A DNA stretch of 64,000 bases from a virus. The position numbers and the translations under genes are program-made. Location of the stretch: positions 64,001-128,000 of IMG/VR virus record IMGVR_UViG_3300021505_000001; one strand, 5' to 3'. Within the stretch, counting starts at the first letter, position 1. Every line of letters begins with the position of its first letter. Below the pieces are notes generated by a model. The model was not told the DNA's origin, ran no database searches, and saw only the letters and a list, made by a program, of their open reading frames with translations. Below are positions 1 through 64,000 of this stretch, in pieces.

Positions 1-120
1 TTATTACATAAGGGGATGGTATCGCATTTTAATGATTTATATAATAAATAAGTTTCTACTAACTATTTGTTATCTTTAAGGATAAGTGAATTTTTGATTG
101 TTTTATATAAAAATAATATA

Positions 121-147
121 ACCTACTCCTGAAAGAGTGGGTTTTTT
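121..147 (+). terminator. Intrinsic terminator-like hairpin
   Basis: ACCTACTC-loop-GAGTGGGT followed by a T run. Confidence 0.55.
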
Positions 148-179
148 CTTTTAAAAATTTTATAGGAGAAGAATAAGTT

Positions 180-806
180 ATGTCTTCAATTTTTGAAAAT
201 TTTTATGGAGTAAATTTGTCTACTTTTAATAACCATCCTACATTTTTCGGTGCTGTATTTTTTGTAGGTGGTTGTAACTTGAGATGTTCTTGGTGTCATA
301 ACAAAAAAATTGTTCTTAAAAAAGGTGATCCTATAGATAAAGAAATATTACAGGACTTTATTAAAAGGTGTGCCTATTATCAAAAGAAATTTGGTGATTT
401 TTCTTTAACAATAACAGGAGGTGAGCCTACTATTTATTCTGATTTACCTAATTTCCTTGATTTTATAAAAAATGATTTTCCATCAATAAAATTAGATTCT
501 AATGGAATTAATTATAACATGTTAAAAGATATTTTAAAATATGATTTAGCTAATTTAATAGCTATAGATATTAAATATCCACCACAAAAGTATGCTCAAT
601 ATTTAGATGTCTCAGGTGATTTTTTATATAATATATTTGATTTATCAACTAAGTATAAAAATAAATTTCTTTTTAGAACTACCTTAAATAATGAGTTATC
701 TCTTAATGATACTGAAGAGATAGATCGGTTAATCAAAAGGTATAACTTACAACATAACTATCAAAAATTTATAGAACCTACAGAAACTTGGGAGGATTTG
801 AAGTAA
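180..806 (+). CDS. nrdG: Anaerobic ribonucleotide reductase activating enzyme (radical SAM)
   Basis: GCNLRCSWC CxxxCxxC motif, TGGEPT, adjacent to nrdD. Confidence 0.9.
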   Translation: MSSIFENFYGVNLSTFNNHPTFFGAVFFVGGCNLRCSWCHNKKIVLKKGDPIDKEILQDFIKRCAYYQKKFGDFSLTITGGEPTIYSDLPNFLDFIKNDFPSIKLDSNGINYNMLKDILKYDLANLIAIDIKYPPQKYAQYLDVSGDFLYNIFDLSTKYKNKFLFRTTLNNELSLNDTEEIDRLIKRYNLQHNYQKFIEPTETWEDLK

Positions 807-2911
807 TGGGAGATATAATTAACGTTAGAAAAAGGAATGGTCATTTGCAAGAATTTGATGGACAGAAGATTGAACAGGCTATAAAGAAAGCCTTTCTTGT
901 CTCAAATTTGGAAAGTAAATTAGATATTGTTCCTAAAATCACACAAGATGTTATTAATAAGATAAATGAAAATGATGAAAAATATTCTACTTCCATTGGG
1001 AAAGTAATAGATTTAGAAGAAATTCAAGATTTAGTAGAGGAAAGCCTTGTAAAATATAATCTTTACAGAGTTGCTAAAAATTATATTCTGTATAGAGAAA
1101 AGAAAAATGCTTTGAGAGAAAAGAAGAATGTCTTTGTAGATATTGATTCTTTATTTGGAGATTATCTAACATTAGAAAATTGGAGAGTTAAAGAAAATGC
1201 TAATATGGGTTACTCATATCAGGGATTAGTTTTAACCGTTAATAGTCTATTACAAAGTCAATATTGGTTACATTTATATACCGAGGAGATAAAAAATGCT
1301 CATAAACAAGGGTTTATACATCTACATGACCTTTCACAGTTAAGTGGATATTGTTCTGGCTGGTCTCTTTATGATATAATTTTGGAAGGATTTAACTTGG
1401 AAGGTAATGGATGTTGTTCAGCGCCAGCTAAACATCTTGATTCTTTATTCGGCCAAATAGTTAACTTCATTGGAACACTACAGAATGAATGGGCAGGGGC
1501 ACAAGGTATTAATTCTTTTGATACATTATGTGCCCCTTTTGTTTATTATGATGACCTATCTTATAAAGAAGTAAAACAATATATACAAAGGTTTGTATAT
1601 AATTTAAATACTTCATCTCGATGGGGTGGACAGTGTCCTTTTTCTAATATAACATTTGATATTATACCATCATCTAATTTTGCAAATCAACCTGTTATTA
1701 TAGGAGGTAAACCACAAAATAAAACTTATAAAGAGTTTCAAAGAGAAATGTTAATGATTGTTAAGGCTTACTTTGAGATTCTTTTAGAAGGAGATGCTTT
1801 TGGCAATCCTTTTACATTCCCTATACCTACTATAAATATAACAAAGGACTTTCCATGGGATAGTGAGATTGGAGAACTTATTTTTAAAGTTACAGGTAAG
1901 TATGGTAGTCCATATTTTCAAAATTTTATTAATTCTGAAATTTCTCCTGAAGATGTTAGAAGTTTTTGTTGTCGTTTACAGTTGGATAAACGTCAAATTG
2001 AAGAAAAATTTAAGAAGTTAGAAAATAAAACAGGAGGTTTATTTGGGTCTGGTGATTTAACAGGGTCTATAGGTGTTGTTACTATTAATTTAGCAAAGTT
2101 GGCTTATATTGCTAAGGATACTATTGAATTTTTTACTTTGTTATCACATTATGCACGATTAGCTAAGGACTCATTGGAATTTAAAAGACAGTTTTTAACT
2201 GAACAGTATGATAAAGGATTATATCCATTTACTAAAAGGTACTTAGGCAAAAGAAAATTTGATACTTATTTTTCTACTATAGGTATTATTGGAGGGCACG
2301 AAGCATGTATTAATCTGTTAGGTAAAGGTATTGAAACTAAAGAAGGTGTAAACTTGATGAAAAAAACTCTCAATTATTTAAGAGAATTATTAATTGAATT
2401 TCAAAAAGAGACAGGTAATATGTATAATCTTGAAGCAGTTCCTGGTGAGGGGGCATCTTATCGACTTGCTAAAATAGATAAAGAAATGTATAAAGATATT
2501 TATACTTCAGGAACGGAGGAAACACCTTATTATACAAACTCTACACAGTTACCTGTTACTATTAATGATACCTGGTTTGCTTTATTACACCAAAATAATT
2601 TACAACCACTTTATACAGGCGGTACTGTATTTCACGTTTTTGTAGGTGAGGATTTGTCTAATACTGTTAGACCATTACAGAATTTTGTTAAAACAGTCTT
2701 TACTAAAACAAAGTTACCTTATTTAACTATTACACCTACATTCAGTGTTTGTAAAAAGCATGGATATATAGCGGGAGAGCATTTTAACTGTCCAATATGT
2801 GATAATGAATGTAATGTCTTTTCAAGAGTTGTTGGATACTATAGACCTATACAAAGATGGAATGAAGGTAAAAAAGAGGAATTTAAAGACCGTAACTACT
2901 TTGCTGTGTAG
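806..2911 (+). CDS. nrdD: Class III anaerobic ribonucleoside-triphosphate reductase with N-terminal ATP cone
   Basis: VRKRNG ATP cone, IHLHDL, finger-loop RSFCCRL, C-terminal Zn site, SRVVGYY glycyl-radical motif; start moved to ATG 806 (TAATG overlap, GGAGG RBS). Confidence 0.95.
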   Translation: MGDIINVRKRNGHLQEFDGQKIEQAIKKAFLVSNLESKLDIVPKITQDVINKINENDEKYSTSIGKVIDLEEIQDLVEESLVKYNLYRVAKNYILYREKKNALREKKNVFVDIDSLFGDYLTLENWRVKENANMGYSYQGLVLTVNSLLQSQYWLHLYTEEIKNAHKQGFIHLHDLSQLSGYCSGWSLYDIILEGFNLEGNGCCSAPAKHLDSLFGQIVNFIGTLQNEWAGAQGINSFDTLCAPFVYYDDLSYKEVKQYIQRFVYNLNTSSRWGGQCPFSNITFDIIPSSNFANQPVIIGGKPQNKTYKEFQREMLMIVKAYFEILLEGDAFGNPFTFPIPTINITKDFPWDSEIGELIFKVTGKYGSPYFQNFINSEISPEDVRSFCCRLQLDKRQIEEKFKKLENKTGGLFGSGDLTGSIGVVTINLAKLAYIAKDTIEFFTLLSHYARLAKDSLEFKRQFLTEQYDKGLYPFTKRYLGKRKFDTYFSTIGIIGGHEACINLLGKGIETKEGVNLMKKTLNYLRELLIEFQKETGNMYNLEAVPGEGASYRLAKIDKEMYKDIYTSGTEETPYYTNSTQLPVTINDTWFALLHQNNLQPLYTGGTVFHVFVGEDLSNTVRPLQNFVKTVFTKTKLPYLTITPTFSVCKKHGYIAGEHFNCPICDNECNVFSRVVGYYRPIQRWNEGKKEEFKDRNYFAV

Positions 2912-2922
2912 TAGGTTCAGCT

Positions 2923-3294
2923 ATGGATACGTGTCTTTATACTATAAAAGAAGGGAAAGCCTATGATGATAAGGGCAATGAAATAGATATTGGTTTAGTT
3001 TCTGATGGACACCATACATTTAATGAGTTATATGAACGACAATATTTATTGATCATTGCTTTAATGCAAGCTCATCCTAGGCTTTCCTGGAAGTCTAAGA
3101 AGGGAGAAAATGGTAGTCCTTTAGAAGGAGAGTTTGCTGTTGGTATGAATCTACCTGTAGGGCAGGTCACATTTTATATTCCCATAAAATTTTGGGATAT
3201 AACAGATGTACAGGAAATACCAAAAGCACTTGTATTTGATAGACACAATTCAAAGGATATAACAAATAGGTTAAGACAGTTTATTTCTATATAA
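2923..3294 (+). CDS. Conserved phage hypothetical protein
   Basis: SDGHHTFNELY motif typical of a common small phage family. Confidence 0.6.
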   Translation: MDTCLYTIKEGKAYDDKGNEIDIGLVSDGHHTFNELYERQYLLIIALMQAHPRLSWKSKKGENGSPLEGEFAVGMNLPVGQVTFYIPIKFWDITDVQEIPKALVFDRHNSKDITNRLRQFISI

Positions 3295-3317
3295 ATGTAG
3301 ATGATGTGGTTTATTTT

Positions 3318-3352
3318 AAAAGTCTCTTAGATTATTTCTAAGAGACTTTTTT
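3318..3352 (+). terminator. Intrinsic terminator
   Basis: AAAAGTCTCTTAG/CTAAGAGACTTTT stem plus T run. Confidence 0.75.
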
Positions 3353-3492
3353 GTTGATATTTTTTTGAGGAACGTATATTATTAAGGAATAGAAACAATA
3401 ATTTTTCTTATATTTTTACTTGGCAAAGTCAGTAAATTATTATATATAATAGAAAAATTTGGGAAAACTAATTAATATAAGGAGAGTAGTTA

Positions 3493-3960
3493 ATGTATCC
3501 TAAAACAGCGATATTTGTTATTATTATGATGATTATAAATATCTTAGTTATAAATATCTTTTTACATAGAGAAAAGGAAATAATAAGAACCCAAAAGGCT
3601 AAAATGGAAGCCTTAAGTGCAAGATTAGAAAAAAAGTTAAATAAATTAACTGTTTACAAAGTAAATGTGACTTTTTATTCTTTAACTAAGAAAGAGTGTG
3701 ATAACAACCCCTTTGTTAATGCTCTTGGTCTTAAACCTATTGTTGGTAGAGACATAGCTGTTAGCAGAGATTTGATTCATTTACTAGGTAAATATGTATA
3801 TATTGAGGGTTATGGTGTAAGATATGTAACTGATTTGATGAATAAGAGATATAAAAAAAGTGTAGATATTTTAGTACCTAATTCAAAGTTAGCTTTGAAA
3901 TTGGGCAGAAAGGAAAATGTTAAATTAGTTGTGATAGGTAATAGATTAAGTAAAAAATAA
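3493..3960 (+). CDS. Membrane-anchored 3D-domain (cell-wall associated) protein
   Basis: N-terminal TM segment, coiled coil, IAVSRD..G.YVYIEGYG....D......VDI pattern. Confidence 0.7.
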   Translation: MYPKTAIFVIIMMIINILVINIFLHREKEIIRTQKAKMEALSARLEKKLNKLTVYKVNVTFYSLTKKECDNNPFVNALGLKPIVGRDIAVSRDLIHLLGKYVYIEGYGVRYVTDLMNKRYKKSVDILVPNSKLALKLGRKENVKLVVIGNRLSKK

Positions 3961-4030
3961 TTTTATTTTTTTGTTTCTACAATGTATCTTTAAGTAAAGA
4001 TAATTTTTAACTTATAAAGGAGGTTTTTCA

Positions 4031-4228
4031 ATGTATGAAGTTATCACAAGAAGTGGAAAAATTGTAGCGGTTGGGTTTAAAAGCAGGGAAGAGGCAAAAC
4101 GGGTTAGAACAGATAAACAGTTTGTTATACGATCAGAGAATCATCCATTAGGCAGGTCTAAATTTAGGGCATTACGTTCTGAAGTAATTAGAGATAAGAA
4201 AGGAAGGAAAACAATAAGGATACAGTAG
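4031..4228 (+). CDS. Small basic hypothetical protein
   Basis: ORF with AAGGAGG RBS. Confidence 0.6.
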   Translation: MYEVITRSGKIVAVGFKSREEAKRVRTDKQFVIRSENHPLGRSKFRALRSEVIRDKKGRKTIRIQ

Positions 4229-4323
4229 ATATTTTGTATTGTAAGTGCTTAGTTATATAAGAATATTAAACATATATAACTAAGTATTAAATTTTATACA
4301 AGTTTACAGGAGGATTTTTAATC

Positions 4324-4845
4324 ATGATGAGATATGTTTCTAAAACTAAGTATGATAACAAGGATTTTTATTTAACAAAAATTAAGACCAAAAGTGATTA
4401 TATCAATTTGTATCTTCCAATTGGTTTTGAACAAATTAAACGAATAAGAGATAAAGAAAGTAAAAAGTTTAAAAAGGTATTATTTTTTCCAGTTTATCAT
4501 ACATCTTTGAGAACACCTACTAAATATGGGTTGCCTATTAAAGGATATGTTGTAATAAACAATAAAATAGATTTGTTTGCTGTTAAAAAACAAAACCATC
4601 ATTTACTTCTACTAAAGAAGAATGATGATTCTACTAAAGTTGAATTGCCTGATGATGTTTCTATCGTTAATGAAATTAAAGCTGATAATTTGGTGCTATT
4701 AGAGGTTATTTCTGAAAAAACAACATTTGTTAAGATTCGGAAGAAAGACAAAACTTTTAATGTTAAACTCTACGGTAAAACAAAAGATAGTGATTTTGAA
4801 TCAGGTGAACTTAATACTATTTTTCGGTGGTATTCTATTAAATAA
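4324..4845 (+). CDS. Hypothetical protein
   Basis: ORF with AGGAGG RBS. Confidence 0.6.
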   Translation: MMRYVSKTKYDNKDFYLTKIKTKSDYINLYLPIGFEQIKRIRDKESKKFKKVLFFPVYHTSLRTPTKYGLPIKGYVVINNKIDLFAVKKQNHHLLLLKKNDDSTKVELPDDVSIVNEIKADNLVLLEVISEKTTFVKIRKKDKTFNVKLYGKTKDSDFESGELNTIFRWYSIK

Positions 4846-4867
4846 ACATTATGTGAGGAAAAATACA

Positions 4868-5056
4868 ATGAAAAATTTGGAAACAATTGAAGGATGTCTA
4901 TCTGTAGAGGAATTAGGAGTAGCGTTAAAGCGTCATGCTGAATTAATGGTAGATAATTCTACAGATGGTTTTGTAAACAGACTTCGTCTAGAAGGTATGC
5001 GTGCCCTTTGTGATTTGTACGAAAAATATAATAATAGACTAATCAAACATAATTAA
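4868..5056 (+). CDS. Hypothetical protein
   Basis: Start moved to ATG 4868 behind GAGG. Confidence 0.5.
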   Translation: MKNLETIEGCLSVEELGVALKRHAELMVDNSTDGFVNRLRLEGMRALCDLYEKYNNRLIKHN

Positions 5057-5078
5057 AATCTTATTAACATAAAAGGAG

Positions 5079-5447
5079 GTGTACAAATTGTTCAAAAAAA
5101 TAACAATTATATCGATTGTACTGATGGCCTTAATGTTTTTTGTTGTTATCAATGTTCAAAAGAAACATATTACTATGGAAGATGAAATTATAAATTTGGT
5201 TAAAGAATATCAAGGTGTTTCAAAAATCACTATTATTCAGATTATGCTACGTAGGGGGTATAATTTGGATGATATTAGAGAAAAAATTGATATTCTTAAT
5301 ATTAATTGGAAACATCAAGCCCTTATGATGGGATGGAAGTTACTCCAATTTGATTTGAAGAAAGATGAGATGATAAAATGTTTGAAATTTCAAAAGTTTA
5401 CTGATGAAGAAGTAAACTATGCAATTAATCAAATATTTAAAAAGTAA
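5079..5447 (+). CDS. Hypothetical membrane-anchored protein
   Basis: N-terminal hydrophobic segment. Confidence 0.5.
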   Translation: MYKLFKKITIISIVLMALMFFVVINVQKKHITMEDEIINLVKEYQGVSKITIIQIMLRRGYNLDDIREKIDILNINWKHQALMMGWKLLQFDLKKDEMIKCLKFQKFTDEEVNYAINQIFKK

Positions 5448-5585
5448 ACTCAAAACAATAATAGACTTGTTATAGTTGTTTTGTAATTCATTCTAACCCT
5501 TACTTTGCAAGGTTGGTTTTGAATTGAACCTTTTCTATATTTTTCTATGGAATTGGGAAATATTATACAATAAAGGAGGTTTATT

Positions 5586-5816
5586 TTGTACGGTTGTATA
5601 AGAATTTCCTCTGCTGGTGAAGCAGGATGTTTACATAAACTAATAGTTTTTGATTGTTATAAAAAACACTTTCGGTTTTTTACTCTCTATTATTGTAGTA
5701 ATACTATTTTTGGCTGTTTATCCTTATGGTGGAATATAAAAAAACTGAAGAAAAGAGCTTATCTTGCTCATTGTTCAACTTGTGAACACCGTACAAAATG
5801 TTTTGATTTGATATAA
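5586..5816 (+). CDS. Small Cys-rich hypothetical protein
   Basis: AAGGAGG RBS, TTG start. Confidence 0.4.
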   Translation: MYGCIRISSAGEAGCLHKLIVFDCYKKHFRFFTLYYCSNTIFGCLSLWWNIKKLKKRAYLAHCSTCEHRTKCFDLI

Positions 5817-5870
5817 AGTAGAAAACCAAAAAATATTAATAATATCAGTGTAGTTAGGAGTAAATAAGAA

Positions 5871-6524
5871 ATGAAGCCAGAATTTATTGTTGCAAGAGAT
5901 TTACCTGATGCTTGGTTTCAATGTGTATACAGGTTACTTGAAATAGGACATGAGTACATTATAGATAGAGGAAGCTATAAGGGTCAAAAACGCCTTGAGT
6001 TTGATTATATAACTGTGCATATAAAATATCCTTCCACTCGTCCTTTACTTCCTGAAATTCCCCCTAATTTAAATATACCCAATCCTGTCTCGGAGGAGTA
6101 TCTTGAACAATATCTCCCATACCTTATGACGTCTGCAAAACAGCCTGATGAAGAGTATACGTATGGTCAATATCTTGAGCCACAGATCAATGAGGTTATA
6201 CGTATGTATAAAGAGGAGGGGCATGGTACAAATCAGGCTTATATGACTATAGGAGATCCTCAATCGATATATCTTGATAATCCACCTTGTTTGAGAGGTA
6301 TAGATACACGTATCAAGGATGGTAAACTACATTTTTTCGTTTATTTTCGTTCTAACGATTTGTGGAACGGATTTCCTGTAAATCTTGCTTCTATTCAGTT
6401 ATTAAAAGAGTATATGGCTTTAAGTATTGGTGTCAATGATGGGGAGGTAATTTATTCTTGTAAGGGGCTCCATCTGTACGACTATGTTTGGGAGCTTGCT
6501 AAAAAGAGAATAGGAAAAGAATAA
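5871..6524 (+). CDS. thyA: Thymidylate synthase, short archaeal-like type
   Basis: YTYG, catalytic PPCL, RSNDLWNGFPVN (Asn at the dUMP-specificity position), HLY. Confidence 0.85.
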   Translation: MKPEFIVARDLPDAWFQCVYRLLEIGHEYIIDRGSYKGQKRLEFDYITVHIKYPSTRPLLPEIPPNLNIPNPVSEEYLEQYLPYLMTSAKQPDEEYTYGQYLEPQINEVIRMYKEEGHGTNQAYMTIGDPQSIYLDNPPCLRGIDTRIKDGKLHFFVYFRSNDLWNGFPVNLASIQLLKEYMALSIGVNDGEVIYSCKGLHLYDYVWELAKKRIGKE

Positions 6525-6555
6525 TTTACCGACTATAAAAGAGTAAAGTATTAAA

Positions 6556-7689
6556 ATGAACTTTTATAAAATTTTAAATAAAGAAGAAATTCATCACGGT
6601 TTAAAATATCATGATGGATTAAATATAGACCCATTACCTTTTAATCCTAACGGAGATTGTAAGCCTGGTGGTATTTATTTTTCAAGAGAAGATATTCTAG
6701 CTTTTTTAAATTATGGAATATGGATAAGGCAGGTTACTCTTCCAGAAGGAGAAACAATATATGAAAACCCAGGTTCTCCTAAAAAATGGAAAGCTAAGAA
6801 GGTTATTTTAGGAAAGCGAAAAAGAATCAATTTAAAAGTTATCAAAGGATTAATAAAAGAAGGTGCTAATATTCATGCAGGTCATGTTGATGCTTTAATG
6901 TGGTCAGCAGAGAAAGGTTACTTTGATATAGTTAAGTATCTGGTAGAGAATGGAGCTAATATACATGCAAACGATGATTATGCTTTAAGATTATCGGCAC
7001 AAAAAGGATATTTTAATATAGTTAAGTACTTAGTAGAAAATGGTGCTAATATCCACGCTAGGAATGATTATGCTTTAAGATTAGCAGCCGAAAATGGTCA
7101 TTTTAAAATAGTTAAGTACTTAGTGGAAAATGGTGCTGATATACATGCTAGAAATGATAATGCTTTAATATGGTCAGCAGAAAAAGGTCATTTTGAAGTA
7201 GTTAAATACTTAGTGGAAAATGGTGCTGATATACATGTAAGAGGTGATTATGCTTTAAGATTAGCAGCACGAAAAGGTCATCTTGATATAGTTAAGTATA
7301 TAGTAGAGAATGGTGCTAATATCCACGCTAGAAATGATTGTGCTTTAATATGGTCAGCAGAAAAAGGTCATTTTGAAGTAGTTAAGTATTTAATAGATAA
7401 AGGTGCTAATATCCACGCTAGAAATGATTGTGCTTTAATGTGGTCGGCACGAAAAGGTTACCTTGATATAGTTAAATATCTGGTAGAGAATGGAGCTAAT
7501 ATCCACGCTAGAAATGATTATGCTTTAATATTATCAGCCTATTATGGTCATTTTGAAGTAGTTAAGTACTTGGTAGAGAATGGAGCTAATATACATACGG
7601 ATGATGATTGTGCTTTAAGATTAGCAACTGAAAAAGGTCACCTTAATGTGGTTGAGTACTTAGAAGGAAAAGGAAAGGAGAAACTATAA
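6556..7689 (+). CDS. Ankyrin-repeat protein 1 (~100-aa N-terminal domain plus 9 x 30-aa repeats)
   Basis: GANIHAxxDxALxxSAxxGxxxIVKYLVEN repeats. Confidence 0.95.
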   Translation: MNFYKILNKEEIHHGLKYHDGLNIDPLPFNPNGDCKPGGIYFSREDILAFLNYGIWIRQVTLPEGETIYENPGSPKKWKAKKVILGKRKRINLKVIKGLIKEGANIHAGHVDALMWSAEKGYFDIVKYLVENGANIHANDDYALRLSAQKGYFNIVKYLVENGANIHARNDYALRLAAENGHFKIVKYLVENGADIHARNDNALIWSAEKGHFEVVKYLVENGADIHVRGDYALRLAARKGHLDIVKYIVENGANIHARNDCALIWSAEKGHFEVVKYLIDKGANIHARNDCALMWSARKGYLDIVKYLVENGANIHARNDYALILSAYYGHFEVVKYLVENGANIHTDDDCALRLATEKGHLNVVEYLEGKGKEKL

Positions 7690-7761
7690 ATAAAAAAGGG
7701 TTTTAACTATAATAAAATATGTTTGGGAACTTGCCAAAAAAAGAATAGGAAAAGTATTAAA

Positions 7762-8232
7762 ATGAACTTTTATAAAATTTTAAATGAAGAAGAAATTCAT
7801 TGTGGCTTAGAGTATCATGATGGACTAAATATAGACCCATTACCTTTTAACCCTGCTGGAGACTGTAGACCCGGTGGTATTTATTTTTCAAGAGAAGATA
7901 TTTTAGCTTTTTTAGGTTATGGGCCTTGGATAAGACAAGTAACGATTCCAAAAGGAGAACAAATATATGAAAACCCTGGTTTTCCTAAGAAATGGAAAGC
8001 TAAGAAGGTCATCTTAGGGAAGCGAAGAAGAATTAGTTTACAAGTTATTAAAGAATTAGTAAAAGAAGGTGCTAATATTCATGCAGGTAATGATAAAGCT
8101 TTAGTATGGTCAGCACAAAAAGGTTATCTTGAAGTAGTCAAGTTTTTAATAAAAAAAGGTGCTAATATACATGCAAGAGGTGATTATGCTTTAAGATTAT
8201 TAACACAAAATGGTCATTTTAAAAGTAGTTAA
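7762..8232 (+). CDS. Ankyrin-repeat protein 2 (2 repeats, frameshifted C-terminal cap; possible pseudogene)
   Basis: Same N-terminal domain; extra A at ~8221-8224 puts VVKYLEGK out of frame. Confidence 0.8.
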   Translation: MNFYKILNEEEIHCGLEYHDGLNIDPLPFNPAGDCRPGGIYFSREDILAFLGYGPWIRQVTIPKGEQIYENPGFPKKWKAKKVILGKRRRISLQVIKELVKEGANIHAGNDKALVWSAQKGYLEVVKFLIKKGANIHARGDYALRLLTQNGHFKSS

Positions 8233-8265
8233 ATATTTAGAAGGAAAAAAAGAAAGAAATAAAAT

Positions 8266-8349
8266 ATATTTTATAGCTATCCAAAATAATTTTTTCTTGA
8301 TATACTTTAATAAACAGTATATTTTTATTAAAAGGAGAAACTATAAATA
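8266..8349 (+). repeat. 84-bp direct repeat, copy 1 (contains TTGATA-17-TATTTT and AGGAG)
   Basis: Matches 9764-9847 with one mismatch. Confidence 0.9.
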
Positions 8350-8363
8350 GGAAAGGTATTAAA

Positions 8364-9761
8364 ATGAACTTTTATAAAATTTTAAATGAAGAAGAAATTC
8401 ATCATGGCTTAAAGTATTATGATGGATTAAATATAGACCCATTACCTTTTAACCCTACTGGAAATTGCGAACCTGGTGGTATTTATTTTTCAAAAGAAGA
8501 TATTCTAGCTTTTTTAGGTTATGGGCCTTGGATTAGACAAGTAATGATTCCAGAAGGAGAACAAATATATGAAAACCCAGGTTATCCTAAAAAATGGAAA
8601 GCTAAAAAAGTTGTCTTGGGGAAAAGACGAAGAATTAATTTAAAAGTTATTAAAAAATTGGTAAAAGAAGGTGCTGATATACATGCGGGTTATGATTATG
8701 CTTTAATGTGGTCAGCAGAGAAAGGTTATCTTGATATAGTTAAGTATTTAATAGAGAATGGAGCTAATATACATGCGGGTAATGATTATGCTTTAAGATT
8801 ATCAGCGGAAAAAGGACATTTTGAAGTAGTTAAATACTTGGTAGAGAATGGAGCTAATATACATGCTAGAGATGATTATGCTTTAAGATTATCGGCACAA
8901 AAAGGATATTTTAATATAGTTAAGTATTTAATAGAGAATGGAGCTAATATACATGCAAATGGTGATTACGTTTTAAGATTATCAGTACGAAAAGGTTATC
9001 TTGATATAGTTAAGTATCTGGTAGAAAAAGGAGCTGATATACATGCGGGTAATGATTATGCTTTAAGATTATCGGTACGAAAAGGATATTTTAATATAGT
9101 TAAATACTTAGTGGAAAAAGGAGCTAATATACATGCAAATGATGATTACGTTTTAAGATTGTCGGCACGAAAAGGATATTTTAATATAGTTAAATACTTA
9201 GTGGAAAAAGGAGCTAATATACATGCAAGAGGTGATAATGCTTTAATATTGTCAGCATGTTATGGTCATCTTGATATAGTTAAGTATCTGGTAGAGAATG
9301 GAGCTGATATACATGCGGATAAGGATTATGCTTTAATGTGGTCAGCAGAAAAAGGTTACCTTGATATAGTTAAATATCTGGTAGAAAAAGGTGCTAATAT
9401 TCATGCGGGTTATGATTATGCTTTAAGATTAGCAGCTGAAAATGGTCATTTTAAAGTAGTTAAATATCTGGTAGAGAATGGAGCTAATATACATGCTAGG
9501 AATGATTATGCTTTAAGATTAGCAGCGGAAAAAGGTTACCTTGATATAGTTAAATATCTGGTAGAGAATGGAGCTAATATACATGCTAGAGATGATTATG
9601 CTTTAAGATTATCAGCGGAAAAAGGACATTTTGATATAGTTAAGTATCTGGTAGAGAATGGAGCTAATATACATGCAGGTAATGATTATGCTTTAATGAG
9701 GTCAATAGAAAAAGGTCATCTTGATATAATAAAGTACTTAGAAGGAAAAAAGAAAGGATAA
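8364..9761 (+). CDS. Ankyrin-repeat protein 3 (N-terminal domain plus 12 x 30-aa repeats)
   Basis: Paralog of 6556..7689. Confidence 0.95.
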   Translation: MNFYKILNEEEIHHGLKYYDGLNIDPLPFNPTGNCEPGGIYFSKEDILAFLGYGPWIRQVMIPEGEQIYENPGYPKKWKAKKVVLGKRRRINLKVIKKLVKEGADIHAGYDYALMWSAEKGYLDIVKYLIENGANIHAGNDYALRLSAEKGHFEVVKYLVENGANIHARDDYALRLSAQKGYFNIVKYLIENGANIHANGDYVLRLSVRKGYLDIVKYLVEKGADIHAGNDYALRLSVRKGYFNIVKYLVEKGANIHANDDYVLRLSARKGYFNIVKYLVEKGANIHARGDNALILSACYGHLDIVKYLVENGADIHADKDYALMWSAEKGYLDIVKYLVEKGANIHAGYDYALRLAAENGHFKVVKYLVENGANIHARNDYALRLAAEKGYLDIVKYLVENGANIHARDDYALRLSAEKGHFDIVKYLVENGANIHAGNDYALMRSIEKGHLDIIKYLEGKKKG

Positions 9762-9763
9762 AC

Positions 9764-9847
9764 ATATTTTATAGCTATCCAAAATAATTTTTTCTTGATA
9801 TACTTTAATAAACAGTATATTTTTATTAAAAGGAGAAGCTATAAATA
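9764..9847 (+). repeat. 84-bp direct repeat, copy 2
   Basis: Matches 8266-8349 with one mismatch. Confidence 0.9.
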
Positions 9848-9928
9848 AAAAGAGGTTTTTAACCTTGATGCGTAAAGTTTTTCTTTAAAATCAACATATG
9901 GATTTTATGTAAAATAGGGTGATTAAAA

Positions 9929-10519
9929 ATGAGAATTCCTTTATATAAGTGTAAAAATTGTTCTTGGTTCACAAGATATGATAAGAATACAAATACAGTT
10001 TTTTGTAATTACGAGTTTATAAATTCAGTACAAGTTACGGTAGATATGAATGAACAGAAAGTTGTAGACTGCCCTAAAAAACCTGTTGGAGTGACTGTTA
10101 AGATAGTAAAGGATTACAATGTAGATTTGCCTTTTTATGCTACTCCGAACTCTTCAGGTTTTGACTTAGCTGCTTCTACGATAATAATAGTGTGTCCAGG
10201 AGAAAGACTCGTAGTACCTACAGGGTTGAAACTTGAGATTCCTAATGGTTATGAACTTCAAATAAGACCTCGTTCTGGTTTGTCTTTAAAATCACCTTTA
10301 ATAATAGCAAATTCTCCTGGTACAATAGATGCTGATTATAGAGGTGAAATTGGAGTTATTATTTGGAATACAGATAATAACAAAAACTATGTTATTAATA
10401 AAGGTGATCGAATAGCTCAGGGTGTTTTATCTAAAGTAGAAAGAGCTAAATTTGTTGTGGTTGATGAATTATCAAGAACAGATAGATAGGAAGGTGGTTT
10501 TGGTCATACTGGAAGGTAA
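9929..10519 (+). CDS. dut: Trimeric dUTPase with Cys-rich N-terminal extension, interrupted by in-frame TAG at 10487-10489
   Basis: SGFDL, RPRSG, GTIDADYRGEI, GDRIAQ; motif V reads TDR-*-EGGFGHTGR-TAA. Confidence 0.9.
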
Positions 10520-10522
10520 ACA

Positions 10523-10906
10523 ATGATTTTATTAGAATCAATCCTTATTAATTCAACTTTTAATACTGTTTTTGTTCTTAGTTACTATGACGGGATAAAA
10601 GAAGAAGTTGATATTGAAAATTCAACAGTTTATTTATGGTATGAGTATGCCTTAGATATTGACGGTGAATACTGGTTAAGAATAAAAGCAAATACAAAAG
10701 AAATATTGTTTGATTACCTTAAAAATTTAATAGGGATTAGAGATTTGATTAATAACTCAGAAGTTACTTTATGTGAAAGATTGTACGAAAAATATTTTGA
10801 GTTAAAAATTGTGGATATGTTAGAATTAGTTTACCCAGAAAATGTAAGACTTGGTTATAATTTCCTAAATAAGTTAGAGAGATGTTTTAATGTATTTACA
10901 AAATAG
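10523..10906 (+). CDS. Hypothetical protein
   Basis: ORF starts 3 nt after the extended dut stop. Confidence 0.6.
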   Translation: MILLESILINSTFNTVFVLSYYDGIKEEVDIENSTVYLWYEYALDIDGEYWLRIKANTKEILFDYLKNLIGIRDLINNSEVTLCERLYEKYFELKIVDMLELVYPENVRLGYNFLNKLERCFNVFTK

Positions 10907-11093
10907 AGATTCCCATTCTGAAATAACTAAAAATAATATCGATTCCAGTCGATACTATGTATCTTATCCTGAAAATGTATGTAGTATTCATACTATAAGC
11001 TATTCAGTGATAGGTCATGCTGTATATTCAGTAACCGTATTATTTGATCAAGTAGTATAGTAAAAAAATATTAAAGTGTAGGAGGTATTTTAT

Positions 11094-11432
11094 ATGGTTA
11101 AACATACTATTTTTGGTATTGGAGGAGTATTTATTTTTATAATTTGTATATTGGTTATTACAGTAACTATAAGGTTTGGAGGTTTGTATATAGAAAGATT
11201 CTTTGCTCCGAAAGAACAATCTGTGCAAAGACAAGTTTTTGAGGAAACAAAATCTTATGTATACGGTAGTATCAGAGATATTGCCAAATATCATGAGGAA
11301 TATTTAAAGGCTGATAAAAAAGAGAAAAGAATTATTGCTAATATAGTTAAAGAAAGGTTTCCAAATTTTGACCCTGATAAAATACATAGTTATACATTAA
11401 GACAGTGGTTTGTTACTGTAAGAGGGTATTAA
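11094..11432 (+). CDS. Membrane-anchored hypothetical protein
   Basis: N-terminal TM segment, AGGAGG RBS. Confidence 0.7.
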   Translation: MVKHTIFGIGGVFIFIICILVITVTIRFGGLYIERFFAPKEQSVQRQVFEETKSYVYGSIRDIAKYHEEYLKADKKEKRIIANIVKERFPNFDPDKIHSYTLRQWFVTVRGY

Positions 11433-11446
11433 TTTAGGAGGGTATT

Positions 11447-11935
11447 ATGTTGAGAAGATTAAATAGTATATTTATTTTTGTGTGCTTGATTGTTGTGCTT
11501 TTTAATGGTTGTAATGATTCTGATCCCGATGTTGTTCAAAGAAGGCAGACAAAAAAACTGATGAATGAAATTAACAGGCAGATTGGAATGCCTAATATTG
11601 TAAACTTCCAACAGAAAAAACTCATGAAGATGATTTATGAAGAATGTGATAGGGAGAATTTGATTTGCTATGCTTATATTGTAGCTAAATATTCGGGGAA
11701 ACTTGTACCTTTAGGCAGATGTGTAGGATATGGAGTTCCTTTTTCGGCACAATACACAAATCCAGAGAGGTACTATTTGAATGGGGCTACGTTGCCACAA
11801 CCAGACCCAAATGGGATATTTATGCCTACAAGTTCGTCTGCTACTTGGTTACTTCTTATAGACCCTAAAACAGATAAACCGAGACTTGTCTATGTTGAGC
11901 CGGAGATAATTGTTTCCCCTTTCCCTTTAAGATAA
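11447..11935 (+). CDS. Putative lipoprotein
   Basis: Signal peptide ending LFNG-C; GYGVP..QYTNP, PQPDPNG motifs. Confidence 0.7.
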   Translation: MLRRLNSIFIFVCLIVVLFNGCNDSDPDVVQRRQTKKLMNEINRQIGMPNIVNFQQKKLMKMIYEECDRENLICYAYIVAKYSGKLVPLGRCVGYGVPFSAQYTNPERYYLNGATLPQPDPNGIFMPTSSSATWLLLIDPKTDKPRLVYVEPEIIVSPFPLR

Positions 11936-12149
11936 AAGGAAAAGGGGAAATTAAAGGAGAGAATGCAATGATATTTCTTGAAAAGTATTTACTTCAAATA
12001 ATGTTTCTATGGTATCTATCATATTGGATATTTTTGTTTAGGAAAGCAATAATTTCAAAGATATATAAGGTTTGTAGCTTATGTAATATCTGTGGTAAGA
12101 ATAAACTATAGAAATTACTGAGGATAATATAAGTAAAAAAGAGGCAAAA

Positions 12150-12572
12150 ATGTTTTTTAGAGACCAATATTTCTTTCTTAGTAACTTTGCTTTCTGTAAA
12201 ATTAAATTAAACGGATTATTATTTAATTCAGTTGAAACAGCTTTTCAAGCTGCTAAGACCAAAGATTTAGAGACCATGAAAACTTTTTGTACTTTAACAC
12301 CTTCGCAAGCAAAACAGAAAGGTAGACATATAAAACTAAGATCAGATTGGGAAGAAATTAAATGTTCAGTAATGTATTCTTTATTGAAGCAAAAGTTTAG
12401 TCAGCAACCATTTAAAGAATTATTAATAGATACAGGTAATATACATATCCAAGAAGATAATTATTGGGGAGATACTTTTTGGGGTGTGTGTAATGGTCAA
12501 GGAAAAAATAAATTAGGGGAATTACTAATGAAAATTAGAGAAGAATTAAAAGAAGAAATGAAGTTATTGTAA
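12150..12572 (+). CDS. NADAR family (YbiA-like) protein
   Basis: FLSNF, SVETAFQAAK, RSDWEE, KF.Q, DTFWG, G.NKLGELLM.IR. Confidence 0.9.
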   Translation: MFFRDQYFFLSNFAFCKIKLNGLLFNSVETAFQAAKTKDLETMKTFCTLTPSQAKQKGRHIKLRSDWEEIKCSVMYSLLKQKFSQQPFKELLIDTGNIHIQEDNYWGDTFWGVCNGQGKNKLGELLMKIREELKEEMKLL

Positions 12573-12607
12573 AGATTTTTGAAAAATAAGATAGATATAT
12601 GATTTTG

Positions 12608-12616
12608 TAAAACATT
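12608..12616 (+). promoter_or_regulatory. Putative late promoter motif TAAAACATT
   Basis: Exact copy of the recurrent motif, intergenic. Confidence 0.5.
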
Positions 12617-12750
12617 TTAAAGTTAGAGTGGTATATTTATGGTAGTTAACTATTTAAAAACCTTAAAGCAAAAAGGAGGGCTATTATGGATTAAAGAAAG
12701 ATTTGGATATTATTAAAGAAAGAAACTTATACAGAAAAGGAGGGTTTACT

Positions 12751-12978
12751 ATGAAGGTAACATTTTGGAGTGCTTTAGCTTTAGTAGGAGCCTTAGCACA
12801 GGATTTATCTGAAGCCTCGGCAGACAACAAAATTACAGTAACAGAAGCACTTGATATTGTGAAAGATATTTGTGAGAAGCTTGGAATCGAATTTGATGAA
12901 GTAGGATTTGATTTGGCAAAGCAAAAATTTGTTACAAACGAGAAAGATTCAAAAGGAGGTAAGGATAAAGATGATTAA
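12751..12978 (+). CDS. Hypothetical protein
   Basis: Start moved to ATG 12751 behind AAGGAGG. Confidence 0.6.
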   Translation: MKVTFWSALALVGALAQDLSEASADNKITVTEALDIVKDICEKLGIEFDEVGFDLAKQKFVTNEKDSKGGKDKDD

Positions 12979-13342
12979 AAAATCATTTTTGATGAGTTTT
13001 ATTATATTTTTTGCCTTTATATTTTTTAGTACCATGGCATTTGCGGGTGGGACTTATTTGAAATGGGACCCTCCTGCTAATGCTAATCAGGTTACTGTAG
13101 ATGGTTATAAAATATATTATGGAACTACTTCAGGGGAATATACAGGGGTTACTAATGTGGGTAATACTACTAGGTATCCTATAGGTGCTTTGGATTTACA
13201 ACCGGGCACTACTTATTATTTGGCTGTTTCTGCTTATAATAAAGCAGGAGAGAGTGAAAAGAGTAGTGAAATACAATATACTACACTAACTGCTCCTGGT
13301 TCTCCTACGGGGGTTCAAGTTATTGTAATTTCTAATAATTAG
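12971..13342 (+). CDS. Secreted fibronectin type III domain protein
   Basis: Sec signal ending AFA; LKWDPP, GYKIYYG, LQPGTTYYLAVSAYNKAGES. Confidence 0.85.
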   Translation: MIKKSFLMSFIIFFAFIFFSTMAFAGGTYLKWDPPANANQVTVDGYKIYYGTTSGEYTGVTNVGNTTRYPIGALDLQPGTTYYLAVSAYNKAGESEKSSEIQYTTLTAPGSPTGVQVIVISNN

Positions 13343-13348
13343 GTTTTA

Positions 13349-13391
13349 AACAATTGCCAAGATTTTTATTTACAAAATCTTGGCAATTGTT
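13349..13391 (+). terminator. Long hairpin, probable terminator
   Basis: AACAATTGCCAAGATTTT/AAAATCTTGGCAATTGTT. Confidence 0.65.
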
Positions 13392-13447
13392 GTTTTAGAA
13401 GAGGTTAAATTGATTATTAAAAAAGATAATAAAAGGGAAATAATATA

Positions 13448-14296
13448 ATGTGTTTAGGACATGCAATAATTAATACTATTTCAGGAGCGCATTTTATAAC
13501 CTGTGTTAATTTTAACTATAATAAAAACAATCTTGATCAATATAAAGATAAAAAAATAATTATATATGAAGGGTTTGACAAATTACATGAAGCAGGTTGG
13601 CGTTTACCAGCTAATACATCAGCACACCCACTTGAAAAAGATCATGTTTGGATTTGTCCTGAATGTTATAAGGAGTGGCTTGAGAAAAAGACGAGTTACG
13701 GCAATTTATATTTAATATCAGACTTACACTTAGGTGATCCAAGACTTGATTTATTTTCAAGGGACTTGTATTTTAATTCTGTTGATGAAATGAACAATAC
13801 TATAATTAATAATATCAATGATATTGTTAGTATAAATGATGATTTACTGATTGTAGGTGATGTTTGTTATGATAGAGAATCCGTTTCTTTGTTAGATAGA
13901 ATAAATTGTAAAAAAAGGCATCTTATTATTGGTAACTATGATGAAAATAAACTTGATCTTCTTGAAGATAAGTTTTTAACAGTTAGACAGTATTTTTCAT
14001 TTGAAATTGAATATAAAGAAAATGATTATTTTGGTATATATGTAGCTCATAAACCTGTTGATATAATAAAAGCTAAAAACAATCCTCATATAGCAGAAAA
14101 GTTAGAATTCGGAATATGTGGACATATACACGCACTTTGGAAAGTCAAGAAATATCCTGTTCCAATGGTTAACGTTTCAGCAGATATTTGGAACTTTAAA
14201 CCTATTTCCTTTTCAAGACTAATGTGGCAATACAATGGAATAATTAACTATTATGATGAGAATGTTTTCTTTGAGGACTGTAAAAATTTAAAATAG
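13448..14296 (+). CDS. Calcineurin-like metallophosphoesterase with N-terminal extension
   Basis: SDLH, GD, GNYD, HKP, GHIH motifs. Confidence 0.85.
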   Translation: MCLGHAIINTISGAHFITCVNFNYNKNNLDQYKDKKIIIYEGFDKLHEAGWRLPANTSAHPLEKDHVWICPECYKEWLEKKTSYGNLYLISDLHLGDPRLDLFSRDLYFNSVDEMNNTIINNINDIVSINDDLLIVGDVCYDRESVSLLDRINCKKRHLIIGNYDENKLDLLEDKFLTVRQYFSFEIEYKENDYFGIYVAHKPVDIIKAKNNPHIAEKLEFGICGHIHALWKVKKYPVPMVNVSADIWNFKPISFSRLMWQYNGIINYYDENVFFEDCKNLK

Positions 14297-14352
14297 GTAA
14301 TGAGATGATAAGAATGATATATACAGGAGTTATTTTTGTGGGAGGATAACCT

Positions 14353-14694
14353 ATGACACATGATGAGTACGTAGAAAGGTTAAAAGAATTAGGACAAGAA
14401 TATGATCGTAAGAAAGAACAATTGGATTTTGAGTTTGAAATAGAAAATAATCCTATTAAAGCATGTAAAATTTTAACCAACAAAATAAGTATATTAAACA
14501 AAAGAAATTCAGAATTATCATCTAAACTTATTGATTTAGAAAGAAAATTAGAACAAGCAAAGAAAGATACTATTTCTTCAGAAAGAAACTATTGTATATT
14601 TTTGTTCGAATCTATGTCTTTTTTGGATAGATTAAAATTTCTCTTCAATAAGAAGGTTGATTTTAATAAATTAAAAGTTTTGGAGTCTACATAA
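14353..14694 (+). CDS. Hypothetical coiled-coil protein
   Basis: GGAGG RBS, heptad-like composition. Confidence 0.6.
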   Translation: MTHDEYVERLKELGQEYDRKKEQLDFEFEIENNPIKACKILTNKISILNKRNSELSSKLIDLERKLEQAKKDTISSERNYCIFLFESMSFLDRLKFLFNKKVDFNKLKVLEST

Positions 14695-14730
14695 TAAAAA
14701 GTAATTTGAGAAATTTTGTATTAACTTATT

Positions 14731-14801
14731 GCCTGGATGGTGGAACTGGTAGACACAAGGGACTTAAAATCCCTCGGCTTTTAATAGCTGTGTGGGTTCG
14801 A
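14731..14801 (+). pseudogene. tRNA-Leu(UAA) truncated in the T-loop
   Basis: GCCTGGA acceptor 5' strand, D arm, AGGGA-CTTAAAA-TCCCT anticodon arm, long variable arm, GTGGG-TTCGA; the expected 3' CCCAC and TCCAGGC are absent. Confidence 0.85.
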
Positions 14802-14822
14802 CAAAAGAGAATAGGAAAATAA

Positions 14823-15035
14823 ATGAAATTAGATATAAAATATTTGAACATTGTTTGTAACGACCCCTGGTTAAAATGGAAAAAGGGTAGAAATAAAATC
14901 TTGAAAAATGCCCCTGATAAATTTAACAAATATATAGCAAAATCAATTATACAGTACCGATTGATTTTTGATACTAAAAACCTAAGAAAAACAGTTGGTG
15001 AATATCTATCAGAAGCTATAAGATTTAAATATTGA
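14823..15035 (+). CDS. Hypothetical protein
   Basis: ORF directly after the thyA-tail remnant. Confidence 0.5.
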   Translation: MKLDIKYLNIVCNDPWLKWKKGRNKILKNAPDKFNKYIAKSIIQYRLIFDTKNLRKTVGEYLSEAIRFKY

Positions 15036-15263
15036 TTTTGTGTTTCTAAGGATATAAAAAGGAGGTAAGCAAAATGATATTACCAAAAATAGCTATTTGT
15101 AAACCAGCAAAACATACAGGCAATTGGGTTTTTGACCTGAAACATATATTACATCGTTTAACTTTTGGTGTAATATTATTTGATCATGTTGAACCTGATG
15201 GAAGAACAAGTTTTGAACACCATAAAGATTTCATTATATATTATATATAATGAGGGTAATATT

Positions 15264-15527
15264 ATGGATTACCGATTGTTAGAATTGATGTATAATGAGA
15301 AGAGAGGTATTACTACAAGGTATGGTCGGACGTATTATCCTATAAAATCAAGGTCATGTAAAAATTGTCATTTTGCAAATTACGATTCTCATTCCTTGTT
15401 GTTTAAAGGATGTGAGTTCTTTAATAAAGAAAAATCGAAAATTTGTATTCCTGTTAGAGATGATTCAATTATGTCAGAAATTCATGCTGATGATATTCGA
15501 GAGTATATTTATAAATATCTTTTATAG
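15264..15527 (+). CDS. Cys-containing hypothetical protein
   Basis: Start moved to ATG 15264 behind GAGG. Confidence 0.5.
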   Translation: MDYRLLELMYNEKRGITTRYGRTYYPIKSRSCKNCHFANYDSHSLLFKGCEFFNKEKSKICIPVRDDSIMSEIHADDIREYIYKYLL

Positions 15528-15554
15528 GATAAAATATTGTAGGAGTGGAATCTA

Positions 15555-15824
15555 ATGTTTAAAAAGTATGTTAAGAAGCCAACAATTGTTGAAGCAGTAC
15601 AATTTACTCATGATAACAAAGACCAAGTACTGAATTCTTTGACAGGTAATTTTATAGCTGACTTTGAAGATGGACAACCTGTACTCAAAGTTGTTACAAT
15701 TCATGGAGATACAGCTATTGTACGTCTTGGAGATTGGATTATAAAAGAGAAAACACCTGGGTTTTATTATCCTGTAAAGGATGATATTTTTAGGTTGATA
15801 TACAAGGAGAAGATTGATGTCTAA
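15555..15824 (+). CDS. Conserved small phage protein
   Basis: KKPTIVEAVQF...GDWIIK...YPVKDDIF pattern. Confidence 0.7.
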   Translation: MFKKYVKKPTIVEAVQFTHDNKDQVLNSLTGNFIADFEDGQPVLKVVTIHGDTAIVRLGDWIIKEKTPGFYYPVKDDIFRLIYKEKIDV

Positions 15825-16041
15825 TGAACAACTATCTCAATTGGAAATAGAATCTGCGGTAATTAAGTGTATTCAAGAATATGTTTATCCAAATGATACA
15901 GAGGAACTATATAATAGTGTTGCCAATATCTCAGATATAATCAGTAGACTACTTTTAATTATGTTTGAGAAAAACTTGATTAATATAAAAGATATTGAAT
16001 TTGTAATAGACAATAAGATAAAAGGAGGAAAAAGTAGTTAA
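15814..16041 (+). CDS. Hypothetical protein
   Basis: Overlapping start, AGGAG RBS. Confidence 0.55.
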   Translation: MMSNEQLSQLEIESAVIKCIQEYVYPNDTEELYNSVANISDIISRLLLIMFEKNLINIKDIEFVIDNKIKGGKSS

Positions 16042-16123
16042 TTTATTTAAATTGGTATTAGGCGAAGTTGTTATGACTTGTAATTATTTTAGTTAGTAGA
16101 TAAGAAATTGAAGGAAATTAATT

Positions 16124-16324
16124 ATGGAATGGTTTTTACTTTTTTATTTATTGCCTGTAATAATAACATGTTGTATTTATTTTTATATGGTGTATAATAC
16201 TAAGTGTGTTAAACATCTTTTTGGTTGGATATTATGTTTTTGTCCGATTTTAAACTTGTTTTGGTTTTTGCTTCTTATTTGTATGATTTCTTATTTGTTT
16301 AAAATGTCAAGAACAAAGAACTAA
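16124..16324 (+). CDS. Small two-TM membrane protein
   Basis: Two hydrophobic segments. Confidence 0.55.
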   Translation: MEWFLLFYLLPVIITCCIYFYMVYNTKCVKHLFGWILCFCPILNLFWFLLLICMISYLFKMSRTKN

Positions 16325-16336
16325 TTGGAGTGTATT

Positions 16337-16600
16337 ATGTTTGATTTTCTGAAGTGTTTTTTCCATATACATAAGTGGAAATATGTTTATGAAGTATTTG
16401 ATGGGATATTCCTTGGAGAATATAATCCTCAGTTTGTTAAGAAGTTTAGAATCTGTGAAAAATGTGGTGTAGCTCAGAGACGTGAAATGTTATATGAAGG
16501 TGTCTTTTGGGATACTTTATCTGTAACTGAAATAAAACTTCTAAAAAAGAAGATTAAAGATAAAGGGAATTATTATATTATCTTAAATAAGTTTGATTGA
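16337..16600 (+). CDS. Small His/Cys putative Zn-binding protein, paralog A
   Basis: HIHKWKYVY...KKFRICEKCG. Confidence 0.65.
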   Translation: MFDFLKCFFHIHKWKYVYEVFDGIFLGEYNPQFVKKFRICEKCGVAQRREMLYEGVFWDTLSVTEIKLLKKKIKDKGNYYIILNKFD

Positions 16601-16609
16601 GAGAAAGAT

Positions 16610-16876
16610 ATGTCTGTATTTAACTTTTTAAAGCGTTTTCATATACATAAGTGGAAATATGTATATGATGTGTTTGATGATAAATTCCTTGGGGAGACTT
16701 GTCCACAATTTGTTAAGAAGTTTAGAATCTGCGAAAAATGTGGTGTAGCTCAAGAATATCAAGTAGTTCCAAAAGAGGGTACTTATAATGAATTATCTAT
16801 ATTTAAGACTGTTATATTGAAACGGAAGATAGAGGATATGGGAGATTACTATGTTCTTAAAAGAAGTTTTAGATAG
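16610..16876 (+). CDS. Small His/Cys putative Zn-binding protein, paralog B
   Basis: Tandem paralog of the preceding gene. Confidence 0.65.
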   Translation: MSVFNFLKRFHIHKWKYVYDVFDDKFLGETCPQFVKKFRICEKCGVAQEYQVVPKEGTYNELSIFKTVILKRKIEDMGDYYVLKRSFR

Positions 16877-16943
16877 TTTAGAAAAGAAAAAATCCTATAA
16901 AAAGTGTTCCTAAAATACTTAATTATAAATAAGGAGTTGTTAT

Positions 16944-17786
16944 ATGTTTTGCTTACATCATAGAGATCATGATGGGTTTTGTTCTGCAGCAATAGTTAAC
17001 TATAAATATTCGAGATGCAGATTTAAGGATATTAACTATGGGGAGGAGATTGATTTTGAAAGTTTAATTAAACCAAACGAGATTACTTTTATAGTTGATT
17101 TTTCTTTAGAAACAGAGGAGAGTTGGAAACGACTATTAAAGGTAACCAAAAATGTAATTTGGATAGATCATCATAAGTCAATTTTAAAGTATAATGATGT
17201 GGCAGGTCATTTAGAGGGTGTACGTAAAGTCGGAAATTTAGTTTCGGCTTGTTTTTTAACTTGGAAGTTTTTATTTCCCGACCAAGAAGTACCTGAAATA
17301 GTTAAACTAATTAGTGATTTTGATACATGGACTTTCAAATATGGTGATAAGACTTGGCATTGTTTTTATGGATTATACACTGAGAATTATACAAATCCTA
17401 AAGCTAAAGTTTGGGAAATATGTTTTGATAGCAACGAGCCTATTAAGTCAATTATAGATAAAGGAAAAATAGCAAAACAAGCTATAGGGTCTTTATATAG
17501 AGAATGTTTATCTCCTAATAAGTTTTTTGTTAACTTAGAAGGGTATAAAGGTATCTGTATCAATTATATGAGGTGTAATTCAAGTATATTTAGTACTGCG
17601 AAAGAAGATTTTGATATTATGATACCTTTCTATTATAATGGAAGTAAATGGATTTTTTCTCTATATGCAGGAGATAAGGATATCGATGTCAGTAAGATAG
17701 CTGAAAAATTTGGTGGTGGAGGACACAAAGGAGCGGCTGGTTTCAAATTAGATAATATTCAAGACTTCTTAAAGTATAAAATTTAA
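16944..17786 (+). CDS. DHH/DHHA1 family phosphoesterase
   Basis: D.DG, IVDFS, WIDHH, GGGGHKGAAGF. Confidence 0.9.
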   Translation: MFCLHHRDHDGFCSAAIVNYKYSRCRFKDINYGEEIDFESLIKPNEITFIVDFSLETEESWKRLLKVTKNVIWIDHHKSILKYNDVAGHLEGVRKVGNLVSACFLTWKFLFPDQEVPEIVKLISDFDTWTFKYGDKTWHCFYGLYTENYTNPKAKVWEICFDSNEPIKSIIDKGKIAKQAIGSLYRECLSPNKFFVNLEGYKGICINYMRCNSSIFSTAKEDFDIMIPFYYNGSKWIFSLYAGDKDIDVSKIAEKFGGGGHKGAAGFKLDNIQDFLKYKI

Positions 17787-17985
17787 GAGGTAGAAACAAT
17801 GAAAAATAATCATATAGAATCAGAGTATCAAAAAATATCACATGAACAAATAGATATACTTTATCAGTTTGTATCAAATTTATTAAACAATATCAAAGAT
17901 TTAGATACAGATTTTTCTAAGACAGTAGATCAGAACTTTTGGAAGTTGATATAAAATTTTATTCGTAGGAGATTAAACAGAAAAG

Positions 17986-18714
17986 ATGGAAACTAAACAT
18001 TTTAAATGGATAGTTTTTGAAGGGTGTGAAGGTTCAGGAAAAACAACTTTAGCAAGAAAGCTTACTAAGTATATTATATCAGAGAATAAACAAAAATTTG
18101 TTCAATTAACATCGGAACCTTGTTTGGATGTAGATACTGAAATAGAGAAAGGAATACCAGAGGAAGCGGTTAGATTTCTTAATACAGGCTATAGAAAAAG
18201 GTTCCGAGAAATGATAAAATTTTCTGATGATTTAACTGCTATCAAAAGACTTTCATTATTTTTAGAGGATAGAACAGAGCTTTATTTTCTTTTTAAATCG
18301 TTTTCAAAAGATACTATAGTAATACAAGATAGATGTTATATATCTACTTTGGCATATCAACAGGTGTATCTTGGTTTTTCCCCTAAAGATTTAATAAAAA
18401 TTAATTTTAGGTTATTTAATGATACTTATAATATCAGGCCTGATTTGATCCTATACTTACATGCAAGTCCTGAAATAGCTATTAGTAGATTAAAGAATAG
18501 AGATAATGATTATATGGATAGAGAGGCAAAAAAATATATAAAAGCAATTTATAAGAATTACTACAAGTTTTTTATTAAGAATAAGATATTTAGTTTAGAC
18601 CCTTTTCTAAAAAATAATACTATAATTGAGGTTATAGATACAGATAAAAAAACTAAAGATGAGGTTTTTGATTTAGTTAAATCAAAAGTGGTTGCTAACA
18701 TTGAATGTAATTAA
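17986..18714 (+). CDS. tmk: Thymidylate kinase
   Basis: EGCEGSGKTT P-loop, EP, DRCYISTLAYQ, PDLILYL. Confidence 0.9.
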   Translation: METKHFKWIVFEGCEGSGKTTLARKLTKYIISENKQKFVQLTSEPCLDVDTEIEKGIPEEAVRFLNTGYRKRFREMIKFSDDLTAIKRLSLFLEDRTELYFLFKSFSKDTIVIQDRCYISTLAYQQVYLGFSPKDLIKINFRLFNDTYNIRPDLILYLHASPEIAISRLKNRDNDYMDREAKKYIKAIYKNYYKFFIKNKIFSLDPFLKNNTIIEVIDTDKKTKDEVFDLVKSKVVANIECN

Positions 18715-18772
18715 CAAAGAAGAGTTTGTGTGTGAAATATAATTATATCTATATGCTTCTCTTGCCAACAAT

Positions 18773-18805
18773 AAAAAAAGGGTTACCATTTGGTAAACCC
18801 TTTTT
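18773..18805. terminator. Bidirectional terminator between convergent genes
   Basis: A-run, GGGTTACCA/TGGTAAACCC stem, T-run. Confidence 0.75.
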
Positions 18806-18831
18806 AAAATGTTCCAATATAATAATCTTTA

Positions 18832-19467
18832 TTAAGATTTGAATTTTTTATCTGTAACTCCTTCGGTAAACTTCTCTATATGTCTTGATGCAAACCACCA
18901 CCCAATTACTACTAAAAATAACTGTAATATAACTGTTATTATAGTAGAAAATAATTCTTGAGCATATTCTGCTGTAAATATTTGTACTTTCATTGTTTCC
19001 ATAATATAATAACATTTATATGTCAACCAAGTTACTATAGCTAATTCAAATAGAGTAACTCCTGGCCTAATAAAAGCCTTTAAAAAATCGACAAAAGCAA
19101 ATAATACCAGTATTAGACAGGCTGTAGGTTTAGTTATATAAGACAAGCGTCCTTCAACATTCATAAGATACTTTATATAATTGGATTTAAATAAATAAGT
19201 GTCTGCTTGTTTGATAGATTCTTTAAAAGCTTCACTTTCTACTACCTGTTCTTGTCCATCATAGGTAGCTTGAGTTATTTTTAAATTAGCTTCAGCTTCT
19301 TTAAGCATGGCTTCAGCTTCTTTATCAACCATAGTTTCTTCGTGTTTAAATTTTAGCTTTTTTTCTTTAAGTTCTATTTTCTTCATTTTATAGTTAACAA
19401 TAGCAGTGGTTATACTTCCAGCTATACCTGAAACTATTGATATTATTCCAGAAATAGGCTCAAACAT
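18832..19467 (-). CDS. Multi-TM membrane protein, holin candidate
   Basis: Several TM segments, IRPGVT and GWWF.SR patterns, downstream of endolysin candidate. Confidence 0.55.
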   Translation of the reverse strand: MFEPISGIISIVSGIAGSITTAIVNYKMKKIELKEKKLKFKHEETMVDKEAEAMLKEAEANLKITQATYDGQEQVVESEAFKESIKQADTYLFKSNYIKYLMNVEGRLSYITKPTACLILVLFAFVDFLKAFIRPGVTLFELAIVTWLTYKCYYIMETMKVQIFTAEYAQELFSTIITVILQLFLVVIGWWFASRHIEKFTEGVTDKKFKS

Positions 19468-19479
19468 AATAAACTCCTT

Positions 19480-19824
19480 TTATAAATTTGTTGAAATTAT
19501 TGAATTTTTCCTACCAATATTGTGAAAGAAAGTCCAATCATAAAACTTCCATCTGACAGTTGGTAATAACAAACTTTGTTCCTTGTTTTCAATTATAATA
19601 AATCGTGGGCTGATAGATGTAATTACTCCTTCAAATTCGTTAACTGTAACTTTCCTTCCAAGACATACATATTTATTTGATCTAAATTCAAAATAAGCAA
19701 AGATGTTTTCTGTTAAAGTCTTGAAAACTAAACAGATAAATAATATAAGAATAATCTTTATAGTTAAAAACAATATAGCTGAATCTAATGAATTAACTAT
19801 CTGATTTATTTGGTTTATTGGCAT
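19480..19824 (-). CDS. Small membrane protein with MscS beta-domain-like C terminus
   Basis: TM segment then LGRKVTVNEFEGVITSISPRFIII...LLP. Confidence 0.45.
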   Translation of the reverse strand: MPINQINQIVNSLDSAILFLTIKIILILFICLVFKTLTENIFAYFEFRSNKYVCLGRKVTVNEFEGVITSISPRFIIIENKEQSLLLPTVRWKFYDWTFFHNIGRKNSIISTNL

Positions 19825-20269
19825 ACCAATCTCCATACTTCTCATAACCTGTTGAATCTAAAATATTTATCTCTTCTGCTTTCCATTGAGTAACTTCTAT
19901 TAATTTTCTAAGTGTTGGTGTAGAGGATAAGACAGCATTTTGTCCATACAATTTACCAAAATACTTACCTACCAAGATACATCCTTCTACATTAGTTTTA
20001 TAGCCTTTCCTGGTATCTCCTGCAAGGTTACCATTATGAATTAGTACCCACTTTCTATCAGGAACATCTAATAAGTGGTAACATTTTCTACGTCCTCTGA
20101 ATAAATGTCGTTCTAATTTATAGATACCTGGTGGTATACAAGAATAGTTTGGTTTGTTGTCATCCCAAGGTAGTTCTAAAGTATAACAAAAGAATCCATC
20201 ATTTATTAAAAGCAATCCTTTTGTTCCCTGTTCTGAACTTGAAAGTCTTATTAATTTTAATTTATACAT
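19793..20269 (-). CDS. DUF5675-type (L,D-transpeptidase-like) endolysin candidate
   Basis: CYTLELPW, SCIPPGIY, LIHNGN, EGCILVG. Confidence 0.75.
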   Translation of the reverse strand: MYKLKLIRLSSSEQGTKGLLLINDGFFCYTLELPWDDNKPNYSCIPPGIYKLERHLFRGRRKCYHLLDVPDRKWVLIHNGNLAGDTRKGYKTNVEGCILVGKYFGKLYGQNAVLSSTPTLRKLIEVTQWKAEEINILDSTGYEKYGDWYANKPNKSDS

Positions 20270-20311
20270 AATATTTTCTCTCTTAAATTAGATTTTATTT
20301 TCTTTTATTTA

Positions 20312-20320
20312 TATGTTTTA
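20312..20320 (-). promoter_or_regulatory. Late promoter variant TAAAACATA
   Basis: 8/9 match, ~43 bp upstream of the lysis genes. Confidence 0.5.
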
Positions 20321-20459
20321 TTATATATACTTGTTAAAATTGAATATTATTTGTATATTTAATTTGAAAAGGAATTTTAACTATAATAATTGAATTTATT
20401 TAGTTATTACAGTTAATTATAATAATTACTTCATGTTTAAGTTTAACTAAATTGTTTAA

Positions 20460-22451
<1,992 letters not shown>

Positions 22452-22664
22452 ATGCTTAAAAATAAAAGGATTTTAGTTGCTTGTGAAAGAGTTGTTAATA
22501 TAGGTAATTATGAATCAGTTAGATTTAGGGCATCTGTTGAAGGAGAGATACCAGATAATTCTGATATTAAGAAGGAATTTGATAAGGGATGGCTTATTGT
22601 TGAGAATGAAATTAACAAGAAAGTTAAAGAGATAGAAAAAGAGATGGGGATAGATTATAGTTGA
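22452..22664 (+). CDS. Hypothetical protein
   Basis: NIGNYESVR motif, abuts the ligase stop. Confidence 0.6.
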   Translation: MLKNKRILVACERVVNIGNYESVRFRASVEGEIPDNSDIKKEFDKGWLIVENEINKKVKEIEKEMGIDYS

Positions 22665-22735
22665 AATAGGTTATATTAAAATAATAATTTTTTATACTGT
22701 TTAGAATAACTAATAATTGTTCTAAGCAGTATTTT

Positions 22736-24010
22736 TTATGCAGAAGAGTGTATTTTAAAGAGGGTAAATTCTTTGACAAGTTTTTCTTTTTTGTAGTATT
22801 CCAACCTTTCAATAGGAGAAACATCTATTTTTCCATATTCGGTGAATAACAATTCTGTTAATTCTCCCCATGATTTATCACCAATATAAATATATTGATT
22901 ATTTAACTGTTCTCCAAGAAAAAAATCAGAAAAATTTTTTATAAAAAACAAAGAGTTATATATATTATGTAAGATTTGTAGTTGAGATGCTATAAAACTA
23001 ATCCATTCAATGGTCTTTACTTCATTTATATAGATTAAGGAATAAGAACTAAGATGATGAGCTATTTTAGATAAGAAAGCATCCAAAAAAACCTTTAATC
23101 TTATATCTGATTCTGTCAGTTTATTTGGCACTACATTGTTTCCAAATCTAATCCATAAATAAAGTTTATCGTCATAATATATTCTACCGTAATATGGATT
23201 TTTGGCTTTTTCAACTAAAAACTTCCGTTTATTTGTCCATTTGTTAGGCATATCCTCTGAAATGCCCGCTGTTTTAGTAATAAGGTTTGCTATTTTGTTT
23301 TTATTTACTTTGTAGTATGGAAAATCATCTTCAGTAGATGGTTTGAAAGCAAAAATAAGGTATTTTAAGAATGTCAGTCGTTGGAGATCACTTAAATCTT
23401 CTTTAAAGATATAAGTTTTTATTTCATTCCATGAATATATATTAAAACGTTTAGGCGGAGTTTCTAAAGATTTCTTTATTTTGAGAATATATGATGGAAC
23501 TTTATTTTCATTATCAAAACTTTCAATGAATTTTTGAAGGCCTTGTAATTTCTCAGTGGCTTCTTCCTCACGGAGATTCTTTATCATATTAAAATATTCA
23601 GATGTTATAATATCCGTAGTAGAAGAATCTTTAGAGCTTGATATGTTAGGAATTTCTGTTTCCTTAATAGATACAAAGCTTTCATCTAAGTCATTAATAT
23701 CAATAAGATTTTTAAGAGGATTATATAACGAATCCTCTCCTTTAGGAAGTTTTTCAATTAGAGAACTTCCTGTAAATACACGAGTAGTAAAATCTTTGTT
23801 TTCCATGTCAGATGCTTCATAGAGCTTACATAGAACAAAGATTTGCCCTATATTAAGATAATGAAACTCTATTTGACGATAAGGGCATTGCTGTATATTA
23901 TCCACAAAAGTACAAGATGTTGCACATAAATTGCCACTTATCTTACATTTAAATGAGGACTTAGGAAAAACAAGGTATTTTATATCAATAGCACCAGATA
24001 CCAAAGCCAT
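22736..24010 (-). CDS. Hypothetical protein, probably the -1 frameshift extension of the tail chaperone
   Basis: Frame stays open upstream to the A-AAA-AAC site; weak RBS of its own. Confidence 0.65.
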   Translation of the reverse strand: MALVSGAIDIKYLVFPKSSFKCKISGNLCATSCTFVDNIQQCPYRQIEFHYLNIGQIFVLCKLYEASDMENKDFTTRVFTGSSLIEKLPKGEDSLYNPLKNLIDINDLDESFVSIKETEIPNISSSKDSSTTDIITSEYFNMIKNLREEEATEKLQGLQKFIESFDNENKVPSYILKIKKSLETPPKRFNIYSWNEIKTYIFKEDLSDLQRLTFLKYLIFAFKPSTEDDFPYYKVNKNKIANLITKTAGISEDMPNKWTNKRKFLVEKAKNPYYGRIYYDDKLYLWIRFGNNVVPNKLTESDIRLKVFLDAFLSKIAHHLSSYSLIYINEVKTIEWISFIASQLQILHNIYNSLFFIKNFSDFFLGEQLNNQYIYIGDKSWGELTELLFTEYGKIDVSPIERLEYYKKEKLVKEFTLFKIHSSA

Positions 24011-24072
24011 TTTACATCCACGATAAACTATTGTGGCTATAAAACGAAGGAAATTAATATAGTATCTGGCGT

Positions 24073-24588
24073 TTAGTGGTTTTTTTCCGTTACCTCACCA
24101 TTAGGTGTCCCCATCATTTGTTGTGTTTGTGTTGCTATGGATGCTTTAAATGATTCTGGCAGGGTATCTACATTTACTTTTATTACTTTAGAAAATATGT
24201 CAAACAATTGTCCAATTGTCATAACTTCCATATCTTCTGGGGAAACCCCTGTAAGCACACATTCAAGTATTTGTTTTACAGAATTAGCTGTTTTTTCATC
24301 ACTTAATATATCTTGTATAGTTACAATTACTTCATCAGGTTTAAATTCATTTAGTTCCTCTTCAGATAATGAATCTCTTATTTTTTCAACTTTTATCTCT
24401 CGTGCCTGATTAAGAAGATTCATTAAATCTGATAACATTTCCATTAGCTGAATAGCAGGTGTTGGATATAGTTCATAAAAAGAATCACCTACAGAAATTA
24501 TTTCTTTATGAGAAGAAGTAACTAAAGCTCTTAAATCACCAAGAACATCTTGTGGAACATCGGCTACATTAATTTTATTTACAGGCAT
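24073..24588 (-). CDS. Putative tail assembly chaperone
   Basis: Acidic helical protein, AGGAGG RBS, terminal slippery heptamer, in the tail operon. Confidence 0.6.
   Translation of the reverse strand: MPVNKINVADVPQDVLGDLRALVTSSHKEIISVGDSFYELYPTPAIQLMEMLSDLMNLLNQAREIKVEKIRDSLSEEELNEFKPDEVIVTIQDILSDEKTANSVKQILECVLTGVSPEDMEVMTIGQLFDIFSKVIKVNVDTLPESFKASIATQTQQMMGTPNGEVTEKNH
24079..24085 (-). other. -1 programmed ribosomal frameshift site A AAA AAC
   Basis: X XXY YYZ heptamer just before the stop; the -1 frame joins the next ORF. Confidence 0.7.
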
Positions 24589-24602
24589 AAAAACCTCCTT
24601 AT

Positions 24603-25157
24603 TTAACAAGAACAATATCTTAAAATATGAGTTACTACACGTCTTAAGTAAACTGGACTATTTGTATTATATATTGGATTGGATATAGAATCAAGTTGTG
24701 CGTAAAGGTGTCTGTTTGTTGTTGGTAAAATAATTTGATTATTAATATCTTCTATCAAATCATAATGTCTATTTATATACCAATCAATTAATTTGATTGC
24801 TTTGACTGAATAGGGGTCATAATCTGGGTCTGTATTTACATCAAATACTACCATAACAGTTTGGCGGTATTCAACATTAGGAGTTATAGATACATTACCA
24901 AATTCTGGTACTATAAAGAATCCTATATCATTTTTATATCCTTCTGAACCCTCTGTAGCATCTACTGTAGAGTAGTATTTTTGAGCATTCCATACCAAAA
25001 TTCCTTTAAAATTATGAGATACATCATTTCTATAATCTGATATTGTTTCGTATATTGGGTATGGACATGTGGGGTCTGTTGTCAGAATATCTCTGATTTG
25101 TTGTCCATAACTTTCAAAAATCTGATAAAATTCATATGGTGGTGTAGCACAACTCAT
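24603..25157 (-). CDS. Virion structural protein, tail completion/terminator candidate
   Basis: Size and position only. Confidence 0.35.
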   Translation of the reverse strand: MSCATPPYEFYQIFESYGQQIRDILTTDPTCPYPIYETISDYRNDVSHNFKGILVWNAQKYYSTVDATEGSEGYKNDIGFFIVPEFGNVSITPNVEYRQTVMVVFDVNTDPDYDPYSVKAIKLIDWYINRHYDLIEDINNQIILPTTNRHLYAQLDSISNPIYNTNSPVYLRRVVTHILRYCSC

Positions 25158-25906
25158 TATAATGTCCTATGTTCTGTTGGATACTCAATCCAAATTTCAT
25201 AATCAAGAGACTGTGTTAGATAGACATACATAAAAGCTACATTTAAAGGTTCTGAAGAATATAAGTTATCATAAAGAGCCAAAACATCCAGTTTGGCTCT
25301 TCCGGTTTCATCATGCATTGCCGATGAATGCAGATACCCCATTTTTGTTAAAGTTCTTGTTTGATGATTTAAGTTATTACTTATAATTTCATCATTTATA
25401 AAGAAATAGTATCCTCTGAATCTACCAACTATTGTTGGGGGAGCAAGATTGCGTATATCTAAATCTTCACCGGCATATATGTAATACTGATTACTATAAA
25501 CAAAGGAACCTTCTTTTATTCGATGGGATGTTACACAACCTCCATCTGTCCAATGCAAAAAACACCCATCAACAATACGATGTCCAGTCCATTTCAATAC
25601 ATTTGTAATAAACTTATGTAAATTACTACTAGCATAAAAAGGATTTATTTGTCCATCTGAATAATAGACAACTTTTATATATTTTCCATTCATAGTTGGC
25701 GATAGATAAACACCATTTCTATCTACGTCAATTGCAAACTGATTGGAAAATAAACTAGTGGAAAGAGTATACACTCTTTCCAGCTCATAAAGCTCTTGGT
25801 TTTGAGTAGTATCATACTCCCAAACCTTTACATTATCAGAAGTTATTATATAATGTAAATACTGGATTGGACTTGTTACTAGTATTACATCTTCTTTTCT
25901 ATACAT
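25157..25906 (-). CDS. Putative virion structural protein
   Basis: In late operon. Confidence 0.45.
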   Translation of the reverse strand: MYRKEDVILVTSPIQYLHYIITSDNVKVWEYDTTQNQELYELERVYTLSTSLFSNQFAIDVDRNGVYLSPTMNGKYIKVVYYSDGQINPFYASSNLHKFITNVLKWTGHRIVDGCFLHWTDGGCVTSHRIKEGSFVYSNQYYIYAGEDLDIRNLAPPTIVGRFRGYYFFINDEIISNNLNHQTRTLTKMGYLHSSAMHDETGRAKLDVLALYDNLYSSEPLNVAFMYVYLTQSLDYEIWIEYPTEHRTL

Positions 25907-25916
25907 GATATCTCAA

Positions 25917-26627
25917 TTATGAGTTAGCTATAAGATTATCAACAATAACACCTAATTCATTTGGTGTAGTTGTAGTATCGTAGTGTGTCTGTCCATAGGC
26001 TTCTTCACCACGTCCATTTTGCCAACTAAAATTAATTCTATAATTAGTTCTTTCTCCATTAGCCCGTGAACCAAATCCCTGATAAGAAACAGAACCACTT
26101 TGCCAATCAGTTGGGGATACGTTTACGTTAATATCTGAGAGTACCCACTGAAGTTGATTTAATACATCATTTTCAGGATGCGCTGTACCAACTGTTGTCA
26201 GTTTTGTTCTTGCAGTATTTATAATTTGATCACGTGAGTTGTTAATATCCTCAAAGTTAGCAACAACCCTAGCATTAATTTGTCCTTCTGTATGAGTATA
26301 TGTGGCTGCTGATGCTCCGCTACACTCTCCTGCCAGGGTAATAACATAACCAGATTCTAATGCTGTTGTTACACCATCTTTAGCAATCCAATTGACGATA
26401 TTTTGATCTTTCCAATTTGCACTGGCTGATTGCATACAAACATCCCCTGTATGAGCATCAGCAATATCTCCACAGATATAAAGTACTGTGTTCTTATCAA
26501 GAGATACGTTTGTAATAAACAGTTTGACACAATCTAATCCACAACGGAAGAGTTCTCTTCCTGTGTTGATGTTATACTCAGTTGCACCATCAGATGGAAT
26601 TCCATAATTTACTATTGGACAAGCCAT
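25917..26627 (-). CDS. Tail tube (major tail) protein candidate
   Basis: Own late motif, GGAGG RBS, beta-strand pattern VLSDINVNVSPTDWQSGSVSYQG, upstream of chaperone. Confidence 0.45.
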   Translation of the reverse strand: MACPIVNYGIPSDGATEYNINTGRELFRCGLDCVKLFITNVSLDKNTVLYICGDIADAHTGDVCMQSASANWKDQNIVNWIAKDGVTTALESGYVITLAGECSGASAATYTHTEGQINARVVANFEDINNSRDQIINTARTKLTTVGTAHPENDVLNQLQWVLSDINVNVSPTDWQSGSVSYQGFGSRANGERTNYRINFSWQNGRGEEAYGQTHYDTTTTPNELGVIVDNLIANS

Positions 26628-26656
26628 TTTTTATTCCTCCTTAATAGGTTTTTTCT

Positions 26657-26665
26657 AATGTTTTA
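26657..26665 (-). promoter_or_regulatory. Late promoter motif TAAAACATT
   Basis: 30 bp upstream of the 26627 start. Confidence 0.65.
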
Positions 26666-28450
26666 CATAAATACAAGTAAACATTTATTTATTTTAAGTT
26701 CTGAATATGGATACGCCCATATAATTTCTATTAAACAATTAGCCTTATCTACAAGAGTACTAAGACACTGTACGTTAATATCTATTGGTATGTATTTTGG
26801 TAAATCAACTATGGTAACTTCTCCATAATTCATCTCCTCAGCACCAACCACAACCTTTAAATATCCATGTTGTCTAAGATATTCATAATAAGCCTTTTCA
26901 TCTCCATCATATTCTGATGGAATTTCCATAAATTTGTATCGTATTTTGCAGTACAATGGTTTACCTAATGGAATCAGCTTTCCATTGAAAATCTTAGTAT
27001 GAGTTGTATATGTCCTAATATTTTGTCTTGATAAGGATAATTTCCCAAGATTTGTAATAGAATTGTCATAGTTATCTATCAATATTAAATCAGTATTAAG
27101 AAACTTATCATCAATTGGAAATTGATAGTATTGCCCATTGTTATCTACAACAGGAACTGAAAATAACTGATTTCCTGATAGATTACTTATTGTAAAGTTA
27201 AAAGAAAAGTAATGAGGATTTACTGTAAAATTATATTTGGTATGGAAAACATCTGTAAATCCATATCTAATTGTTTCAAACTTATGTTTTTCAAATTGTC
27301 CCCATAAATAACGTTGATCTGCAAATACAGACTTTTCTTTAGCATGGGTTATACATATTCTATCACTTGGCCACCAATAGTTTGTAGTACACCATCTATA
27401 ATCATTATAGATACATAAAGTAAATCCTTTTCTTTCATCACCCAAATGAGCTATTTGACTACAAATACCTTTACGTTCATTATCTAATAATTTGTAGGAT
27501 ACTGTTTCACATTCACGTATGTTCTCATAAATAACATAGCTGTTTACATATAAACGTTTATCATTGTGTTCTGTATGATAAACTTCATAAAGAGTATTTC
27601 TATCATTTCCAATAATTTCTCTTTTAACGAAACAGTTTTTATTAGATGAAGTTACAATATAAATATCATAAGTTGAGCTTCTATCAGATGTAAAGGTATT
27701 ATAAAGATGTAAGTGAATTTGTCTATCATTAGAGATTGTTCCCCAACTATTCCAAAAGCCAAGCTCTCTTTCTGTTATACCCTGTATTCCTTCCTGAGCT
27801 ATATTATATTTGACTCTATGATATTGAACAGCAGTATCGGTTAATAGTATTAAATATACTGATTCTGAATCAGAATCAATTTTGTATCTTATAAGGTATT
27901 CTGAACTGTACTCTTTATAAGTTGTATTAGTTAGTTTTATATTATAGAAACTTTGATGTTTATTTCCTAAATGTATTGTATAACTAGAAACATTTGAGAC
28001 ATAAAAAAGTATATTGTATTTTGATTCATTTATTTTCGTTAAAGAATATCTTATGTAATAGTCAGATTTATGACTTGTTGATAGTCTAATGCTATAACTA
28101 ACTATATTTTCTGTGCCGAATCTATGTAATATGTAATAAGGGCTTTCAAATATGGATAAATAGATATCATAGTTTAGAATATTGTATTTGGAGACATGAT
28201 TGTTGATTAACCGTATTCCATAATTAGAAGCATGCAGTGTAGTAGCTTTAAATCGTTTAATATCATACTTAGAGCGATGATTATTATTTAATAATACCTT
28301 ATAAACAGAAGTATGTAATGTAGTAGCTTCAAATCGTTTAATATCATATTTAGAGCGATGAGTAGCTAATTCTCTAATACTATAAACACTATTGTGGATA
28401 GTAGTGATTGATGTGCGTGGTGTTTCTCTGAATATAGTTAGTATAGGCAT
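26663..28450 (-). CDS. Repetitive fibre-like virion protein
   Basis: HxSxYxI repeats, then N/S-D/E-R-x-C repeats. Confidence 0.55.
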   Translation of the reverse strand: MPILTIFRETPRTSITTIHNSVYSIRELATHRSKYDIKRFEATTLHTSVYKVLLNNNHRSKYDIKRFKATTLHASNYGIRLINNHVSKYNILNYDIYLSIFESPYYILHRFGTENIVSYSIRLSTSHKSDYYIRYSLTKINESKYNILFYVSNVSSYTIHLGNKHQSFYNIKLTNTTYKEYSSEYLIRYKIDSDSESVYLILLTDTAVQYHRVKYNIAQEGIQGITERELGFWNSWGTISNDRQIHLHLYNTFTSDRSSTYDIYIVTSSNKNCFVKREIIGNDRNTLYEVYHTEHNDKRLYVNSYVIYENIRECETVSYKLLDNERKGICSQIAHLGDERKGFTLCIYNDYRWCTTNYWWPSDRICITHAKEKSVFADQRYLWGQFEKHKFETIRYGFTDVFHTKYNFTVNPHYFSFNFTISNLSGNQLFSVPVVDNNGQYYQFPIDDKFLNTDLILIDNYDNSITNLGKLSLSRQNIRTYTTHTKIFNGKLIPLGKPLYCKIRYKFMEIPSEYDGDEKAYYEYLRQHGYLKVVVGAEEMNYGEVTIVDLPKYIPIDINVQCLSTLVDKANCLIEIIWAYPYSELKINKCLLVFM

Positions 28451-28495
28451 TTAGAGATTATAGTCCTATCTTTTTTAAATGGTTAAGTTTTTTTG

Positions 28496-28504
28496 AATGT
28501 TTTA
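28496..28504 (-). promoter_or_regulatory. Late promoter motif TAAAACATT
   Basis: 46 bp upstream of the 28450 start, just after a terminator. Confidence 0.65.
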
Positions 28505-28513
28505 CTTATAATA

Positions 28514-28549
28514 AAAAAGCCTCATATGATTTAACATATGAGGCTTTTT
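28514..28549 (-). terminator. Intrinsic terminator
   Basis: AAAAAGCCTCATATG/CATATGAGGCTTTTT. Confidence 0.8.
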
Positions 28550-28572
28550 GGATTTCTTTATAGATTTTCTGC

Positions 28573-28896
28573 CTATCTTTCGATTTTATAATAGATTTCA
28601 TCTAGGATATATTCCTGAGTTTCTTCATCGGGAATTTCTCCACTTTTTGTTATATATTCTAAATCAAATCCTTTTTTGTCTGTTTCAAAAATACGTACTG
28701 TAAAATGAAACCATCCAATATAAAAACCAAGTTCGTTCATCAGATGATAACTTCCACTAAGAAGAATATCACTACCAACAATTTTGATACTCCACTCAGC
28801 ATCAAATCCACTCCCAGATGGCAATATGTCATACCAACTAGAACTTTCTATAATTTCTTTAAAGGCTCTGAAAACATTTAAAAATGTAATACTCAT
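28573..28896 (-). CDS. Hypothetical protein
   Basis: LPSGSGFD and YHLMNE.G.Y.GW patterns of a small phage family. Confidence 0.6.
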   Translation of the reverse strand: MSITFLNVFRAFKEIIESSSWYDILPSGSGFDAEWSIKIVGSDILLSGSYHLMNELGFYIGWFHFTVRIFETDKKGFDLEYITKSGEIPDEETQEYILDEIYYKIER

Positions 28897-28897
28897 T

Positions 28898-29080
28898 TTA
28901 ACACCAAGAACTTTTCTTCAATTGTTTATTTGTAAAGTTACGAATGTATACTTTTTCTTCTTCTTTTTTATAAAGGACATTAAGAGGACCCCAATCATAA
29001 CATGCTCCTCTTTCCAATATTCTAATCTCAGTATCATCAGGGATATTTTTTAGCCTATCTATTAATTCTTTCTTTTTCAT
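28898..29080 (-). CDS. Small hypothetical protein
   Basis: MKKKELIDRL.NIPDD start, GAGGAG RBS. Confidence 0.6.
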   Translation of the reverse strand: MKKKELIDRLKNIPDDTEIRILERGACYDWGPLNVLYKKEEEKVYIRNFTNKQLKKSSWC

Positions 29081-29101
29081 AGTTAACTCCTCATTTTTTA
29101 C

Positions 29102-29130
29102 TTGACTACTTTTGAAGGAATCTATATAAT
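29102..29130 (+). promoter_or_regulatory. Sigma70-like promoter TTGACT-17-TATAAT with no downstream + strand gene
   Basis: Near-consensus match. Confidence 0.45.
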
Positions 29131-29255
29131 TATACTTATTAAAATTAATATTTAAAGAAAAATGTTGATATGTCTTTTTTGTGAATTGGGTGAGATTAAA
29201 GTGTAGGAAATTATTGAAGATTTTAAATATGTAAAGATTGCTATGAATAATACTC

Positions 29256-29468
29256 CTAAATAAAGGTTCTTCCTCTGTATTTATTAAATACTTCCCATAT
29301 TTGTGAGTATTTTTCAGTAGATGGTGGTATACCTCCTGTCAATTTACCGTCTACTACTAAAGGTGGGGTTCCAAAGAGTTCCCCACCTTTTTCTTTTAGA
29401 AATTCATGATAGAATTTTCTTTTTAAACTTTTAAATTTTTCAAGTTGTCTTAAAGTTGATGCCTGCAT
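29256..29468 (-). CDS. Hypothetical protein
   Basis: TAATG-coupled to the upstream gene. Confidence 0.55.
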   Translation of the reverse strand: MQASTLRQLEKFKSLKRKFYHEFLKEKGGELFGTPPLVVDGKLTGGIPPSTEKYSQIWEVFNKYRGRTFI

Positions 29469-30223
29469 TAAATTAATCCTAAACCATCCCCATCATAATC
29501 TATAGCTATTGAGCTGATGATTCTATCTTTTCTTCTTTGTAAGCTTCTCGTTATACTTTCTGTGGCTGGAACATTAAATGATACAGAAAGTCCAGAAAGA
29601 GAAACACTTCTGATTCCTCCCTCTGATGAAAATGTATCTGATTGATAGATATGTAACATCATATTTATTTCAAAGAGTTCTTTAAATATTGTGATCATAT
29701 TAATAGGTATTTCATCAAGGGTAAAATACCTATTATACAATGCTACATATTTAATGTTTGGTTTCAGTTTTATATTTGTTCCACTAAGAAAATATTTGGA
29801 TACATGGGTATCAAAATATTCCTTTACAATATATAGACTTTCTTTTACAGCTAATGCCCCCTTTAATGACCCGCTTTGATATGCATAGGATAATGGAACT
29901 GAAGGATTTGAATATCCATAATGAGAATAGAAAAGAGTCCTCAATTCATCGACAATCAAATCCTTTTCACGTAGTATAATAAATTCCATAAAGTTTTCGT
30001 CAATGGTATCATAAACATTAACCAGGACATACTCATCATTTGGGTTAGCAGGGGGTGGTGAAGTAAATTCTTTCTCTTCAAGTATAGGTGTATTTTCAGA
30101 CATCTCATTCATCGTTAGTTGTGCGATGAAATTAAGCATATCTGTATACTTTGCTACATCTGTAATTTCAAAAGGTGGATGTTGAAGGAAATAATTTATT
30201 ACATCTTGAGCTGATAATGCCAT
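29468..30223 (-). CDS. Head-tail adaptor/neck protein candidate
   Basis: GIRSVSLSGLSVSF beta-hairpin followed by a C-terminal helix. Confidence 0.5.
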   Translation of the reverse strand: MALSAQDVINYFLQHPPFEITDVAKYTDMLNFIAQLTMNEMSENTPILEEKEFTSPPPANPNDEYVLVNVYDTIDENFMEFIILREKDLIVDELRTLFYSHYGYSNPSVPLSYAYQSGSLKGALAVKESLYIVKEYFDTHVSKYFLSGTNIKLKPNIKYVALYNRYFTLDEIPINMITIFKELFEINMMLHIYQSDTFSSEGGIRSVSLSGLSVSFNVPATESITRSLQRRKDRIISSIAIDYDGDGLGLI

Positions 30224-30250
30224 TTTAACTACCCGTTTTTTAAAGTGTTT

Positions 30251-30727
30251 TTAAATTCCAACATTTTCATTTTTTATTGGTTCATATGCCAAGTAACGAA
30301 TAAAATTCACAAAATCAATAAAATCTCCATAGTACATTCTTAGGCTACCAAGATAGTTACCAACATCTGAACCATAATATTTGTCTACTATTGGACTCAT
30401 TACCTTTACAATATTTTGTCTTGATGGAAGTTTTTTATTAAGCCAAACTTCAATAATCTCTAAATCAATATCCATTGATTCTACTATTTCTTTAGCTACT
30501 AATGAATCTATAGGAATATACTTTTTTAAATTGCCTTCAAAAACTATACGAACTTTTAACATAATAAGTTTTTTAGTTTCTAAAGCCTCTCTATTTGCAT
30601 GAGAAGTTCCTTTGTATAATCTTATAGATACAAGTTTTCTGTTAAGTTTATCTTCCTCAATCTTGATGCCAACATTCCCTTCAGGGATTTTAACATCTAC
30701 CTTTTCTTTTACTACATTTATAGACAT
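30251..30727 (-). CDS. Hypothetical protein
   Basis: ORF in late operon. Confidence 0.6.
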   Translation of the reverse strand: MSINVVKEKVDVKIPEGNVGIKIEEDKLNRKLVSIRLYKGTSHANREALETKKLIMLKVRIVFEGNLKKYIPIDSLVAKEIVESMDIDLEIIEVWLNKKLPSRQNIVKVMSPIVDKYYGSDVGNYLGSLRMYYGDFIDFVNFIRYLAYEPIKNENVGI

Positions 30728-30737
30728 ATAAATACCT

Positions 30738-31055
30738 TTACTTACTGTTCAGTAGTTTAGCATTTTTTATTATGGACATTATTTTATTAAATAACTGTTG
30801 TATTTTTTCAGAAACTTTGTTTGCTTCTTTTACTGTTGCTATACCTACCATATAGGAATAATTCTCTATATTTTCAACAACTACTTTTCCGTATATTAAT
30901 TTATTTTTGGAAGTCTTTGCAGACAGTTTTTCCAATGTAGGGGTTAAATATCTTGATACGGGAACTTTTACAAAAACCAAAATATAGTCTTTGTCCATTA
31001 ATTTTATCTCTATTTTTGCATTACTGTTAAGCATTTTTTCTAAAACTTTTTCCAT
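30738..31055 (-). CDS. Hypothetical protein
   Basis: AGGAG RBS. Confidence 0.6.
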   Translation of the reverse strand: MEKVLEKMLNSNAKIEIKLMDKDYILVFVKVPVSRYLTPTLEKLSAKTSKNKLIYGKVVVENIENYSYMVGIATVKEANKVSEKIQQLFNKIMSIIKNAKLLNSK

Positions 31056-31068
31056 TTTTTTAATCTCC

Positions 31069-32781
31069 TTAAACGATAGCTTTAACTGGGTTTACAATTA
31101 TAGCCCTATCCTCTCTCATAGAAATTATGTTTTGTTTTTTCACTGTTAATTTTATTGTATTTTCTCTTGGTTCCATATAAACAGCTTCTAATGGACGTGC
31201 TTTCCTATATAACTGTCCATCTAAAACTTCTTTTTTTGGAAGGGGTAAAAATACATCGATTTTATTACTATTTATTTTATCAGAAATATTATTTTTTGCT
31301 GTTACTATGAATTTAGCTAATTCATCTCCTTTCAAATTTATATAGTTACGTAATATTTTTATTATAATTATTGGGGTAAACACAGAAGGTTGTATATACT
31401 GTATTGTTTGATATGGTACATAATGGAGTTTTTCTACTTTAGCTATTAATAGCTGAAGTAGAAAATACTGTAGTGTGGGTTTAGAATTTTCTAACTGAAT
31501 ATTATAAATTTCATTTATACCATGTCCTATCTTTAATAGTTTACTATCAAATGTTGTCAATGAAGCCATTATATCTGCTGGTAATAAATGAATTGCTAAA
31601 CCACTAAGTAAAATCAATCCATCATTATAGTCAATTGATGAAGCTACTGATATTACCATATCTTTATAACGCAAAGCATTTTCTTTATGTAATGCAGCTA
31701 AAACACTTGCTTTATCAGAGGCGTCTAAATTTACATCGAACAATATTGTTTCAAGACTTTTGTTGTTTCTTTCTATTGAACTTATTTGTTTCCCTATTAC
31801 TGTATTTAAAGAATCAATAATTTCCGTGTAACGTTTTCCATCCATCCTTTTTAATATTAAGGCATGATATAGAGTAACGTTACGTTGGAAATTTGATAAA
31901 TCATCAGAAAGAGAAACATCTACAAGAAGTTTACCTAATAATGCTATCCAAAATTCTTTGTTTGCAAAGTAATTCTTTGGTAGAAGAGACAAATTATGTG
32001 TTACAAAGGATGCATCTTTTAAAGACTTAGAAGATATAAACTGAGATATAATACCAACTATTTTATTTGGATGAGGGTTTACATAATTAAGAAATTTTGA
32101 GAATTCATTTCCAAAATTAACTGGGTCTTTTATGTTAGACACTTTAAGTTTGTATGTTACAATATTTCCAAGTTCTTTATTTTCATGTGGTTCTTCAGGA
32201 ATAATATTATTTTCTATTAGTTCTTTAGTTTTTTCATAACCAATAATTTTAAAGGGTAATTTGGGAATTAAAGGAAAAGTCAAAGGCTCTACAGCTTGTT
32301 CTTTTACTTTTGTATTTCTTTTCTTACGTTTTAGCCCTTTTTGTTTTTTTGTTTTAGTTATAAGTTGAAAATCAGTTTTAGTTTTGCTGTTTTTAAAATT
32401 ATCACGTATTGTTTTTTGATAAACTTTATCCTGTGTTAGAACATAAGCATATGTCGCTTGGTTTAATCTACTGCGTTTCTCTTTGTGAGATGTTATGGCA
32501 TCAAATGTTTGGCTTCTTTTATGTATATTTTGCCATATATTACTATCTTTGGGAAAGAGTTTTCTAAGGTTTGTAATATCTTTTGTATTTACGGTCTGCT
32601 CTACTTTATCATAGTTGGGAATTCTTAACAAGTACGATTTGGCAGGAATCTCCTGAGCTTTCTTGATCATTTGCTGTAATTTTTCAGGACGAATGTAATA
32701 AGTCCTAAAAATTACACCTTTTCTTGGGTCAACAGCCCCTTTTAATACTGGTACTAAATATGTGCTTGATTTGAAAGGCAT
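31069..32781 (-). CDS. Basic hypothetical protein with N-terminal RTYY motif
   Basis: LVPVLKGAVDPRKGVIFRTYYI. Confidence 0.65.
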   Translation of the reverse strand: MPFKSSTYLVPVLKGAVDPRKGVIFRTYYIRPEKLQQMIKKAQEIPAKSYLLRIPNYDKVEQTVNTKDITNLRKLFPKDSNIWQNIHKRSQTFDAITSHKEKRSRLNQATYAYVLTQDKVYQKTIRDNFKNSKTKTDFQLITKTKKQKGLKRKKRNTKVKEQAVEPLTFPLIPKLPFKIIGYEKTKELIENNIIPEEPHENKELGNIVTYKLKVSNIKDPVNFGNEFSKFLNYVNPHPNKIVGIISQFISSKSLKDASFVTHNLSLLPKNYFANKEFWIALLGKLLVDVSLSDDLSNFQRNVTLYHALILKRMDGKRYTEIIDSLNTVIGKQISSIERNNKSLETILFDVNLDASDKASVLAALHKENALRYKDMVISVASSIDYNDGLILLSGLAIHLLPADIMASLTTFDSKLLKIGHGINEIYNIQLENSKPTLQYFLLQLLIAKVEKLHYVPYQTIQYIQPSVFTPIIIIKILRNYINLKGDELAKFIVTAKNNISDKINSNKIDVFLPLPKKEVLDGQLYRKARPLEAVYMEPRENTIKLTVKKQNIISMREDRAIIVNPVKAIV

Positions 32782-32814
32782 CTGTTTTCTTCTTTCACTT
32801 GGTTTTGTTTAAGT

Positions 32815-33066
32815 TTAAATTCCACAGAAAAATTGTTTGGCTGCGTTGGGGTCAATTCCCTGTTTAGCAAAATCATCATAATTATTGATTTCTTTAAGAT
32901 TAAGAGTGCCTTTTTCCAATTTCTTTGGAGTTAAAGTTTCTTTCTTTCCTTTTTTACGTCCTTTCTGTGGGTCAATATAATAAGTTCTTTCAAATGAGGT
33001 TTCTTTCTTTTTATCAAAAACTGTCTTTTTAATTGGAACAAGTTTTCCTAAATTTTTACGAGACAT
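32815..33066 (-). CDS. Small basic protein with RTYY motif
   Basis: Start moved to ATG 33066; LVPIKKTVFDKKKETSFERTYYI. Confidence 0.6.
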   Translation of the reverse strand: MSRKNLGKLVPIKKTVFDKKKETSFERTYYIDPQKGRKKGKKETLTPKKLEKGTLNLKEINNYDDFAKQGIDPNAAKQFFCGI

Positions 33067-33141
33067 TTTATAATACCCATTTTTTGTTTTTAATAGATTT
33101 CTTAGATATATATACAAATATTACTTTCCATAATTATATAA

Positions 33142-33164
33142 AATGTTTTATCCTATAAAACATT
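33142..33164. promoter_or_regulatory. Back-to-back divergent late promoter motifs
   Basis: AATGTTTTAT-CCT-ATAAAACATT between divergent operons. Confidence 0.7.
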
Positions 33165-33190
33165 AAAAAAACTTAAATAAGGAGGTTCCA

Positions 33191-33622
33191 ATGAAGGTTC
33201 AGCTTATTACAAATACTAAACAGTTATCTACTATGAAAAACTATCCTGAGAATGTAGGACATGTTTTTGCATCCAAAGGTGAGGACAAGATATTTCTTAT
33301 AACTCTTATTCCTGTAGCTGAGGGAACTTATGAAGTTAGAAGAATGCCAAAAGAAAAGGATTTTAAGTATTTTCTTAAAAAGGCACAAGTAGGAGAGATT
33401 TATGATTCTTTTGAACAATATCTTAAAGAAGTCCGTAATTTTGAAGTACTTACTTCTGAAGAAACAAAATTGTTGGAGAAATATAAGGTTGATATAGAAT
33501 TGAAGAAGGTAACATCTACAATATTTCATGCTTTGGATTGGACGGAAACAGTCAATTACAATATGGAACCAAAAAACGTAAATCCAACAATAGAAAAAGT
33601 AATGGAGGCTATTCATGGATAA
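33191..33622 (+). CDS. Hypothetical late protein
   Basis: AAGGAGG RBS. Confidence 0.65.
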   Translation: MKVQLITNTKQLSTMKNYPENVGHVFASKGEDKIFLITLIPVAEGTYEVRRMPKEKDFKYFLKKAQVGEIYDSFEQYLKEVRNFEVLTSEETKLLEKYKVDIELKKVTSTIFHALDWTETVNYNMEPKNVNPTIEKVMEAIHG

Positions 33623-34745
33623 GATACTTGTTTTTTTGGAAGATGAAACAACTCACCTTGAAGATGACAGAGTAGAAGAAAAATATGTTAGAAGAGGACC
33701 TTCTGCACATATTAAAAGAAGAATTCGTCCTGTAAAAATTTTACAGACTTCTAAAAAAGGGAATACTTTTTATAGAACTTATTATGTCGGTGATAAAAAA
33801 CACGAAAAGTACAGTCGTGAATTTATGCGTTCTGTACTAAGTGGAGAAAGGTATCCAAAATATATTGCTTATAATGCAAAAGCAGATGCTAAAATGAATC
33901 AATCAGAAGTTCCTAGAGAATTTAGAGATGTTCTTGATAAATGGTCAAATACACATGTCTTTGCATCTGGTATGGAACAAGCCTATACAGATTATCGTGG
34001 GCATCTTATTGATACAGAAGGAAGAAGATATATCCGCAATCCTGAAAATAATTCTGATAGGATTGTTTACAGTGATGGTTCTTTTATTGAATCTAAAATG
34101 AAAATGAGTCGTAATGATGATGGAGTAGATATACAATATAATAATCGTTATCGTTCATCTCAAGGAGTTGAAAGTAGAAGTAGTATATTAGCTACTGCTA
34201 AAGCAGAAGGAAACAGAAGAATTTTAGAGATTAAAAGTATAAATAACTATCATAATGAGGAACTAGGTTTATTCCTTACTAATATGGCAAAGAAATTTAA
34301 TACTATTAAATTTTCAAGTCAAACAAGACTTACTAATCCTGATACATTGTTTACATTATTACAAATGGGTATGAAAGCAGGTGATCGTCCGAGTAAATTC
34401 AATAAATTTAAAGGTTTTTTTACAGAGGGTTTAGAGAGTGCTGATGGAGTTAGTAATGGTATGAAAGCAAAGTTAAAACAAACAATAAATCAATCAAGAA
34501 ATATGGACGATTGGTTTTTCAGAATGGTAAAAAGTGGGATGACTGGGGAAGTACCTACTTGGGTAAAAAGTCAAGTTTTTGCTTATCTTGGTACAATAGG
34601 AGTTTCAAATTTTAAAATGGACCTTAATAAAGATAGAGCCAGTACTAAATCTTTAACTCAATTACACAGTTATATGTTACAAATAAGTCCAGATAATGAT
34701 TATCATAAAGGGTATATTCAATATAAAAAAGAAAGACATGCCTAA
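33615..34745 (+). CDS. Hypothetical protein with acidic leader and RTYY motif (internal head protein candidate)
   Basis: IRPVKILQTSKKGNTFYRTYYV; upstream of portal. Confidence 0.6.
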   Translation: MDKILVFLEDETTHLEDDRVEEKYVRRGPSAHIKRRIRPVKILQTSKKGNTFYRTYYVGDKKHEKYSREFMRSVLSGERYPKYIAYNAKADAKMNQSEVPREFRDVLDKWSNTHVFASGMEQAYTDYRGHLIDTEGRRYIRNPENNSDRIVYSDGSFIESKMKMSRNDDGVDIQYNNRYRSSQGVESRSSILATAKAEGNRRILEIKSINNYHNEELGLFLTNMAKKFNTIKFSSQTRLTNPDTLFTLLQMGMKAGDRPSKFNKFKGFFTEGLESADGVSNGMKAKLKQTINQSRNMDDWFFRMVKSGMTGEVPTWVKSQVFAYLGTIGVSNFKMDLNKDRASTKSLTQLHSYMLQISPDNDYHKGYIQYKKERHA

Positions 34746-34771
34746 ATTTAATAAGATACGGAGAGTAAATT

Positions 34772-36517
34772 ATGTTTTCAATGTTTAAAAGGTCTTCAAG
34801 TGAGGAATCTCAATCTCCAATTGAAATGAAATTGGATTTTGATAAATTACAAGATGACTTATTTAAAAATGGGTATACTAAAGAACAAGTAGAATCTGTT
34901 ATAGAAAGATTGGATGATAATCTTTCCGAAACTGTAAGTGAAAAACGAGTTTTAAGTTATGATGATTTTTTTGGTGCAGTTACACAAGCTATAGGAGGAA
35001 TATATGATATTCCAGGTAATAGATTAAAATTATGTGATGAAATAGATAACTTTGTAGACCAAAATCCTGAAGTAAGCAATTCAGTTAAACTTTATGCTTC
35101 CTATATTGTTTTTGGAGCTGCTGAAATAAAAATGGATGAATATGAAGTTGTTTTATCCGGTGATGATACAAATGTTGTTTCAGCGGCTTATGAATATATT
35201 GCTAAGTGGGAGGAACGTACTAAAATAAGACGTACATTTTTCCAAATAGCAAAAGATGTTGTTAAATATGGGGATGCTTTTTACGAAAAGATTCTTTCTA
35301 ATGACAGAGAAACTTTTGGTTTATTTTATATTCCTGCCAATACAATGTTAATAAAGTTAGATGAGTATGGACAACCTGTAAAATATTATCAAATCCTTGA
35401 TAATACTATTAAATTTGCAGATATGTCTGATATAACTCAGACACAGATACAGCAATTCATTACAGATAAAAAGGTTATAGAATTTGAACCCAATGAGATA
35501 TTTCATTTTAATGATGGAACTTCAATTGGTTTTTCAGATGCCCCTATTAGAAATTTAGTTGTTTTATGGAAATTTTTTAAACTATTAGAACAAGCGTTAA
35601 CAATTCATAGAGTAACACGGGCAAGGCGTTTTATTGTATTTTTCCTTGATGTAACAGGAAAAACAAAGAAACAAATACGTGAAAGTATTAGGAATTTTAC
35701 GAGAAAAATAAAACGGATATTTAATATCGATGTCAAAAGTGGAAGTCTTTATAGTAATCGTTCAACAGTAACTTCCTCTTCTGATTTAGTAATTCCTATT
35801 ACTAGTGAATCTAAAACAAAAGTTCAGACAATCCCTTCAGATCCTTCAGCTTCTAAAACAGAGGACTTATCCTTTTATCTTGAAAGACTTGTTACCAACC
35901 TTTTAACATCACACATTCTTTCTCCAAACAAAAGTGGAAAAGAAGAATATGTTGAAAAAGCTTTTCTAAGAATTGTAAAAATCTATCAGAAATTAATGTC
36001 TTATACAATTGAGGACATTTATCATGAAATTTTATATAGAAAGGGTTTTAAAGATGTAAGAGTATCAATTACCTTTCCAAATCCTGATATGAAAGAGGAA
36101 ATAAAGCTGATTGATACTATTGTGCGTAGGATGATGATAGTTAATCAAATGATAGCAACTCTTGGAGTGGTTCCCCCAAATAAATGGGTCGTAAAATATG
36201 TATTTAAAGATTTGAATTTTGCAGAGATAAATGAACTCACTCAAATGCTTGATTTTGAAAAAAAGAAACAAGAAAATGAAGCTGAAGGTGAGGAATCTCC
36301 TACTTTATTTGAAGAGGAAGAAGTACCTGAAAATACAACAGAATCTTTTAAATTTGATGAAAATGAGAATATATCAGATTTTCTAATATCAGATATGTCC
36401 AGTAGAATTAATGAAAAAAAGCAACACCAAAATTTATCAAATATAGAAAGAATAGAGAAAGCCATAAATATGTCTCTACGGTATCTTGAAATGCAAAATA
36501 AAAATAATACTCCTTAA
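34772..36517 (+). CDS. Portal protein (T4 gp20-like)
   Basis: KYGDAFYEK, IFHF, LEQALTIHRVTRARRFIVFFLDV resembling the T4-type portal motif. Confidence 0.8.
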   Translation: MFSMFKRSSSEESQSPIEMKLDFDKLQDDLFKNGYTKEQVESVIERLDDNLSETVSEKRVLSYDDFFGAVTQAIGGIYDIPGNRLKLCDEIDNFVDQNPEVSNSVKLYASYIVFGAAEIKMDEYEVVLSGDDTNVVSAAYEYIAKWEERTKIRRTFFQIAKDVVKYGDAFYEKILSNDRETFGLFYIPANTMLIKLDEYGQPVKYYQILDNTIKFADMSDITQTQIQQFITDKKVIEFEPNEIFHFNDGTSIGFSDAPIRNLVVLWKFFKLLEQALTIHRVTRARRFIVFFLDVTGKTKKQIRESIRNFTRKIKRIFNIDVKSGSLYSNRSTVTSSSDLVIPITSESKTKVQTIPSDPSASKTEDLSFYLERLVTNLLTSHILSPNKSGKEEYVEKAFLRIVKIYQKLMSYTIEDIYHEILYRKGFKDVRVSITFPNPDMKEEIKLIDTIVRRMMIVNQMIATLGVVPPNKWVVKYVFKDLNFAEINELTQMLDFEKKKQENEAEGEESPTLFEEEEVPENTTESFKFDENENISDFLISDMSSRINEKKQHQNLSNIERIEKAINMSLRYLEMQNKNNTP

Positions 36518-36554
36518 ATTAGTTCCCACCTGTAATAACTTCCTTATTGTTATG

Positions 36555-36592
36555 AATCAGCTTTTATATTTAAATATAAAAGCTGATTTTTT
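36555..36592 (+). terminator. 34-bp perfect palindrome plus T run after portal
   Basis: AATCAGCTTTTATATTTAAATATAAAAGCTGATT. Confidence 0.75.
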
Positions 36593-36635
36593 GTTTATTG
36601 TTGTATATAAATGTAAAGTTTAAGTTCATTAACAT

Positions 36636-36644
36636 TAAAACATT
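36636..36644 (+). promoter_or_regulatory. Late promoter motif TAAAACATT
   Basis: ~40 bp upstream of the Kelch gene. Confidence 0.65.
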
Positions 36645-36684
36645 CCAAAAAGAATATTATTTCTAAAAAATAGGAGTGCTTGTT

Positions 36685-39600
36685 ATGGCTGAAAGCCGTG
36701 TTTTAACAAATATACCGTATACAACACATAATTATAGTAATTATGATATTGTTACTGAAGAAACAAGAGATATTGTTGATGTTCCTTATTTTCCAGCTCA
36801 GAATTTAGTTGATGTTTCAAGGAAACTAAATCTCTATAATCCTATAGCTGATGTTTATGTTCCATTTATTGATGATTATGGACATGAGAGACTATTCGCT
36901 TTACTGTTTAGAAAAGATGCTCGATATCTCTTTGTAGAATTTGCTGATAATGCCCGTTATTTAAGTTATGCTTTTTCGGGTAATTCTTTTCCGCAGGGTC
37001 GTGAAGATACTTCATATACTTATGATGGACATAATTTCTATCTGTTTGGTGGTTTTAGTGATGGTAGATGTATGAACGACATGTGGGAATATGATCTCAA
37101 TTCAAATAGTTGGCGTATGGTCAATTTTTCAAATGTTGAAATTACAGCAAATGAAGCTCCTACAAGACGTAGAAAAGCAAGTATACTTAAAACACCTTCT
37201 AAATTATATTTGTTTGGTGGTGAGACAGATGTTTTATCTATAAATACAGCTAATACAGATTCCTTTATAGTACCTTTAAATGATATTTGGGTATATGACT
37301 TTGATTATGAAACTTGGACAAATTTTGATAAAAATAGAGAAATCCCTCATCGTCCTGGAAATATCATTTACGCTGACAGTGCAGTTATTAAGATTATTGT
37401 CAAAGGAGGTATTAATGAAATAGGTATTAATGAACCAACAGCTATATGGACTATTGATATTGCTACAGATGATGTTACAAGTCAGGTATTTTCTCCACCA
37501 TTTACACCATCATCAAATAATGTATGTCTGCTTGTTGACGGAAATTATTGTATATTAACTGATGGAGGAGATTTGTATAGATGGGATAATACAAATGGTT
37601 CCTTTCATCTTGAAAAAAGTAATGCTACTGCTGTAAATCCTATTACTAAACATTATTGGAAAATAAATATTATAGAAAAAGATTATGGTAATAATTCCAC
37701 AATGGGACATACTGATATTCAGATTGCTGAAGAATATCAATGGGATGATACACTTGTTTCTACTAGGGATATAAATCTTATTCCAAAAGGAGTTTCTATA
37801 TCCTCTATAAATGTTGGTAATCTTCAAACATTCTTTTATGGAGGAATGATCGATAACCAACATTTTAATGAATCAACTTATATATATAATCACACAACAA
37901 GAAGTGTAGAAAAATTAGATTTTGTACCAGAAGAAAGACCAACTGAAAGAGTATTTTCATCATTTGCTTATGATAAGTTTCGTGGACGTGTATGGTTATT
38001 TGGTGGATTTGATGGTTCAAAATACTATAATGATTTATGGTATTTTGATCTGGGTTTAAAGAAATATTTTAAGGTACATGATCAACTTGAAAATACAGAT
38101 GTGGATAATCCTAAATATCCTCAACCCCGATGGAAAGCAGGTATGGCTGTAGTAGCAGAAGATTATCTATATGTGATAGGTGGATATTCAGATGTTAGAG
38201 CTTTTAATGATTTTTGGATGTATCATATTCCAACTGGGGAATGGAAAAAAGAATATCCTGTAGATGATATTCCTTGGGGTTCTCAATATTTTATTTTTGA
38301 ATGGAGAGATAGGCTTTGGTTTTATAATGGACAAAAACTATATCGTTACTTTTATAAAATAAAACAATTTGTTGACCAACCATTTCTAATTCCAGATATA
38401 TACACAGATAATTCAACGAATCATAAAACGATTGTTGACGTAATTCAAAGTAAAGAATATCTTGACCCACCTATAGATGTTACTGTTACAAATGATGCTT
38501 TGTTTGTTCAGAATATTAGCAGTGGAAAAGGATATACTTTTCGTGTGGACTTAGAATCTCGTGTTCTTATGGATTTAAATTTTGATTTTGACTTTGATGA
38601 AAAAGTTTTATGGATGGATAGATACTATGGTGTAGGTGTTGGAAGTTTATCTGACTACTATATTAACGTTTCACTACTATATCCTCTTACAAAAAATCAA
38701 ATTCCAAATTCTTATTTCCATAGAGAAACAGATGAAATGCCTTTAAATGCTCTATGGTTTCAGGATTATTCAGTAGTATCCGGTGAAAATAAAGAATCCT
38801 ATATGGATAATGCTGGTATTTTTAGAATACAAAAAGAAACAATTAAATTAGATAAAGCTGAACTTCTTGTTGATAGAGAAATATCTGTAGCTGGAACAAA
38901 TGAATGGGTTCCAAATGTAAATTTTGATGACCCTGATGATGTTTGGAATGCAACTATAGACGTTATAACAAAACCAACATCTTATGTATATACACCATGG
39001 TTTTTATATCAAAAATATCTTCCACCTGGTTTTCCCTATAAGGGGGCACAAAAGGTTGTTTATAATAGTAGTGCCAAAAGGATATATATTATCTATAAAA
39101 ATGGTAATACAGTTAAATACAATCCATTTGATAATACTTTCTTTACATATTTTAGTAAAATATGGGAAGGCACTGCTATAGGATATAATGAAAAAATTAA
39201 TAAAATATATGCTTTTGGTGGCTTAAAAAATGATAGAAAAGTATATATGCAATCAGGTGTAGAATGGAATCCAGTTGTAATAGGACAAAAGAATGGACAA
39301 GGTTTTTCTGCTGTAGGAACAAAAGAAGAACAAAGTCATTGTGGTTTAATGGAATTTGACCTTAATATGAATGAAATGAACCTTGGTAGTATTGAAGGTT
39401 ATTTAAGAGAAAAAAAGGTTGCATCTGTTGACTATTCAGTGACTAAAGAATATCTAACAGAAATTGTTAGACATTATATTGAAGGTTACTCTCAGAATAT
39501 TATTCCTAATTCATTAGATGATATTAAACAGAAAATTTATCAGGCAACACAACCAATAGTAGATGATTTATCTCAGTTTGATTTTGCTTTTGAAAATGGA

Positions 39601-42087
39601 ACCCGTCCTCTTTCAAAAGCTTATACACTTAGTACACAAATAGGTAGTAAACTTTATATATTTGGTGGGGGACAATGTTATACGGTAGAATGCACACCAG
39701 AAATAGCTAATACTCCTTATTGGGTATGTAAACCTGGCGCATTACAAAATGAAGCTGCTGATGATCATGATGACTCAACACCACCACCTTATAATCCAGA
39801 TGTGGAAGCACGTAGAGCTTATGAATTCGATATGGATACAAGAACTTGGAAAGAGTTAAGTTTATTACCTGAATGGTTATATGCTGGTACTGCTATTCCT
39901 AGTCCAGATAATAGATATATTTATCTTGTTGGAGGTTATACAGTAGAAGATTGTGGTTCTCCTTCTGATAAGATTTACGTTTATGATACTTATACTGATA
40001 GATATTCAGAAATAAAAGGTATTCCTTCTACATATGCTGGAAGAGCCCTTCCTGTTCTGAAATGGATTGATGATGAACATTTAATGATTCAATTTGGATG
40101 TCGAACACATACTGTATGTGAATCAGGAGGCGGGTGTACATTCTGTCACCATGTCCATATTCCTATAAGAGATACTTGGATAATGGATACCAGAAACTTT
40201 TTATTTTATAAAGCTTTTGAGGACATTTCAACTTTTACTGGGATGCTTGTAAAGGATTCTTTCTATGTTGGGGATGAAAGAGATGAAAGTAAAGTGTGGA
40301 TAATGAGTACATCCCCAATTGAAGATAATAATGGAAATCCAACTTTAATTGTATATGAGTGGAATCTTGTTAATGGAGATGTTGATGTCTTACCAGTAAT
40401 CCCTTCAAATGAAATTATAAACGACTATAATATGTTTAGTTTCATGGATGATGAGAGTAAAGCTGATTCTCTTTTTGAAGATGGTGGAGGTACATCTACT
40501 AAAGATTTACTGATGTTCTCAGCATTAAAGAGTAATTTCCGTTTCCGTTATGCATGGAGTGAAGAATATGGAACTTACAATCATAAACATTTATTTATAG
40601 TGGGAGAAAGAGCAGAAAAATCAGGTATAGAATTTATAGAGGAGATAGCACGTGGACATAAAGAAGCTCATTTACGTTTTTGGTATGTTGATATGGAGGT
40701 TCCTGCTAATGGACGTGTAATGGTAAATGTTACTTATGAATATCCACTTCCAATATCACCTGTTTGTATAGCTTATGATGGAGATAAATACCTATATGTT
40801 ATTTACAATAAATACAATATATGGCGTTTAAATTTTAAAAAAGTTTTAGAAGATGTAAATGGAAATTGGTGGTATCAATTACCCCCATGTATGGATTGCA
40901 ATTTCTTGGGGGATGACAGAACAGATGATGCATGGCAGTCTTTCTTTACACCACCAAAATATCTCACTCTTGTATCTCAAGATGGAAAGTATGCTAGGAT
41001 GGATGCTGAAACCTTTACATGGTTTTTAGATAAGAAAGACCCTCCTGAGCCTCCACTTCCAAAAATGAAATTAAAGGCAGCATCCGGTGTTGATCAGAAT
41101 GAAATTTATATGTATCAACTTGGTTCTATTGCTGGTAAAGTAATGAATGTTTATGAAAGGCAATGGGATAATTTCTATTTTGATATGACAATTACAAATG
41201 ATGTTGTCAAAAACTTTCAGGCTGTTATAGATAAAAATTTGTGGCCAACTATAATAAGACGTAGGAGATTATATACAATAAATTCTTTTGGGCATGTATT
41301 TTATGCTTGGTTGCGAATAGAAGGTAAATTTGATGTTGAGTACCAATTAAATGATTTTTATCAAGGAGATGAAGTTCGGATTTATGGTGATTATGCATTT
41401 TTACAACAGTGGGATAATGCCAAAGTATCTGTTTTTACTATAAATAATGGTTGGGTAGAAATTGACCAATCTAATCTTACTCCAATTACAAATGAAACAG
41501 GATGGGATTGGGATAGTAATTTCATGAGGCGTTACCGGCGTGAATTTGTTGGTGCAACTGGAGATATACAAGTTCAATACTCTAAAGTTCCACCAAATTA
41601 TCTTTCTGTTGATTTAGATAGTGCTATTGGTGATGTACCAATATCAAAAATAAGAGTATTCTTTCAAAATGACCCAAAACCATATAATTATATGTCTCAT
41701 ATTAACAGAGTAGAACTAATAACTAATCAAGTTATTATGGCTGCTTATGATGACCCAAATTCAGCTTCCCCTTTAACAATCGTTCATATAGAACCTTTGT
41801 CACCAGAGCAGGATTATAGTAATGAATTTGCAATTTATGTTAGAAATGATGGTTCTGATACAGCACGGGAAGTACAAACTTATGTAATGAATAATGAATG
41901 GGTTCAGTTTACTAAAGACCCAAATGATCAAACATCTTGGACAATACGTGATGAAAATCATCCGTTTTGGTTAGAAGATGAATTATTACCAGGAACAGTA
42001 ACACGTTTCTATGTAAGAGCTGTTAATATTGATATGAGACCTCATCTTAAAGACTTGGTTGTTAAAGCTATTTATCCATTTAGCTAG
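36685..42087 (+). CDS. Large Kelch-repeat beta-propeller protein, probably virion-associated
   Basis: Repeated Y[LIV]FGG...ND.W.YD....W blades; start moved to ATG 36685. Confidence 0.85.
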   Translation: MAESRVLTNIPYTTHNYSNYDIVTEETRDIVDVPYFPAQNLVDVSRKLNLYNPIADVYVPFIDDYGHERLFALLFRKDARYLFVEFADNARYLSYAFSGNSFPQGREDTSYTYDGHNFYLFGGFSDGRCMNDMWEYDLNSNSWRMVNFSNVEITANEAPTRRRKASILKTPSKLYLFGGETDVLSINTANTDSFIVPLNDIWVYDFDYETWTNFDKNREIPHRPGNIIYADSAVIKIIVKGGINEIGINEPTAIWTIDIATDDVTSQVFSPPFTPSSNNVCLLVDGNYCILTDGGDLYRWDNTNGSFHLEKSNATAVNPITKHYWKINIIEKDYGNNSTMGHTDIQIAEEYQWDDTLVSTRDINLIPKGVSISSINVGNLQTFFYGGMIDNQHFNESTYIYNHTTRSVEKLDFVPEERPTERVFSSFAYDKFRGRVWLFGGFDGSKYYNDLWYFDLGLKKYFKVHDQLENTDVDNPKYPQPRWKAGMAVVAEDYLYVIGGYSDVRAFNDFWMYHIPTGEWKKEYPVDDIPWGSQYFIFEWRDRLWFYNGQKLYRYFYKIKQFVDQPFLIPDIYTDNSTNHKTIVDVIQSKEYLDPPIDVTVTNDALFVQNISSGKGYTFRVDLESRVLMDLNFDFDFDEKVLWMDRYYGVGVGSLSDYYINVSLLYPLTKNQIPNSYFHRETDEMPLNALWFQDYSVVSGENKESYMDNAGIFRIQKETIKLDKAELLVDREISVAGTNEWVPNVNFDDPDDVWNATIDVITKPTSYVYTPWFLYQKYLPPGFPYKGAQKVVYNSSAKRIYIIYKNGNTVKYNPFDNTFFTYFSKIWEGTAIGYNEKINKIYAFGGLKNDRKVYMQSGVEWNPVVIGQKNGQGFSAVGTKEEQSHCGLMEFDLNMNEMNLGSIEGYLREKKVASVDYSVTKEYLTEIVRHYIEGYSQNIIPNSLDDIKQKIYQATQPIVDDLSQFDFAFENGTRPLSKAYTLSTQIGSKLYIFGGGQCYTVECTPEIANTPYWVCKPGALQNEAADDHDDSTPPPYNPDVEARRAYEFDMDTRTWKELSLLPEWLYAGTAIPSPDNRYIYLVGGYTVEDCGSPSDKIYVYDTYTDRYSEIKGIPSTYAGRALPVLKWIDDEHLMIQFGCRTHTVCESGGGCTFCHHVHIPIRDTWIMDTRNFLFYKAFEDISTFTGMLVKDSFYVGDERDESKVWIMSTSPIEDNNGNPTLIVYEWNLVNGDVDVLPVIPSNEIINDYNMFSFMDDESKADSLFEDGGGTSTKDLLMFSALKSNFRFRYAWSEEYGTYNHKHLFIVGERAEKSGIEFIEEIARGHKEAHLRFWYVDMEVPANGRVMVNVTYEYPLPISPVCIAYDGDKYLYVIYNKYNIWRLNFKKVLEDVNGNWWYQLPPCMDCNFLGDDRTDDAWQSFFTPPKYLTLVSQDGKYARMDAETFTWFLDKKDPPEPPLPKMKLKAASGVDQNEIYMYQLGSIAGKVMNVYERQWDNFYFDMTITNDVVKNFQAVIDKNLWPTIIRRRRLYTINSFGHVFYAWLRIEGKFDVEYQLNDFYQGDEVRIYGDYAFLQQWDNAKVSVFTINNGWVEIDQSNLTPITNETGWDWDSNFMRRYRREFVGATGDIQVQYSKVPPNYLSVDLDSAIGDVPISKIRVFFQNDPKPYNYMSHINRVELITNQVIMAAYDDPNSASPLTIVHIEPLSPEQDYSNEFAIYVRNDGSDTAREVQTYVMNNEWVQFTKDPNDQTSWTIRDENHPFWLEDELLPGTVTRFYVRAVNIDMRPHLKDLVVKAIYPFS

Positions 42088-42100
42088 GGATGATTAACTG

Positions 42101-43324
42101 ATGCTATTTACAGACTCATCTGAAAAAAGATGTTTTACATTTTCGGATTCTCCAAGGTCTAATCGCTACATTACCTTGAAGTACTTCACGTATTGTGACA
42201 AAGAAATTTATGTAAAATATCAACTTGTTCTTAATTCTGAAAGAAGATGTTTATGTAATGGCTCATTACAAGTAACTTACAGAAAGTGTTTTATACCTGA
42301 TGTTATTTTAACTAAAGATACAAATAGATATTGTATAAGTGGTTGGGGTGAAGCAAATAGTGCTGAAAGGAAATGTTTTTATATTCCTAACTATAATTGG
42401 ATTTTAACAACCCCAACCGTTTATCTTACACTTATTTATTATTCTGAAAAGAGTTCTATATGTTGTACTGATCCAATAAGTATTAGAACAGTTATCCTTC
42501 ATTATACTATCTATAGTGATAGGTATAGTGTAGTACAAAGAATAAACAAAACTCTTATTGATTCTCCTCAAGTCTCTCTTGCTATACGTTTCTTTAGTGA
42601 TAAACAACTTTTTTGTGAGGCACAACTTAAATACACCCAAAGATTTACTTTATTAACATATACTACTTCTTCTGAAAAAGAAGTGTTAGCAATGCGTTTT
42701 AATCAAACTACTTTATATACACCTACTGTTCAAACTACTATTTTTGATTATTTAACCGAAAGAAAATGTGTAACAAAAAGTGAATATACTTTAACAGAAC
42801 GCATTTGCTTAATAATGACAGCATATTTTACAGAGAGAAACATTGGATTTAGAATGGGTGTACATTCTGAAAGATATTGTTGTAGTATTATTCCAAAGAG
42901 TACTCATTTACATTCATTTATAATTACTCCATCAAGACTTGAATACAGTGAAAAGTGGGGGTTCTGTATTGGAACTAAGTATTTAACAGAAAGACAAGTT
43001 TTTTATGAAATGAGAAAGCTTTTTGTAACAAAAACACCCACTTCTTCAACAGATTCTCATTTTATAACTTCAGATAAAGATGATTCACAAACAACTATCT
43101 ATCTAACAAATGAGAGAAGTATTTCCTTACATGGAAATGTTGAAAGAACAGAACTACAATCTAAAATTGATAGAAATATCTATGTTATTGGAATTAAAGA
43201 TAAAGAAGTTACAATAGCTGGTACTGATGATAAGGGAGCTAAAATTGTATTTAAAGATAATGAACAGAAAGAAAAAAAATTAATATATACAGCTCCTGCT
43301 ACAATTGATATAAATTTTATTTAA
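42101..43324 (+). CDS. Cys/Thr-rich repetitive fibre-like protein
   Basis: [ST]-E-[RK]-x-C repeats. Confidence 0.55.
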   Translation: MLFTDSSEKRCFTFSDSPRSNRYITLKYFTYCDKEIYVKYQLVLNSERRCLCNGSLQVTYRKCFIPDVILTKDTNRYCISGWGEANSAERKCFYIPNYNWILTTPTVYLTLIYYSEKSSICCTDPISIRTVILHYTIYSDRYSVVQRINKTLIDSPQVSLAIRFFSDKQLFCEAQLKYTQRFTLLTYTTSSEKEVLAMRFNQTTLYTPTVQTTIFDYLTERKCVTKSEYTLTERICLIMTAYFTERNIGFRMGVHSERYCCSIIPKSTHLHSFIITPSRLEYSEKWGFCIGTKYLTERQVFYEMRKLFVTKTPTSSTDSHFITSDKDDSQTTIYLTNERSISLHGNVERTELQSKIDRNIYVIGIKDKEVTIAGTDDKGAKIVFKDNEQKEKKLIYTAPATIDINFI

Positions 43325-43336
43325 AAGGAGATTGAA

Positions 43337-43555
43337 ATGGCTGTTAATGTTTCAATAAATGGAAAATCTTGGGGAGACTTGATGTTAGATGTATCTGATA
43401 CACGTAATCAAGTTGAAGTTTATCAAAAAACAAATGAAGGAAAATTTTCCACATTTGAGGAATCTTTAGGTGGGGATATAGGTATTAGTAAAGAAGGAAA
43501 ACAACCATTTATAGGTTCTTCTTCTGCTTTTTCTTTGGAAAGTTATTTAAACTAA
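43337..43555 (+). CDS. Small hypothetical protein
   Basis: AAGGAG RBS. Confidence 0.6.
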   Translation: MAVNVSINGKSWGDLMLDVSDTRNQVEVYQKTNEGKFSTFEESLGGDIGISKEGKQPFIGSSSAFSLESYLN

Positions 43556-43584
43556 AACATTAAAATTCTAACCTGTAAAACATT
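43553..43584 (+). promoter_or_regulatory. Two tandem late promoter motifs TAAAACATT
   Basis: At 43553-43561 and 43576-43584. Confidence 0.65.
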
Positions 43585-43633
43585 ATATAATAAAAAGCTA
43601 ACGCTTTAAAATTTCTAAAAAGGAGAAAAGTCT

Positions 43634-44200
43634 ATGGCTATTACATTTGATTGGAAAGGACATGATGGTACAGGTTGGAATTTTACCGTAGGAACTACAA
43701 ATGTTATAGGTTTCTATGGACCTGGTGGATATGGTTCACCAATCCAGGTTGGTCAATATAATGATAGTATGCACATTAGAACATCAACTTCTGATGATAC
43801 TGATGCTTGTGCCCCACCACATATGACAAATCTTAAATATACTTCTGATACAGAGGTTTCTATAGCTGGTGGCGCTCCTGTTGCTCTTACATCAGTTGTT
43901 AATGAAAATTGCATACGTATTGGAGTTAATTCTGATACAAATATAGCTATAATTGGTTCACGTTTATATGCTTATGATGGAACTAATGTAGATAATCCAC
44001 CTGCAAATTTACTTTTTAAAGCTTTTAAATTAGGAGATACAACTTGGTCTCAACCACATGGAAGAACAAATGCTTTAGATTGTGGTACATCAACAACACC
44101 TGCTACAGATCATTATTTTTATATTGGAATGAGTCTTAGCCCTACTGCCACCGGTGCTTCGACATTGTTTGTTACACGCTTTGAGGTAGATGTTCAATAA
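43634..44200 (+). CDS. Putative abundant virion structural protein
   Basis: Gly/Thr-rich beta protein behind a double late motif. Confidence 0.55.
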   Translation: MAITFDWKGHDGTGWNFTVGTTNVIGFYGPGGYGSPIQVGQYNDSMHIRTSTSDDTDACAPPHMTNLKYTSDTEVSIAGGAPVALTSVVNENCIRIGVNSDTNIAIIGSRLYAYDGTNVDNPPANLLFKAFKLGDTTWSQPHGRTNALDCGTSTTPATDHYFYIGMSLSPTATGASTLFVTRFEVDVQ

Positions 44201-44248
44201 TGTGTGTAACTTTTTGTTTTTACTAATAAAATTTATAACTCTTTAAAA

Positions 44249-44302
44249 TTGACAAAAATCCCCTTTATTGTTATAATTGATTAAACAATAAAGGGGATTT
44301 TT
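44249..44302 (+). promoter_or_regulatory. Consensus sigma70 promoter TTGACA-17-TATAAT inside a 19-bp hairpin that covers the RBS
   Basis: Arms 44254-44272 and 44284-44302. Confidence 0.85.
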
Positions 44303-44303
44303 T

Positions 44304-46136
44304 ATGTTAACTGTAGATGAAACCACTAAAAAATTAAAAGAGTTACTTAAAACAACTCATCCAATGCAGATAGCTTCTAAGCTCAGACTTGGAAAAGCTT
44401 ATAGAAATATTTATGAAAGTCTAATTAAACACACATCATTTTTAGATTCCTATAATCCAACTATTACAGAAAGAATATATTGTTTACTGAATGAAATATA
44501 TAGTAGACCAAAATGTGAAACTTGTGGAAAAACGGTTAAATTTCATTCTCTTACTGAAGGATATCCCAAATATTGTTCAAACCGTTGTGTAGGAAAGTCA
44601 AAAAATCGTATTAAAAAACAACAAAAAACCTGTCTAAAAAAATATGGGGACATATCTCCTCTCAGTAAAAAATCTTCATGTTACAATAGAGTGAAAGAGG
44701 GTGTTATTAAAAAATATGGTGTTGATAATGTTCAAAAAGTAAAAGAAATACAAGAGAAGAGAAAACAAACATGTCAAGAAAGATATGGTGTTTCGCATCC
44801 AATGCAGTGCCATAATATATCTACAAAATATGCTTCAACACTTAAAGTATCTTTATTGAAAAAATATGGTGTTGATAATGTAGCTAAACTTCCTCATATA
44901 CAAACCAAAATCTCTAAAACACATAAATCTGAAAAAACAAAAGTAAAAATAAGACAAACCTTAAAAAAGAAATATGGTTTGGATGTCTGTAATGTTAGTC
45001 AAATCCCTGCCGTTAAGAAAAAGATTAGAATTACAATGGCAGAAAAATATGGTGGTTGGAAGAATCAAGAACACATTAAAAATTTTGAAAAATACAATGA
45101 TAGTAGTTTTTGGAATAAAGAATTTGTTTTATCAAACAGGACACTCGATGTTGCTGGAGCGTGCCAATTCTTTGGAGTGAGCGATCAAACTATTAAACAT
45201 CATGCTACAGAGATTTTAAGATTAAATATTAACCTACCCCGAAATAGCTCAAAAATTAAACAAGAAATAGCTTTATTCGTTAAACAATTACTTGGTAAAC
45301 AAGAAGTCTTTTGTAATACTAGAAAAGTGATACCACCATTTGAAATAGATGTTTATGTTCCATCTAAACATCTTGCTATTGAGTTAGATGGTGTTTATTG
45401 GCATTCAATTGGTAAGTATCCATGGAATAACTTGGCTAATGAGTATTATGAAAAAAACAGATTAGTTAGAAAATTTGAAAAAATAAAGGAAAAAGGATTA
45501 AATCTTTTAAATTTCAGAGATATTGAATGGATTCACAAACAACAAATCTGTAAAAGTATGATTAAAAGCAAATTAAGTCTTATAGATAGAAAAATATCTG
45601 CCAGAAAGTGTGAATTAGTTGAATTATCTACTGATAAAACAAATTCATTTTTGAATCAAAATCATTTACAAGGAAGTGTTCCTGGTGGTAAAATTAGATT
45701 AAGTTTGATGTCTAATAACGAAATTGTTTGTGTAGCAACATTTGGGAAGTGGAGATTTGGAAAAAATAGTTGGGAATTACTTAGATTTTCCAATAAAATT
45801 GATACTGTTGTTGTAGGAGGAATTTCTAAAATAATCAAACATTTTCTTAAAAGTTATAAAACAAATAAACTTATATCATATGCTAATAAACGTTGGTCTA
45901 ATGGAAATGTTTATAGAAAGATAGGATTTGAATTTATAAGGGATACAGGATTGGGTTATTGTTATGTTCATCCTTCTACAAAACAATTGATTTCAAGACA
46001 AACTTTTCAGAAACATAAACTATACAGTTTATTAGGGGATAAATTTGATAAGAATAAAACAGAAAAGCAAAATATGATTAATGCAGGATATAGAGTTCTA
46101 TATGAACCTGGAAATTTGCTTTTTCAAATTAAATAG
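44304..46136 (+). CDS. Hef-like free-standing homing endonuclease
   Basis: CxxC..YCSxxC, KYGVDN repeats, FEIDVYVP..LAIELDGVYWHS, NHLQG, ELLRF, SYANKRWSNG. Confidence 0.8.
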   Translation: MLTVDETTKKLKELLKTTHPMQIASKLRLGKAYRNIYESLIKHTSFLDSYNPTITERIYCLLNEIYSRPKCETCGKTVKFHSLTEGYPKYCSNRCVGKSKNRIKKQQKTCLKKYGDISPLSKKSSCYNRVKEGVIKKYGVDNVQKVKEIQEKRKQTCQERYGVSHPMQCHNISTKYASTLKVSLLKKYGVDNVAKLPHIQTKISKTHKSEKTKVKIRQTLKKKYGLDVCNVSQIPAVKKKIRITMAEKYGGWKNQEHIKNFEKYNDSSFWNKEFVLSNRTLDVAGACQFFGVSDQTIKHHATEILRLNINLPRNSSKIKQEIALFVKQLLGKQEVFCNTRKVIPPFEIDVYVPSKHLAIELDGVYWHSIGKYPWNNLANEYYEKNRLVRKFEKIKEKGLNLLNFRDIEWIHKQQICKSMIKSKLSLIDRKISARKCELVELSTDKTNSFLNQNHLQGSVPGGKIRLSLMSNNEIVCVATFGKWRFGKNSWELLRFSNKIDTVVVGGISKIIKHFLKSYKTNKLISYANKRWSNGNVYRKIGFEFIRDTGLGYCYVHPSTKQLISRQTFQKHKLYSLLGDKFDKNKTEKQNMINAGYRVLYEPGNLLFQIK

Positions 46137-46168
46137 GTAACTTATAAACTTAAACAAAGGTAACAAAT

Positions 46169-46300
46169 ATGAAATGCAAAAATGGATATAAACATGATAA
46201 ATCAAAATTTAACACAAGAAAATGGCTTAAACGATATTTTGAAAAAAGAACTACCAGAAAATTTAAAGGGAGTTTAAAAAAATTATTAAATGAAGAGTAA
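46169..46300 (+). CDS. 43-aa basic peptide
   Basis: Open frame below the ORF-track cutoff, AAGG RBS. Confidence 0.4.
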   Translation: MKCKNGYKHDKSKFNTRKWLKRYFEKRTTRKFKGSLKKLLNEE

Positions 46301-46321
46301 CATATAATTATTTCTTTAACC

Positions 46322-46414
46322 TAAAACATTATTGTAATAGCTTTGCGCACCTACCTTCTTTCTTTCCTAAAAAAAGCCCTACTGATTCGCCTTGTCAGTA
46401 GGGCCTTTCCTTTT
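46322..46414 (+). ncRNA. Candidate late small RNA
   Basis: Orphan TAAAACATT, pyrimidine-rich tract, strong hairpin, no ORF. Confidence 0.3.
46369..46404 (-). terminator. Intrinsic terminator, possibly bidirectional
   Basis: GCCCTACTGA/TCAGTAGGGC stem, T7 on the minus strand. Confidence 0.8.
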
Positions 46415-46439
46415 GTGATGCCTTTAAGAATCAAGTGAA

Positions 46440-47156
46440 CTAGAAACGATTGCCACAATTCATACAAAATTTAGCTTTAAAGGGATTTTTCTTGCCACAT
46501 TTAGTACAATATTTTTTACGAGTTTCTTTCACTGTTAATGATGATTCTCTACCTATCATTGTCAATCGGATTTTTGCTGGTATAATTGTAGTTGGAAAAT
46601 CATTAGTAGTATAAAACTCTTGGTTTACATCTTCCCCAGCAATTGTTGTTCCATTTGATTGAAGATTATTTGTTAAACAACAATTTATTGGACAATAATC
46701 CAAAGGATTTCCATTTGAACTATCATTCCGTTTCCAATAATAAACTAAAGGATTTCCATTTGAACTATCATCCAATCCCAAATAATGAAAAAATGTTTCA
46801 TCTATCTCTTTGTAAAAAGAAACCTCTATAATTCCATTTTCCACATTTGATGGGTCATTTGCTCTACTATCATTTACAGATACAAAACGTAACTTGCTTC
46901 CACGTTTCATATTACCGTCAATTAGCAAACGTTTTATATCGAAGGTATCATTGGGTTGCAAAACAAAAGAAATGTCCTCTGGATGGATATAGCTTCCATC
47001 TACCTTGACTTTTGCTTTACACCTTAATTTACTATCAAGATTTTTAAGTCGTATTTGATAATCTGAATTAAAGGGAAGATAGACTTTCCCGTCTATCTCA
47101 CGAAGAACATTACCTTTGTAGAGTATGGACACTACAAAATTTTGATAATATACCAT
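46440..47156 (-). CDS. Conserved large-phage protein with C-terminal zinc ribbon
   Basis: VYLPFNSDYQIRLKN..VDG, NGIIEVSF, CTKCG...FCMNCG. Confidence 0.7.
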   Translation of the reverse strand: MVYYQNFVVSILYKGNVLREIDGKVYLPFNSDYQIRLKNLDSKLRCKAKVKVDGSYIHPEDISFVLQPNDTFDIKRLLIDGNMKRGSKLRFVSVNDSRANDPSNVENGIIEVSFYKEIDETFFHYLGLDDSSNGNPLVYYWKRNDSSNGNPLDYCPINCCLTNNLQSNGTTIAGEDVNQEFYTTNDFPTTIIPAKIRLTMIGRESSLTVKETRKKYCTKCGKKNPFKAKFCMNCGNRF

Positions 47157-47177
47157 TTTTAAACCTCCTTATTTTAA

Positions 47178-47218
47178 TAGCCCGTCCTGTAAAGGCTAAG
47201 TTTTTGTTTAAACAGAAC
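47178..47218 (-). promoter_or_regulatory. Predicted H-type pseudoknot in 5' UTR
   Basis: GUUCUGU/ACAGGAC and UAGCCU/GGGCUA interleaved stems just before AAGGAGG. Confidence 0.45.
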
Positions 47219-47384
47219 TATTAGGCATCACTATAAAATGCTTTAACTTTTAATAAATATGTATGAAAATCGGTTGACAAAGGAAAATCTTTAATATATA
47301 TAATTAAATTAATATATAAAAACTTATAATGGTTGAAAAGGACAACCTTTACAACTTTTTGTAAGTTGTATAAAACAGATTATT

Positions 47385-47837
47385 ATGTTGGATAATAGAA
47401 ACTTTTTCTTTTTTGAGGCTAAATATTGTAATGAATATGTACATGATGAGTTTATAAAAAACAGTTTTGCTGGTATATGTTATAATTTTGAAGAAGCCCC
47501 TGAATTATATTATTTGATGAGTGCCATTAAAAAGAATGATATTATAATTCTAAAAGCTTTTGCTCCTTCAAGTAATGTAATGACTGTATTTGCAATAGGT
47601 GTTTGCAAGAATCCTGAAATACATCCAGCAGTTGATTCAGAAGGTTCTGATATTTCTTATAAATTAGGATTTGGGATAACTGTTGATTGGAGAGTAGTTG
47701 AAACTATTACAATTCCAAAAAATCTTTTTAAAGATAAACTTTATAATTGGCGAATAAGCCCAATTTATCAAGAGTTTAATCCTCGTATCAACAAGATTAT
47801 TCTGAACCTTCTTTTTAAAAAATATTTCTATAAATAA
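47385..47837 (+). CDS. Hypothetical protein
   Basis: Isolated + strand ORF with upstream TTGACA. Confidence 0.6.
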   Translation: MLDNRNFFFFEAKYCNEYVHDEFIKNSFAGICYNFEEAPELYYLMSAIKKNDIIILKAFAPSSNVMTVFAIGVCKNPEIHPAVDSEGSDISYKLGFGITVDWRVVETITIPKNLFKDKLYNWRISPIYQEFNPRINKIILNLLFKKYFYK

Positions 47838-47857
47838 TTTTGTTGAGAAAGACTTTC

Positions 47858-48418
47858 TTAATTTACAATTGTTATACATAAAAAGTAAAACAGTCTATCC
47901 ATTAAATTTTCATATCTTCCTACTGGAACTTTTATTCTATAAGAGTTTCCGCTTATTTCTATTTGGTAATTTTGATTATCTAAAACTATTTTTTTCGGTT
48001 TAATACATACTGTTTCCTTAATACTTCTAACTAATATCATCTTTTTATCACTAAATATTTCAATATTATTGTTATAGAAGATAAATTTATATATTTGTTC
48101 CAAATTGATAGTAGTTTTTTTAGTTAGTCGATTAACCCTTCCAGCAACAAATTTCTTCCCTGATATATGTTTTAAAATTATTACAGCTTTAAATAATCCA
48201 AAATTGATTTGAGGATTACTTATTACTGCATAAACACATCCAAACTCTTCATTTATTTTAGTTAAAAAATATTCAGTGTATTTCTTTTGTTTTTGTATTT
48301 TGTACTTTGTTTTCCATTCCTTTATAGAATAAAGAGAATTTGAAATAAAGTTCTTTATTTCAAACCATAAATTTTTTAACCAAGTAATATCTACTTGAAC
48401 TTTTATAATACTCATCAT
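47858..48418 (-). CDS. Hypothetical protein
   Basis: ORF, start adjusted. Confidence 0.55.
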   Translation of the reverse strand: MMSIIKVQVDITWLKNLWFEIKNFISNSLYSIKEWKTKYKIQKQKKYTEYFLTKINEEFGCVYAVISNPQINFGLFKAVIILKHISGKKFVAGRVNRLTKKTTINLEQIYKFIFYNNNIEIFSDKKMILVRSIKETVCIKPKKIVLDNQNYQIEISGNSYRIKVPVGRYENLMDRLFYFLCITIVN

Positions 48419-48422
48419 GCAC

Positions 48423-49193
48423 CTATGATATAATATCTTCAAGTATAAAAACTAAACGATTTCTAAAACCAAGTATTTCTTTAGCTTCTGATACATCCAT
48501 AGCCCCACTTGCTATCATATCCTTTAAGGAATATAAAACTATTGCTGTTGGCACAGCAATATTTGGTAGTATTTTAAAGAAATTATCATCTATCTCTTCC
48601 ACTAACGTGGGGTCATTATCTATTTCAGCTTTTACTATTCTAACAACTGTATTGAACTCTTTATGCCTTTCTAAAAGAGAATTTGTCATTCCTACAATTG
48701 AAAATCCTTCATCTGTCTTTTCTGATACATTATTATTTTTGCTTTTAAAAGTAGTATCATATAATCTCAAAAGTAAGGAATGTTCTAATGATACTTCCCA
48801 AGCAGATGGAATATTTATTTTTATATTGCCTAACTGATTATCTGTTTTAGTCTGAAAAGTCTTTCCACTCTGAGAAATTGTAATTTTAGTACTGGTATTA
48901 AAAAACTGTTTTCGTATTTCTGATCTTTCCTCATCAAAATCCAAAGGAAATTCCTTTATTAATTCTTTTGTTGGAATATCTTCAGATTTTTGGGGTAGAG
49001 TCTTTTGTGAATTTAACAATAAATTTTTAATATCTTCCTCATCCTTACTAAGGATACTATCTTCTAAATATATTCCATAATCCTCCACAAATTGAGCTTT
49101 TAATTTTATAAGCTCTGCCAGTTCCACGGGAGTTAAACAATATATTCTACTTTGCAGATTTTTTATACGGGATATTTGTTCTGTACTCAACAA
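48423..49193 (-). CDS. Hypothetical protein
   Basis: AAGGAGG RBS, TTG start. Confidence 0.65.
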   Translation of the reverse strand: MLSTEQISRIKNLQSRIYCLTPVELAELIKLKAQFVEDYGIYLEDSILSKDEEDIKNLLLNSQKTLPQKSEDIPTKELIKEFPLDFDEERSEIRKQFFNTSTKITISQSGKTFQTKTDNQLGNIKINIPSAWEVSLEHSLLLRLYDTTFKSKNNNVSEKTDEGFSIVGMTNSLLERHKEFNTVVRIVKAEIDNDPTLVEEIDDNFFKILPNIAVPTAIVLYSLKDMIASGAMDVSEAKEILGFRNRLVFILEDIIS

Positions 49194-49210
49194 TTTAAAC
49201 CTCCTTTTGA

Positions 49211-49612
49211 TTATCGGTTAGACAATCTATTAATTGCGTCTGCTATCATCTGCTTTCTTGCTTGCATAGGCACTAGTGCTGAAATATAATCTACATCTAA
49301 TATACAAATATCTTTCTTTGCCTCTGTATGACTATTAGCCTTAAGATAAACTTTAATTGAATCTAAAGTTTCCTCCTTGTATATTTCTACAACATCTTTT
49401 GTTGGAGTATCTATTGGTAGTATTTCTTTTGTTAAATCTCTACCATGGCAAGCTTCTTGATAGACAAATAATGCTATTTGTTTGCCATAGTCTTGTTCTA
49501 TTTTTTCGAGACTTTTGTTTTGAAAATCAAATATAGAAATATCTTTGTGACAAGGCTTTTGAAAAATATATTGAGGATACAAAAAATTTTTTCTGTCTAC
49601 AACAATTTCCAT
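49211..49612 (-). CDS. Hypothetical protein
   Basis: Start moved to ATG 49612 behind AGGGGG. Confidence 0.6.
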   Translation of the reverse strand: MEIVVDRKNFLYPQYIFQKPCHKDISIFDFQNKSLEKIEQDYGKQIALFVYQEACHGRDLTKEILPIDTPTKDVVEIYKEETLDSIKVYLKANSHTEAKKDICILDVDYISALVPMQARKQMIADAINRLSNR

Positions 49613-49706
49613 ATAATAAACCCCCTTTAAAAAATACTCATAAAATCTAATCCCCAAAGATAGGGTTCTAACAGTACTATTACAAATCTCTTACTAATTA
49701 CATTAA

Positions 49707-49735
49707 ATTATACAAAATAAAGAAAAATAATGCAA
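49707..49735 (-). promoter_or_regulatory. Sigma70-like promoter TTGCAT-17-TATAAT
   Basis: Upstream of the 49612 operon. Confidence 0.6.
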
Positions 49736-49795
49736 GTTTTTAGGATAGTTTATTCTATGCTTAAATGTTGCTATTATTTTCTGGTTAGAACCTTA

Positions 49796-52700
49796 TTATC
49801 CACCAATACTTACATTTGGAGCACTTATATTTATTTGAGCAGCTTCTCTACGTTTATCTTCTGTAGTTTCTGATATAGCTTTTTTTGTTTCATCACCCAT
49901 AAATGGAGAAAGCATCCATTCACTTGTTTTACGTCCTGCCATAGCCGCAATATCAAGCAATCCCGTTCCTCCTGTAGCAAATCCTCCCAATGCCCAATCT
50001 ATAACATCAAAACCCATTTTATTTACGTTTCCTACAGCATTTGATATAGATGAAAAAGCACCAATACCTCTTTCTTTTGTATCTTTCCAAGCATTTTCTA
50101 CAAATGCATCATATCCTCCTTCTGTTAATTTCTTAGGAGTTACCCCACTTATTTCTTTTAGATTTTCAGATAAATTACCACCAGGTGTTACTTTTCCTGT
50201 TTTTGTTTCCTCACTTGTATTCTCTGTTGTATTTCCTTTCTTCTCACCAAAAGCTGATTCAATTGTACTTATTAAACTTTGAAATGCTGATTCAAGATTA
50301 TTAGAAGTTGAAGCTAAACTAGCAAAACTACTTCCAACTTCTTCAGCACCAGTAAATTGTCTTTCAAAACCAAGTTTTTCAGCCGTTTTAGCTTGTGTTT
50401 CTAATCCAGCTACTTGTTTACTCATAAAAGTTAAAGTAGGTTTCCTAAATAACTGTCCAATATCTTCCATTGAAGCCCCTGAAAGCATAAGGGACTCTGC
50501 CATTTGTGGACCGGCTTGTGCTAAAGTTTCATAACTTATTAAACCTTTTTCAAGAAGTGATTTATATGCCATTCCTTGAGACTTACGAAAACCCATATAT
50601 TCTTCAGGAGATACAGCTCCATAAGCCATAGCAACACTTTCTAAAGACTTATTCATTTTAGCTCCTTGAATTACCATTCCTTGTGTCTGAGGCACAAATT
50701 CTTGTAGTTTTTGAACAAGAAGTTGTCTGTTTTCTGGTTGTAATAAATTTTCGGAAACACGGGTTGGTTGCCAATTTTCATATAACATTTCATTGATTGT
50801 ACGGGTAGCTATTTGAGGAACAACTTCTCTACGATATGTTTCTCCTACTTGTTGTTTTGATTCTTTAAATTGTTGACTTTGTTTTTGTAATTCAGCTAAC
50901 ATTTGGCGTAAAATAGCTTCAACCATTTTTTGCCCTGTTTCTGATTCTGGTTTAACACCAGCAGCTTTAAGAGAAGTTTCAATTCCTGCACGGAGTTCTT
51001 TTTCATAATCCCCACGAAAACGTAAATTACCCCCTTTACTAATTTCTGTAATATTTTTAAAATCAACAACACCTCGTGACATAAGAGGACTTATATTTTC
51101 ACCCCATGTTGTCATAAAAGCTTCTCTTTTTTCAGGAGAAATATTTAATCCTCTTTTTGTAGTTTCATATAGAGTTTTTGATACCTCAAAAGGCATTTTT
51201 GTCATTTTAACATATTCTTCTCTCCAACTACTAAAATCAGGCATTTTTTCAGGTAGTTTATATTCCTTTTCAATAGCTTTCATTTCTTTTCCTGCTTTGG
51301 TTCCAGCTTCACTAATAGGTGTTTCCATATATGATTTTTCAAGTCTACTAAGATACTCTTGATTTGTTGCAGAAGATGCTAAACGTTTTTGTTCTTTTTC
51401 TCTTTTATATCCAGCATATAATTTGTATAATTCTGCACCACCTACCATAGCAGTCCCTATTCCTATTGTCCAAGGATTAGGAATCATCATCATTCCTGCA
51501 CCAAGTGCTTCAATACCACCTGCAACTGTCATTGAAGTACTTTGAGTTCGGTAACCTTCTACCATTGAGGATACACCCCTTAAACCACCAATACCAATAC
51601 CACCATAACGCAGATAACGCCCAAATGCATTACTTCTTTGGAATGCCCGTGCATAGGGGGAACCTTCTTCTGCCCAAACTGGAGGCGTAGCACTTATATT
51701 AAGTAAACCTTTTAATCCACCTTGTAATCTTCCCATATTTAATTGTGGATTTGTAAATCGTCCAATTATTGTAGGAATAGTTGTTGATAATGCTGTACCT
51801 ATAGTTGTAGCTAATCTACCAATTCCACTACTTCCACCTACTCTAGCAAGTTTATCTCCTATTCCTGCAAAACCACCAACTTTACTCCATAGCCCAGGAC
51901 CAAATTGTAATGCAGAACCAATACCAATATCTAATAACCCTTGCATATATCTACCTTTTGATATATCTTCTCCACCAACAGAATACATAGAAGTTCCAAG
52001 AAGCCATCTAGCAGCAGCTCCAGTACCTTTTCTTGTAGCTATAGAAGGAGCTAACCAAGCAGCGGCTCCTGTTCCTGTTTGTAGTAGTTTTCCAAAACCT
52101 TGAAGAAGTCCACCATATCCGCCACCAGAAAAAGCTTCTCGTATAGCAGATGGTATTCCTTTAATTCCACTACCAATCATAGCTCCAGGAAGTTCAACTG
52201 CTGTTCGTACTGTTTGCTGTAACATAACACCTGCTATTGGTTTAAAGGATGTCATTGCAGCTTTTTGCATAACATCAGCCATTCGTTTCATAACAGGGGC
52301 AAAAGTACTATCATTTATAGAACTACCAACTTCATCAATACTATCTTCAAGTGCAGAAAGAAAATCATTTATAAGACGTGCTGTAGCACGTTTCATTTGT
52401 TCTCCACCTTCACTTCCACCCATTACTTCAGCAGCTTTTGTAGCTTTTTGATAACTTCCAATACTACCAAACAATTTCTTATTAAAATCTGAAATTATAC
52501 TACCTATACCTCCACTTAAATTCATTCCTCCAACAATACTTTGTATAACTTGATTAATAGCTGTAGCTGATAATGCCATGCCACCTTGAGTTGTTCCATA
52601 AAGACGAGTAGTAACACTAGCCAGCTCCTGATTATAATCTGATTTAAAACGAGATATATCTAAGCCTGCTTTTGCTATATCTCTTAAGGCATCTGCTATA

Positions 52701-55105
52701 TTTGTAGCTTTAGACAGATCAGCTTTAGCATATTCAGATTTAGATGCCACACGTTGAATAGTAGTTCTTTCAATATATCCCTGTTGTGATTCTGGTAACA
52801 AACGTCCCAGCTCAGTATTTTTTAATTCTATTATTTGAGAACTTTGTATTTTTTGTTCTCCACCAAGTAATTTAAGAACATCTTGTGTTAATGGTTGGTT
52901 TTGGCGGGAAACCATAGGAAGTATTAAAGCAGATGTTAAACTATCTGAAAGGTTTCTTAACTGAACATCAAACTGAGCACCTTTACTCATTAATATTTCA
53001 TTACCACCAAACATGTTCATCATAGCTTGTGCCATAATGTTTAGTTTTTCTTCACCAGTACCACCTTTAAATTCTGCAACTGTTTTACCAGCATAAGAGG
53101 CCAAAAGTTCAGGAGATATATTAAATCTCATCTGAAGTGATCTGAATTGTCCACCTAACATTTCACGTATAGCAAATAAAGCACCACCAGTACCTTGTTC
53201 AGGAGCTAACATACTCAATAACTGAACAGTATTAAACATCTGTTTTTGAAATTGTGGTTGTGTAGCTAATGGACGTGTTGATGGATATGTTGCCATAGCT
53301 GTTAACACTTCCATTGCTTCTGGAAATTGAATTGGTTGTGTTTGAGCTATTCTTAAAGCAGAACTTACTGCTTGTTGTGAATATGAGCGTGAACCAAGTA
53401 AAGCTTGCATACTATTCATACGCCCTTGTATATCAGACATAATTTGAGGAGCTTGTTGAGCAAATCCAGCAATTTCCTGATACATAGGTTGTAAACCAGT
53501 AATATTTCCTGCTGTCTGATATACAGGTTGTACTGCTTGATATGTAGCTTCCATTGGTATTCTTGTCATGGCTTCAAATACTGCACCAGACATACCAAAC
53601 ATCAAAGCCCATTGGAGTTGTTGAATATTCATACCAACAAACTGTTCACCTACACCTTTGACAGTTGGAGCATACTGATATTTTATCTTTTCTCCAAATG
53701 TCATTTTTTCACTACCACCAAGAAGTGACTGTTGTCGTCTTAGTGTTTTAGCACTTCTAGATAATTGTGCAATTTCACGATAAAGATCATTATTAACTGA
53801 TTTTAAACGTTGTGGTTTAATTGAATCAGATGCCTGTTTAAATTTCTCTGAAAAATCAGATGCAGCCTCCTGAAATTGTTGAGAATATCTATTCCATTCA
53901 TCTGTACCTGGTTCAGCTTTTTCTAATTTACTTTGTAATTTATCAGCTCTGGCAAAAGATTCTTCAAGCCCTCTAAAATTTATACCTGTTTCTCTTTCTG
54001 CTTTTCGTACATCACCACCATAAGCTTCTTTTATTTTGTTTATAATAGATGCTTCAACAGATGTCGCTTTTCGACCAACATCCATCACAGCAGCCGTTTT
54101 CATTTCTCTGGCTGATAAATTTCTATCAATTTCACTTATATTAGATTTAACAGCTCCTATAAGTCCTGCAAAAGCATCTTGACTTGTAAATTGAAAAGAA
54201 CCCCCCATCCCATGTATAGATGTTGCGGGTCCAAACATACGGGTTGCTGAATGAATTCCACCAGTTTGAACTTGTTCTTGAAAAGCTTGCATATAATTTT
54301 CAAGACTTCGAAAAGCTGGTTGTGATAACTGTTGTGCTTCTCTTGCTTGTCTTTGTGACAAACCTCTTTCAAGAGCATCAACAACATCCTGTGTAAAAAC
54401 ATCAGGCCGTTGTTGTTGAAGTTCTTTAACACCTGAACGGGCATTCAAGGTAGCCATATAATCTTGTAAAATTTTATTCTGTCCTTCTTTATCAAAAAAA
54501 CCTCTATCTGTTCCTCTGAGATATGTAAGACTGGATTCTAACGAACCAAGAGCAGTATTCAATTGAGATGGAGAAAAATTCTCTCTCATTAAATTACCTG
54601 CCTGAATTTCAGTTTGATAAGCTGGATACTTTTTAGGTTCTAAAGGACTTTCTGATAACAGGGATGCACGCAAACCTTTAAGAACTTCTTCCTCTTTATA
54701 ACCAGGAATTGTGCTAGGGGGTGGAATATACTGAGGAGGATTATTATAATCATAGGCATAGGGATTTGTGGGTCCTTCTGGTGGCACATTTCCACTTGTA
54801 GAAGATATAGATTCATCAAAATCTTTAGCAGACCTACTAGCCCCTCTCAATTGTTGATTAAAATCATCAAAAGCAGAACGTACATCTTCCATTAATGATT
54901 TAATATCATTATCTTTTGCTGAGGGACGTATTTTTTGAGAAGCTTCTGATGTTCCACCAGTAGCAGAACCAACTAATTTATTAATACCAGTATCTAATTT
55001 ATTAAAGATATCTGATAACCCATTAATAGATTCAGCAGATGTTTGTAATATTTCTAATATAGTATTGGCTGTTCCTATATCAGAAGAAGAACCAGTAGGT
55101 GGCAT
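49796..55105 (-). CDS. Tail tape measure protein
   Basis: 1769 aa, Ala/Gly/Gln-rich helical, central AQTQPIQFPE...GALFAIREMLGGQFRSLQMRF region, Gly-rich hydrophobic stretch. Confidence 0.8.
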   Translation of the reverse strand: MPPTGSSSDIGTANTILEILQTSAESINGLSDIFNKLDTGINKLVGSATGGTSEASQKIRPSAKDNDIKSLMEDVRSAFDDFNQQLRGASRSAKDFDESISSTSGNVPPEGPTNPYAYDYNNPPQYIPPPSTIPGYKEEEVLKGLRASLLSESPLEPKKYPAYQTEIQAGNLMRENFSPSQLNTALGSLESSLTYLRGTDRGFFDKEGQNKILQDYMATLNARSGVKELQQQRPDVFTQDVVDALERGLSQRQAREAQQLSQPAFRSLENYMQAFQEQVQTGGIHSATRMFGPATSIHGMGGSFQFTSQDAFAGLIGAVKSNISEIDRNLSAREMKTAAVMDVGRKATSVEASIINKIKEAYGGDVRKAERETGINFRGLEESFARADKLQSKLEKAEPGTDEWNRYSQQFQEAASDFSEKFKQASDSIKPQRLKSVNNDLYREIAQLSRSAKTLRRQQSLLGGSEKMTFGEKIKYQYAPTVKGVGEQFVGMNIQQLQWALMFGMSGAVFEAMTRIPMEATYQAVQPVYQTAGNITGLQPMYQEIAGFAQQAPQIMSDIQGRMNSMQALLGSRSYSQQAVSSALRIAQTQPIQFPEAMEVLTAMATYPSTRPLATQPQFQKQMFNTVQLLSMLAPEQGTGGALFAIREMLGGQFRSLQMRFNISPELLASYAGKTVAEFKGGTGEEKLNIMAQAMMNMFGGNEILMSKGAQFDVQLRNLSDSLTSALILPMVSRQNQPLTQDVLKLLGGEQKIQSSQIIELKNTELGRLLPESQQGYIERTTIQRVASKSEYAKADLSKATNIADALRDIAKAGLDISRFKSDYNQELASVTTRLYGTTQGGMALSATAINQVIQSIVGGMNLSGGIGSIISDFNKKLFGSIGSYQKATKAAEVMGGSEGGEQMKRATARLINDFLSALEDSIDEVGSSINDSTFAPVMKRMADVMQKAAMTSFKPIAGVMLQQTVRTAVELPGAMIGSGIKGIPSAIREAFSGGGYGGLLQGFGKLLQTGTGAAAWLAPSIATRKGTGAAARWLLGTSMYSVGGEDISKGRYMQGLLDIGIGSALQFGPGLWSKVGGFAGIGDKLARVGGSSGIGRLATTIGTALSTTIPTIIGRFTNPQLNMGRLQGGLKGLLNISATPPVWAEEGSPYARAFQRSNAFGRYLRYGGIGIGGLRGVSSMVEGYRTQSTSMTVAGGIEALGAGMMMIPNPWTIGIGTAMVGGAELYKLYAGYKREKEQKRLASSATNQEYLSRLEKSYMETPISEAGTKAGKEMKAIEKEYKLPEKMPDFSSWREEYVKMTKMPFEVSKTLYETTKRGLNISPEKREAFMTTWGENISPLMSRGVVDFKNITEISKGGNLRFRGDYEKELRAGIETSLKAAGVKPESETGQKMVEAILRQMLAELQKQSQQFKESKQQVGETYRREVVPQIATRTINEMLYENWQPTRVSENLLQPENRQLLVQKLQEFVPQTQGMVIQGAKMNKSLESVAMAYGAVSPEEYMGFRKSQGMAYKSLLEKGLISYETLAQAGPQMAESLMLSGASMEDIGQLFRKPTLTFMSKQVAGLETQAKTAEKLGFERQFTGAEEVGSSFASLASTSNNLESAFQSLISTIESAFGEKKGNTTENTSEETKTGKVTPGGNLSENLKEISGVTPKKLTEGGYDAFVENAWKDTKERGIGAFSSISNAVGNVNKMGFDVIDWALGGFATGGTGLLDIAAMAGRKTSEWMLSPFMGDETKKAISETTEDKRREAAQINISAPNVSIGG

Positions 55106-55116
55106 AATTTAACTCC

Positions 55117-55881
55117 TTATAAATTATACATTTCATCAGCGAATCCCATTTTAATGGCATCCTTAGCAGTAAACCAAGATTCACTTTTTAACATCTCTTT
55201 TGTTTCATCTACAGATAATTTCGTTTTACTTGAAATAAAACTGACTAATTGTTTATAGATATTTTCAAGATGTTTCATATAATCAAGAATATCCTGATGT
55301 TTTCCTACAATTCCTGTTCTAAACTGATGAACAAGAATATGAGTGTTTGGTGTTATATATCTCTTTTTCCCAGCTATAAGAATACTTACTGCCATAGAAG
55401 CAACTGTACCAGTTCCAACAGTGTATATTGGAATAGGAAAATTTTCCATAAAATCAATTAAATCAAAACCATCTGACATAGACCCACCAGGACTATTTAT
55501 ATGTAAATAAATTGCCATTTCCTTTGGATTATGAACACCAATATTAAAATAATTTTTTGTAACACAACCTCTCATATCAATTAAAAATCTTTTAATTTCA
55601 TTGACACTTTCTTTATGTACTTCCCCACGAAAATATAAGTGATTACCATCTACATATATAATTGGAAAATCTACAAACAAAAATCCCCATACAAAATCTA
55701 CATCTTTTCTAATATTTTCATTGGAATATCTACTCGCTTGAAATTTATCCTTTGTAGATTTATCATCCTCTTCAGGATTTTTAGGTAACAAACCTACAGA
55801 TTCTCTAACCTTCTCTAAATCATCAGATTTATAACTTAATAAATCTTCTATATTTGGTACTTCATTTACAGGAATAAACAT
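55117..55881 (-). CDS. ClpP-like (S14) serine protease
   Basis: INSPGGS, VASMA (Ser), LVHQ (His), WFTA..A...GFAD. Confidence 0.9.
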   Translation of the reverse strand: MFIPVNEVPNIEDLLSYKSDDLEKVRESVGLLPKNPEEDDKSTKDKFQASRYSNENIRKDVDFVWGFLFVDFPIIYVDGNHLYFRGEVHKESVNEIKRFLIDMRGCVTKNYFNIGVHNPKEMAIYLHINSPGGSMSDGFDLIDFMENFPIPIYTVGTGTVASMAVSILIAGKKRYITPNTHILVHQFRTGIVGKHQDILDYMKHLENIYKQLVSFISSKTKLSVDETKEMLKSESWFTAKDAIKMGFADEMYNL

Positions 55882-55914
55882 TTTTTTAAACCTCCTATTT
55901 TATTGTTGTTTTTC

Positions 55915-55923
55915 AATGTTTTA
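55915..55923 (-). promoter_or_regulatory. Late promoter motif TAAAACATT
   Basis: 34 bp upstream of the ClpP start. Confidence 0.65.
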
Positions 55924-55930
55924 CTATTAC

Positions 55931-57697
55931 TCAAAGAAATAAATATTTTAGATTACCAGCGTCATAGATTCTTCTATATCCATGTATGTATAAATTTTCT
56001 GAAGTACTTAGATTGGAATTAAAATTTGGTAGGAGTTTTTTTAATTTATATCGTTGGAAACTAATTCTATGCTTTAAAGAATAAATATCATCCTGATGAA
56101 AAACCCAAAAATTTGGTTTGGTTATCGATAAAAGCTTGAAATTATTTATTTCATAAACACTACCATTACTCCATCTACGATTAGCAAAACTTATAATTTT
56201 ACAGTTTCCATTGTGTTTTAAAAGCTTTGAAAACCCACCAACAACAGATATATATTTTAAATTACAATAGCGTAACAATTCAATTGTATCTTGATTTCCA
56301 AAACGAGATTTGCCAAAAGACATACAGGCAACTAACATATTTTTAAATAATAATCCTATATGTAAATTTCCACCAACAATACCTCCTTGTAAATGATTAT
56401 CATAATAAAAATTATTTGCTTCTTTTTGAGATAGTTTAATTATATTACAATTTCTTGCATAAATCTTCTTTTTAAAAAGACCAAACTTAGAAGATATAAC
56501 AGACTCCCAAATTTTTTGTTTGTTAGGATTATTCCATTCATTTTCAAAAATCTGAAGTAGTAAGATACCTTTTTGAGAAGCTTTATTAGCCTTTTCCCAT
56601 AGTCTACTTTTTAGTTTACCTTCCATATAAGCATTATTTGGGTGGTAACCAAATGAATGCCATATCATACTATGGAATTCTATTCCTATTTTCTTTTCAG
56701 GAACATAAACATCTATTTCAAATGGTGGGATAACATTTCTTACATTTAATTCTATTTTATCTATTCCAATTGATTCTAAAAAGTCTTTAATTTCCACCTC
56801 AAATCGGGAGTGTCCTCTATATGGTTTATAAGGAATACCAATACGATTTAAATGACATCTGATATTAGTTAAATTATTTATCCCAAAAAAAGACATCATT
56901 TCCCGATAGCGAATAGTTCCATCAGAATTAATAAAATTCTCTTTAATAAAAGAACTATTATTCCATAAATCAAGATTTTTTATATGCCTTTGTGATGGAT
57001 TAGATACACCATAACGTTGCATACAAGTATTTTCTCTTTTTTCAACTATAGCTTTAAGCTGGCTAACATTATCGACACCATACCTCTTTTTTACTGTCTC
57101 TTTAATCTTTCTTTTAACTTTATCTGATTGAGATGGATGGCAACCATAATTCTCTACAAATTTTCTTTTTATCTTTCTTTTTATTATTTCAGATTGGAAA
57201 GTAAATTCTGTACCATATCTTTCTTTATTTGTTTTCTTTCGTTTTTCAGTAGCTTTTTTACTATGAGCTTTTAATGAATTGTTTTTTTGAAAATTAGAAT
57301 TATGAAAATTTGAGGCATAACCATACCTTTTTATAAAAGTAGCTTTTGTAGCCTCTTTTAAATGAATTTTACGAGCTTCTAAACTTCCATATTTTTTAAT
57401 CCAAGTTTCTTCAGTTTTTTTCTTTTTCCTTTCATCACTATTAGCACACTTAATACTACAGTAAGGAGCATAACCTTTATTAAAAGATATAAAACGAGAT
57501 TTTTTTAATTTACAATGTTTGCATATAGAAGTACCGTATAGGATAACATATAATCTTTCACTAAGAGAACTATCCTCTGAAAGGAAATTTGTAGCTCTTA
57601 TAATTTTCTCTAACAAATCTTTCTTAGTACGAAAAATTAAACCAAAACTTTTTGGTGATTTATCTTTAATAAGTTTACTTATTTCCTGTTTTAACAT
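55931..57697 (-). CDS. Hef-like free-standing homing endonuclease (paralog of 44304..46136)
   Basis: YCSIKC, RYGVDN repeats, FEIDVYVP..IGIEFH..WHS, NHLQG, FANRRWSNG, YDAG. Confidence 0.8.
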   Translation of the reverse strand: MLKQEISKLIKDKSPKSFGLIFRTKKDLLEKIIRATNFLSEDSSLSERLYVILYGTSICKHCKLKKSRFISFNKGYAPYCSIKCANSDERKKKKTEETWIKKYGSLEARKIHLKEATKATFIKRYGYASNFHNSNFQKNNSLKAHSKKATEKRKKTNKERYGTEFTFQSEIIKRKIKRKFVENYGCHPSQSDKVKRKIKETVKKRYGVDNVSQLKAIVEKRENTCMQRYGVSNPSQRHIKNLDLWNNSSFIKENFINSDGTIRYREMMSFFGINNLTNIRCHLNRIGIPYKPYRGHSRFEVEIKDFLESIGIDKIELNVRNVIPPFEIDVYVPEKKIGIEFHSMIWHSFGYHPNNAYMEGKLKSRLWEKANKASQKGILLLQIFENEWNNPNKQKIWESVISSKFGLFKKKIYARNCNIIKLSQKEANNFYYDNHLQGGIVGGNLHIGLLFKNMLVACMSFGKSRFGNQDTIELLRYCNLKYISVVGGFSKLLKHNGNCKIISFANRRWSNGSVYEINNFKLLSITKPNFWVFHQDDIYSLKHRISFQRYKLKKLLPNFNSNLSTSENLYIHGYRRIYDAGNLKYLFL

Positions 57698-57726
57698 CGA
57701 AAATACTCCTGGATAAGGTTTGTTGT

Positions 57727-57755
57727 AATGTAACCTTTAGAACAAAAAAAAGCAA
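57727..57755 (-). promoter_or_regulatory. Sigma70-like promoter TTGCTT-17-TACATT overlapping the capsid terminator
   Basis: Spacing and position upstream of the endonuclease. Confidence 0.5.
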
Positions 57756-57784
57756 GGAGTATTTATTAGATACCCCTTGCTTTT
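57744..57784 (-). terminator. Terminator after the major capsid gene
   Basis: GCAAGGGGTAT/ATACTCCTTGC stem plus T8. Confidence 0.8.
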
Positions 57785-57806
57785 AAAGTTTATAGGAGAA
57801 TTAATC

Positions 57807-58880
57807 CTATGAAATAGTTACAACTCCATAAAGGTCTGTCATTGGATAAGCTTTTGCGTAGAATGAACCTACACTTCTAATCCAAGTCCAGTTTTCTATA
57901 TTATAGAAGCTGTCCATAATTACAAGTGGAATATATGGGGCATAAATAGCTCCACATTCAAGTTCACTACTTCCCTTATAACCAACAAGAATGCTGTTAA
58001 TATTAAGATTCGGAACCACGTAAATATCAAATTCATCGTTAAGAGTTCCTTGCAGGAAGAGCCTCTTAATACTTTGTGGATTTCCAGGACTTCCAACACC
58101 AATATAGTCCCCACTTCTCTTCATATAAGCAGCAACACGTGGATTACAAACTGTAAAGTTTGGATAACGTCTTGTTTTGTTATAAATTTCAGATGCTACA
58201 TCAACAATACTATAGAAAAGTTCTTTTTCTTTTCTATCTTTAGTTTGTGGAGAATCAGCAGGAATAGGAGCTGACCAACTTGCAGTTGCCCCTGTAGCAT
58301 TATTGAATAAGTCATACAAAATTTCAAAATTGATTTCTTCAACAATTTTAGAAGCTAATGCTTTGGTAATTTCCTGTTCAAGGTTCATCCCAAGTTTTGA
58401 AGTAGCATCAGCAGCTTCAAATGTCCAACGACCTGCTAATTTTCTCTGACGTGCCCTTGCCCCTTCTTCACGGACAACAAAATCAATAGCTTTTGTAACA
58501 TCTTGACCTTCACCAGGGTCATTTGAATAGTTAACAGTTACGTTATCAATTGCTGAATCCCCAGCGGAAATACCCTCAGCAGCAAAATCTGTTGAATAAA
58601 CATAGTCAATATACTGAACCAAAGCAACCCTATCAGGTATTGGTTGTACACCAACCAGTTTATTAACCAGACTATCACGTGCTAATTTCTTAATAGCAGG
58701 AAGAAACACAGTAGCAATTCTATCAATATTTGCTGTTGTAGTTTGTTCTGCTATTCTGGTAAGTTCCTTAGTTTCATTATCCAAAAGAGAATGATACATA
58801 TCTATCATTTCCTCTGGAATACCAGCAATATCATTTTTTGCTTCTGTAATGTATTGAAGGATTTTTTCTTCTTTATCCAT
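57807..58880 (-). CDS. Major capsid protein (T4 gp23-like)
   Basis: LVGVQP, RKLAGRWT.EA, EINFEI, ILVGYKG, IYAPYIPL; start moved to ATG 58880. Confidence 0.9.
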   Translation of the reverse strand: MDKEEKILQYITEAKNDIAGIPEEMIDMYHSLLDNETKELTRIAEQTTTANIDRIATVFLPAIKKLARDSLVNKLVGVQPIPDRVALVQYIDYVYSTDFAAEGISAGDSAIDNVTVNYSNDPGEGQDVTKAIDFVVREEGARARQRKLAGRWTFEAADATSKLGMNLEQEITKALASKIVEEINFEILYDLFNNATGATASWSAPIPADSPQTKDRKEKELFYSIVDVASEIYNKTRRYPNFTVCNPRVAAYMKRSGDYIGVGSPGNPQSIKRLFLQGTLNDEFDIYVVPNLNINSILVGYKGSSELECGAIYAPYIPLVIMDSFYNIENWTWIRSVGSFYAKAYPMTDLYGVVTIS

Positions 58881-58899
58881 TATTAATTTCCCTCCTTTA

Positions 58900-61524
58900 T
58901 TATACACTCTTCATAAGTTTTGAGAAAAGTGGATTTATTGAATCTTTATGATTATTTTTTTCGCCCTTTACCCGTGCTTTACCCCCTGTTGGAATAAAAT
59001 CAAAACCATTCTCATGTTTACGTGAACGAGATTCATGGAATTTTTGCCCAAGTTTAAGTAACTTATCAGCTACTTTTTCCAATTCATCCATATCAGAAAC
59101 ATCTTCAAATTCTGCTTTAATTGTTTCAATATCAAGACCCACAGAATCAGCAAGTTCCCTTATTTTAGATTCCTTCACTCTTTCAAGTTCCATTGCCTGA
59201 ACTTCCATAAAGGTTTCTTGATAATCTTTCATAAGTTTTTCTGTAGCTTTTATAAGTTCTTCCTCAGAATTAATAGTGATCCCCTCAAAATTGTTTTCCA
59301 TCATTGTTTTTAATTGTTCAAACAACATATCCTCATTTCCTCCTGTTTTTTCGGAAAATTTTTGGTTTTTATTTTCTTCTGGATTTAAAGGTTCCTCTGG
59401 TTTTTTATTTTCTCCTTTTTCTTCCTCTTCTTCCTTTGGCATATCAGATAAGGAAACCATTACAATAGCAAAAACATCTTTAATTTTCTCATCAATAACC
59501 TCACGTGTAAGTACTTCCTGTGTTGGAAGTTCTCTTCCAAGATAAGCAGATAAAAGAGCTTGAGTCATAGACAAAATGGTAAGAAAATCATCATTTTTTG
59601 CAAACTCAACTAATTTATCAATAAAATTAGTTTGAAATGACGCTACATCCTCTATATTGAAAGCTTCACCAAATGTTGACGGAGTACCATCTTCATTAAA
59701 TGCAACCTTATCAACAAGAACAGCTAAATTAACTTCAGGAAGATTATCAGTATCCGCTTTAACATTATTAGTAGATTGTTCTTTTACTTCTCCATTTGCA
59801 CTATGAATAAGAGTATTTATGATTGCATTAACAATATTTTTGTAAGCTATATTTTTATCAACAACAATTTTACTTTCAGAAGATTCATCTTCAATTTCAA
59901 TGAATCCCTTTGTAACTGCACTTTCAATAACTGGTGTAGCAAAGTCATCCATATCATCGATTTCAAATCTATCTAAGATATTTACACGTTCAGCTACATT
60001 TCTAAGAGACTTTGGAATTTCACCAAGTCCTTCTTTTTCAATTTCCTGATACTTTGAAAGAAGGAATTTCATAAGAGCTTTCTTCTCTTTCTTTGTAAGT
60101 GCCATTCCAGCTCTTCCTTGCATAAAAACCAAAGCTGTTTTGAGACCATTCTTATTAAGAACAGCATCAATGTCATATCCTTCCTCTTTAGACTTAAATA
60201 ATTGATAAACAGGATATTTAAGATTGTCCTCATCAGTGGGGTCTCCATCTACAAGCCCAAACAATTGTTTGGCAAGTTTTTCATCTCCAACTAAAGACAC
60301 AATTTGTTTAAGTTTATCTTTATTAACATTACCCCATTCAGTATCAGATACCCTTTCTGATATTGGTACTACTCTTATTTTTGGGGGATTATCTGAAGAA
60401 AAAGATTTACCAGCAAAGTAAACTACTTTTCCCTTAGAAGCTTTTTCAAGGAACTTTGTATAAGATTCCTTTACTTCTTCCAATTTTTCTTTAGTTTCAT
60501 TATACTGAGCTGTTAATTCTTCAAACTCTTTTTTCTTTTTTTCAAGAGTTTCTTCTAATTCACTTTGTTTTTCCTTAAGGGAATTTTCGAGTTTGCTGAG
60601 ACCAGTAACAATTGATTCTTTCTTTTGAAGTTTTTGATTCAGATCTTCAAGACTTGCTGTAATTGAATCCAATTCTTCCTTAGAAGATTGAATATCATGC
60701 TCAATTTTTTCTTTCTCAAAAGCAAGCTGTTTGACCTGAAGCTCAACTTCTTTTGGCTCCAGTTTGTAACTCATATTAGTTTTCCTCCTGTTTTCGAATA
60801 ATCGTTGTTTATTTTCAGATGAATGAAATAAGTCCATTATTTCTTCGGTATTCATACCTGTTTCTTTTGATACATCTAAAGCAAAACTTTCTAAAACTCT
60901 ACTAAATTGATTATCACTTGTATTGTTTTCCATATCATAAAGCGGATGATATGTTTCATCTAAATCAATAAAATCTGGTTTGATACCATTTGTAGTTTTT
61001 TCAACTATTTTTCCATGGTTAACATGAGTAGTAACAAAAGATGGATAGACTACAAAATCAATACCCTCAAGTTTTAAATCATAACGTCTGTTTATATTTA
61101 ATATTTTTCCACTTTGAGTTTTATAGGTATCAGGTGTACTCTTTGCATCTCCTCTTATTGATACTCCAACAAAATAACCATTATCTATTAACCATGATAT
61201 TAATCTTCCATATATCGTAGGTAAAAGTGTAAAATCAGCTTTTACAACTTTTTCTCTGTCATCGTAGTAAATATCATCTACTACCCCAGCTAATAAACCT
61301 ATCCACTCTTCATCTTCATTTTTTGGATGTTTCGCAAATGAATACTTATATGTTGGGTCTAACTCTACAAGTCTTTTGTAGAAGTCAATCCCTTTTAATA
61401 CCTCATCTTTTGGAAAAATATTTGTATTGCGCCCAGGCCTGTCAGTATATACAACAGGGACACCTTCTATTTTTTTAGGCTTAAACGAATCTACAAATAT
61501 ATTATTTTCCAATTTTGTATCCAT
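58900..61524 (-). CDS. Prohead protease fused to scaffold/core protein
   Basis: N.N.FP, HP, PTIYG, GVSIRG, DFVVYPS, then long acidic coiled coils. Confidence 0.8.
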   Translation of the reverse strand: MDTKLENNIFVDSFKPKKIEGVPVVYTDRPGRNTNIFPKDEVLKGIDFYKRLVELDPTYKYSFAKHPKNEDEEWIGLLAGVVDDIYYDDREKVVKADFTLLPTIYGRLISWLIDNGYFVGVSIRGDAKSTPDTYKTQSGKILNINRRYDLKLEGIDFVVYPSFVTTHVNHGKIVEKTTNGIKPDFIDLDETYHPLYDMENNTSDNQFSRVLESFALDVSKETGMNTEEIMDLFHSSENKQRLFENRRKTNMSYKLEPKEVELQVKQLAFEKEKIEHDIQSSKEELDSITASLEDLNQKLQKKESIVTGLSKLENSLKEKQSELEETLEKKKKEFEELTAQYNETKEKLEEVKESYTKFLEKASKGKVVYFAGKSFSSDNPPKIRVVPISERVSDTEWGNVNKDKLKQIVSLVGDEKLAKQLFGLVDGDPTDEDNLKYPVYQLFKSKEEGYDIDAVLNKNGLKTALVFMQGRAGMALTKKEKKALMKFLLSKYQEIEKEGLGEIPKSLRNVAERVNILDRFEIDDMDDFATPVIESAVTKGFIEIEDESSESKIVVDKNIAYKNIVNAIINTLIHSANGEVKEQSTNNVKADTDNLPEVNLAVLVDKVAFNEDGTPSTFGEAFNIEDVASFQTNFIDKLVEFAKNDDFLTILSMTQALLSAYLGRELPTQEVLTREVIDEKIKDVFAIVMVSLSDMPKEEEEEKGENKKPEEPLNPEENKNQKFSEKTGGNEDMLFEQLKTMMENNFEGITINSEEELIKATEKLMKDYQETFMEVQAMELERVKESKIRELADSVGLDIETIKAEFEDVSDMDELEKVADKLLKLGQKFHESRSRKHENGFDFIPTGGKARVKGEKNNHKDSINPLFSKLMKSV

Positions 61525-61566
61525 TTTTTTAATTAATTTTTTAGTTTATTTTAGTTACCGTTTCTT

Positions 61567-61575
61567 AATGTTTTA
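61567..61575 (-). promoter_or_regulatory. Late promoter motif TAAAACATT
   Basis: 43 bp upstream of the protease start. Confidence 0.65.
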
Positions 61576-61711
61576 TATTGCGAAATTTTTAACTGATTTA
61601 AGTAATTGAATTAACTAAAAAAGAAGTATAAGGTAGGTAAATTGTAGATTAGGATATTTTAAGATGGGTTTTTATGGTAGGATTTTTATAAAGAAAACAA
61701 TAACTTAAACT

Positions 61712-61743
61712 AAAAAAAGCCCCTGTTAAATAAGGGGCTTTTT
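61712..61743 (-). terminator. Intrinsic terminator
   Basis: AGCCCCT/AGGGGCT stem flanked by A and T runs. Confidence 0.8.
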
Positions 61744-61851
61744 GAAGATACTAACAGTACCTTTTTATTTATTTTCAGTGTCTTGGACGTCTTGATGAAG
61801 ATTTCCTTACTTGAGATTTTTTCATGCATTTTCCCCCAATAATAAATATTT

Positions 61852-62358
61852 TTATTTATTAATAGTAATAGTGTAACTAATGTTAAATGAAACATTTCCT
61901 GGAACAATTCTTACACCTTTACCACTACTTGGAGCTGTTGTAGCAAATACAGAATTAGATAATGAATCAGAAGTTGTTATAATAACTTCTTTTTCAGCAC
62001 CGGAATCATTCGCAACATAAATTAATTCTATCTTTGATAAATAAGCATCAGCAGCAAGATTAACTGTTGATACTGTATTTGCATTAATAGTATAACTTGT
62101 TTGAGTTTCAAACCAGTCCAATTTAGATACAACTGTTTCCGATACAATATTATTATCAATATCATAAACTTTAGCTTTTATGCCTGTAATAACTCCACCT
62201 TGATCAGCACCTGTTACAGTTCCATTCATCATATCAAAGAATAAAAGGGCATAAAATTCTTGAGTAACATCTGCATTTTTAAAAGTATTAACTTCAATGT
62301 CAAACTCACCTTGAGTTACACGAATAAATGAAGAAATATCCAAATTTTTAAGTTGCAT
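61852..62358 (-). CDS. Putative virion structural protein
   Basis: Own late motif, AGGAGG RBS. Confidence 0.55.
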   Translation of the reverse strand: MQLKNLDISSFIRVTQGEFDIEVNTFKNADVTQEFYALLFFDMMNGTVTGADQGGVITGIKAKVYDIDNNIVSETVVSKLDWFETQTSYTINANTVSTVNLAADAYLSKIELIYVANDSGAEKEVIITTSDSLSNSVFATTAPSSGKGVRIVPGNVSFNISYTITINK

Positions 62359-62390
62359 TTAAGTTTCCTCCTTAAATCTTGTTTTCCATT

Positions 62391-62399
62391 AATGTTTTA
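62391..62399 (-). promoter_or_regulatory. Late promoter motif TAAAACATT
   Basis: 33 bp upstream of the 62358 start. Confidence 0.65.
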
Positions 62400-62795
62400 A
62401 ACAAAAAGTAATTTCAATTTAAAGTTTCTAAAAATGTTTTCTCCTGTAAGCTTATAATATTCCAAAAAATCATCACAATATATTTTTATTTTAAATGGTA
62501 TAATTTGGGTGGTTCCTATAGCACTAATTGTTTCATTTTTTTCGATAAATTTAAACCAAGAATCCCCATTCCATGATAAGCGAACTCGAATTGTAGTCAT
62601 CTGTCCTGAAACTTCTATTTTACACCACTCAATTTCTATATCATTTACAATAATATAAAGATCCTGTATATAAGTGATTGTTTTTTGGGAATCTTTTAAC
62701 CTAAAAGTTTTCGCTATTGGATTTATAAAATCCCCTGTAGATACTAAATCATAATCAGGTTCATTGTTCATTCCTATATAGACACCAGAAAGCAT
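62397..62795 (-). CDS. Putative structural protein
   Basis: Beta-rich, in structural cluster. Confidence 0.5.
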   Translation of the reverse strand: MLSGVYIGMNNEPDYDLVSTGDFINPIAKTFRLKDSQKTITYIQDLYIIVNDIEIEWCKIEVSGQMTTIRVRLSWNGDSWFKFIEKNETISAIGTTQIIPFKIKIYCDDFLEYYKLTGENIFRNFKLKLLFV

Positions 62796-62831
62796 TTGTT
62801 TCCTCTTTATTAAAGGTTGTTTGTTAAACTT

Positions 62832-63224
62832 CTAACTATCATAAACATTTATAGCCACAGAAGCATGATGTTTTTTTATTATGTATATGTTATTCAAAAC
62901 ATTCCATTTATATTTAAACATTAAATGCTGTGTATTATTTGTAGCATCTATATTCGTATAAATTATCTGTTTCCCCCAATGAGTTGGATTTCCAATTAAA
63001 TCAGTTGGAGATATATATAAAGAAACCCCTGTTACAGTTTCATTTTCAACAAGTAGTGTTAATGAAGGGTATAAATCTTCGGTAACAACTAAATATAAAG
63101 TTCCTTCCAAAGATGTAGTTCCATCCCCAACAGTTCCATCTACAGTTACCGAATCATGCACAAAATTATTCCAATCCACTTTATTATAAGGTTCAAAATT
63201 ATTTGTAGCTATAAATACAGCCAT
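62832..63224 (-). CDS. Putative structural protein
   Basis: Beta-rich, GAGG RBS. Confidence 0.5.
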   Translation of the reverse strand: MAVFIATNNFEPYNKVDWNNFVHDSVTVDGTVGDGTTSLEGTLYLVVTEDLYPSLTLLVENETVTGVSLYISPTDLIGNPTHWGKQIIYTNIDATNNTQHLMFKYKWNVLNNIYIIKKHHASVAINVYDS

Positions 63225-63240
63225 TAAAATTCACCTCTAT

Positions 63241-63957
63241 TTAAAAAGATTCTACATAGCTCAATGAATAATTACCTCTTCTCTTAAGTCCATCATATTC
63301 TATAGAAAAAGAAGCTATGTTTGGATCAAGTGTCATTTGAGTAAACCAAGAAGTAACTGTATCAACACTTTCAGTCTCATAAGTATAACTCTCACTAACA
63401 TGACGTAGTTTACCAGGCATAATTTGACTTATTTTAATTGCATCATTCCAATTAGTTGTTGGTATTTTTATTGTTTTATAAACCTTGGAAGTTGAAATTA
63501 ATAAAGAATTATTTTCTTCGTTTTCTTCATTAGGGGAATCTCCACTTTCAATTTTTACTTTATCTCCATCTATATAAACTTTAGCTTCTATAGGAGAACC
63601 ATCTCTTACAACTATTCTACGCTTTATAGGTTGAACACTTTTAATTGTATTTCCAATTGGGGTAGATTCTGTTTCTATATTGAAACTTTCCATACTTCCA
63701 TCAGAATTTATCTTATTAGAATAATGAGTAATATTTGTTACAAGTCCTGAGTGAGCATATAAAGTATATGTTGTGGATTCCAATTCTCCACCAAATACAC
63801 ATTTCATACTAGTAGTTACTTCCTGTAATTTTTTCCAATCTTCTTTATAATATTGTAGTTCAACATATTTATCATAATACTTTTTAGCTTCATTAACTGG
63901 TAAACAAACATATTCTATATCATTAAAAGATACATTATGTTGAACTGCACGCATCAA
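63241..63957 (-). CDS. Putative structural protein; true start may lie beyond the window edge
   Basis: ORF reaches near the window end. Confidence 0.45.
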   Translation of the reverse strand: MMRAVQHNVSFNDIEYVCLPVNEAKKYYDKYVELQYYKEDWKKLQEVTTSMKCVFGGELESTTYTLYAHSGLVTNITHYSNKINSDGSMESFNIETESTPIGNTIKSVQPIKRRIVVRDGSPIEAKVYIDGDKVKIESGDSPNEENEENNSLLISTSKVYKTIKIPTTNWNDAIKISQIMPGKLRHVSESYTYETESVDTVTSWFTQMTLDPNIASFSIEYDGLKRRGNYSLSYVESF

Positions 63958-64000
63958 TGTATCTATAGCAGCATCAAGAAGAGGAGCTATATAACGAATC

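Follow-up and report, generated by a model that had tools for sequence, protein, structure and literature searches.

It has long been debated whether phage mosaics arise from random illegitimate joints that are then filtered by selection or from recombination at short shared borders. In the Hendrix/Hatfull model, the mosaic joints of tailed phages lie at gene boundaries and are made by illegitimate or short-homology recombination. Gene accordions are known for K3L of poxviruses, and ankyrin families for pox- and giant viruses. tRNA genes serve as integration sites for integrase-bearing elements, with crossovers in the T-loop and the anticodon loop. Homeologous recombination by phage recombinases (PMC2327257) and PeSL-mediated modular shuffling in hyperplastic regions of T4-type phages (PMC2839356, PMC4122927) have also been described.

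We examined a window of 64,000 nt within a phage record of 155.7 kb (~60% complete), in which the 3' end of a thymidylate synthase gene, thyA, recurs at the borders of other genes. Its thyA–dut interval contains the following genes and repeat source.

5871–6524, + strand: thyA, a short thymidylate synthase of 217 aa (PF00303, E 4e-11)
6483–6519, + strand: resident thyA tail (YVWELAKKRIGK; repeat family D15), the source of the repeated border, including a 17-mer at 6502–6518
6556–7689, + strand: ank1, a 100-aa N-domain and ~9 ankyrin repeats of 30 aa (Pfam Ank families; 90-nt period)
7762–8232, + strand: ank2, the N-domain and ~2 repeats, 156 aa, shortened by an extra A near 8221 (Pfam Ank families)
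8364–9761, + strand: ank3, the N-domain and ~12 repeats, 465 aa (Pfam Ank families)
9929–10489, + strand: dut (dUTPase, PF00692), the right-hand neighbour of the ankyrin array

A dut paralog, 54% identical, is located just upstream of the window.

The ankyrin genes are head-to-tail paralogs and mutual closest relatives, forming one clade among 97 N-domains (support 89/92; 92% of bootstrap trees) within which ank2 and ank3 are sisters; they represent a lineage-specific tandem expansion. Many metagenomic contigs carry the same family in tandem, with as many as 6 copies within 6 kb, and these arrays cluster by lineage. Profile searches of Pfam, PHROGs and PDB gave no match for the N-domain, and nearly all of the 50 best structural chains for its model (pLDDT 91) had the ART fold, with a best Z of only 6.1 and Foldseek E ≥0.7. 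As modelled, the cassettes are a phage-specific family of a putatively ART-like N-domain and ankyrin repeats that has undergone tandem expansion in numerous uncultured phages. The array resembles gene accordions and the multigene families of large DNA viruses in its head-to-tail paralogs of one effector-like gene, in illegitimate joints that carry a piece of a neighbouring gene, and in copies that are truncated or of varying length. It differs from them in belonging to a bacteriophage and in the age of its copies, which are old (dS 0.3–0.5) and not recent amplicons, and copy-number change in the population is hinted at only by one contig from run X1, which lacks ank3 and crosses a 74-nt repeat.

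The tail at 6483–6519 is native thyA coding sequence, since the KRIGK that it encodes aligns with LRTGK and KAIGK of thyA homologs. The best database relatives of thyA are 85–88% identical, several of them annotated as thymidylate synthase in Desulfobacterota MAGs. Copies of this tail and the pieces joined to them are as follows.

6520–6555, + strand: thyA stop and a 29-nt spacer missing from the ank2 copy, then ank leader (alignment)
7677–7717, + strand: remnant of a promoter-element end (7677–7707, common to 9832–9863) and 10 nt of filler, the left joint of the first duplication (sequence comparison)
7718–7754, + strand: thyA-tail relic, 34/37 identical to 6483–6519, continuing as GKVLK-stop (sequence alignment)
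8266–8349, + strand: D2, an 84-nt element with a −35/−10-like pair, 83/84 identical to D3 with 74 nt exact (sequence comparison)
8347–8363, + strand: ank3 leader, fused to D2 at the 4-nt overlap AATA; with 8364–8367 it gives IGKVLK-stop (sequence)
9764–9847, + strand: D3, the element upstream of dut (sequence comparison)

An earlier note on this DNA had reported a thyA tail before every ankyrin gene, and its readings for ank2 and ank3 were reproduced. The relic before ank2 differs from the resident tail at three nucleotides, all synonymous third positions (dN 0); it follows the ank1 3' flank at 7718 in a novel joint, upstream of which no thyA-like extension was found, and its GKVLK reading ends at a TGA (7763–7765) overlapping the ank2 ATG at 7762. 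Before ank3, positions 8347–8367 read IGKVLK-stop with one synonymous change from the ank2 leader. The piece before ank1, on the other hand, is ank leader and no evidence of a thyA copy: 6545–6559 is just the last 15 nt of an ank2/ank3-type leader, and the 27 nt preceding the ank1 ATG match the ank3 leader at 22/27 in the same register. The borders are patchworks of three short modules, namely the thyA tail, the end of the 84-nt promoter-like element and the ank leader, joined at 4–6-nt microhomologies; the 29-nt spacer indel, for instance, is bordered by the 4-nt repeat AAAG. The homology of all three tail copies, including one before orf14823, stops at one identical nucleotide, right after the Gly-Lys codons, and their continuations differ (E-stop in the resident gene, VLK-stop and ank2 in the second, stop-ATG and orf14823 in the third). 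The thyA terminus proposed in the earlier note as a recombination anchor appears to have been used as a joint more than once; the transfer from other phages that went with this proposal is weakly supported. An integron-like cassette array was also considered and rejected, as no integrase was found in the record (~60% complete) and the borders consist of flanking sequence and not of a common imperfect inverted repeat.

We favour the explanation, to which we would give about an even chance, that these repeats were left behind as scars when unequal recombination, for the most part illegitimate, took place in a hyperplastic region of this large phage genome, and the 37-nt relic before ank2 is most likely a duplication scar. 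The first duplication unit started 42 nt inside thyA and left the relic before ank2. The ank2/ank3 pair was formed later, with a joint in which a 4-nt overlap connects the 84-nt element to a shortened leader, and the sister pairing of ank2 and ank3 in the N-domain tree matches this order of events. The remaining differences are small deletions between 4–6-nt repeats, by which the 29-nt spacer was lost and, behind ank1, the 84-nt element. The last thyA codons (...KKRIGK) double as translation leader for the gene that comes after them, so that a crossover keeping this gene together with its leader carries along a piece of the thyA tail.

How well the relic is preserved bears on who the recombination partners were. 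A neutral relic as old as the ank1/ank2 split (dS 0.50) is expected to carry ~9 changes, and three were seen, none of them non-synonymous; this counts against simple scars, and calls for constraint, for gene conversion or for a joint that diverged partners formed more recently. Its purine-rich half doubles as the ank2 ribosome-binding leader, which probably constrains it, and no RNA structure that would account for the conservation was detected (z −0.6). The same preservation would suit a possible, if unlikely, reading in which the cassettes are diverged alleles from related co-infecting phages, brought in by crossovers in the thyA terminus, so that orthologs were stacked, each with its own functional thyA tail. 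In the thyA frame each of the four differences among the tail copies is synonymous, and the tail dS of 0.64 (dN 0) is on a par with that of ank1/ank2, as would be expected of a tail that diverged while part of a functional gene. Moreover, thyA tails vary naturally among homologs, so a GKVLK-stop would be tolerated, and exchange of cassettes between unrelated phages does happen at this locus, as seen for orf14823. However, the synonymous-only pattern rests on 3–4 sites (p 0.03–0.08), and with the leader half set aside it comes down to 2 differences in 18 nt, which is not significant. The joint is illegitimate, and abundant sister copies are likelier partners in such a joint than co-infecting genomes that are rare and diverged. 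The GKVLK tail was absent from 22 viral thyA loci and the 120 best thyA proteins (142 homologs), none of ~80 loci of this ankyrin family had thyA nearby, and the GKVLK-stop/ATG junction was not found in IMG/VR or in 185,579 GTDB species genomes. Searches of viral contigs with thyA, dut, the phosphoesterase and orf14823 returned distant or non-syntenic loci and no syntenic relative; exact look-ups of dut and ank2 gave no match, and those of thyA and orf14823 gave short Logan contigs from one sample only. The monophyly of ank1–3 and the absence of the variant tail from all 142 homologs speak against capture from related phages rather than local duplication, as the earlier note had proposed; judged from sequence, capture from diverged phages is weakly supported, and for the ankyrin genes partners of the same lineage are favoured over diverged co-infecting relatives.

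The 84-nt element itself recalls the PeSL systems. Both D2 and D3 contain a consensus sigma-70-like −35/−10 pair, a predicted promoter, and the element belongs to a promoter-like repeat family with related copies elsewhere in the genome. Its conservation is far above that of coding DNA, with 0 differences in 74 nt where coding sequence has diverged by 10%. As with PeSLs, a non-essential cassette has a short repeated element on either side (D2-ank3-D3), here a putative sigma-70-like promoter; the element is conserved far more strongly than the genes, and the region shows insertions, deletions and replacements between strains. Unlike PeSLs, the element has no terminator stem-loop, with no terminator-like site in or beside it and a fold of 8255–8375 at a z of −1.8 only; there are only two full copies at the locus, and the thyA-tail repeats are coding-sequence scars and not regulatory cassettes.

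The ankyrin region is rich in repeats; Logan contigs break inside it and one contig path skips ank3, as would happen if the repeats had produced a chimeric contig. We consider such an artefact very improbable, because a separately assembled Logan contig from run X1 covers 7473–7780 with 0 differences and so bridges the relic joint independently, parts of ank2, ank3 and the flanks were seen again in runs of a second study, and the same orf14823 is also recorded on a 203-kb contig. The X1 contig without ank3 joins 8265 to 9764, as recombination of D2 with D3 would be expected to produce. A variant with a 563-nt deletion in the region was present in two runs. In run X4 the depth over ank1 (6736–7737) was 3–23, compared with ~340 on the flanks; this could reflect a strain without ank1, and it was not counted as evidence because no contig joins across. 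Other joints with 20–22 letters on one side were disregarded.

The remaining tail copy lies 8.3 kb downstream, at the break of a tRNA gene.

14731–14802, + strand: 5' 72 nt of a tRNA-Leu(UAA) gene, cut within the T-loop (Rfam 21.8 bits, below the cut-off)
14803–14819, + strand: exact copy of thyA 6502–6518 in the thyA frame, followed by TAA at 14820–14822 (exact match)
14823–15250, + strand: orf14823 (70 aa) and orf15074 (58 aa), a two-gene cassette present elsewhere in other contexts (nucleotide identity)

The exact 17-mer followed by TAA and the ATG of orf14823, also described in the earlier note, was found here, and a 1-mismatch copy lies at 7737–7753. Contigs of other organisms from the same runs match up to 14802 and then continue with an intact tRNA 3' end. 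ARAGORN called zero tRNAs in the window or the entire record, and no second tRNA part or displaced 3' half was found in the record at ≤3 mismatches. As at tRNA integration sites, the break is in the T-loop; unlike there, the 5' half and not the 3' half was kept. With no PF00589 (tyrosine integrase) match in the 155.7-kb record (~60% complete) and no displaced or duplicated tRNA part, an integrase att site was rejected.

A minimal account, which we think improbable, would accept the 37-nt relic as the only thyA copy, made by a single tandem duplication, with the ank3 piece inherited as ank leader, the 17-mer a purine-rich leader that matches by chance or convergence, and no hotspot at all. Exact repeats of ≥17 nt are expected by chance about 1–1.4 times anywhere in the window, so that 1–2 orphan ones are unsurprising, and ~14 exist in the whole genome. 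The alignment at the tRNA break does not extend past 17 nt, and the leaders of the orf14823 homologs in contigs L139 and L140 hold parts of the motif with no thyA nearby. In L139 the first 11 bases of the 17-mer are matched 11/11 (with one extra base) downstream of ClpP and not thyA, so the 17-mer may be an old leader of the cassette rather than a fresh scar. Against this account, an exact repeat of ≥17 nt is found in ~0.5–1.7% of the genome's 42-nt windows, the 17-mer has four matches at ≤2 mismatches (a number reached in 0/100 shuffles), and its 9-mer core has 6 occurrences across 155 kb, 4 of them at these borders, which also led us to reject the 17-mer as a common ribosome-binding leader of the phage. 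Given this rarity and a start exactly at the tRNA break, a chance match of this gene end to a leader is unlikely, roughly 0.1–1% after allowing for the search. The copy furthermore keeps the thyA frame and places its stop exactly where a more distant thyA homolog (L012, 65% identical) terminates, at ...IGK-stop. The 17-mer probably records a former adjacency of thyA and orf14823, and would be a second scar, from a time when thyA ended ...GK-stop directly before orf14823. One unequal crossover may then have separated them by a block of 8.3 kb, running from ank1 to the tRNA-Leu stump, its other breakpoint cutting the tRNA in the T-loop.

Taken together, the anatomy of the joints, the ank clade, the tandem arrays elsewhere, the well-kept 84-nt repeat, the X1 contigs over the relic joint and across D2/D3, the rare 17-mer, the common end of homology and the homolog ending in ...IGK-stop count for recombination scars. 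So does other cassette-level variation in the region, namely the 563-nt deletion and the presence of orf14823 and orf15074 in unrelated contigs: the two genes are 85–86% identical in nucleotides to L139 and L140 from 2–8 nt before the ATG, with unrelated flanks. Besides the few changes on the relic, three points weigh against this explanation: a simple two-step history is hard to square with ank1 and ank3 leaders that match at 22/27, the start of the 17-mer is found beside ClpP in L139, and no genome was found in which thyA directly precedes orf14823. As in other tailed-phage mosaics, new joints lie at gene borders, short relics of a former neighbour persist, and a two-gene cassette at 85% identity is common to otherwise unrelated genomes; what differs is that the same gene end was apparently used at least twice within one genome. 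It is doubtful that the thyA terminus, as coding tail plus leader of the next gene, serves more broadly as a short recombination linker for cassette exchange and stacking among co-infecting phages of this community, in which case the array would consist of diverged ART-like/ankyrin effector alleles drawn from different genomes and the tRNA stump would mark one inter-genome crossover.

Recombination scars and gene accordions are of a known kind, so that this locus is a well-documented example and not a new principle, and unequal recombination is an ordinary route of phage genome growth. Scars that retain sequence of both partners are nevertheless rare natural records of single events. Here, with one gene end seemingly used at least twice, they order the events and predict an ancestral thyA–orf14823 adjacency, and the mechanism by which the ankyrin family was amplified bears on how phages diversify their effector repertoires.

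The source record is a linear viral sequence of 155.7 kb with an estimated completeness of 60%; the window covers its positions 64001-128000 and has a G+C content of 30%. The stretch occurs in one hydrothermal-vent metagenome run and four runs of a second study, and a 203-kb contig with the same orf14823 is also recorded. The genes of the region are arranged as follows.

5871-6524: thyA, first in the gene order
6556-7689: ank1, an ankyrin gene, after thyA
7762-8232: ank2, after ank1
8364-9761: ank3, after ank2
9929-10489: dut, after ank3, then small ORFs
12150-12572: NADAR gene, after the small ORFs
13448-14296: phosphoesterase, after the NADAR gene; then orf14353, a tRNA stump and orf14823, in that order

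The dut gene stops at TAG, with dUTPase motif V (GGFGHTG) in frame just beyond (10487-10519); a dut paralog (54% identical) just upstream of the window, at 62276-62845 of the whole record, has 20 exact bases in common there.

On re-examination, every statement of the earlier note on the sequence of the thyA tail copies, the leaders and the 17-mer proved correct. The copy of the thyA tail (6483-6519) at 7718-7754 is identical at 34 of 37 positions, all three differences being synonymous, and reads on to a TGA overlapping the ank2 ATG; a copy of this length is not chance. The 20 nt preceding ank3 equal the ank2 leader with one more synonymous change, and upstream of ank1 the common leader extends over its last 15 nt only. 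A Logan contig of run X1 covers 7473-7780 with zero differences, and pieces of ank2, ank3 and the flanks were found again in the second study. Separately, a variant in runs X2 and X3 lacks 10513-11075, a stretch of 563 bases that includes two small ORFs, and has an added G; it makes up about a third and three quarters of local depth, respectively.

The ankyrin borders combine three short modules, namely the thyA tail, an 84-nt element (D) and the ank leader. D, a putative promoter with a −35/−10-like pair, is a member of a family of related sites within the genome. Its copies D2 (8266-8349) and D3 (9764-9847) are identical at 83 of 84 positions, 74 nt of them exact, and in one contig of X1 position 8265 is linked to 9764 through this 74-nt repeat, which either is the product expected of D2 × D3 recombination or reflects how the assembler chose its path. 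Behind ank1, D is reduced to its final 31 nt (7677-7707), the remainder having been deleted between two 6-nt repeat copies, which lengthens the reading frame of ank1; next come ten filler bases, and then the thyA tail joined straight to the ank2 leader. At the resident thyA-ank1 border, 29 additional bases flanked by a 4-nt repeat separate tail from leader, and at the ank3 border D is fused to a trimmed tail/leader at a 4-nt overlap. In register, 22 of the 27 nt upstream of the start codon are the same in ank1 and ank3, so the events cannot be put in an exact order. An AT-rich 15-17-nt word containing TATAAT occurs exactly three times (7701-7717, 13510-13526 and 20375-20389), its first copy being the filler at the ank1/tail joint. 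In addition, ank1 and ank2 share one reading frame, with only one TAA and 24 open codons between them (7687-7761), probably by coincidence.

The earlier note had proposed that the ankyrin cassettes were captured from related phages by recombination at the thyA terminus. The divergence between ank1 and ank2 (dN 0.09, dS 0.50; dS 0.31 between ank2 and ank3) predicts about nine changes in a neutral relic of that age, against the three found, none of them non-synonymous (P of three or fewer in total, 0.005; P of none non-synonymous, 0.0007; dS 0.64 and dN 0 relative to the thyA tail), and three of three synonymous differences alone give p = 0.03, or 0.08 counting only transitions. However, ank2 has the purine-rich half of the relic as its ribosome-binding leader, and the other 18 nt hold two differences, which is not significant. 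Moreover, non-coding D is much better preserved than coding DNA (p = 0.0004), so that these borders are subject to conversion or constraint either way. A GKVLK end was seen in no thyA from 22 viral loci nor in any of the 120 best proteins, homolog tails varying freely past the conserved core; the predicted GKVLK-stop/ank junction was likewise missing from the collections scanned (IMG/VR and GTDB species genomes). For these reasons we regard capture from diverged phages as unlikely.

Each ankyrin protein consists of a 100-aa N-domain, without a match in Pfam or PHROG, followed by 30-aa ankyrin repeats (about nine in ank1, two in ank2, which is shortened by one extra A, and 12 in ank3). This architecture is encoded in more than 100 metagenomic stretches, often as tandem arrays with as many as six copies within 6 kb (L035, L037, L040, L041 and L052 among others), and is almost absent from cellular genomes, with one match among 185,579 species genomes. 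At the metagenomic loci inspected, no thyA lies near these genes, which have ordinary leaders. A tree of 97 N-domains places ank1-3 in a single clade (89/92) in which ank2 and ank3 are sisters, and arrays from other contigs likewise group by lineage, which points to ank1-3 as the product of local expansion. Such an expansion fits the joints, the thyA tail being carried by the first duplication and the D/leader joint made by a later one. Elsewhere in the region, the adjacent small ORFs 16325-16600 and 16610-16876 are paralogous and share several exact blocks of 20-23 nt, spaced 276 nt apart; they represent a further local duplication.

The N-domain (6556-6855, 7762-8061 and 8364-8663) is modelled with high confidence (pLDDT 91). 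Its 50 best structural matches are almost all proteins of the ADP-ribosyltransferase fold, including Arr, Tpt1, Rhs/DarT/diphtheria-type toxins and PARPs, with middling scores (best Z 6.1), and the Atlas models sharing it are ankyrin proteins from phages and giant viruses. The NADAR-domain gene belongs to an ADP-ribose processing family and is situated 2.4 kb downstream from these ART-like ankyrin genes.

The 17-mer of thyA (6502-6518) recurs exactly at 14803-14819, directly 3′ of a 72-nt piece of tRNA-Leu(UAA) ending within the T-loop and directly 5′ of the TAA-ATG of orf14823. Simulated sequences gave about 1-1.4 exact repeats of at least 17 nt per window; the genome contains about 14 orphan exact-repeat pairs, so that an orphan match is present in about 0.5% of 42-nt windows, and any match in 1.7%. 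With the partner sitting in a 20-nt leader and the free search behind the observation allowed for, the probability of a chance origin is roughly 0.1-1%. A common leader motif of this genome was ruled out by the 9-mer core, which occurs six times in the 155 kb, four of them at thyA/ank/orf14823 borders. The sequence is native to thyA, because its translation, KRIGK, lines up with LRTGK or KAIGK at the termini of thyA homologs. No tRNA gene or displaced tRNA 3′ half was found in the whole record. All four runs contain contigs from other organisms that match the stump (14729-14802) at 90% or more, and one from X1 continues into an intact tRNA 3′ end and AT-rich flank; the stump is thus very close to a tRNA-Leu gene of the same community.

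Relatives of orf14823 numbered only two among 5.8 billion proteins. In both loci, L139 and L140, homology to the window sets in 2-8 nt upstream of the start codon; in L139 (2414-2839 versus 14821-15235) it covers orf14823 and orf15074 and ends there at 85% nucleotide identity, and in L140 (829-1059, to 15045) it covers orf14823 only, at 86%. The neighbours are wholly different: L139 has ClpP, HNH and an intein-bearing gene, and L140 has an unknown ORF. The orf14823 cassette is thus one that moves between otherwise unrelated phages. Its leader in the window is the exact 17-mer in the thyA frame, with the stop where the thyA homolog of another contig (L012) stops too. The simplest account would be one unequal crossover, with one partner cut within the tRNA T-loop and the other 20 nt short of the end of a thyA running directly into orf14823. 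The L139 leader has the first 11 bases of the motif in common, with one extra base, and the leader may therefore be an older one.

An integron-like system was rejected for this structure, as was an integrase-driven one; no integrase is present in the record. Among known systems, the structure behaves as a gene accordion would within a hyperplastic region, D is a PeSL-like putative promoter repeat (PMC2839356, PMC4122927), and the joints are of the same type as classical mosaic joints at gene borders. An origin of the ankyrin cassettes in other phages was not demonstrated; repeated use of this one gene end stands as a moderately supported hint. The feature itself is real and a clear example of recombination scars.

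What the first reader, a model, noticed from the sequence alone, without database searches (positions are those of the whole stretch)
6556..9761. Mosaic ankyrin array resembling a natural DARPin-like binder library
Seen: three paralogs with 9, 2 and 12 exact 90-bp (30-aa) repeats. The framework is nearly fixed. Variation concentrates in the two residues after IHA (GH, ND, RN, RG, GY, GN, DK), the residue before AL, the two after AL (MW, RL, IW, IL) and the two before G (EK, QK, RK, EN, YY, CY). The same short nucleotide blocks (atgtggtcagcag, agattatcggcac, ggtcattttgaagta, ggttaccttgatata) reappear in new combinations within and between genes. Established: these positions correspond to the ankyrin binding surface randomised in DARPins, and canonical repeats are 33 aa. 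Inference: inter-repeat recombination diversifies binding specificity without a reverse transcriptase, perhaps against host defence proteins. This is the best candidate for an undescribed system in the window.
Basis: partly seen in the sequence, partly recalled or inferred. Interest (0 to 1): 0.8.

Follow-up and report, generated by a model that had tools for sequence, protein, structure and literature searches.

The report
Giant-virus-type ankyrin genes in a phage
Three neighbouring genes of an uncultured large tailed phage each join a conserved head domain, whose predicted fold resembles ADP-ribosyltransferases, to a shuffled array of short 30-residue ankyrin repeats; the shuffling is real but is the ordinary recombination seen in ankyrin genes, not a new diversity-generating system.

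Summary
Genes A (6556-7689), B (7762-8232) and C (8364-9761) carry 9, 2 and 12 ankyrin repeats with a period of exactly 90 bp. Amino-acid variation sits in a few codons, and repeat segments recur in new combinations (PHI p<0.0002; tract sharing 19 pairs against 2.3 expected).

The "undescribed system" reading is not supported.
- Repeats differ as much at synonymous sites (dS about 0.6) as the paralogues' head domains do (0.33-0.57).
- dN/dS at the variable codons is 0.67.
- No reverse transcriptase was found in the 155-kb record.
- The paralogues arose by plain segmental duplication: a copy of the thyA tail lies before gene B, and B and C share a 3' flank.
- Chimeric ankyrin repeats made by recombination are already documented in Wolbachia and its prophages (PMC3563639).

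Earlier scan notes on this same genome had already flagged the giant-virus likeness.

The parts
6556..7689 (+). Gene A, 377 aa: head domain (6556-6861) plus 9 ankyrin repeats of 30 aa (6862-7671, the last a C-terminal cap)
   Evidence: ORF; repeat register; Pfam Ank_2 E 7e-83; head-domain model pLDDT 97.7
7762..8232 (+). Gene B, 156 aa from the ATG shared with A and C: head domain plus 2 repeats, the second cut short by a frameshift
   Evidence: Head domain is under purifying selection (omega 0.17-0.21 against A and C)
8221..8224 (+). A run holding one extra base relative to the other repeats; it shifts the frame of the cap repeat of gene B
   Evidence: Alignment of the three gene ends; repeat B2 translation
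8364..9761 (+). Gene C, 465 aa: head domain (8364-8669) plus 12 ankyrin repeats of 30 aa (8670-9749)
   Evidence: Pfam Ank_2 E 1.6e-85
6482..6518 (+). 3' end of the thymidylate-synthase-like gene, the source of the copy found before gene B
   Evidence: Alignment
7718..7754 (+). About 37-nt copy of the thyA 3' end, fused to the shared leader GTATTAAAATG of gene B; a scar of segmental duplication
   Evidence: leader motif found only before A, B and C
8294..8339 (+). 46-nt exact copy (within about 85 nt of near-identity) of the flank that also follows gene C; contains TTGATA-17-TATTTT, a promoter-like site
9792..9837 (+). Second copy of the 46-nt flank, between gene C and the dUTPase gene

Best explanation
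Genes A, B and C are tandem paralogues of a large virus-borne family of two-part proteins.

Part one is a compact head of about 100 residues, rich in beta strands, whose predicted fold resembles ADP-ribosyltransferases (ARTs). It runs straight into part two, a solenoid of shortened (30-residue) ankyrin repeats that serves as the target-binding arm.

The genes multiplied by ordinary segmental duplication. The arrays grew and were reshuffled by ordinary homologous recombination between repeats (unequal crossover and gene conversion). Selection keeps the framework fixed and tolerates or favours change on one face of the first helix.

Most likely each paralogue binds a different host (or rival) protein early in infection and brings the head domain to it. 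The head would then either modify the target using NAD+ or hold a nucleotide-type ligand.

Shown: the architecture, the homology to Mimiviridae ankyrin proteins, the mosaicism and the duplication scars. Inferred: that the fold reflects true ART kinship, the binding face, and any enzymatic activity or target.
For: - Architecture and ankyrin identity.
- The head domain is conserved at omega 0.16-0.21 between the paralogues.
- It recurs in 2,224 clusters (at 50% identity) with E<=1e-3. It is fused to ankyrin, DUF4116 and other repeats, or stands alone.
- BFVD matches: Megavirus, Tupanvirus, Moumouvirus and mimivirus R267/L26, with E down to 9e-12, TM 0.91 and 41% identity.
- A second model, built from a homologue 44% identical to gene A's head domain, gives the same list.
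- Family-wide conserved polar residues are K5, H13, Y18, D25, C35, Y41, K77 and K/R79.
- Recombination.
- Duplication scars.
- A related 16-kb contig carries 12 tandem paralogues.
- The tailed-phage context is shown by major head, portal, NrdD and ligase genes.
Against: - Foldseek found nothing significant in the PDB, and a sequence profile found no ART.
- No Glu is conserved where ARTs carry the catalytic one. Position 59 is E, K or Q, and the strand where I place that site starts with an invariant Lys. That placement comes from strand order, not from a superposition.
- The head is smaller than any ART known to me.
- No target, host or expression data exist.
- dN/dS below 1 gives no sign that the binding face is under positive selection.
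Confidence: 0.6

Rival explanations
1. One reading: the locus is a dedicated, ongoing diversification system. It would be a natural binder library that reshuffles repeat cassettes to retarget specificity, for example against host defence proteins.
For: - Mosaic repeats with significant recombination signal, including tracts shared between genes A and C.
- Variation concentrated on putative surface codons.
- All 22 full repeats differ in sequence.
- Tandem paralogues could act as donors for one another.
Against: - No recombinase, invertase, reverse transcriptase or silent cassette store lies beside the genes.
- Repeats are old: dS is about 0.6, the same as between the paralogues' head domains. 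The longest identical tracts are only 50-69 nt.
- dN/dS at variable codons is 0.67.
- The same positions vary in the whole family.
- The same kind of chimeric repeats arises in Wolbachia ankyrin genes by ordinary recombination (PMC3563639).
Confidence: 0.07
2. The head domain is not an enzyme. It would be a structural cap or adaptor (virion anchoring, oligomerisation, or docking to a host machine), and the proteins would act purely as ankyrin binders, decoys or scaffolds.
For: - The catalytic Glu of ARTs is not conserved.
- The last helix of the head continues directly into the first repeat like an N-terminal cap.
- Inactive ART-like domains are among the structural matches (PARP13 and a CNFy domain). 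That these are inactive is from my own knowledge.
Against: A set of polar residues (K5, H13, D25, C35, Y41, K77) is 93-100% conserved across sequences down to about 41% identity. That is more typical of a ligand or active site than of a cap. Stand-alone heads without repeats also exist.
Confidence: 0.3
3. The arrays are an assembly artefact: short-read mis-joining of similar repeats.
For: The source is a metagenome assembly. Repeats share exact words of up to 60-69 nt. Gene B carries a homopolymer frameshift.
Against: - The ORFs of A and C are intact over 27 and 36 helices, with proper N-terminal and C-terminal cap repeats.
- Every repeat is unique.
- Relatives on independent contigs show the same 30-aa period.
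Confidence: 0.03

Closest known systems
Mimiviridae ankyrin-repeat paralogue families (e.g. mimivirus R267 and L26, Megavirus, Tupanvirus and Moumouvirus 'ankyrin repeat proteins')
   Same: Same head domain (Foldseek E down to 9e-12, TM 0.91, up to 41% identity). The 30-aa repeat period dominates among the metagenome and phage relatives checked (145 of 172 spacings). Same habit of tandem paralogue expansion.
   Different: Here the carrier is a tailed phage with major head and portal genes, so any target is presumably bacterial. The arrays (9 and 12 repeats) are longer than the 2-5 repeats typical of phage relatives.
Wolbachia and phage WO ankyrin genes, which evolve by repeat duplication, deletion and shuffling (PMC3563639)
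   Same: Chimeric repeats whose halves match different repeats, differences in repeat number, and significant intragenic recombination.
   Different: Those are canonical 33-aa repeats without this head domain. In Wolbachia the evidence comes from comparing strains; here it comes only from comparing repeats within one genome.
Designed ankyrin repeat proteins (DARPins)
   Same: Fixed framework with variation at a few positions. Repeat positions 7, 10, 17, 18 and 30 align to randomised DARPin positions.
   Different: Three residues of the beta-hairpin are missing. In the model of a relative, helix 1 starts six residues into the repeat and is 12 residues long. The TPLH motif is absent, and two variable positions fall on DARPin framework residues.
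Tankyrase (ankyrin repeat clusters plus a PARP catalytic domain); small phage ARTs such as the anti-CRISPR protein 6kyf and T4 Alt/Mod
   Same: The logic: an ankyrin arm that recruits a substrate, joined to an ART-fold module. PARPs, tankyrase 2 and 6kyf are among the structural matches.
   Different: The domain order is reversed, the head is much smaller, sequence similarity is undetectable, and the catalytic Glu is not conserved. Activity is unproven.
Bodo saltans virus ankyrin 'genomic accordion' (PMC5871332)
   Same: Directional tandem duplication of ankyrin genes with variable repeat numbers, read as an arms-race signature.
   Different: 148 copies at the genome ends there. Here there are three copies, lying between nucleotide-metabolism genes.

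Membership tests
Ankyrin repeat (Pfam Ank / Ank_2) | Profile match above the curated threshold | tested here: met
   Ank_2 273.8 and 282.2 bits against a cut-off of 27.3; E 6e-69 to DARPins and ankyrin-1 in the PDB
Ankyrin repeat (Pfam Ank / Ank_2) | 33-residue unit with a beta-hairpin and the TPLH motif | tested here: not met
   The unit is 30 aa. HMMER places a 3-residue gap in the hairpin, and xAL(R/M/I)(L/W) replaces TPLH. This is a short variant, still clearly homologous.
Ankyrin repeat (Pfam Ank / Ank_2) | Helix-turn-helix pair in each unit | tested here: met
   DSSP on the model of relative P0222 gives helices 106-117 and 121-129 within one 30-aa unit
Mimiviridae-type head-plus-ankyrin proteins | Homologous N-terminal head domain of about 100 aa | tested here: met
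   BFVD E 9e-12, TM 0.91, 41% identity; 2,224 clusters by phmmer
ADP-ribosyltransferase superfamily | ART fold (split beta-sheet core) | tested here: inconclusive
ADP-ribosyltransferase superfamily | Catalytic triad: H-Y-E, or R-S-E | tested here: inconclusive
   H13 (99%) and Y41 in GG(I/L)YF (96%) are conserved and lie 28 residues apart. No Glu is conserved, and K77 is invariant where I would place it by strand order. No superposition was available.
ADP-ribosyltransferase superfamily | NAD+ binding or ADP-ribosyl transfer | not testable with these tools
   Needs biochemistry
Diversity-generating retroelement | Reverse transcriptase with a template/variable repeat pair | tested here: not met
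   No RVT_1 match in the 155-kb record, which is an estimated 60% of the genome. Repeats also differ at synonymous sites throughout.
Programmed cassette-recombination systems (vlsE or lamprey VLR type) | Silent donor cassettes and/or a dedicated recombination enzyme next to an expression site | tested here: not met
   All three genes are complete, with their own start and shared leader. The neighbours are thyA-like, dUTPase and NADAR genes.
Programmed cassette-recombination systems (vlsE or lamprey VLR type) | Variation within a population or over time | not testable with these tools
   No near-identical contig could be fetched

The most novel reading that the evidence does not exclude
The head is an active, unusually small NAD+-using transferase of a new ART clade (H-Y-K type). 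Phages and giant viruses would both use it as a retargetable weapon: the repeat arm (ankyrin, DUF4116 or other) chooses the victim protein or nucleic acid, recombination among repeats re-aims it, and the family has moved between viruses of bacteria and of eukaryotes.
Probability: 0.25. Interest if true: 0.75.

Novelty: new member of a known kind. Interest (0 to 1): 0.45.

Why it matters
The mosaic array itself is ordinary ankyrin evolution. The family is not yet understood. More than two thousand clusters of viral proteins, including the notorious ankyrin expansions of mimiviruses, share a head domain with no Pfam entry, and the searches I ran found no paper on it. Finding the same module in a tailed phage, and finding that its fold points to ADP-ribosyltransferases, gives a concrete biochemical test (NAD+ binding and transfer). 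It also offers a bacterial setting that may be easier to handle than amoeba viruses. If the head is active, it would explain why so many large viruses keep dozens of these genes.

Tried and rejected
- Pfam, PHROGs and a PDB sequence profile on the head domain alone gave nothing. The only hint was a sub-threshold DUF7666 match for one relative (25 bits against a cut-off of 27).
- Foldseek against the PDB gave no row with E<=0.001.
- Ntox19, a toxin domain reported as fused to ankyrin repeats in mimivirus (PMC3482391), was considered. Its published motif (D, H, DxxxR, E, HxxF) does not fit this domain.
- Near-identical phage genomes were sought to compare repeat number. A tblastn of the head domain against GenBank phages found nothing. 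An exact look-up of the dUTPase also found nothing.
- Viral-contig scans found only 8 loci. A scan of 185,579 species genomes found 6, all on short MAG contigs from unrelated phyla, so there is no host signal.
- One profile was too diverse for the locus scan.
- The PDB profile search with full-length rows was swamped by ankyrin matches.
- Literature searches on phage ankyrin and anti-defence, and on DUF7666, returned nothing.
- I could not map residues onto a surface or overlay active sites, because model coordinates are not exposed.
- A PHI test on synonymous codon choices alone was only weakly significant (p 0.026 at the shortest window, not significant beyond). With dS about 0.6, some of the homoplasy may be recurrent mutation.

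Full report
**What is there**

The window is part of a 155.7-kb IMG/VR virus record (CheckV completeness about 60%). GC content is about 29%. The record carries a major head protein, a portal, NrdD, an NAD-dependent ligase and homing-endonuclease-like genes, so it is a large tailed phage.

Three plus-strand genes lie between a thymidylate-synthase-like gene (5871-6524) and a dUTPase gene (9929-10489):
- A, 6556-7689
- B, 7762-8232
- C, 8364-9761

Each starts with the same domain of about 102 residues (85% identical between the paralogues). Units spaced exactly 30 residues apart follow: nine in A, two in B and twelve in C. Tandem Repeats Finder gives period 90 with 0% indels. Pfam calls them ankyrin repeats with very high scores (Ank_2 E 7e-83 and 1.6e-85).

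**Checking the observation**

The repeats are regular in period but not identical. Pairwise DNA identity is 59-93%, and every repeat is unique.

I number the repeat from the G of GANIHA. The most variable codons are then 7, 8, 10, 13, 14, 17, 20, 22 and 28. Codons 18, 21, 23 and 30 switch between two or three states.

The second repeat of gene B carries one extra base in an A run, which ends the ORF early. Without that base it would read as a normal C-terminal cap repeat like those of A and C.

**Is the array mosaic?**

Yes.
- Site-pair incompatibility rises with distance along the 90-nt unit (38% at 1-5 nt, 77% at 51-90 nt). A PHI test gives p<0.0002 at all window sizes tried.
- In a GENECONV-style test, 19 of 231 repeat pairs share runs of identical polymorphic sites at p<0.01, where 2.3 are expected. 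For example, C10 matches A3 over one stretch and A7/C8 over another.
- Using only synonymous codon choices, the signal is weak (p 0.026). Some of the homoplasy may therefore be recurrent mutation.

**Why this is not a special system**

- Synonymous divergence between repeats is the same in framework codons and variable codons (pS 0.42 and 0.43). The DNA is not being targeted at the variable codons. Selection holds the framework (dN/dS 0.16) and relaxes on the rest (0.67, below 1).
- Repeats are as old as the gene duplicates. dS is about 0.6 between repeats and 0.33-0.57 between the head domains. The longest identical tracts are 50-69 nt.
- The paralogues show plain duplication scars. A copy of about 37 nt from the thyA 3' end sits directly before gene B (the lead came from an earlier scan note). 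About 85 nt of flank, 46 of them exact, follow both B and C.
- No reverse transcriptase was found in the record. The neighbouring genes are for nucleotide metabolism.
- The same positions are the most variable across 145 repeats from unrelated members of the family.
- A related contig carries twelve tandem paralogues with 2-5 repeats each.
- Chimeric ankyrin repeats, repeat-number changes and intragenic recombination are documented in Wolbachia and its prophage (PMC3563639). Tandem ankyrin expansions in giant viruses have been read as a genomic accordion (PMC5871332).

**The DARPin comparison**

HMMER aligns the repeats to DARPins with a three-residue gap in the beta-hairpin.
- Positions 7, 10, 17, 18 and 30 fall on DARPin positions 33, 3, 13, 14 and 26. 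By my own knowledge of the DARPin design, these are the randomised ones.
- Positions 13 and 14 fall on the framework residues H9 and L10.

In the model of a relative, the first helix of the 30-aa unit spans repeat positions 6-17. Positions 7, 10, 14 and 17 (with 13 and 18) would therefore lie on one helical face.

**The head domain**

This turned out to be the more informative part.

Distribution:
- It has no Pfam or PHROG family.
- An exhaustive phmmer search finds it in 2,224 clusters at 50% identity, 746 of them at E<=1e-10.
- It is fused to ankyrin repeats, DUF4116 repeats or other repeats, or it stands alone.
- BFVD links it with high confidence to ankyrin proteins of Megavirus, Tupanvirus, Moumouvirus and mimivirus (R267, L26).
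- The protein-atlas search also shows both giant-virus and tailed-phage clusters.

Fold:
- AlphaFold models it at pLDDT 97.7.
- Foldseek sees nothing significant in the PDB.
- A second model, from a homologue 44% identical to gene A's head domain, reproduces the list.

Conserved residues are K5, H13, Y18, D25, C35, Y41 (in GG[I/L]YF), K77 and K/R79. From my own knowledge, the spacing of H13 and Y41 recalls the His and Tyr of the H-Y-E class of ARTs. No catalytic Glu is conserved, so I put enzymatic activity at only about 0.3.

**Likely function**

Each protein looks like a binder arm joined rigidly to a small ART-like head. The genes sit among genes of early type. The most likely job is to bind particular host proteins and either modify them or hold them. 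The paralogues would cover different targets.

A NADAR gene (ADP-ribose processing family) lies 2.4 kb downstream. The link is only suggestive.

The host is unknown. Relatives in genome collections sit on short MAG contigs from unrelated phyla.

**Verdict**

- The locus is a new, phage-borne member of a known but uncharacterised giant-virus ankyrin family.
- The ART-like head is the lead worth testing.

Earlier notes of this scan on the same genome had already flagged the giant-virus likeness and the thyA-tail border. I checked both here.

Noticed in passing
window 8212-8232: Gene B ends through a one-base insertion in an A run, inside what would be its cap repeat. With the frame restored there is no stop until just before gene C. 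This is either a decaying paralogue or a homopolymer sequencing error.
   Followed up: partly
window 8250-8345 and 9765-9843: The flank after gene B and the flank after gene C are nearly identical (46 nt exact), although the coding regions beside them are only about 90% identical. The flank holds a promoter-like TTGATA-17-TATTTT, so it may be a conserved regulatory element or a recent conversion tract.
   Followed up: partly
window 36676-42087 (+): A 1,803-aa ORF just after the portal gene has strong Kelch beta-propeller matches (E 2e-47). Kelch is a eukaryote-typical repeat and unusual in a phage structural region.
   Followed up: no
window 44304-46136 (+) and 55931-57697 (-): Two large paralogous proteins, both matching the homing/HNH endonuclease family phrog_3339 at E about 1e-113. 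One also carries DUF7487.
   Followed up: no
window 12150-12572 (+): A NADAR-domain gene (E 2e-22; also matches T4 gp30.3) lies 2.4 kb downstream of the ART-like ankyrin genes. It could be a partner in ADP-ribose chemistry or simply a common phage gene.
   Followed up: no
window 9929-10489 (+): The dUTPase has an extra N-terminal stretch of about 60 residues containing several Cys (CxxC...C...C), which may be a zinc-ribbon-like extension.
   Followed up: no
window 5871-6524 (+): The thymidylate-synthase-like protein is short (217 aa) and matches only the C-terminal part of the Pfam model (E 4e-11). It may be a divergent pyrimidine-modifying enzyme rather than a standard ThyA.
   Followed up: no
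L011 5001-5273 (IMG/VR contig of 1,259,197 bp): The head-domain match in this giant-virus-sized genome contains an in-frame stop, so that copy may be a pseudogene.
   Followed up: no
P0001 (547 aa, metagenome): One ORF holds two complete head-plus-ankyrin units in a row. Either two tandem genes have fused or the stop between them has been lost.
   Followed up: no
L012 2805-11452: A 16-kb contig (GC 38%) carries twelve same-strand head-plus-ankyrin paralogues back to back, interrupted by one unrelated gene with a signal-peptide-like start.
   Followed up: partly
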